DNA from: a virus
Taxonomy: Duplodnaviria > Heunggongvirae > Uroviricota > Caudoviricetes
IMG/VR virus record: IMGVR_UViG_3300029086_000082
Direction: 5' to 3' (one strand)
DNA: 12,190 nt
In this document: positions 1 through 12,190 of the stretch, piece by piece
How the letters are laid out: every line of letters starts with the position of its first letter
How positions within the stretch are numbered: the stretch's first letter is position 1
Made by a program: the position numbers and the translations under genes
The notes under the pieces: generated by a model
The model's input: the letters and a program-made list of their open reading frames with translations, nothing else
Told to the model about the DNA's origin: nothing
The model's database searches: none

Positions 1-603
1 ATGAATAAAGCCGTATTAAATAACGAACTCATTGCCATAAAAGCGGGAGACATTATCATTTATAATTATGATGGTGAAACGCGTGAATATATTTCTACAT
101 CAACTGAATATCTCGCTGTCGGCGTCGGTATCCCGGCATGTTCTTGTTTGGATGCACCAGGTACACATAAAGCTGGTTATGCAATCTGTCGCTCTGTAGA
201 TTTAAATTCATGGGAATATGTGCCAGATCATCGTGGTGAAATCGTCTATAGCACCGAAACAGGAGAATCGAAAAAAATCACAGCTCCGGGTGATTATCCT
301 GAAAATACAACCACTATCGCCCCGTTAACGCCATACGATAAATGGAATGGTGAGAAATGGGTGACAGATACCGAGGCACAGCACGGCGCAGCAGTAGATG
401 CAGCAGAAGCACTGCGCCAGTCGCTGATTCATACTGCAATGGCCTCCATCAGTCTGATTCAACTGAAATTACAGGCCGGACGGAATCTGACGCAGGCAGA
501 AACAACCCGCCTTAACGCTGTGCTGGATTACATTGACGCGGTGACGGCAACAGATACCAGCACCGCGCCGGATGTCATCTGGCCTGAACTGCCGGAGGCG
601 TAG
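1..603 (+). CDS. tfa: Tail fibre assembly protein (Tfa/gpG/U-like chaperone), plus-orientation copy
   Basis: 200-aa ORF starting at the window's first base; C-terminal ...APDVIWPELPEA motif typical of Tfa proteins. Its 3' end overlaps a second, convergent tfa by 29 bp. Confidence 0.75.
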   Translation: MNKAVLNNELIAIKAGDIIIYNYDGETREYISTSTEYLAVGVGIPACSCLDAPGTHKAGYAICRSVDLNSWEYVPDHRGEIVYSTETGESKKITAPGDYPENTTTIAPLTPYDKWNGEKWVTDTEAQHGAAVDAAEALRQSLIHTAMASISLIQLKLQAGRNLTQAETTRLNAVLDYIDAVTATDTSTAPDVIWPELPEA

Positions 604-1018
604 GCCATTCAATATCTGGCGCACCGGAAGTATCGATCAGCTCCAGTGCGTCCAGATAATCCAGCCACAAATTATATTGCGCCAGTTCATCATCTTTCAG
701 ACGACCAATAGCGGCTTTACCGGGCCATTGCTTACTGTTCATGTATTCGTTGGCCTGGTTAATTAGTAGCTGTCTTTCTGATTCAGTAATTTCAATAAGC
801 TCTTCATGCGTGGGTGGAGGAATATCTGCCCACGCAGGCATCCCATCATCTCCGGCAATACGGATTTTTCCTTGTGGCGGTTCAGCCATAAACTCACTGA
901 TAATATTTTGATTCACCTCCTTTGCATCTGATAAATCCCATCCCTCTGATTTATATTTATCAATCATATCCACAGGGAAAAAAGCATTATTCCTTGCGCT
1001 ATAAACATATTCGTTCAT
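575..1018 (-). CDS. tfa: Tail fibre assembly protein, alternative copy in inverted orientation
   Basis: Minus-strand ORF with Tfa-like N-terminus (MNEYVYSARNNAFFP...) and C-terminal APDIEWPTPP motif. ATG at 1018-1016 is preceded by AGGGTGA; the ORF track's longer start at 1027 is a GTG. It sits 11 nt downstream of the minus-strand fibre C-terminal ORF. Confidence 0.75.
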   Translation of the reverse strand: MNEYVYSARNNAFFPVDMIDKYKSEGWDLSDAKEVNQNIISEFMAEPPQGKIRIAGDDGMPAWADIPPPTHEELIEITESERQLLINQANEYMNSKQWPGKAAIGRLKDDELAQYNLWLDYLDALELIDTSGAPDIEWPTPPAVQAR

Positions 1019-1038
1019 ATAAATCACCCTGAATAAAA

Positions 1039-1424
1039 TTACTCACCAACAGCCCACCAACTGTAATTCATCGATACTGTGGAACTGGTTGATGCAGTTC
1101 TGTAAGCGGAATTAAAACCGGTTAATGTTGGGCCTTCTGCGGTCATCACGAATCCCCGCCCAGCACCTAAAGGCGCACCACCATCACCAGAATGAGTAAG
1201 CATGGCGCAGTCCACTTTTTTAGGAAAAGGGATGCTGAATGTAATTCTCATTGTTTGCGTCGATAATGTCGGCGTAACCGCACCACGACCATATTGCAGG
1301 ATTTTCCCGTTGGGTAATTTCATCCATCCATCACCACTGGCAAAAGAGGCCATGTCCGGTATCTGATTTTCCCCTGTCCCCACATCCCGTTTTGCCGCTT
1401 CTCCCAAACCAACGTTTATGAAAA
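1039..1424 (-). CDS. Alternative tail-fibre C-terminal (receptor-binding) variable domain, promoterless; expressed only after inversion fuses it to the constant fibre 5' part
   Basis: Minus-strand ORF, Gly/Ser/Thr-rich (..HSGDGGAPLGAGRGF..), directly upstream of a tfa on the same strand. The ORF reads through the crossover site (residues IFINVGLGE), so the N-terminal MMPVSHYLC of the track ORF is probably read-through, not a real start. Confidence 0.6.
1399..1424. repeat. Invertase crossover site (hix/gix/pix-like), right boundary of the invertible segment
   Basis: TTCTCCCAAACC-AA-CGTTTATGAAAA: two imperfect 12-bp inverted half-sites around a central AA dinucleotide with the AAACC..GGTTT-type core, 55 bp upstream of the invertase start. 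Confidence 0.6.
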
Positions 1425-1479
1425 TGCAGAGATAATGGCTAACTGGCATCATCCCCGGTTTTTATTCAGGGGGTTGATC

Positions 1480-2046
1480 ATGCTAATTGGCTATGTACGC
1501 GTGTCAACAAATGACCAGAACACCGATTTGCAACGTAATGCACTGAACTGCGCGGGATGTGAGCGGATTTTTGAGGACAAAATCAGTGGCACTAAGTCCG
1601 ACAGACCGGGGCTTAAAAAACTGCTCAGGACACTATCGGCAGGTGACACACTGGTTGTCTGGAAGCTGGACAGGTTGGGGCGCAGTATGCGGCATCTTGT
1701 TACGCTGATAGAAGAGTTGCGCCAGCGCGGCGTGAATTTCCGAAGCCTGACTGACAGTATTGATACCAGTACCCCAATGGGCCGTTTCTTTTTTCATGTC
1801 ATGGGTGCCCTGGCTGAAATGGAACGCGAACTGATAGTTGAACGTACCAGGGCAGGGCTGGCTGCAGCTCGTGCTAAAGGCAGAGTAGGTGGACGCCGTC
1901 CTAAGTTGACCACCGAACAGTGGGCACAGATTGGGCGTTTACTTGAGGCCGGAGAATCAAGACAGCGTATTGCACTGATTTTTGATGTAGGCGTTTCTAC
2001 TATTTATAGAAAATTTCCGGCAAATAAGAGCAATGAATCTCCCTGA
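1480..2046 (+). CDS. Site-specific DNA invertase, serine recombinase of the Gin/Pin/Hin/Cin family
   Basis: Starts MLIGYVRVSTNDQ (catalytic Ser motif) and has the conserved core VVWKLDRLGRSMRHL...SLTDSIDTSTPMGRFFFHVMGALAEMERELIVERT plus a C-terminal HTH (IALIFDVGVSTIYRKF). AGGGGG lies upstream of the ATG at 1480; the track start at 1435 adds 15 non-conserved residues. Confidence 0.9.
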   Translation: MLIGYVRVSTNDQNTDLQRNALNCAGCERIFEDKISGTKSDRPGLKKLLRTLSAGDTLVVWKLDRLGRSMRHLVTLIEELRQRGVNFRSLTDSIDTSTPMGRFFFHVMGALAEMERELIVERTRAGLAAARAKGRVGGRRPKLTTEQWAQIGRLLEAGESRQRIALIFDVGVSTIYRKFPANKSNESP

Positions 2047-2094
2047 ATCAGCATTATTTTGATTATCCCTGCAAGCAGACAAATACCGTCATTT

Positions 2095-2112
2095 TGTGTG
2101 AATAACGGTACA
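2095..2112 (+). promoter_or_regulatory. Candidate Ogr-dependent late-promoter activator site (TGT-N12-ACA) for the FI operon
   Basis: TGTgtgaataacggtACA is the only TGT-N12-ACA in the 143-bp gap, centred about 86 bp upstream of the FI ATG, consistent with an activator site near -55 of a P2-type late promoter. Confidence 0.5.
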
Positions 2113-2188
2113 ACTGCGCTTAGCTGTTTGTCAGGCACAATCACTTCAACATAGGGCGAAGCCTAATCCAATCAGGAGGTTCGCCACT

Positions 2189-3361
2189 ATGGCTCAGGAT
2201 TACCACCACGGGGTGCGCGTTGTTGAAGTCAACGAAGGCACCCGATCCATTACCACGGTGAGCACCGCCATCGTGGGTATGGTCTGCACGGGCGATGATG
2301 CCGATGCAAAAATGTTTCCTCTTAATAAACCCGTGCTGATCACTGATGTGCTGACTGCCAGCGGTAAAGCGGGTGAGTCCGGCACGTTGGCCAGTTCGCT
2401 GGATGCCATTTCTGACCAGGCAAAACCCGTGACCGTTGTTGTGCGTGTGCCGCAGGGTGAAACGGAAGAAGAAACCACGACCAATATCATCGGCGCAGTG
2501 ACCGCTGAAGGTAAAAAAACTGGCATGAAAGCCCTGTTATCTGCACAGGCACAGCTCGGCGTTAAACCGCGCATTCTTGGCGTGCCAGGTCACGATAACA
2601 AAGCCGTTGCTACTGAGTTGCTGAGTGTGGCGCAAAGCCTGCGTGGGTTTGCCTACCTGTCAGCATATGGCTGCAAGACGGTACAGGAGGCGATCACTTA
2701 CCGTGAAAACTTCAGCCAGCGCGAAGGAATGCTGATCTGGCCTGACTTTACTGGCTGGGACACGGTGCTGAATGCCGAAGCAACGGCTTATGCCACCGCC
2801 CGTGCACTTGGTCTGCGCGCCAAAATTGACGAGCAGACCGGATGGCACAAAAGCCTGTCCAACGTGGGCGTGAACGGTGTCACCGGAATTTCTGCTGATG
2901 TGTTCTGGGATCTGCAGGACCCGGCAACCGATGCAGGTCTGCTGAACCAGAACGACGTCACCACGCTTGTGCGTAAAGACGGTTTCCGCTTCTGGGGTTC
3001 CCGCAGCCTGAGTGATGACCCGCTCTTTGCCTTCGAAAACTACACCCGCACGGCGCAGGTGCTCATGGACACGATGGCAGAAGCACACATGTGGGCGGTG
3101 GATAAACCGCTTAACCCGTCGCTGGCCCGCGACATTATCGAAGGTATCCGCGCCAAAATACGCAGCCTGGTCAGTCAGGGCTATCTCATTGGTGGTGATT
3201 GCTGGCTGGATGAGTCGGTGAACGACAAAGACACGTTGAAAGCCGGAAAACTCACCATCGACTATGACTACACGCCAGTGCCGCCACTTGAAAATCTGAT
3301 GCTGCGCCAGCGCATCACCGATCAGTACCTGGTGAATTTTGCCAGCCAGGTCAGCGCGTAA
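2189..3361 (+). CDS. FI: Contractile tail sheath protein (P2 gpFI homologue)
   Basis: 390 aa with P2 FI-like motifs ([19 protein letters not shown]..., ...[22 protein letters not shown]...); AGGAGG 7 nt upstream of the ATG. Confidence 0.95.
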
Positions 3362-3370
3362 GGGGACAAC

Positions 3371-3886
3371 ATGGCTTTACCACGCAAATTAAAACATCTG
3401 AACCTGTTTAACGACGGGAACAACTGGCAGGGGATCGTAGAGTCGCTGACGCTGCCGAAATTCACCCGCAAATATGAGAAGTATCGCGGCGGCGGAATGC
3501 CGGGGGCGGTGGATGTGGATCTGGGGCTTGATGACAGTGCTCTGGACACAGAATTTTCCATTGGTGGTACTGAACTGCTGCTGTTTAAGCAGATGGGCAA
3601 AGCCACTGTGGATGGCATCCAGTTGCGCTTTACCGGCTCTATCCAGCGTGACGATACCGGGGAAGTGCAGGCTGTGGAGCTTGTGGTGCGTGGACGTCAC
3701 AAAGAAGTGGATTCCGGCGAGTGGAAGACGGGCGAAAGCAACACCACCAAAGTGACCAGTACCAACAGCTACGCGAAGCTGACTATTAATGGTGAGGTGC
3801 TCTATGAAGTGGACCTTATCAACATGGTGGAAATTGTGGACGGTGTGGACCTGATGGAAGCGCACCGCAACGCCCTCGGCCTCTGA
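3371..3886 (+). CDS. FII: Tail tube protein (P2 gpFII homologue)
   Basis: 171 aa beginning MALPRKLKHLNLFNDG..., immediately downstream of FI; P2 FII-like length and sequence. Confidence 0.95.
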   Translation: MALPRKLKHLNLFNDGNNWQGIVESLTLPKFTRKYEKYRGGGMPGAVDVDLGLDDSALDTEFSIGGTELLLFKQMGKATVDGIQLRFTGSIQRDDTGEVQAVELVVRGRHKEVDSGEWKTGESNTTKVTSTNSYAKLTINGEVLYEVDLINMVEIVDGVDLMEAHRNALGL

Positions 3887-3897
3887 TGTATCTGAAC

Positions 3898-3915
3898 GGC
3901 GCGGAATGCCGCGCC
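3898..3915 (+). other. GC-rich hairpin between FII and E (possible intra-operon attenuator or RNA-stability element)
   Basis: GGCGCGG-aatg-CCGCGCC, a perfect 7-bp G/C stem with a 4-nt loop; no U-tract follows on the plus strand. Confidence 0.3.
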
Positions 3916-3940
3916 AGAACCCAATTTACAGGACAGCAAA

Positions 3941-4243
3941 ATGAGCGATAAGCAGACTGAAAAGACCATTCAACTGGATACCCCCATCATGCGTGGTAAA
4001 ACTGAAATCACCGAAATTGTGCTGCGTAAACCGCAGTCCGGTGCGCTGCGCGGTACACGCCTGCAGGCCATTATGGATATGGATGTGAACGCGATGATGA
4101 CCGTGATCCCCCGCATTTCCAGTCCGGCACTGACTGCACAGGAAATTGCAGAGATGGACCCGGCAGATCTCACTGCCATGTCGGTTGAGGTTGTCACTTT
4201 TTTGTTGAAGAAGTCGGTGCTTGCCGGTTTACCGACAGCCTGA
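3941..4243 (+). CDS. E: Tail assembly chaperone (P2 gpE homologue)
   Basis: 100-aa ORF between the tail tube and tape-measure genes; contains a slippery heptamer near its 3' end. Confidence 0.9.
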   Translation: MSDKQTEKTIQLDTPIMRGKTEITEIVLRKPQSGALRGTRLQAIMDMDVNAMMTVIPRISSPALTAQEIAEMDPADLTAMSVEVVTFLLKKSVLAGLPTA

Positions 4244-4377
4244 CGGTTGACGATCTGGTGGCAGATATCGCCACCATTTTTCACTGGCCGCCATCCGTTA
4301 CAGACGTTATGCCGCTGACCGAAGTGCTGGAATGGCGGTATAAAGCAATTCAGAGAAGCGGGGCCAACGATGAGTGA
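3941..4377 (+). CDS. E+E': gpE+E' fusion chaperone made by programmed -1 ribosomal frameshift (slip at 4198-4204)
   Basis: Heptamer T-TTT-TTG at 4198-4204 in the E frame. The -1 frame stays open from there to TGA at 4375-4377 (...FHWPPSVTDVMPLTEVLEWRYKAIQRSGANDE), overlapping the T start; analogous to P2 E/E' and lambda G/GT. Confidence 0.7.
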
Positions 4378-7300
4378 TAATAACCTGCGCCTGCAGGTCA
4401 TTCTTAATGCGGTTGACAAACTCACCCGCCCATTCCGTGCTGCACAGGCCAGCTCGAAAGAGCTGGCTGGCGCAATCAGAAACTCCCGTGACGCATTAAA
4501 GCAACTCAATCAGGCGGGTAACAGCCTGGAAAAATTTCGCAAGCTGCAGGCCGATAACAAGAAGTTAGGCGACAGGCTGAACTATGCCAGACAGAAGGCC
4601 AATTTGCTTAGCTCTGAGCTGGAGGCGATGGAACAACCATCACAACGGCACCTTGTGGCTTTAGGTCGGCAAACGCTGGCAGTCCAACGCCTGGAAGAAC
4701 AACAAAAATATTTGCAGAAGCAAACGGCGCTTGTGCGTGCAGAACTGTACCGGGCGGGAATTTCTGCGAAAGACGATGCGGGAGCAACCGCCCGTTTAGC
4801 CCGTGAAACATCACGTTATAACCAGGAACTTTCGAAACAGGAGACGCGGCTGAAGCGACTGGGGGAAGCTCAGCGCAGGATGAATGCAGCGCGTGCCAGT
4901 TATGCCCGTTCGCTGGAGGTGCGTGATCGTATTGCAGGTGCCGGAGCCACTACCACGGCTGCAGGGCTGGCAATGGGCGCGCCAGTGATGGCGGCAGTAA
5001 AAAGCTATACCAGCATGGAAGATGCCATGAAAGGTGTGGCAAAGCAGGTCAATGGTCTGCGTGACGATAATGGCAACCGCACTGCACGTTTTTATGAAAT
5101 GCAGGATGCCATCAAGGCTGCCAGCGAACAGTTGCCGATGGAAAACGGTACGGTGGACTTCGCTGCACTGGTTGAAGGTGGTGCGCGTATGAACGTCGCA
5201 AACCCTGACGACAGCTGGGAAGACCAGAAACGTGACCTGCTGGCCTTCGCCAGTACGGCGGCAAAGGCGGCAACAGCCTTTGAGCTGCCAGCGGATGAAC
5301 TGTCAGAAAGTCTGGGGAAAATCGCCCAGCTCTACAAAATCCCTACCCGCAATATTGAACAGCTCGGCGATGCGCTGAACTATCTGGATGATAACGCCAT
5401 GTCGAAAGGGGCAGACATCATTGATGTGATGCAACGTCTGGGCGGTGTGGCTGACCGTCTGGATTATCGTAAAGCGGCGGCGCTGGGTTCCACCTTCCTG
5501 ACACTGGGCGCTGCGCCAGAGGTTGCAGCCAGTGCAGCAAACGCGATGGTGCGTGAATTGTCCATTGCCACCATGCAAAGCAAGAGTTTCTTTGAAGGGA
5601 TGAATCTGCTGAAACTCAATCCTGAAGTGATTGAAAAGCAGATGACGAAGGATGCGATGGGAACTATCCAGCGTGTGCTGGAGAAGGTGAACGCACTGCC
5701 GCAGGACAAGCGTCTGTCTGCCATGACCATGTTGTTTGGTAAAGAGTTTGGCGATGACGCGGCGAAACTGGCAAACAACCTGCCGGAACTACAGCGCCAG
5801 CTAAAACTGACTGCGGGCAATGATGCGCTCGGTTCCATGCAGAAAGAATCCGACATCAACAAAGACTCACTTTCTGCGCAGTGGTTGCTGGTCAAAACCG
5901 GAGCGCAGAACACCTTCAGCAGCCTGGGCGAAACGCTGCGCCAGCCGCTGATGGATATTCTGTACACGGTGAAAAGCATTACGGGGGCGTTGCGCCGCTG
6001 GGTGGAAGCTAACCCAGAACTGACAGGCACACTGATGAAAGTAGCGGCTGTTGTGGCTGCGGTTACCGTAGGCCTCGGCACCTTAGCGGTGGCGCTGGCT
6101 GCAGTGCTGGGGCCGCTGGCAGTGATCCGTCTGGGATTCTCTGTGCTGGGTATCAAAACGTTACCTTCCGTTACGGCAGCAGTAACTCGAACCAGCAGCG
6201 CGTTGTCCTGGCTGGCTGGCGCACCACTGGCACTGCTGCGACGCGGGCTTGCTTCATCGGGCAACGCCGCAGGCTTACTTACTGCTCCGTTGTCGTCTTT
6301 GCGCCGCACGGCATCACTGACGGGAAATGTCCTGAAAACTGTAGCAGGTGCGCCGGTTGCACTGTTGCGGTCTGGATTATCCGGTTTACGTGCGGTTGCT
6401 GTGATGTTTATGAATCCACTGGCAGCACTACGCGACGGGCTGGCTGCCGCAGGCACGGTGCTGCGAGTACTGGCATCCGGTCCGCTGGCGATGTTGCGCG
6501 TTGCCCTGTATGCCGTATCTGGTCTGTTAGGTGCTCTGCTTAGTCCGATAGGTCTTGTGGTTACTGCACTGGCGGGTGTGGCACTGGTTGTCTGGAAATA
6601 CTGGCAACCCATCACCGCATTTCTCGGTGGCGTGGTGGAAGGATTCAAAGCGGCGGCAGGTCCCATCAGTGCAGCGTTCGAACCGCTTAAGCCTGTGTTC
6701 CAGTGGATTGGCGACAAAGTGCAGGCGCTGTGGGGCTGGTTTACTGATCTGCTGACGCCCGTTAAGTCGACCTCTGCCGAACTGCAGAGCGCAGCGGCAA
6801 TGGGGCGACGATTCGGGGAGGTACTGGTGGAAGGGCTGAATATGGTTATGCATCCGCTGGACTCCCTGAAATCTGGCGTTTCCTGGTTGCTGGATAAACT
6901 CGGCATTGTCAGTAAAGAGGCTGCAAAGGCGAAACTGCCGGAAAGCGTGACGCGTCAGCAACCTGCGACGGTGAATGCAGACGGTAAAGTGATGATGCCA
7001 TCGGGTGGTTTTCCGTCATGGGGATATGGCTTTGCGGGGATGTATGACAGCGGCGGCTATATCCCGCGCGGGCAGTTTGGCATCGTCGGTGAAAACGGGC
7101 CAGAAATTGTTAACGGCCCGGCAAACGTGACCAGCCGGAGAAATACAGCTGCACTGGCTGCCGTTGTCGCCGGAATGATGGGTGTTGCTGCCGCGCCAGC
7201 AGAGCTTCCACCGTTGCATCCTTTGGCGCTTCCCGCGAAAGGCGGTGAAGCGATGGTGAGTCGTGCAGCTACTGTGCCGCCCATTTACCGGATTGAAGCA

Positions 7301-7447
7301 CCGACGCAGATCATCATTCAGACGCAGCCAGGACAAAGTGCGCAGGATATTGCGCGGGAGGTGGCACGCCAGCTTGATGAACGTGAACGCAGGCTGAAGG
7401 CAAAAGCCAGGAGTAACTACAGCGATCAGGGGGGATACGACGCATGA
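4370..7447 (+). CDS. T: Tail tape-measure protein (P2 gpT homologue)
   Basis: 1025 aa, between the chaperone and U. Coiled-coil-like N-terminal region, a central Ala/Leu-rich repeated hydrophobic region and a Gly-rich C-terminus. Its stop overlaps the U start (ATGA). Confidence 0.95.
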   Translation: MSDNNLRLQVILNAVDKLTRPFRAAQASSKELAGAIRNSRDALKQLNQAGNSLEKFRKLQADNKKLGDRLNYARQKANLLSSELEAMEQPSQRHLVALGRQTLAVQRLEEQQKYLQKQTALVRAELYRAGISAKDDAGATARLARETSRYNQELSKQETRLKRLGEAQRRMNAARASYARSLEVRDRIAGAGATTTAAGLAMGAPVMAAVKSYTSMEDAMKGVAKQVNGLRDDNGNRTARFYEMQDAIKAASEQLPMENGTVDFAALVEGGARMNVANPDDSWEDQKRDLLAFASTAAKAATAFELPADELSESLGKIAQLYKIPTRNIEQLGDALNYLDDNAMSKGADIIDVMQRLGGVADRLDYRKAAALGSTFLTLGAAPEVAASAANAMVRELSIATMQSKSFFEGMNLLKLNPEVIEKQMTKDAMGTIQRVLEKVNALPQDKRLSAMTMLFGKEFGDDAAKLANNLPELQRQLKLTAGNDALGSMQKESDINKDSLSAQWLLVKTGAQNTFSSLGETLRQPLMDILYTVKSITGALRRWVEANPELTGTLMKVAAVVAAVTVGLGTLAVALAAVLGPLAVIRLGFSVLGIKTLPSVTAAVTRTSSALSWLAGAPLALLRRGLASSGNAAGLLTAPLSSLRRTASLTGNVLKTVAGAPVALLRSGLSGLRAVAVMFMNPLAALRDGLAAAGTVLRVLASGPLAMLRVALYAVSGLLGALLSPIGLVVTALAGVALVVWKYWQPITAFLGGVVEGFKAAAGPISAAFEPLKPVFQWIGDKVQALWGWFTDLLTPVKSTSAELQSAAAMGRRFGEVLVEGLNMVMHPLDSLKSGVSWLLDKLGIVSKEAAKAKLPESVTRQQPATVNADGKVMMPSGGFPSWGYGFAGMYDSGGYIPRGQFGIVGENGPEIVNGPANVTSRRNTAALAAVVAGMMGVAAAPAELPPLHPLALPAKGGEAMVSRAATVPPIYRIEAPTQIIIQTQPGQSAQDIAREVARQLDERERRLKAKARSNYSDQGGYDA

Positions 7448-7929
7448 TGATGGTGCTGGGATTGTACGTGTTTATGCTGCGCACCGTTCCGTATCAGGAA
7501 CTGCAGTATCAACGCAGCTGGCGACATGCGGCAAACAGCCGGGTAAACCGACGTCCGTCCACGCAGTTTCTGGGACCGGACAACGACATGCTGACGCTTT
7601 CTGGTGTTCTTATGCCGGAGATAACGGGCGGCAGGCTGTCGTTGCTGGCTCTGGAGCAGATGGCAGAACAGGGAAAAGCATGGCCCCTGATTGAAGGCAG
7701 CGGCACGATTTACGGCATGTATGTGATTGAGGGACTGAATCTGACTAAAACGGAGTTTTTCCGCGACGGTATGCCGCGCCGGATTGAGTTCACCCTGTCG
7801 CTCAAACGGGTGGATGAATCCCTGTCCGATATGTTCGGTGATCTCAGTGCGCAGCTGAATAATCTGCAGGACACGGCAACGCCTGCCTTAAGCGATATCA
7901 GTAAAACGGTGGGAGGGCTGCTGTCGTGA
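7444..7929 (+). CDS. U: Tail protein (P2 gpU homologue)
   Basis: 161 aa, translationally coupled to T (ATGA) and to D (GTGA); position and size match P2 gpU. Confidence 0.9.
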   Translation: MMMVLGLYVFMLRTVPYQELQYQRSWRHAANSRVNRRPSTQFLGPDNDMLTLSGVLMPEITGGRLSLLALEQMAEQGKAWPLIEGSGTIYGMYVIEGLNLTKTEFFRDGMPRRIEFTLSLKRVDESLSDMFGDLSAQLNNLQDTATPALSDISKTVGGLLS

Positions 7930-9026
7930 ATTTCAGCTCTGAACTGCTTAACAAAGGCAACAAAACTCCCGCATTCAGCATCAGTATTGAGGACAGGGAT
8001 ATCACTACTGTGCTGGATAACCGCCTGATGAGTCTGACGCTGACGGACAATCGGGGCTTTGAAGCGGACCAGCTTGATCTGGAGCTGGACGACGCCGACG
8101 GAAAAATTGTGCTGCCGCGCCGTGGTGCGGTCATCACGCTGGCGCTGGGCTGGAAGGGGCAGCCGCTTTTCCCGAAAGGGGCATTCACGGTGGACGAGAT
8201 TGAACACACCGGCGCACCGGATCGCCTGACTATCCGGGCGCGAAGTGCTGATTTTAGGGAAACGCTGAATACCCGCCGTGAAAAATCGTGGCACAAGACC
8301 ACTGTCGGGGAAGTGGTGAAGGAAATAGCCGCGCGTCATAAGCTGAAGATGGCACTGGGTAAAGACCTGTCGGATAAGCCCGTGGAGCATATAGACCAGA
8401 CTAATGAGAGTGACGGCAGTTTTCTGATGCGGCTGGCGCGCCAGTACGGTGCCATCGCGTCGGTGAAAAATGGCAATCTGTTATTCATCCGGCAGGGACA
8501 GGGCAAAAGCGCCAGCGGTAAACCACTGCCGGTGATCTCAATCACACGTAAGGACGGCGACAGTCACCGCTTTACCCTGGCAGATCGCGGAGCCTACACG
8601 GGCGTAATTGCCAGTTGGTTGCATACCCGCGAACCCGCGAAGAAAGAAAGCACCACGGTGAAGCGTAAGCGCAGGACTAAGAAGCAGAAGAAAGAGCCGG
8701 AAGCGAAGCAGGGCGATTACCTGGTGGGTACGGATGAAAACGTGCTGGTACTTAATCGCACTTATGCCAACCGGAGCAACGCCGAACGGGCAGCGAAAAT
8801 GCAGTGGGAACGCCTGCAACGCGGCGTTGCATCATTCTCGCTACAACTGGCGGAAGGGCGGGCAGATCTCTACACAGAAATGCCTGTGAAGGTCAGTGGC
8901 TTTAAACAGCCGATAGATGATGCGGAATGGACCATTACGACTCTGACGCATACCGTCAGCCCCGATAACGGTTTTACAACCAGTCTGGAGCTTGAAGTGA
9001 GGATTGATGATTTCGAAATGGAATGA
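7926..9026 (+). CDS. D: Tail protein / late control protein D (P2 gpD homologue)
   Basis: 366 aa with a GTG start overlapping the U stop; GPD-family-like sequence (..LTLTDNRGFEADQLDLELDD..); last gene of the tail operon before ogr. Confidence 0.9.
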   Translation: MNFSSELLNKGNKTPAFSISIEDRDITTVLDNRLMSLTLTDNRGFEADQLDLELDDADGKIVLPRRGAVITLALGWKGQPLFPKGAFTVDEIEHTGAPDRLTIRARSADFRETLNTRREKSWHKTTVGEVVKEIAARHKLKMALGKDLSDKPVEHIDQTNESDGSFLMRLARQYGAIASVKNGNLLFIRQGQGKSASGKPLPVISITRKDGDSHRFTLADRGAYTGVIASWLHTREPAKKESTTVKRKRRTKKQKKEPEAKQGDYLVGTDENVLVLNRTYANRSNAERAAKMQWERLQRGVASFSLQLAEGRADLYTEMPVKVSGFKQPIDDAEWTITTLTHTVSPDNGFTTSLELEVRIDDFEME

Positions 9027-9116
9027 TTCTTCGCAATGGAGAACTTTTAAGTTTGCAAAATGGAATAATGCGGTATCATTATTGTGAATTTAGCAAAAAT
9101 GGGGAGAGCTCGAAAA

Positions 9117-9335
9117 ATGATGATTTGCCCACTGTGTGGAAGTGCCGCCCATACTCGCAGCAGTTTTCAGGTATCTTCATTGACCAAAGAGCGTTACAAC
9201 CAGTGCCAGAACATTAACTGCAGCCATACTTTTGTTACCCATGAAACTTTTGTTCGTTCGATTGCAACGCCAAAAGAGTCAAATCCGGTTCAGCCGCATC
9301 CAATGAAATCAGGACAGGTGGCGCTCTCTCTTTGA
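9117..9335 (+). CDS. ogr: Ogr-type zinc-finger late-gene transcriptional activator
   Basis: 72 aa from ATG 9117 (GGGGAGAG 9 nt upstream). C-X2-C...C-X4-C zinc-finger spacing (CPLCGSAAH...CQNINCSHTF) as in P2 Ogr. The track's upstream start at 9084 lacks a Shine-Dalgarno sequence and adds non-conserved residues. Confidence 0.9.
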   Translation: MMICPLCGSAAHTRSSFQVSSLTKERYNQCQNINCSHTFVTHETFVRSIATPKESNPVQPHPMKSGQVALSL

Positions 9336-9412
9336 CGCTGCCGCCAATTTGTCGCCATCATTAAAAAATAGTGCTTCTAACATCATGATTTTAAAAGGCA
9401 TAAATTTCAGGC

Positions 9413-9458
9413 AACAAAAAACCCATCAACCTTGAACCGAAATGGCGGGGTTGATGGG
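9413..9458 (-). terminator. Candidate rho-independent terminator downstream of ybjL
   Basis: 10-bp stem CCCATCAACC / GGTTGATGGG (9422-9431 / 9449-9458) followed on the minus strand by TTTTTTGTT. It lies about 115 nt past the ybjL stop and the loop is large (17 nt), so confidence is moderate. Confidence 0.45.
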
Positions 9459-9570
9459 CTCCACAAAATGGGGACATCAAAGAAAAGCAGTGGCACTAAT
9501 TAAGACTGATGCCCTGCGGAAAAGTTCTGCGGTTGTGCAAAAAAATTTCATTTTCAGGGCAACTTCAGTT

Positions 9571-11256
9571 TTATCCTAATCCTGGCCATACCATGACGAT
9601 GATTGTCCCTGCCAGCGTCAGCAGGACGTTGGCGATTGCGTAGGTGCCCGCGTAGCCCAGCGCAGGGATGTTACTGCGAGCTGTATCACTGATGATCTCC
9701 ATTGCCGGCGCGCAGGTGCGTGCGCCCATCATTGCGCCGAACAACAGTGCGCGGTTCATTCGCAATACATAAGCACCGAACAAGAAACAGATAACCACGG
9801 GCACAAGACTGACAATTAATCCGGCAATCAACATCTGACCGCCAATCGCGCCCAGGCCGTTATTAATACCGCTACCGGCGCTCAGACCAACGCCTGCCAT
9901 AAACACCATCAAGCCGAACTCTTTCACCATGCTTAATGCACCTTGCGGAATGTAACCGAAGGTCGGGTGGTTAGCACGCATAAAGCCCAGCATAATTCCG
10001 GCGAATAACAACCCGGCAGCGTTCCCCATGCCGAAACTGAATGTGCTGAACTGGAAGGTGATCATCCCGATCATCAGCCCAATAACAAAGAAGGCGCAAA
10101 ATGCCAGCAGGTCAGTGACCTGGCTGTGAATCGAGATAAAGCCGATGCGATCGGCGATGGTTTTTACGCGACGGGCATCACCGCTGACTTGTAAAACGTC
10201 ACCTTTGTTAAGCACGACGTTGTCATCTATCGGCATCTCAATCTGGCTACGAATGACGCGGTTAAGGAAGCAACCGTGATCGGTCAACTTCAGTTGTGCG
10301 AGACGTTTACCTACAGCGTTATGGTTTTTAACGACCACTTCTTCAGTGACGATACGCATGTCGAGAAGGTCACGATCGAAAACTTCTTTACCGTTACGGA
10401 AGCTGGGATCGAGTCGGGCATGGGCGTCGGGATAGCCTACCAACGCTATTTCATCGCCCATTTGTAGCACGGCATCACCGTCTGGATTTGCCAGAATCCC
10501 GTTACGTCGAATACGTTCAATGTAGCAGCCGGTTTGTCGATAAATACCCAGTTCACGCAGATTTTTGCCGTCGGTCCAGGCCACCAGCTCCGGGCCGACG
10601 CGATAGGCGCGGATCACCGGTAAATAAACCTTACGGTTGGCATCAGTGTCCAGGCCACGTTCGCGGGCGATTTGCTGGGCGCTGGTCTGTAAGTCCTGAT
10701 GCTGCAATTTCGGCAAGTAACGCGCACCAACAATCAAACTCACCAGACCGATTAAATAGGTTAAGGCATACCCGAGGCTCAGATTATCCAGTGCCAGTGA
10801 GAGCTGCCTGCTTTCCATGCCGGAATGACGCAGTGTATCGCCAGCACCGACCAGAACCGGTGTCGACGTCATAGAGCCTGCTAACATACCGGCCGTCAGG
10901 CCAATATCCCAGCCAAACAGCTTACCTAACCCTAAGGCGATCACCAGCGCACTGCCAACCATCACCAGTGCTAACATTAGGTAATTTTTCCCATCGCGAA
11001 AAAAAATGGAAAAAAAGTTCGGTCCGGCTTCGACCCCGACGCAGAAAATAAACAGCATAAAGCCAAGATTAAGCGCATCGGTGTTAATGCTGAAATGTTG
11101 TTGGCCTAATAACAGCGATACGACTAAAACGCCAATGGAATTACCCAGTTGGATCGAACCAAGTCGTAACTTTCCGAGACATAGCCCAAGCGCGAGGACC
11201 ACAAATAATAACAGAATGTAATTCCCATTTAACAATTCGGCGACGTTTATATTCAC
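9571..11256 (-). CDS. ybjL: Putative transport protein YbjL (AAE-family transporter with central paired TrkA-C/RCK_C domains)
   Basis: 561 aa, multi-pass membrane protein with a soluble central region; matches E. coli YbjL in length and sequence from memory. GTG start at 11256-11254. Confidence 0.95.
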
Positions 11257-11525
11257 GGAGGCTAACTTCTTGTTTACTAGTAAGCTGTTGAAAGAAATGG
11301 TAATTTACGATAATGTTTTTTACCAGAATTCAGGGCGCAGATTCATTCAGCGCACCTAAACGATAGTAAAGTAACAATATATTTTACTAGTGTAATCACA
11401 TTAGGTATCAACGGCTATATGAATTGCGTTGGCCTATATTAGCATGGAATGCGAAGCGGCTTTATCTTACTGAACGCCACACTGGCGAAAAATGTGTTCG
11501 ATAGACGCAGTGTCAGGAGGAACGA

Positions 11526-11903
11526 GTGAAACATAAACAACGTTGGGCGGGGGCAATCTGCTGTTTTGTCCTCTTCATTGTGGTGTGCCTTTTTCTGGCG
11601 ACGCACATGAAAGGCGCTTTTCGGGCTGCCGGGCATCCTGAAATCGGCTTGCTATTTTTCATTCTTCCTGGAGCAGTCGCCAGCTTCTTTTCACAGCGTA
11701 GAGAAGTCCTGAAACCTCTGTTTGGCGCAATGCTGGCGGCACCCTGTTCGATGCTCATTATGCGGCTGTTTTTTTCACCGACGCGCTCATTCTGGCAAGA
11801 GCTGGCATGGTTACTAAGCGCGGTGTTCTGGTGTGCGCTGGGGGCACTGTGTTTCTTATTTATCAGTAGTTTGTTTAAACCACAGCACAGAAAAAATCAG
11901 TAA
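11526..11903 (+). CDS. ybjM: Inner membrane protein YbjM
   Basis: 125-aa hydrophobic protein with GTG start and CAGGAGG upstream; position between ybjL and grxA matches E. coli K-12 gene order. Confidence 0.85.
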   Translation: MKHKQRWAGAICCFVLFIVVCLFLATHMKGAFRAAGHPEIGLLFFILPGAVASFFSQRREVLKPLFGAMLAAPCSMLIMRLFFSPTRSFWQELAWLLSAVFWCALGALCFLFISSLFKPQHRKNQ

Positions 11904-11926
11904 AGCCCTCAACGCGAGGGCTTGTC
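11904..11926. terminator. Candidate bidirectional intrinsic terminator between convergent ybjM and grxA
   Basis: AGCCCTC-aacgc-GAGGGCT stem-loop in the 29-bp gap between the two convergent stop codons; the flanking U-tracts are weak. Confidence 0.4.
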
Positions 11927-11932
11927 AGACGA

Positions 11933-12190
11933 TCAGGCGTCCAGATTTTCTTTCACCCATGCAGCAAAATCGGTATAGCCGCCGATATGTTGCTGATCGA
12001 CAAAAATCTGCGGCACGGTTTCTACGGGTTTACCTGCCTTTTGTTGTAGATCTTCTTTAGTGATCCCTTCCGCACGAATATCTACATACTGATACTGAAA
12101 ATCATCGCGTTCATTGCTCAATTTCTCAGCCAGATCTTTTGCACGCACACAGTAAGGGCAACCCGAACGACCAAAAATAACGGTTTGCAT
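11933..12190 (-). CDS. grxA: Glutaredoxin 1
   Basis: 85 aa with the CPYC active-site motif (MQTVIFGRSGCPYCVRAKDLAEKL...); complete, with its ATG at the window's last base. Confidence 0.95.
   Translation of the reverse strand: MQTVIFGRSGCPYCVRAKDLAEKLSNERDDFQYQYVDIRAEGITKEDLQQKAGKPVETVPQIFVDQQHIGGYTDFAAWVKENLDA

What the first reader, a model, noticed from the sequence alone, without database searches (positions are those of the whole stretch)
1..2046. Mu/P1/e14-type invertible tail-fibre host-range switch attached to a P2-type tail module
The window holds two convergent tail-fibre-assembly genes, a promoterless alternative fibre C-terminus on the minus strand, a crossover site and a Gin/Pin-family invertase, all immediately upstream of P2-type FI. 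Inversion would swap which fibre tip and chaperone pair is expressed, changing receptor specificity. P2 itself carries fixed H and G genes here, so this prophage is a mosaic. The left half of the cassette lies outside the window.
Basis: partly seen in the sequence, partly recalled or inferred. Interest (0 to 1): 0.6.

Follow-up and report, generated by a model that had tools for sequence, protein, structure and literature searches.

The report
Invertible tail-fibre switch, P2-like prophage

Summary
The window carries:
- two convergent tail-fibre-assembly genes, 1-603 (+) and 575-1018 (-);
- a start-less alternative fibre tip, 1039-1398 (-);
- a unique 26-bp crossover site, 1399-1424;
- an intact Gin/Pin-type serine invertase, 1480-2046;
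- then P2-type FI, FII, E, T, U, D and ogr.

The site is 26/26 identical to the experimentally used right site of the e14 P segment. The invertase is 87% identical to PinE and 75% to Mu Gin, and keeps the catalytic serine and the Fis/enhancer-contact residues.

The partner site lies outside the window. In close relatives it sits in inverted orientation inside P2 gene H, about 450-490 nt upstream of base 1. In-silico inversion there gives an in-frame 473-aa fibre, and that exact state occurs in nature. Among 5,426 complete E. coli genomes, 101 are collinear with the as-found orientation and 83 with the inverted one.

P2 itself has H, G and fun(Z) here, with no site and no invertase. The same layout exists in a classified Peduovirus (NC_041848), in Fels-2 and in EPEC P2-like prophages shown to phase-vary. 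Verdict: correct but already known.

One loose end: this cassette allele is 99.9% identical to one in a Mu-like prophage.

The parts
1..603 (+). Tail-fibre assembly chaperone, TfaE-like, 200 aa. It is co-oriented with the upstream fibre gene, so it is the expressed chaperone in the orientation found.
   Evidence: Pfam Caudo_TAP E 2.9e-31. 89% aa identity to e14 TfaE. In relatives it follows gene H with a 1-nt overlap.
575..1018 (-). Second tail-fibre assembly chaperone, TfaP-like, 147 aa. It is silent in this orientation. Its 3' end overlaps that of the first chaperone gene by 29 nt.
   Evidence: Pfam Caudo_TAP E 5.3e-31. 53% aa identity to e14 TfaP. Annotated as 444 nt in relatives.
1039..1398 (-). 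Alternative fibre C-terminal tip, 119 codons plus a stop, gp53-like fold family. It lacks its own N-terminal part. It becomes the 3' end of gene H after inversion.
   Evidence: Pfam Gp53-like_C E 3.1e-13. In-silico inversion in relative L003 gives an in-frame 473-aa H. The same fusion occurs naturally in L004.
1399..1424 (.). Right 26-bp crossover site, TTCTCCCAAACC-AA-CGTTTATGAAAA. The 2-bp core is at 1411-1412. The inner half-site 1399-1410 is inside the invertible segment.
   Evidence: Unique in the window and not expected by chance. 26/26 identical to the e14 right site beside pinE. The window at 1397-1412 matches 15 of the 16 nt of the experimentally defined e14 repeat CCTTCTCCCAAACCAA (PMC12529663). 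Aligns with Mu gixL/gixR.
1480..2046 (+). Serine DNA invertase of the Gin/Pin/Hin/Cin (Din) family, 188 aa, outside the invertible segment.
   Evidence: Resolvase and HTH_7 domains. E 8e-93 to Mu Gin structure 3UJ3. 87% identical to PinE and 75% to Gin. Y5, R7, S9, R42, K46, K47, R50, Q150, R153 and L154 are all retained.
2095..2112 (+). TGT-N12-ACA motif 77-94 nt upstream of FI. This is the likely Ogr-activator site of the P2-type late F promoter, which would mark the boundary between the fibre operon and the tail operon. Inferred only.
   Evidence: Read directly from the sequence. The motif definition comes from general knowledge of P2 late promoters. The alignment to P2 pF is weak.
2189..9335 (+). 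P2-type tail module, given as context: FI sheath 2189-3361, FII tube 3371-3886, E 3941-4243 (E' follows), T 4370-7447, U 7444-7929, D 7926-9026, and ogr, whose ORF is listed from 9084 but is annotated as 219 nt (72 aa) in relatives, ending at 9335.
   Evidence: Pfam hits for each gene. Same gene order as P2 NC_001895.

Best explanation
The window holds the right-hand ~1.41 kb of a ~1.85-1.89 kb invertible tail-fibre cassette, plus its invertase. It sits at the end of the late fibre operon (V-W-J-I-H-tfa) of a P2-like prophage integrated beside rybB/ybjL in E. coli.

Proposed mechanism:
1. The invertase binds as dimers to the 26-bp site at 1399-1424 and to an inverted partner site inside gene H. 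That partner is predicted about 450-490 nt upstream of base 1.
2. By analogy with Gin, Hin and Pin, the two sites are synapsed on a Fis-bound enhancer.
3. Both sites are cut at the 2-bp core (AA/TT). One half of the complex rotates by 180 degrees and the strands are religated.
4. This flips the segment.

In the orientation found, the constant N-terminal ~350 aa of H is joined to a StfE-like 'collar' tip, and the TfaE-like chaperone (1-603) follows. After inversion the same constant part is joined in frame to the gp53-like tip (1398-1039), followed by the TfaP-like chaperone (1018-575).

Virions made from the two states therefore carry different receptor-binding tips, a bet-hedging host-range switch.

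Shown here: the anatomy, family membership of the invertase and the site, the partner site and in-frame fusion in relatives, and both orientations in nature.

Inferred: activity in this very genome, dependence on Fis and an enhancer, and the change of host range.
For: Anatomy and domains.

Invertase:
- Close to Mu Gin (PDB 3UJ3/4M6F, E ~1e-92) and to PinE (87%).
- The catalytic Ser9 is kept, and so are the invertase-specific residues. These correspond to Hin K47, K/R48, K/R51, Q151, R154 and L155, described in PMC3798978 and found in the window protein.

Site:
- Identical to the e14 right site.
- In e14 this site supports inversion by PinE and PinQ experimentally (PMC12529663; PMC4272514).

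Partner site in relatives:
- TTCTCGCATACCTTGGTTTGGGAGAA lies inside H, with the same core dinucleotide in inverted orientation, in relatives including L001-L003, L020 and L022-L024.

Inversion outcome:
- In-silico inversion gives an intact 473-aa H.
- Isolate AF5 (L004) has exactly that state, with breakpoints at the sites.

Population evidence:
- 101 complete E. coli genomes are collinear with the as-found state and 83 with the inverted state. The query design means the opposite state cannot reach 80% coverage.
- Two copies of one Mu-like prophage have 100% identical flanks and a cassette 99.9% identical to each other and to the window's. They differ only by a clean inversion whose breakpoints lie within the 20-nt site overlap.

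Precedent: the same gene order is found in Peduovirus magyaro NC_041848.
Against: - The left site, the first fibre tip and gene H of this genome are not in the window and could not be retrieved.
- No read-level evidence of switching exists for this strain.
- The enhancer could not be demonstrated. The 5' end of the invertase gene shows no excess synonymous conservation against gin or pinE.
- No convincing sigma-70 promoter for the invertase was found.
- The cassette allele in the window matches a Mu-like prophage rather than its own prophage lineage. The upstream context in this genome is therefore not guaranteed to be P2 H.
Confidence: 0.9

Rival explanations
1. Frozen relic. The cassette has the anatomy of a switch but no longer inverts in this genome, for example because the left site or gene H has been lost or disrupted, or because the invertase is not expressed.
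For: Relatives show decay of this kind. There is an IS1 inside H in EC6563. L018 and L019 keep a 100% identical invertase but have lost the site and all fibre genes. Some Mu-like copies have the invertase truncated to 42 aa. No promoter was detected for the invertase.
Against: Within the window everything needed is intact: a full-length invertase with all key residues, a site identical to a proven functional site, and open reading frames for both chaperones and the alternative tip. Din invertases also act in trans between elements (PMC12529663).
Confidence: 0.15
2. Inter-prophage recombinant or assembly chimera. The left 1.4 kb of the window derives from the cassette of a different, Mu-like prophage, joined to the P2-like prophage at or near the crossover site. 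The join could have arisen by invertase-mediated exchange, by homologous recombination, or by mis-assembly across a 192-bp identical stretch. The DNA upstream of the window might then not be P2 gene H.
For: Window 1-1417 is 99.86-99.93% identical to Mu-like prophage cassettes (L009, L011-L014). Window 1474-10361 is 100% identical to P2-like prophages at ybjL (L018, L019), and L021 matches from 1354 on with one mismatch. L020 is the same prophage, yet it has 85 mismatches in 1-1225 and none in 1226-9500. No complete E. coli genome carries the window's combination; the best full-length match to 1-1800 is 95.8%.
Against: Cassette alleles are shuffled widely among P2-like prophages that do have H upstream (L003, L022-L024). 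A simple allele replacement with H intact is therefore at least as likely. The window reads continuously without anomalies. This reading would not change what the element is.
Confidence: 0.2
3. Host-side defence role. The minus-strand ORF 1039-1449 has a 17-codon leader outside the segment fused to whichever tip lies next to the invertase. It would be expressed in the lysogen and block a receptor used by other phages, as reported for StfE2 of e14.
For: The ORF architecture mirrors e14 stfE: window MPVSHYLCIFINVGLGE... against e14 MPFACYFFIFINVGLGE.... PMC12529663 reports that inversion of the e14 P segment yields StfE2, which blocks T2 adsorption. A promoter-like element on the minus strand at 1507-1480 points into this ORF.
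Against: The promoter-like match is built from the invertase start codon and its catalytic-serine codons, and promoter-like hits in the region are not above chance (5 found, 3.9 expected). Nothing here tests expression. This prophage has a full P2 tail module, for which a virion host-range role is the straightforward reading.
Confidence: 0.08

Closest known systems
e14 P segment with PinE (E. coli K-12: stfP-tfaP / tfaE-stfE / pinE)
   Same: The right crossover site is 26/26 identical. The invertase is 87% identical. TfaE is 89% identical and the same length. The convergent tfa genes have the same 29-nt overlap. The out-of-window tip in relatives is StfE-like (60% over 170 aa). The order is the same: fibre, tfa, tfa(-), tip(-), invertase.
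   Different: The second tip is gp53-like, not StfP-like (25% identity). The second chaperone is only 53% identical to TfaP. The cassette is attached to a complete P2-type fibre gene and tail module, not to a decayed lambdoid element.
Phage Mu G segment with Gin (S/U versus S'/U')
   Same: Same logic and layout: a constant fibre N-terminus outside the segment, two tip-plus-chaperone pairs inside in opposite orientation, and the invertase just outside the right site. The invertase is 75% identical. The sites share the TT...AAACC-NN-GGTTT...AA pattern.
   Different: The Mu segment is ~3 kb and its core is GA. The tips and chaperones are unrelated or only distantly related (22-35% identity). The phage backbone is different.
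P2-like phages and prophages that already carry this cassette: Peduovirus magyaro NC_041848, Escherichia phages 500465-1 and pro483, EPEC E2348/69 P2-like prophages, Salmonella Fels-2 (fin)
   Same: NC_041848 has an identical gene order: H, tfa (603 nt), tfa (444 nt, -), tip (-), invertase, FI. 54 phage records match. Phase variation was shown by sequencing in EPEC P2-like prophages (PMC4272514). Fels-2 shows a tail-fibre inversion next to fin (PMC7953296). An invertase is reported as frequent in the Z/fun hotspot (bioRxiv 10.1101/2024.10.15.618418).
   Different: Only allelic differences. NC_041848 matches bases 1-1844 at 90.2% DNA identity (84% of the 2,188-nt query), and the best complete E. 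coli genome is 96.1% identical over 1-2188.
Phage P2 itself (NC_001895)
   Same: FI, FII, E/E', T, U, D and ogr occur in the same order, and the fibre operon ends immediately upstream.
   Different: P2 has fixed H and G, a terminator and fun(Z) between G and FI. It has no Din-type site and no invertase.

Membership tests
Din family of Fis/enhancer-dependent serine DNA invertases (Gin, Cin, Hin, Pin) | Small serine recombinase (~190 aa) with an N-terminal catalytic domain carrying the nucleophilic serine, and a C-terminal helix-turn-helix domain | tested here: met
   Resolvase and HTH_7 domains. 188 aa, with Y5, R7 and S9 identical to Gin and PinE.
Din family of Fis/enhancer-dependent serine DNA invertases (Gin, Cin, Hin, Pin) | Invertase-specific basic helix-B residues (Hin K47, K/R48, K/R51) and Fis-contact residues (Hin Q151, R154, L155), which resolvases lack | tested here: met
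   The window protein has K46, K47, R50, Q150, R153 and L154 (its numbering is Hin minus 1). The criterion comes from PMC3798978.
Din family of Fis/enhancer-dependent serine DNA invertases (Gin, Cin, Hin, Pin) | 26-bp imperfect-dyad recombination site with a 2-bp core, adjacent to the invertase gene | tested here: met
   The site at 1399-1424 is unique in the window, and none of 200 shuffles gave as many matches. It is identical to the e14 site and aligns with gixL/gixR.
Din family of Fis/enhancer-dependent serine DNA invertases (Gin, Cin, Hin, Pin) | A second site in inverted orientation with the same core dinucleotide | not testable with these tools
   It lies outside the window and the source contig could not be retrieved. 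It is present in relatives including L001-L004, L008, L016, L017, L020 and L022-L024, at 423-492 nt upstream of the equivalent of base 1 in those with the window's type of cassette.
Din family of Fis/enhancer-dependent serine DNA invertases (Gin, Cin, Hin, Pin) | Recombinational enhancer with two Fis sites inside the 5' part of the invertase gene | tested here: inconclusive
   The 5' coding DNA aligns with gin and pinE, including a GATTTG...GTAATG stretch at the position of Hin's AT-rich enhancer segments (PMC3798978). Synonymous sites are not more conserved there than elsewhere (p = 0.09-0.5). No validated Fis-site model was available.
Invertible tail-fibre host-range cassettes (Mu G, P1 C, e14 P, p15B Min) | Two alternative fibre C-termini in opposite orientation, each followed by its own assembly chaperone, sharing one constant N-terminal gene part outside the segment | tested here: met
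   One complete tip-plus-chaperone pair and the chaperone of the other pair are in the window. The other tip and the constant part were seen only in relatives.
Invertible tail-fibre host-range cassettes (Mu G, P1 C, e14 P, p15B Min) | Inversion gives an in-frame fusion, and both orientations are found | tested here: met
   Tested in relatives only. The in-silico fusion is 473 aa and the natural inverted state occurs in L004. 101 genomes are collinear with the as-found state and 83 with the inverted state. A clean inversion separates near-identical prophages.
Invertible tail-fibre host-range cassettes (Mu G, P1 C, e14 P, p15B Min) | The two orientations give virions with different host ranges | not testable with these tools
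   This requires plating or adsorption assays with locked orientations.
P2-like phages (Peduoviridae) tail module | FI sheath, FII tube, E/E' chaperones, T tape measure, U, D and Ogr, in that order | tested here: met
   Pfam hits for each gene. The order is the same as in NC_001895. A TTTTTTG slippery run lies at 4198-4204.

The most novel reading that the evidence does not exclude
The window may capture a recent swap of a whole receptor-binding cassette between two unrelated prophages in one cell: a Mu-like defective prophage and this P2-like prophage. The join falls within a 192-nt interval that ends in the crossover site. If the invertase itself catalysed the exchange between sites on different prophages, Din sites would act as portable docking points for moving fibre modules between phage lineages, or for large chromosomal rearrangements, and not only as flip-switch ends.
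Probability: 0.15. Interest if true: 0.4.

Novelty: already known. Interest (0 to 1): 0.12.

Why it matters
The switch lets one prophage release virions with either of two receptor specificities. That matters for predicting host range, for phage therapy and typing, and for correct annotation. Annotation pipelines split or mislabel the fused fibre gene, as in isolate AF5, and short-read assemblies can be hard to close across such repeated, invertible cassettes.

The principle, the enzyme family, the site and this very arrangement in P2-like phages are all documented, so the finding adds one more instance and no new biology.

The only aspect with some open interest is how cassettes move between unrelated prophages.

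Tried and rejected
1. Retrieving the window's own left flank. I used exact-protein look-ups with tfa(+), FI and the 136-aa tip ORF. All returned close relatives, not the source. No complete E. coli genome has the exact combination.

2. Testing for an embedded enhancer. I compared synonymous-codon conservation in invertase codons 1-35 with codons 36-180, against gin and pinE. The difference was not significant, so enhancer presence rests on homology only.

3. Scanning for promoters and terminators in 1-2300. Hit counts were at chance level. No credible invertase promoter was found. The minus-strand hit at 1507-1480 is made of coding-constrained bases.

4. Aligning the invertase-FI spacer to P2 pF. 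Similarity was too weak to transfer the annotated activator site, so only the TGT-N12-ACA motif is noted.

5. Reading the contig ends near the sites in L020 and L021 as evidence of mixed orientation. I rejected this as inconclusive, because the same cassette is repeated in other prophages and could break assemblies by itself.

6. Considering a multi-site shufflon like the three-repeat EPEC P2-like prophage (PMC4272514). The window has one site and the relatives checked have two, so this is a simple two-state switch.
Full report
**What is in the window**

The ORF list and Pfam scan give the following layout:
- A 200-aa tail-fibre assembly protein at 1-603 (+).
- A 147-aa one at 575-1018 (-). 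The two converge and overlap by 29 nt.
- A minus-strand fibre tip of the Gp53-like_C family at 1039-1398.
- A 26-bp site at 1399-1424.
- A serine recombinase with Resolvase and HTH_7 domains at 1480-2046 (+).
- From 2189 onward, P2-type FI, FII, E, T, U, D and ogr.

From about 9400 the DNA is E. coli chromosome (rybB, ybjL, ybjM, grxA), 99.9% identical to many strains. The window is therefore the right end of a P2-like prophage. 696 of 5,426 complete E. coli genomes are collinear with at least 80% of it.

**The site and the enzyme**

The sequence TTCTCCCAAACC-AA-CGTTTATGAAAA is the only match in the window to a Din-type site pattern and is not expected by chance. It is 26/26 identical to the site beside pinE in e14 of E. 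coli K-12, and it aligns with Mu gixL and gixR. The window at 1397-1412 matches 15 of the 16 nt of the e14 repeat CCTTCTCCCAAACCAA, at which PinE and PinQ were shown to invert the P segment (PMC12529663).

The recombinase matches the solved Mu Gin structures at E ~1e-92. It is 87% identical to PinE and 75% to Gin. It keeps the nucleophilic Ser9. It also keeps the residues that distinguish Fis/enhancer-dependent invertases from resolvases, namely the equivalents of Hin K47, K/R48, K/R51, Q151, R154 and L155 (PMC3798978). Its true start is ATG 1480, not ATG 1435.

**The missing left half**

The window contains no inverted copy of the site. Relatives supply it:
- In MB20 (L003), the same integration site and 97.4% identical over the whole window, P2 gene H contains TTCTCGCATACC-TT-GGTTTGGGAGAA. 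It starts 493 nt upstream of the equivalent of window base 1 (window coordinate -492).
- In L020, the same prophage lineage, and in the Mu-like loci, it lies at -447/-448.
- The inner half-sites and the 2-bp core are perfect inverted repeats, while the outer halves differ.

The invertible segment is thus 1,846-1,891 bp, of which 1,411 bp are in the window.

**Does it flip?**

Inverting the segment in silico in L003 fuses the constant ~350 aa of H in frame to the gp53-like tip. This gives a 473-aa protein followed by the TfaP-like chaperone.

That exact state exists in blood isolate AF5 (L004). It has the sites at the breakpoints and an uninterrupted 473-aa ORF, although the automatic annotation splits it.

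I built 3,093-nt queries in which the invertible part makes up 61%, so a genome in the opposite state cannot reach 80% coverage in one collinear place. With these, 101 complete genomes match the as-found state and 83 match the inverted state.

Two copies of one Mu-like prophage (L008 and L011) have 100% identical flanks. Their cassettes are 99.9% identical to each other and to the window's. They differ only by inversion, with breakpoints inside the 20-nt overlap at the sites.

These are population-level demonstrations. No reads are available for this strain.

**Comparison with the known**

P2 proper has H, G, a terminator, fun(Z) and then FI. It has no site and no invertase.

The cassette is nevertheless far from unusual in P2-like phages:
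- A classified species, Peduovirus magyaro NC_041848, has the same gene order.
- 54 phage records match.
- The Z/fun locus is a known variable hotspot in which an invertase with adjacent inverted genes is 'often' seen (bioRxiv 10.1101/2024.10.15.618418).
- Phase variation in P2-like prophages of EPEC E2348/69 and in e14 was measured by sequencing and PCR (PMC4272514).
- Fels-2 shows the same kind of tail-fibre inversion next to fin (PMC7953296).

The nearest named system is e14, ahead of Mu. Its site is identical, PinE is 87% identical and TfaE is 89% identical. The out-of-window tip is StfE-like in relatives (60%). The gp53-like tip, however, is unrelated to StfP.

**Mechanism and confidence**

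The best explanation is a two-state, Din-type host-range switch. Late transcription from the P2 V-operon promoter reads through H into whichever tip and chaperone face it. The other pair has no promoter of its own.

The steps of synapsis on a Fis-bound enhancer, double-strand cleavage at the core and 180-degree subunit rotation are taken from the Hin and Gin literature (PMC3798978). They were not tested here. The enhancer could not be confirmed by a synonymous-site test, and the simple consensus scan gave no convincing sigma-70-type invertase promoter.

I put 0.9 on the identification. I put about 0.75 on the switch being active in this particular genome.

**An unexplained detail**

- Window 1-1417 is 99.86-99.93% identical to the cassette of a Mu-like defective prophage with a gp45-48-type baseplate. 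That prophage lies next to smpB in several of these loci, as in L011 and L013.
- Window 1474-10361 is 100% identical to P2-like prophages at ybjL (L018, L019), and L021 matches from 1354 on with a single mismatch.
- L020 is the same prophage, yet it differs at 85 positions in 1-1225 and at none in 1226-9500.

The allele switch therefore lies in the identical stretch 1226-1417, which ends in the crossover site. No complete genome has this combination.

Three causes fit: homologous recombination, invertase-mediated exchange between prophages, or mis-assembly. The left flank would decide between them. None of these changes what the element is.

**Verdict**

Novelty: already known. Interest is low.

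Noticed in passing
window 1-1417 versus 1226-10361; loci L009, L011-L014, L018-L021: The invertible-segment allele is 99.86-99.93% identical to that of a Mu-like defective prophage. The rest of the window is identical or nearly identical to P2-like prophages whose own cassette (L020) differs at 85 positions in 1-1225. The switch point lies in a 192-nt identical stretch that ends in the crossover site. No complete E. coli genome has this combination.
   Followed up: partly
L008, L010, L011, L014, L015 (Mu-like prophage; next to smpB in L008, L011 and L013): The same cassette is attached to a Mu gp45-48-type baseplate module. Both orientations occur between strains with 100% identical flanks. 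In L010, L011 and L014 the adjacent invertase is truncated to 42 aa, which suggests inversion before the truncation or by an invertase acting in trans.
   Followed up: partly
L018 and L019, junction at window position 1474: Some strains keep a 100% identical invertase and tail module but have lost the crossover site and everything from a portal-gene remnant to just upstream of the invertase start. An AIPR abortive-infection gene lies nearby. The result is an orphan invertase in a deleted prophage.
   Followed up: partly
window 1039-1449 (-) and 1507-1480 (-): The tip ORF extends 17 codons beyond the crossover site to an ATG beside the invertase gene (MPVSHYLCIFINVGLGE...), like e14 stfE. A promoter-like match (TTGACA-16-TAGCAT) points into it but is built from the invertase start and catalytic-serine codons. 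This is reminiscent of StfE2, which is reported to block T2 adsorption (PMC12529663).
   Followed up: no
window 9413-9491 (-) and about 9400: The RybB sRNA gene scores 105 bits against Rfam. Genomes without the prophage match the window only from about 9400 onward, so the prophage end abuts the 3' end of rybB. 1,110 of 5,426 complete E. coli genomes have an ogr-type prophage end at this spot.
   Followed up: partly
window 4198-4204: A TTTTTTG run lies near the end of gene E. The downstream GpE-family frame is annotated in relatives at the equivalent of window 4258-4377. This fits the P2 E/E' -1 frameshift.
   Followed up: no
window 2095-2112: A TGT-N12-ACA motif lies 77-94 nt upstream of FI. 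It is the expected form of an Ogr/Delta activator site for the late F promoter, but its similarity to P2 pF is weak.
   Followed up: partly
L002 4112-4809 and 8371-8886; L004 1053-2474: The closest complete relative, EC6563, has an IS1 inside fibre gene H and an internal stop in the tube gene. In isolate AF5 the intact 473-aa fused fibre gene is annotated as a truncated pseudogene plus a separate 136-aa gene.
   Followed up: no
L016 and L017 (fibre region, about 3458-6263 in each): Prophages with an identical FI protein carry quite different cassettes between the same two sites. One example is a glycine-rich tip with 139- and 87-aa partners. The sites therefore bracket a hypervariable receptor-binding module.
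   Followed up: no

What the first reader, a model, noticed from the sequence alone, without database searches (positions are those of the whole stretch)
1399..1424. Crossover site lies inside coding sequence and encodes a fixed junction peptide
The 26-bp site TTCTCCCAAACC-AA-CGTTTATGAAAA has the AAACC-NN-GGTTT-like core of hix/gix sites. Read on the minus strand in the frame of the alternative fibre ORF, it encodes IFINVGLGE. That is what an in-frame fusion of the constant fibre part to either variable part after inversion would require.
Basis: seen in the sequence. Interest (0 to 1): 0.45.

Follow-up and report, generated by a model that had tools for sequence, protein, structure and literature searches.

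The report
Known pixR tail-fibre inversion site

Summary
Window 1399-1424 reads TTCTCCCAAACC-AA-CGTTTATGAAAA, occurs once, and reads IFINVGLGE on the minus strand in the frame of ORF 1039-1452. It is 26/26 identical to the published pixR site of the E. coli e14 Pin system. It lies 55 nt upstream of an intact Pin/Gin-type serine invertase (87% identical to PinE).

The partner site is outside the window. In every P2-like relative with the fibre gene intact, 14 in all, it lies inside tail-fibre gene H, inverted and in frame. There it reads L(A/T)YLGLGE, not IFINVGLGE. Only the inner half-site (GLGE) belongs to the invertible segment and joins the fibre. IFINV is the outer half-site, in the spacer before the invertase gene.

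Two prophages with identical tape-measure proteins at the same chromosomal site carry the segment in opposite orientations. Inverting one in silico at the central dinucleotides reproduces the other's 473-aa fibre protein exactly.

The mechanism is the classic Mu G / P1 C / e14 P "gene splicing by inversion". This is already known and of low interest. One caveat: a 2025 paper claims that the e14 ORF running through pixR (StfE2) is a functional protein.

The parts
1399..1424 (.). 26-bp crossover site of the Pin/Din invertase family (pixR-type). Inner half-site 1399-1410 (inside the segment, read as GLGE on the minus strand), central dinucleotide AA 1411-1412 (the exchange point in this family), outer half-site 1413-1424 (outside the segment).
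   Evidence: Sequence read. 26/26 identical to published pixR (PMC3241671 Table 3). Byte-identical to the site next to pinE in E. coli K-12 e14 (L011 4606-4631). Homology to relatives carrying other cassettes starts at 1398, and homology to e14-like elements ends at 1417.
1039..1410 (-). Alternative, currently unfused tail-fibre C-terminal cassette (Sv'-type), GLGEAAKRDVG...WWAVGE plus stop, with a Gp53-like_C domain.
   Evidence: Pfam PF21882, E 2.3e-13. The same type of cassette is fused to the 354-aa constant part of fibre protein H in L020/L022. In-silico inversion fuses the window's own cassette in frame.
1413..1452 (-). Upstream extension of the minus-strand ORF (MMPVSHYLCIFINV) through the outer half-site into the site-invertase spacer. 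It is not part of the fibre. It is the analogue of the N-terminus of e14 'StfE/StfE2'.
   Evidence: Translation. The ATGATG is conserved, but the following residues vary freely among relatives (MMPVSHYLC, MMPVSCYLC, MMPFARYFC, MMPVSRNRC...). It never appears in fused H proteins. The StfE2 claim is in PMC12529663.
575..1018 (-). Tail-fibre assembly chaperone (tfa') paired with the unfused Gp53-like cassette.
   Evidence: Pfam Caudo_TAP, E 5e-31. Annotated as tail fiber assembly protein in relatives.
1..603 (+). Tail-fibre assembly chaperone (tfa, TfaE-like) paired with the currently fused Collar-type cassette, whose coding sequence lies upstream of the window.
   Evidence: Pfam Caudo_TAP, E 2.9e-31. 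In L023 it directly follows H (317-1801), whose C-terminus is the Collar cassette.
1..1411 (.). Right-hand three quarters of the invertible segment. The full segment is 1846 bp between crossover points in L023, so its left end is about 435 nt upstream of window base 1.
   Evidence: Window 1-1415 is present in inverted orientation in L014, L020 and L022, between unchanged flanks.
1480..2046 (+). Serine DNA invertase of the Pin/Gin/Cin/Hin group, 188 aa, with the catalytic-serine motif YVRVSTNDQ.
   Evidence: Pfam Resolvase E 2.2e-53 and HTH_7 E 1.4e-15. 87% identical to K-12 PinE. Gin crystal structure 3uj3, E 7.9e-93. The exact protein is listed in 9692 blocks of the assembly collection.
1498..1569 (.). 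Probable Fis-dependent recombinational enhancer inside the 5' end of the invertase gene. Inferred by position and homology only.
   Evidence: P1 record NC_005856 annotates the 'enhancer of Cin-mediated C-segment inversion' at cin nt 19-90. The aligned stretch of the window is 56/72 identical to P1 cin, 52/72 to Mu gin and 63/72 to pinE.

Best explanation
Window 1399-1424 is the invertase-proximal recombination site (pixR-type) of a Pin-family serine invertase in a P2-like E. coli prophage inserted beside rybB/ybjL. Its partner site lies in inverted orientation inside tail-fibre gene H, about 1.85 kb to the left and just outside the window. By analogy with Hin, Gin, Cin and Pin (established knowledge), invertase dimers bind both sites and synapse with a Fis-bound enhancer inside the invertase gene. 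They cut at the central AA/TT dinucleotide and rotate, which inverts the segment. The segment carries two back-to-back cassettes. Each is a fibre C-terminus beginning GLGE (Collar-type or Gp53-like-type) followed by its own assembly chaperone. The constant 350 residues of H end ...AGLLAYL. The crossover falls in codon positions 2-3 of that last Leu, so either cassette is joined in frame and the junction always reads LAYL|GLGE. This switches the receptor-binding tip, and presumably the host range. At the window's site only the inner 12 bp (GLGE) are fibre coding sequence. The outer 12 bp (read as FINV) are the invertase's other half-site, in the spacer before the invertase gene. Shown here: the identity of the site, the invertase, the cassettes, the in-frame geometry, and natural occurrence of both orientations. 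Inferred: catalysis at the central dinucleotide, Fis/enhancer dependence, and the host-range consequence.
For: The site is 26/26 identical to published pixR and to the K-12 e14 site beside pinE. An intact invertase starts 55 nt away, 87% identical to PinE and strongly similar to Gin. The partner site TTCTC(G/A)CATACC-TT-GGTTTGGGAGA(A/G) lies within H in all 14 P2-like relatives with H intact, inverted relative to the window-type site. L024, whose contig starts just upstream, has the site too. L020/L022 and L023 carry a tape-measure protein identical to the window's and have the same insertion site. Their flanks are 99.9% or more identical to the window from 1398 onward. They carry the segment in opposite orientations. 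Their H proteins share 354 residues ending LAYLGLGE, then continue GSALPVG... (Collar) or AAKRDVG... (Gp53-like). In-silico inversion of L023 at the central dinucleotides gives an H protein with 0/473 mismatches to the real L020 H, and both site sequences stay unchanged. Among complete E. coli genomes, the Gp53-site-invertase junction is found at 80% or more coverage in 278 and the Collar-site-invertase junction in 860. Inversion in P2-like E. coli prophages and in e14 has been shown experimentally (PMC4272514; PMC12529663).
Against: The partner site and constant fibre part of the window's own genome were not seen. Four exact-protein look-ups found only near-identical contigs. No experiment bears on this particular copy. 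The enhancer is assigned by homology in a region that is also constrained as coding sequence. No plus-strand promoter for the invertase passed the scan's thresholds.
Confidence: 0.93

Rival explanations
1. One reading: both crossover sites encode the same nine residues, IFINVGLGE, which form the fixed junction peptide of the fibre in both orientations.
For: The minus-strand reading IFINVGLGE is real. In phage Mu the two gix sites are identical and both read IQNLGLQE, so the idea is reasonable for this family.
Against: In every relative with an intact fibre gene, the fibre-gene site reads L(A/T)YLGLGE or LENLGLGE, never (I)F(I/L)NV. Fused H proteins in both orientations read ...LLAYLGLGE.... 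IFINV lies outside the segment, so inversion cannot move it.
Confidence: 0.02
2. Dual use, not exclusive of the best explanation. The ORF that starts at the ATGATG at 1452/1449 and runs through the whole site into the unfused cassette (136-137 aa) is itself translated. It would give a small stand-alone receptor-binding-domain protein, as claimed for e14 StfE2, which blocks adsorption of phage T2. IFINVGLGE would then be real protein sequence.
For: The ORF is open from a conserved ATGATG in 12 of 12 distinct Pin-type flank variants. A sigma-70-like match (TTGACA-16-TAGCAT, 10/12) on the minus strand at 1507-1480 points into it. PMC12529663 reports that plasmid-expressed StfE2 (same architecture, gp53-like C-terminus) reduces T2 adsorption, and that the protection needs the inversion.
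Against: The residues between the ATG and the site vary by non-conservative changes (H/C/R, Y/N/C, L/R/F), as expected for non-coding spacer. GGGG abuts the ATG, leaving no properly spaced Shine-Dalgarno. The promoter-like hexamers are the complements of the invertase's conserved ATG-CTA and GTG-TCA-ACA codons, and the scan found no more sites than in shuffles (2 against 1.9). The paper's text has no hit for 'Western' or 'mass spectrometry', and its one 'promoter' hit concerns a cloning vector, so native StfE2 expression was not shown in the text searched. The window's cassette is only 26% identical to the K-12 StfE2 domain. L004 has a stop codon in the equivalent reading.
Confidence: 0.15
3. 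The site is a frozen relic: the sequence is retained but the segment no longer inverts in this prophage.
For: Only one orientation is visible in the window. K-12 stfE is annotated as a pseudogene in e14, which shows that such loci can decay.
Against: The invertase ORF is intact and its exact protein is extremely widespread. The site is identical to functional pixR. Near-identical prophages differ in segment orientation. Some draft contigs begin at or inside the segment, a pattern that would fit mixed orientation (L024, L025).
Confidence: 0.05

Closest known systems
Pin/pix P-segment inversion of the E. coli K-12 e14 element (Plasterk and van de Putte 1985, as cited in PMC4272514 and PMC3241671)
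   Same: The invertase-proximal site is identical over 26/26 bases (pixR). The invertase is 87% identical. The layout is the same: fibre constant part, site, cassette plus tfa, tfa' plus cassette on the other strand, site, invertase. The inner half-site GGTTTGGGAGAA (GLGE) is the same. The window's nt 1-1412 are 100% identical to the segment of some e14-like elements (L006-L009).
   Different: The host element is a P2-like myovirus prophage (gene H constant part with a Phage_tail_fib domain, followed downstream by FI/FII/T/U/D/ogr), not the lambdoid e14 element with a Mu-type baseplate. The fibre-gene partner site is TTCTCGCATACC... (LAYL) rather than pixL CTCTCGAAAACC... (LENL).
Gin/gix G-segment of phage Mu and Cin/cix C-segment of phage P1
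   Same: Same mechanism: gene splicing by inversion, with a constant Sc part outside and Sv/U and Sv'/U' inside. The crossover is inside the fibre coding sequence, in the same reading frame. The junction motif is x-x-(N/Y)-L-G-L-x-E: Mu IQNLGLQE, P1 IQYLGLRE. An enhancer lies in the 5' end of the invertase gene.
   Different: The site matches gix at 17/26 and the cix sites at 19/26. In Mu the two sites are identical, so both encode the same peptide; here and in P1 the outer halves differ. In P1 cin reads towards the segment; here, as in Mu and e14, it reads away.
Invertible tail-fibre loci of P2-like prophages in E. coli E2348/69 (Goldberg et al. 2014, PMC4272514); Fin of Salmonella Fels-2
   Same: P2-like prophage, with the invertase next to alternative fibre C-termini. 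Coexisting orientations were shown experimentally in clonal cultures. Fin is described as a Fels-2 invertase that also inverts the H segment.
   Different: No direct sequence comparison with those particular loci was made here. One EPEC locus has three repeats (shufflon-like), whereas relatives of the window have two sites (L012 has a third).
Hin/hix flagellar phase variation of Salmonella
   Same: Same invertase family and same 26-bp site architecture (20/26 identical to hixL), with central AA.
   Different: As far as I recall, Hin inversion flips a promoter rather than splicing a coding sequence, so there is no junction peptide.

Membership tests
Din (Hin/Gin/Cin/Pin) invertase recombination sites | 26-bp imperfect dyad: two 12-bp half-sites (TTC---AAAC- / -GTTT---GAA) around a 2-bp core | tested here: met
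   TTCTCCCAAACC AA CGTTTATGAAAA. Half-site symmetry is 8/12. It fits the 'dix' consensus given in PMC3241671.
Din (Hin/Gin/Cin/Pin) invertase recombination sites | Sequence match to a characterised site | tested here: met
   26/26 to pixR, 21/26 to pixL, 20/26 to hixL, 19/26 to cixL and cixR, 17/26 to gix. Identical to K-12 e14 L011 4606-4631.
Din (Hin/Gin/Cin/Pin) invertase recombination sites | Adjacent small serine recombinase with a catalytic domain and a C-terminal HTH | tested here: met
   Window 1480-2046: Resolvase plus HTH_7, YVRVSTNDQ motif, 87% identical to PinE, Gin structure E 7.9e-93.
Din (Hin/Gin/Cin/Pin) invertase recombination sites | Partner site in inverted orientation with a matching central dinucleotide | tested here: met
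   Not present in the window. Present in the P2-like relatives with an intact fibre gene and in all 9 e14-type loci, central TT opposite AA, 1846 bp away in L023.
Din (Hin/Gin/Cin/Pin) invertase recombination sites | Fis-dependent enhancer in cis | tested here: inconclusive
   Window 1498-1569 aligns with the enhancer annotated in P1 cin (56/72 identical). The stretch is also conserved coding sequence, and Fis binding was not tested.
Din (Hin/Gin/Cin/Pin) invertase recombination sites | The segment between the sites actually inverts | tested here: met
   Near-identical prophages carry the segment in opposite orientations with unchanged site sequences, and simulated inversion reproduces the real protein. 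This is population-level evidence, not evidence from the source strain.
Tail-fibre gene splicing by inversion (Mu G / P1 C / e14 P type) | Constant N-terminal fibre part outside the segment; two opposed C-terminal cassettes inside, each with its own chaperone | tested here: met
   In the window: tfa (+), tfa' (-) and the Gp53-like cassette (-). The constant part and the Collar cassette were seen in L023, L001 and L026.
Tail-fibre gene splicing by inversion (Mu G / P1 C / e14 P type) | Crossover point in the same codon phase at both sites, so both fusions are in frame | tested here: met
   The central TT occupies codon positions 2-3 (CTT Leu at the fibre site, GTT Val at the invertase site). 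H is 494 aa before and 473 aa after inversion, with no frameshift.
Tail-fibre gene splicing by inversion (Mu G / P1 C / e14 P type) | Switch of host range or receptor specificity | not testable with these tools
   Inferred from the different receptor-binding domains (Collar versus Gp53-like_C) and from Mu/P1 precedent.

The most novel reading that the evidence does not exclude
The outer half-site and the short spacer before the invertase gene would double as the start of a separately translated small protein: MMPVSHYLCIFINVGLGE plus whichever cassette is parked there. This is an analogue of e14 StfE2. The 'off' cassette of a P2-like prophage would then not be silent, but would supply a free receptor-binding domain that blocks adsorption of other phages, and inversion would toggle two products at once.
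Probability: 0.12. Interest if true: 0.45.

Novelty: already known. Interest (0 to 1): 0.08.

Why it matters
It matters little beyond correct annotation. The site, the enzyme family and the in-frame splicing logic were worked out in the 1980s for Mu, P1 and e14. Inversion in P2-like E. coli prophages has been shown experimentally, and this invertase is among the commonest prophage proteins in E. coli assemblies. There are two practical points. First, the 136-aa 'phage tail protein' or 'gp53-like domain-containing protein' that annotation pipelines call next to such invertases is the parked cassette plus a fortuitous or at least unproven N-terminal extension. Second, genome comparisons and assemblies should expect both orientations and contig breaks at this locus.

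Tried and rejected
1. Finding the window's own upstream DNA. Exact-protein look-ups with Tfa, the invertase, the tape measure and the 136-aa ORF gave many close relatives, the best being L023 at 99.3% over all 12190 nt. None was an identical contig. No complete E. coli genome matched nt 1-2100 above 96.0%.

2. The idea that the site is the exact breakpoint of a cassette swap between an e14-like element and the P2-like prophage. Window 1-1412 is 100% identical to L006, and 1398 onward is 99.99% identical to L020. However, the last base that distinguishes the two segment types is at 1225, and L026 shows finer-scale mosaicism inside the segment. Ordinary homologous recombination explains this equally well, so the idea was dropped as a claim.

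3. An assembly chimera was considered as an explanation for the same mosaic. The source assembly was not available to test it. Contigs with the same 136-aa ORF in a P2-like context (L026-L028) argue against it.

4. A plus-strand sigma-70 promoter for the invertase overlapping the site, as I recall for gin and cin. The scan found none at its thresholds.

5. Neither the review looked up as PMC4384473 nor the e14 genome analysis (PMC331406) is held in the library. Statements about them rest on citations in other papers or on general knowledge.

6. The single scans of genome contigs and metagenome contigs were not used. The first holds one genome per species and was unlikely to hold the source strain.

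Full report
OBSERVATION

Window 1399-1424 reads TTCTCCCAAACCAACGTTTATGAAAA.
- It is unique in the window even with three mismatches allowed; shuffles give 0.00.
- The core AAACCNNSGTTT occurs once, against 0.04 expected.
- The minus-strand ORF 1039-1452 translates as MMPVSHYLCIFINVGLGEAAKRDVGTGENQ...WWAVGE.

CONTEXT IN THE WINDOW

The window is the tail end of a P2-like prophage. Gene calls come from Pfam, from annotated relatives and from precomputed hits on identical proteins.
- tfa chaperone: 1-603 (+).
- Second chaperone, tfa': 575-1018 (-).
- Gp53-like_C fibre cassette: 1039-1410 (-).
- The site: 1399-1424.
- Serine invertase: 1480-2046 (+).
- P2 tail genes: FI sheath 2189-3361, FII tube 3371-3886, E and E', tape measure 4370-7447, U, D 7926-9026, ogr 9117-9335.
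- Host DNA follows: RybB sRNA 9413-9491, then ybjL, ybjM and grxA.

The invertase has Resolvase and HTH_7 domains. It is 87% identical to K-12 PinE. It matches the Gin crystal structure 3uj3 at E 7.9e-93.

IDENTITY OF THE SITE

The 26-mer is byte-identical to the site beside pinE in E. coli K-12 e14 (L011 4606-4631). It is also identical to the pixR sequence tabulated for the Din family in PMC3241671. Identity to other family sites is 21/26 for pixL, 20/26 for hixL, 19/26 for cixL and cixR, and 17/26 for gix. The C in place of G in the right half-core (CGTTT) is also seen in pixR and the mix sites.

THE PARTNER SITE

It is not in the window. The window begins at the tfa start codon, downstream of the fused cassette. 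I fetched 28 related loci.

P2-like prophages with the fibre gene intact (L001, L012-L020, L022, L023, L026, L027):
- An inverted partner lies inside fibre gene H.
- It reads TTCTC(G/A)CATACC-TT-GGTTTGGGAGA(A/G), which is L(A/T)YLGLGE in the H frame.
- L002 (H interrupted by IS1), L024 (contig starts 112 nt upstream of the site) and L028 (locus shorter) carry the same site.
- L021 has lost the segment and both sites. L025's contig begins inside the segment.

e14-like elements (L003-L011):
- The partner is pixL, which reads LENLGLGE.

In all of these except L004, the invertase-proximal site reads F(I/L)NVGLGE. L004 has a diverged site there.

The two sites therefore share only the inner half-site (GGTTTGGGAGAA, GLGE) and the complementary central dinucleotide.

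In L023, which is 99.3% identical to the whole window and in the same orientation:
- The partner is at 1353-1378, corresponding to 423-448 nt upstream of window base 1.
- The crossover points are 1846 bp apart.

PROOF OF THE SPLICING GEOMETRY

L020/L022 and L023 are essentially the same prophage.
- They encode a tape-measure protein identical to the window's.
- They have the same insertion site.
- From position 1398 onward their flanks are 99.9% or more identical to the window.
- They carry the segment in opposite orientations.

Their H proteins share the first 354 residues, ending ...AGLLAYLGLGE. They then continue GSALPVGVPVPWP... (Collar domain, 494 aa) or AAKRDVGTGENQ... (Gp53-like_C, 473 aa). 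The cassette parked beside the invertase reads MMPVSHYLCIFINVGLGE plus the other C-terminus in each case.

I inverted L023 in silico at the central dinucleotides.
- Both 26-mers were unchanged.
- The resulting H protein has 0/473 mismatches to the real L020 H.
- The same operation on a hybrid of L023 upstream DNA plus the window fuses the window's own cassette in frame.

The central TT occupies codon positions 2-3: CTT Leu at the fibre site and GTT Val at the invertase site. The true fixed junction is LAYL|GLGE. IFINV is the outer half-site and never leaves the spacer in front of the invertase gene.

Across complete E. coli genomes both junction types are common. The Gp53-site-invertase junction is found in 278 genomes and the Collar-site-invertase junction in 860, each at 80% or more coverage.

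MECHANISM

Shown here:
- a Din-type site beside an intact invertase;
- an inverted partner inside H in relatives;
- two opposed cassette-plus-chaperone modules;
- in-frame exchange;
- both orientations in nature.

Inferred from the established biochemistry of Hin, Gin and Cin:
- binding of invertase dimers to both sites;
- a 2-bp staggered cut at the central dinucleotide and 180-degree subunit rotation;
- dependence on a Fis-bound enhancer.

The P1 record annotates that enhancer at cin nt 19-90. The aligned window stretch, 1498-1569, is 56/72 identical to P1 cin and 63/72 to pinE. Because this is also conserved coding sequence, the enhancer assignment stays inferential. The host-range consequence is inferred from the different receptor-binding domains.

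COMPARISON WITH KNOWN SYSTEMS

The same frame and a similar motif recur in the classical systems.
- The Mu S junction reads FIQNLGLQE, and the parked S' reads IIQNLGLQE.
- The P1 S junction reads VIQYLGLRE, while the cixL side reads ILNLGLRE.

The window is thus a standard member of the Mu G / P1 C / e14 P type of fibre switch, housed in a P2-like prophage. That combination has already been shown experimentally to phase-vary in E. coli E2348/69 (PMC4272514).

A RESIDUAL ALTERNATIVE

PMC12529663 (NAR 2025) treats the e14 ORF that starts in the pin-proximal spacer and runs through pixR as a gene, stfE. It reports that its post-inversion form, StfE2 (13 spacer-and-site residues plus GLGE plus a gp53-like domain), blocks T2 adsorption when expressed from a plasmid. 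The window's ORF 1039-1449 has the same architecture.

In favour:
- A conserved ATGATG in all 12 distinct Pin-type flank variants.
- A minus-strand promoter-like match at 1507-1480.

Against:
- The intervening residues vary non-conservatively.
- There is no properly spaced Shine-Dalgarno sequence.
- The promoter-like hexamers are the complements of the invertase's conserved ATG-CTA and GTG-TCA-ACA codons, and the scan found no more sites than in shuffles.
- A text search of the paper found no Western blot, mass-spectrometry or native-promoter data for StfE2.
- The window's cassette is only 26% identical to the K-12 StfE2 domain.

I rate this at 10-15%.

VERDICT

The site is an exact, already described pixR, and the mechanism is textbook. 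The specific 'nine-residue junction peptide' claim is wrong: four residues, GLGE, come from the segment, and the other four junction residues, LAYL, come from the fibre's constant part. Novelty: already known. Interest: low.

Noticed in passing
window 9413-9491 (-): RybB sRNA gene (Rfam RF00110, 105 bits) lies 78 nt beyond the end of ogr (9335), with its 3' end facing the prophage. This P2-like prophage therefore appears to be inserted beside or at the 3' end of rybB, next to ybjL. The attachment site was not delimited.
   Followed up: no
window 1-1412 compared with L006-L009 and L020: The segment part of the window is 100% identical to the segment of e14-like (Mu-type baseplate) elements. Prophages whose flanks are 99.99% identical to the window (L020, L025) have segments only 94% identical. 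This indicates exchange of cassette alleles between unrelated prophages. The last diagnostic base is at 1225, so the breakpoint cannot be pinned to the site.
   Followed up: partly
window 1480-1507 (-) and 1449-1452: A sigma-70-like match, TTGACA-16-TAGCAT (10/12), on the minus strand inside the first codons of the invertase gene points towards the parked cassette ORF. That ORF's ATGATG start is conserved in all 12 distinct Pin-type flank variants.
   Followed up: partly
window 1027-1038 and 1460-1471; hairpin 1441-1460: A perfect 12-nt inverted repeat, CCCTGAATAAAA / TTTTATTCAGGG. Each arm lies just upstream of a start codon: tfa' on the minus strand and the invertase on the plus strand. The two genes therefore share nearly the same leader sequence. 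A terminator-like hairpin plus T-run overlaps the right arm.
   Followed up: no
L021 (GCA_013065165.1), locus 5014-7111: The same prophage right arm and host flank, but the match to the window begins only at 1474. The invertible segment and both sites are missing. An AIPR-domain gene and P2 gene A sequences lie directly upstream of the invertase, which suggests a deleted or rearranged prophage with an orphan invertase.
   Followed up: no
L012 4538-4563 and 4618-4643: Two same-orientation fibre-side sites lie 80 bp apart (LAYLGLGE and RFYLGLGE), in addition to the invertase-proximal site, with larger, unrelated cassettes. This may be a multi-site, shufflon-like arrangement like p15B Min or the three-repeat EPEC locus.
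   Followed up: no
L024 (contig start 112 nt before the fibre-side site), L025 (contig starts inside the segment): Draft-assembly contigs begin at or inside the invertible segment. This would fit reads of mixed orientation or repeated cassettes breaking the assembly.
   Followed up: no
L004 5553-5578: An e14-like locus whose invertase-proximal site has a diverged outer half (TTCTCCCAAACCAACCTTTCAAATAT). The in-frame reading contains a stop (I*KVGLGE), and the site is paired with a different 187-aa invertase.
   Followed up: no
window 5464-6906 (-): A 480-aa ORF lies antisense within the tape-measure gene. It is probably a spurious product of codon bias and was not examined.
   Followed up: no

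What the first reader, a model, noticed from the sequence alone, without database searches (positions are those of the whole stretch)
9336..9570. Prophage-host junction (attR) in the 235-bp gap between ogr and the 3' end of ybjL
ogr is the terminal gene of a P2-type prophage, and core genes ybjL-ybjM-grxA follow in the order I recall from E. coli K-12, where I do not recall a prophage at this position. The AT-rich stretch at 9336-9412 sits between ogr and the candidate ybjL terminator and is the most likely location of the att core. The integrase and attL would be at the far end of the prophage, outside the window.
Basis: inference. Interest (0 to 1): 0.5.

Follow-up and report, generated by a model that had tools for sequence, protein, structure and literature searches.

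The report
Prophage attR inside rybB sRNA gene
This is the right-hand junction of a P2-like prophage inserted into the last 14 bases of the small-RNA gene rybB (between rcdA and ybjL), a documented insertion hotspot occupied in about one fifth of complete E. coli genomes, so it is real but ordinary.

Summary
Prophage-free E. coli match the window only from 9400 rightwards. K-12 is identical from 9413 and differs at 4 of 13 bases in 9400-9412.

The hairpin it called a ybjL terminator is the rybB terminator.

A near-identical lysogen, a Klebsiella prophage record and two phage attP sequences show a 27-bp homology block (9400-9426). Allele patterns place strand exchange in the invariant 14-mer AACAAAAAACCCAT (9413-9426), which is the last 14 nt of rybB. 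rybB therefore stays intact.

The AT-rich stretch 9336-9399 is the phage P arm. It carries two GYCGCCA repeats 11 bp apart, repeated in the P' arm, and an IHF-like site. These are motif-level predictions.

About 21% of 5,426 complete E. coli genomes carry this junction and 78% have the empty site. rybB is already published as a P2-like prophage target (Archer 2011, Hudson 2014, Hochhauser 2023).

Verdict: correct, already known, low interest.

The parts
9117..9335 (+). ogr, the last gene of the P2-like prophage (late-gene activator with a zinc finger)
   Evidence: Pfam PF04606, 78 bits. RefSeq annotates the same ORF in near-identical lysogens.
9336..9399 (.). P arm of the att site. This DNA is phage-only and absent from empty sites.
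   Evidence: No identity to the empty-site strains EcN or K-12. It is present next to the core in phage attP sequences KP12 and L106.
9340..9357 (+). Two direct GYCGCCA repeats (9340-9346 and 9351-9357), 11 bp start to start. Candidate arm-type integrase binding sites.
   Evidence: The same pair, with the same spacing and orientation, recurs in the P' arm at +110/+121. These are the only four occurrences in 900 bp of attP. The motif is conserved in P arms from six genera while the flanks diverge. Function is inferred.
9378..9390 (.). IHF-like site TAACATCATGATT (reverse complement of WATCAANNNNTTR, one mismatch)
   Evidence: The TAA and TGATT positions are invariant or nearly so across 15 divergent P arms, and several are perfect matches. 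Function is inferred by analogy with P2/186 attP.
9400..9412 (.). 13 bp ATAAATTTCAGGC, the left part of the 27-bp homology block. Here it is phage-derived. It is identical to the EcN-type attB allele and matches the K-12-type allele at 9 of 13 bases.
   Evidence: The attR and attP copies share this sequence or differ from it at one base. The attL copy follows the host rcdA allele.
9413..9426 (.). 14-bp common core AACAAAAAACCCAT, the segment within which strand exchange must occur. It is the last 14 nt of rybB (AUGGGUUUUUUGUU in the RNA).
   Evidence: Exact in attB, attP and attR, and in the attL copy of every lysogen examined except one. That exception, 2014C-3075, has C for the last T in both its attL and attR. 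It occurs once in the window, with 0 expected by chance.
9413..9494 (-). rybB small RNA gene, intact. The terminator hairpin is 9420-9460 and the U-tract is 9416-9421.
   Evidence: Rfam RF00110, 105.3 bits against a gathering score of 40, model positions 1-79 of 79, at 9413-9491. The 5' end at 9494 is placed from the published RybB 5' sequence GCCACUGC (my knowledge), located. Fold. Identical to K-12 over 9413-9639.
9500..9527 (-). Sigma-E-type promoter of rybB: GAACTT (9527-9522), 16-nt spacer, TCTTAA (9505-9500)
   Evidence: Located by pattern. Its identity as a sigma-E promoter rests on established knowledge of rybB, not on a test here.
9571..11256 (-). ybjL (aspartate:alanine antiporter family), a host core gene
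   Evidence: Pfam. RefSeq annotation.

Best explanation
Window 9336-9426 is the attR junction of a P2-like (Peduoviridae) prophage that integrated by tyrosine-integrase site-specific recombination into the 3' end of the small-RNA gene rybB, between rcdA and ybjL.

The phage attP lies between ogr and int. It carries a 27-bp block resembling the host sequence. The right-hand 14 bp of that block (AACAAAAAACCCAT) equal the last 14 nt of rybB: the end of the terminator stem, the U-tract and two more bases. In the phage these same 14 bp form the descending half and T-tract of a hairpin just downstream of int.

Exchange within the 14-mer swaps what lies downstream of two terminators that share a 3' end.

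- rybB keeps its sigma-E promoter, body and terminator at attR.
- int keeps its own hairpin at attL, next to rcdA.

By analogy with P2 and 186, the intasome is predicted to use paired GYCGCCA arm-type sites on both arms, an IHF site in the P arm, and tandem AAAACAATAAGTT repeats (RDF or IHF sites) in the P' arm.

Shown here: the junction position, the direct repeat, the attP structure, an intact rybB, and population occupancy. Inferred: the exchange interval (from allele patterns) and all protein-binding sites (from motif conservation).
For: Junction position:
- Empty-site genomes match from 9400.
- K-12 is identical from 9413 and has 4 mismatches in 9400-9412.

Target gene:
- A full-length rybB is found by Rfam at 9413-9491.
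- It has a 12-bp terminator stem and a U-tract.

Other prophage end:
- In KCJ3K291, the interval between the tyrosine integrase gene and rcdA contains ATAAGTTTTAGAT+AACAAAAAACCCAT followed by phage DNA.
- 1,123 genomes share this int-side junction.

Phage attP:
- KP12 and metagenomic contig L106 join the window's P arm, the 27-bp block and the int-side arm.
- The Klebsiella phage 4LV2017 record annotates attL and attR of 19-20 bp at the same place.

Exchange interval:
- Klebsiella attL keeps host sequence up to CAGGC, while attR keeps the phage ATAAATTT.
- In E. coli the attL 13-mer follows the host rcdA allele: K-12-like in L004, L008, L009, L083, L088 and L089, and EcN-like in L101 and L103, all with the same P' arm.
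- attR and attP carry ATAAATTTCAGGC or a version one base different.

Integrase:
- Pfam PF00589 plus PF24624.
- It forms a distinct clade: at least 99% identical in 15 phage records and 39% identical to P2 Int.

Arm and IHF motifs.

Literature:
- rybB is listed as the insertion site of P2-like prophages in E. coli W, B and Crooks (PMC3032704).
- Island Kpn38RybB (PMC4048246).
- Hotspot #29 (PMC10121019).
Against: - attL and int of this particular prophage lie outside the window. The direct-repeat test was done on other genomes, the best of which is 99.9% identical over 865 bp.
- The exchange interval comes from polymorphism patterns in about a dozen lysogens, not from cleavage mapping.
- One lysogen (2014C-3075) does not fit simply. 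Its attL has the phage-like 13-mer despite a K-12-like rcdA allele, and both of its att sites end CCCAC.
- The arm-type, IHF and RDF sites are motif-level predictions. The P' copy of GYCGCCA lies inside int codons, so its conservation there could be due to coding constraint.
- The simple terminator scan did not flag the rybB hairpin because its loop is long.
Confidence: 0.93

Rival explanations
1. The core is the whole 27-bp block, exchange occurs at its left edge (around 9400-9403), and 9404-9426 is therefore host DNA.
For: Against EcN-type empty sites, identity begins exactly at 9400 and the 27 bp are identical. In lysogen 2014C-3075 the attL carries ATAAATTTCAGGC.
Against: - In Klebsiella the attR keeps ATAAATTT, which the Klebsiella attB lacks, so exchange is to the right of it.
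- Three different attL 13-mers sit next to near-identical P' arms and track the host rcdA allele.
- True attP sequences carry the attR-type 13-mer.
- Only 4 bp (ATAA) of identity would be available in K-12-type hosts.
Confidence: 0.04
2. The hairpin is simply the ybjL terminator, and the phage targets a gene-free intergenic terminator.
For: ybjL is on the same strand, and no other terminator-like site was found between 9571 and the hairpin. RefSeq annotation of these genomes lists no RNA gene there.
Against: The Rfam RybB model matches full-length at 105 bits, with E=1.4e-22. A sigma-E-type promoter motif sits immediately upstream. The published literature names rybB as the target.
Confidence: 0.02
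3. The junction is a fossil. The prophage in the source strain is defective, with deletions elsewhere, and the attR no longer takes part in excision.
For: Internally deleted versions occur at the same site in strains D2, PK5086 and GDSC2227PM. Remnants with the P-arm motif persist next to rybB in other genera.
Against: All late genes in the window are full-length ORFs with the expected Pfam domains. Complete ~33-35 kb prophages with the same ends exist. The P arm motifs are intact in the window. The rest of this prophage is outside the window, so its status cannot be decided.
Confidence: 0.2

Closest known systems
P2-like prophages at the rybB ncRNA site: Rybb*W, Rybb*B (carries retron Ec86) and Rybb*Cr in E. 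coli W, B and Crooks (Archer et al. 2011, PMC3032704); hotspot #29 of Hochhauser et al. 2023 (PMC10121019); island Kpn38RybB of K. pneumoniae (Hudson et al. 2014, PMC4048246); Klebsiella phage 4LV2017 (KY271398)
   Same: Same target gene, same prophage type and same orientation, with int next to rcdA and ogr next to rybB. The integrase is at least 99% identical at protein level in 15 phage records, among them Klebsiella phage records. ogr and the P arm are about 96% identical in DNA to 4LV2017. The 4LV2017 record annotates attR at the position equivalent to window 9408-9426.
   Different: Nothing essential. In E. coli the homology block is longer than the 19-20 bp annotated for Klebsiella: 27 bp, perfect or 23/27 depending on the host allele. 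Cargo genes differ between lysogens.
Bacteriophage P2 and 186 site-specific recombination systems (Int, IHF, Cox/Apl; attP between int and ogr)
   Same: A tyrosine integrase, with attP between ogr and int. The predicted layout is arm-type direct repeats on both arms, an IHF site in the P arm, and tandem repeats in the P' arm where P2 Cox acts. The general architecture is taken from PMC3936717 and PMC7498355.
   Different: The integrase is only 39% identical to P2 Int. The core sequence and chromosomal target differ. None of the binding sites proposed here has been tested.
Prophage integration into the 3' ends of tRNA, tmRNA and other sRNA genes (for example ryeB in Salmonella and ryeE/cyaR in E. 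coli, as cited in Bobay et al. 2013, PMC3603311)
   Same: The phage carries a copy of the 3' end of a structured RNA gene, so integration regenerates an intact gene. The target is conserved, single-copy and ends in a hairpin.
   Different: Only the last 14 nt (end of the terminator stem plus the U-tract) are shared. The duplicated segment doubles as part of the hairpin downstream of the phage int gene.

Membership tests
Prophage attR of a tyrosine-integrase (P2-like) phage | Sequence identity to prophage-free genomes of the same species stops at a defined point next to the terminal phage gene | tested here: met
   Genomes without ogr match from window 9400. 4,227 genomes have an uninterrupted empty site.
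Prophage attR of a tyrosine-integrase (P2-like) phage | A direct repeat of the core at the other prophage end, next to an integrase gene | tested here: met
   Tested in near-identical lysogens, not in the window itself. KCJ3K291, D2 and PK5086 have the exact 14-mer, and 2014C-3075 has it with one substitution. 1,123 genomes carry the int-rcdA junction.
Prophage attR of a tyrosine-integrase (P2-like) phage | An attP in the phage genome joins the two prophage-end arms through the same core | tested here: met
   KP12, and IMG/VR contigs L106 and L120.
Prophage attR of a tyrosine-integrase (P2-like) phage | A tyrosine recombinase is encoded next to att | tested here: met
   PF00589 plus PF24624 in the integrase of KCJ3K291. 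The gene lies outside the window.
Prophage attR of a tyrosine-integrase (P2-like) phage | Arm-type Int sites and accessory-factor (IHF, RDF) sites flank the core | tested here: inconclusive
   Conserved GYCGCCA pairs on both arms, an IHF-consensus match and P' tandem repeats. This is sequence evidence only.
Prophage attR of a tyrosine-integrase (P2-like) phage | Int-dependent integration and excision at this site | not testable with these tools
   Requires recombination assays or induction of the lysogen.
RybB sRNA (Rfam RF00110) | Covariance-model score above the curated gathering threshold over the full model | tested here: met
   105.3 bits against a threshold of 40, model positions 1-79 of 79, E=1.4e-22.
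RybB sRNA (Rfam RF00110) | Conserved synteny between rcdA (ybjK) and ybjL | tested here: met
   The same arrangement is found across many Enterobacteriaceae genera.
RybB sRNA (Rfam RF00110) | A sigma-E-dependent promoter and a Rho-independent terminator | tested here: inconclusive
   GAACTT-16 nt-TCTTAA lies upstream of the RNA 5' end. A 12-bp hairpin plus U-tract is predicted. Sigma-E dependence is from prior knowledge and was not tested.
   The hairpin is 111-151 nt downstream of the ybjL stop. It is the 3' end of rybB, which has its own promoter in between.

The most novel reading that the evidence does not exclude
The 13 bp just downstream of rybB exist as two sharply different alleles in prophage-free E. 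coli: ATAAATTTCAGGC, identical to the phage attP, and ATAAGTTTTAGAT. A similar pair appears in two Enterobacter hormaechei genomes. This could mean that cycles of phage integration and imprecise loss have overwritten the host flank of rybB with phage sequence (att-site 'imprinting'), or that one allele was selected because it changes integration efficiency. My evidence favours ordinary old haplotypes instead. The 13-mer is linked to rcdA alleles, and outgroup Escherichia carry the phage-like form.
Probability: 0.1. Interest if true: 0.35.

Novelty: already known. Interest (0 to 1): 0.14.

Why it matters
For annotation, the prophage boundary should be set at rybB. The 14-mer 9413-9426 is shared, everything left of 9413 is phage-derived and everything to its right is host. 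The rybB gene, which automatic RefSeq annotation omits in these genomes, should be marked as intact.

The site is a major hotspot. About 21% of complete E. coli genomes are occupied, and published work shows these prophages carry variable defence-system cargo.

The predicted attP anatomy gives concrete targets for anyone wishing to use this integrase as a tool: paired GYCGCCA arm sites, an IHF site, and a terminator-mimicking core. It does not change what is known about how such phages integrate.

Tried and rejected
1. The consensus terminator scan of 9000-9700 found nothing. The rybB hairpin has a 17-nt loop region that the scan does not allow. Rfam and folding were used instead.

2. My first reading was a 27-bp core with the junction at 9400. 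I then noticed that the attL of KCJ3K291 differs at 4 of the first 13 positions, and considered exchange at the far left. I rejected this after finding that the 'variant' is simply the K-12-type attB allele, that Klebsiella data exclude the left edge, and that attL 13-mers track host rcdA alleles.

3. I considered phage 'imprinting' of the EcN-type allele. It is disfavoured because the 13-mer is linked to rcdA haplotypes and outgroup Escherichia have the phage-like form.

4. Most of the 80 IMG/VR loci found with the integrase were cut 3 bp after int. Only 9 extended further, and 7 of these included the att core.

5. Literature searches for 4LV2017 and for a dissection of this att site found no detailed biochemical study in the held library.

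6. A phage search with the attL region returned one 'phage' record, vB_EcoM-813R9, that includes host rcdA. It was therefore not usable as an attP.

Full report
**1. What is in the sequence**

ogr occupies 9117-9335 on the + strand (Pfam Ogr_Delta, E=5e-22). It is preceded by gpD, gpU, the tape-measure gene, tube and sheath. ybjL occupies 9571-11256 on the - strand, and ybjM and grxA follow in K-12 order. The gap is 9336-9570, 235 bp. Its left part is AT-rich: 38% G+C over 9336-9412 and 27% over 9358-9412, against 52% for the window.

**2. Where host identity stops**

I searched 9036-9900 with megablast against 5,426 complete E. coli genomes. 1,115 genomes cover at least 80% of the query, that is ogr plus the junction. 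The listed genomes without ogr match only from query position 365, which is window 9400.

The reciprocal query was a 300-bp empty site from strain EcN. It is uninterrupted in 4,227 genomes. In the sampled occupied genomes the match mostly breaks at query position 177, which is the right edge of a 27-bp block equivalent to window 9400-9426.

K-12 MG1655 has rcdA and ybjL 174 bp apart with no prophage. Against K-12 the window is identical from 9413 to 9639, differs at 4 of 13 positions in 9400-9412, and is unrelated further left. Against EcN it is identical from 9400.

**3.

An Rfam scan of 9000-9700 finds the small RNA RybB on the minus strand at 9413-9491. The score is 105.3 bits against a gathering score of 40, covering model positions 1-79 of 79, with E=1.4e-22.

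The RNA folds into the expected 12-bp terminator hairpin (9420-9460) followed by a U-tract. A GAACTT-16 nt-TCTTAA motif of sigma-E type sits just upstream of the known 5' end GCCACUGC at 9494. Sigma-E dependence is from prior knowledge.

It could also stop ybjL read-through, because both genes are on the minus strand and no other terminator-like site was found. RefSeq annotation of these genomes does not list rybB, which may be why it is easy to overlook.

**4. The other end of the prophage, and attP**

Strain KCJ3K291 is 99.9% identical to the window over 865 bp. Its prophage runs to a tyrosine integrase gene (PF00589 plus PF24624) that converges on rcdA.

The 104-bp interval between int and rcdA reads, in window orientation, rcdA-TAGTAG-ATAAGTTTTAGAT-AACAAAAAACCCAT-TTATGTAAATGGGTT.... 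1,123 genomes share this int-side junction.

Phage sequences in which ogr and int are adjacent give attP. In KP12 and in metagenomic contig L106, the window's P arm is followed by ATAAATTTCAG(A/G)C-AACAAAAAACCCAT and then the same int-side arm. The Klebsiella phage 4LV2017 record annotates attL and attR of 19-20 bp at the equivalent positions, with attR equal to window 9408-9426.

The 14-mer occurs once in the window, with none expected by chance. A chance second copy within a 33-kb prophage has an expectation of about 2.5e-4.

**5. Where strand exchange occurs**

Prophage-free E. coli have two alleles of the 13 bp left of the 14-mer. The K-12 type is ATAAGTTTTAGAT and the EcN type is ATAAATTTCAGGC. 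The EcN type equals the phage sequence. Three lines of evidence place exchange inside the 14-mer.

(a) In Klebsiella the host attB reads GCTAAACGCAGGC. The 4LV2017 attL keeps that host sequence, while attR has the phage ATAAATTTCAGGC. Exchange there lies within CAGGC plus the 14-mer.

(b) In E. coli lysogens the attL 13-mer follows the host rcdA allele. It is K-12-like in KCJ3K291, D2, PK5086, L083, L088 and L089, and EcN-like in L101 and L103, all with the same P' arm.

(c) The attR and attP copies read ATAAATTTCAGGC or differ from it at one base, in both E. coli and Klebsiella hosts.

In the window, therefore, 9400-9412 is most likely phage-derived, and exchange took place within 9413-9426, the last 14 nt of rybB. 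One lysogen, 2014C-3075, does not fit neatly. Both its att sites end CCCAC, and its attL carries the phage-like 13-mer. I leave this unexplained.

**6. Mechanism**

In the phage, the 14-mer is the descending stem and T-tract of a hairpin (AACCCATTTA-loop-TAAATGGGTT followed by a T-run) about 60 nt downstream of the int stop codon. In the host, the same 14 bp are the end of the rybB terminator stem and its U-tract.

Exchange within them swaps only what lies downstream of two terminators that share a 3' end. rybB stays intact at attR: it is identical to K-12 from 9413 and matches the full Rfam model. int keeps its hairpin at attL.

The rest of attP resembles the published P2/186 layout. Taking the first base of the 14-mer as 0, the elements are as follows.

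| Position | Element |
|---|---|
| -80 | ogr stop |
| -73 and -62 | GCCGCCA and GTCGCCA |
| -35 | IHF-like TAACATCATGATT |
| +33 and +52 | tandem AAAACAATAAGTT |
| +88 | int stop |
| +110 and +121 | GCCGCCA and GTCGCCA, inside int codons |

These four GYCGCCA copies are the only ones in 900 bp. They all have one orientation and form two pairs with identical 11-bp spacing. The P-arm pair and the invariant positions of the IHF-like site are conserved in occupied sites of Klebsiella, Phytobacter, Scandinavium, Enterobacter, Pluralibacter and Escherichia, while the surrounding arm has diverged.

I propose the GYCGCCA pairs as arm-type Int sites. This is inference. In the window they lie at 9340-9346 and 9351-9357, and the IHF-like site at 9378-9390.

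**7. Comparison with what is known**

- Archer et al. 2011 list 'rybB ncRNA' as the insertion site of P2-like prophages in E. coli W, B and Crooks. The B copy carries retron Ec86 (PMC3032704).
- Hudson et al. [quoted passage not shown]
- Hochhauser et al. 2023 define hotspot #29, occupied only by Felsduovirus-type prophages integrated in rybB, in 109 genomes (PMC10121019).
- sRNA genes as prophage targets are discussed by Bobay et al. 2013 (PMC3603311).

The integrase is a distinct specificity clade. It is at least 99% identical in 15 phage records, 80-90% in 4, and below 60% in all others, with 39% identity to P2 Int. I found no biochemical dissection of this att site in the held library.

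**8. Verdict**

There are three refinements: the target is rybB, the hairpin is its terminator, and the exchange segment is 9413-9426 rather than the AT-rich P arm.

The feature is already known and very common, so interest is low. The window alone cannot show whether this particular prophage is complete or excisable. Both complete and internally deleted versions occur at this site.

Noticed in passing
window 1-2046: This looks like an invertible tail-fibre host-range segment. It has a tail-fibre assembly gene on the + strand (1-603), an alternative assembly gene (575-1027) and a tail-fibre C-terminal cassette (1039-1452) on the - strand, then a serine DNA invertase (1435-2046; Resolvase plus HTH_7). 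The layout resembles Mu Gin or P1 Cin. The upstream recombination site would lie outside the window.
   Followed up: partly
window 9400-9412; L001 2501-2513; L007 786-798; L015, L022: Prophage-free E. coli carry two very different 13-bp alleles between the rcdA stop and rybB: ATAAATTTCAGGC, which equals the phage attP, and ATAAGTTTTAGAT. That is 4 differences in 13 bp, with intermediates such as ATAAATTTTAGAT. Two Enterobacter hormaechei genomes show the same ...GTTTTAGAT versus ...ATTTCAGGC contrast. The origin is unexplained.
   Followed up: partly
L010 (E. coli 2014C-3075), attL ~364-390 and attR ~35561-35587: Both att sites end AACAAAAAACCCAC rather than ...CCCAT. In rybB this turns a U-A pair of the terminator stem into U-G. 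If the C came from the phage, the last core position lies in the overlap region. If it came from the host, it is a rare rybB variant.
   Followed up: no
L012-L045 (GTDB species representatives): In many Enterobacteriaceae, rcdA and rybB are separated by 0.5-4 kb inserts. Some keep the P-arm GYCGCCA motif together with gpD and ogr fragments (L040) or without them (L019), and look like decayed prophages. Others share unrelated left flanks (L017/L032/L041 and L018/L027) ending in AATTTCAGGC. These may be different elements using the same site.
   Followed up: partly
L008 (strain D2), L009 (PK5086), L006 (GDSC2227PM): Internally deleted prophages at the same site fuse late tail genes directly to another phage gene: tape measure to terminase in D2, gpD to terminase in PK5086, and sheath to tape measure in GDSC2227PM. 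The att-proximal genes ogr and (in D2 and PK5086) int are retained. The cargo between the portal and replication genes differs in every lysogen: an HNH endonuclease; an AAA ATPase plus ComF; a P-loop NTPase plus an HsdR-N-domain protein; a DUF4435/AAA pair. This is consistent with the published defence-cargo hotspot.
   Followed up: no
L030 (Actinoallomurus acaciae contig, 724 bp) and L041 (Chryseobacterium sp. 18061 contig): Contigs filed under non-enterobacterial species carry an enterobacterial rybB-ybjL region (with rcdA in L030). L030 is 100% identical to E. coli RcdA and YbjL. This is probably assembly contamination.
   Followed up: no
attP, +110 to +127 relative to the 14-mer (L106); L005 4022-4041: The P'-arm copy of the 20-nt motif CTGCCGCCAnTTTGTCGCCA lies inside the last codons of int, where it encodes GDKVAAA. 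The integrase tail and a putative integrase binding site would therefore be encoded by the same DNA.
   Followed up: partly
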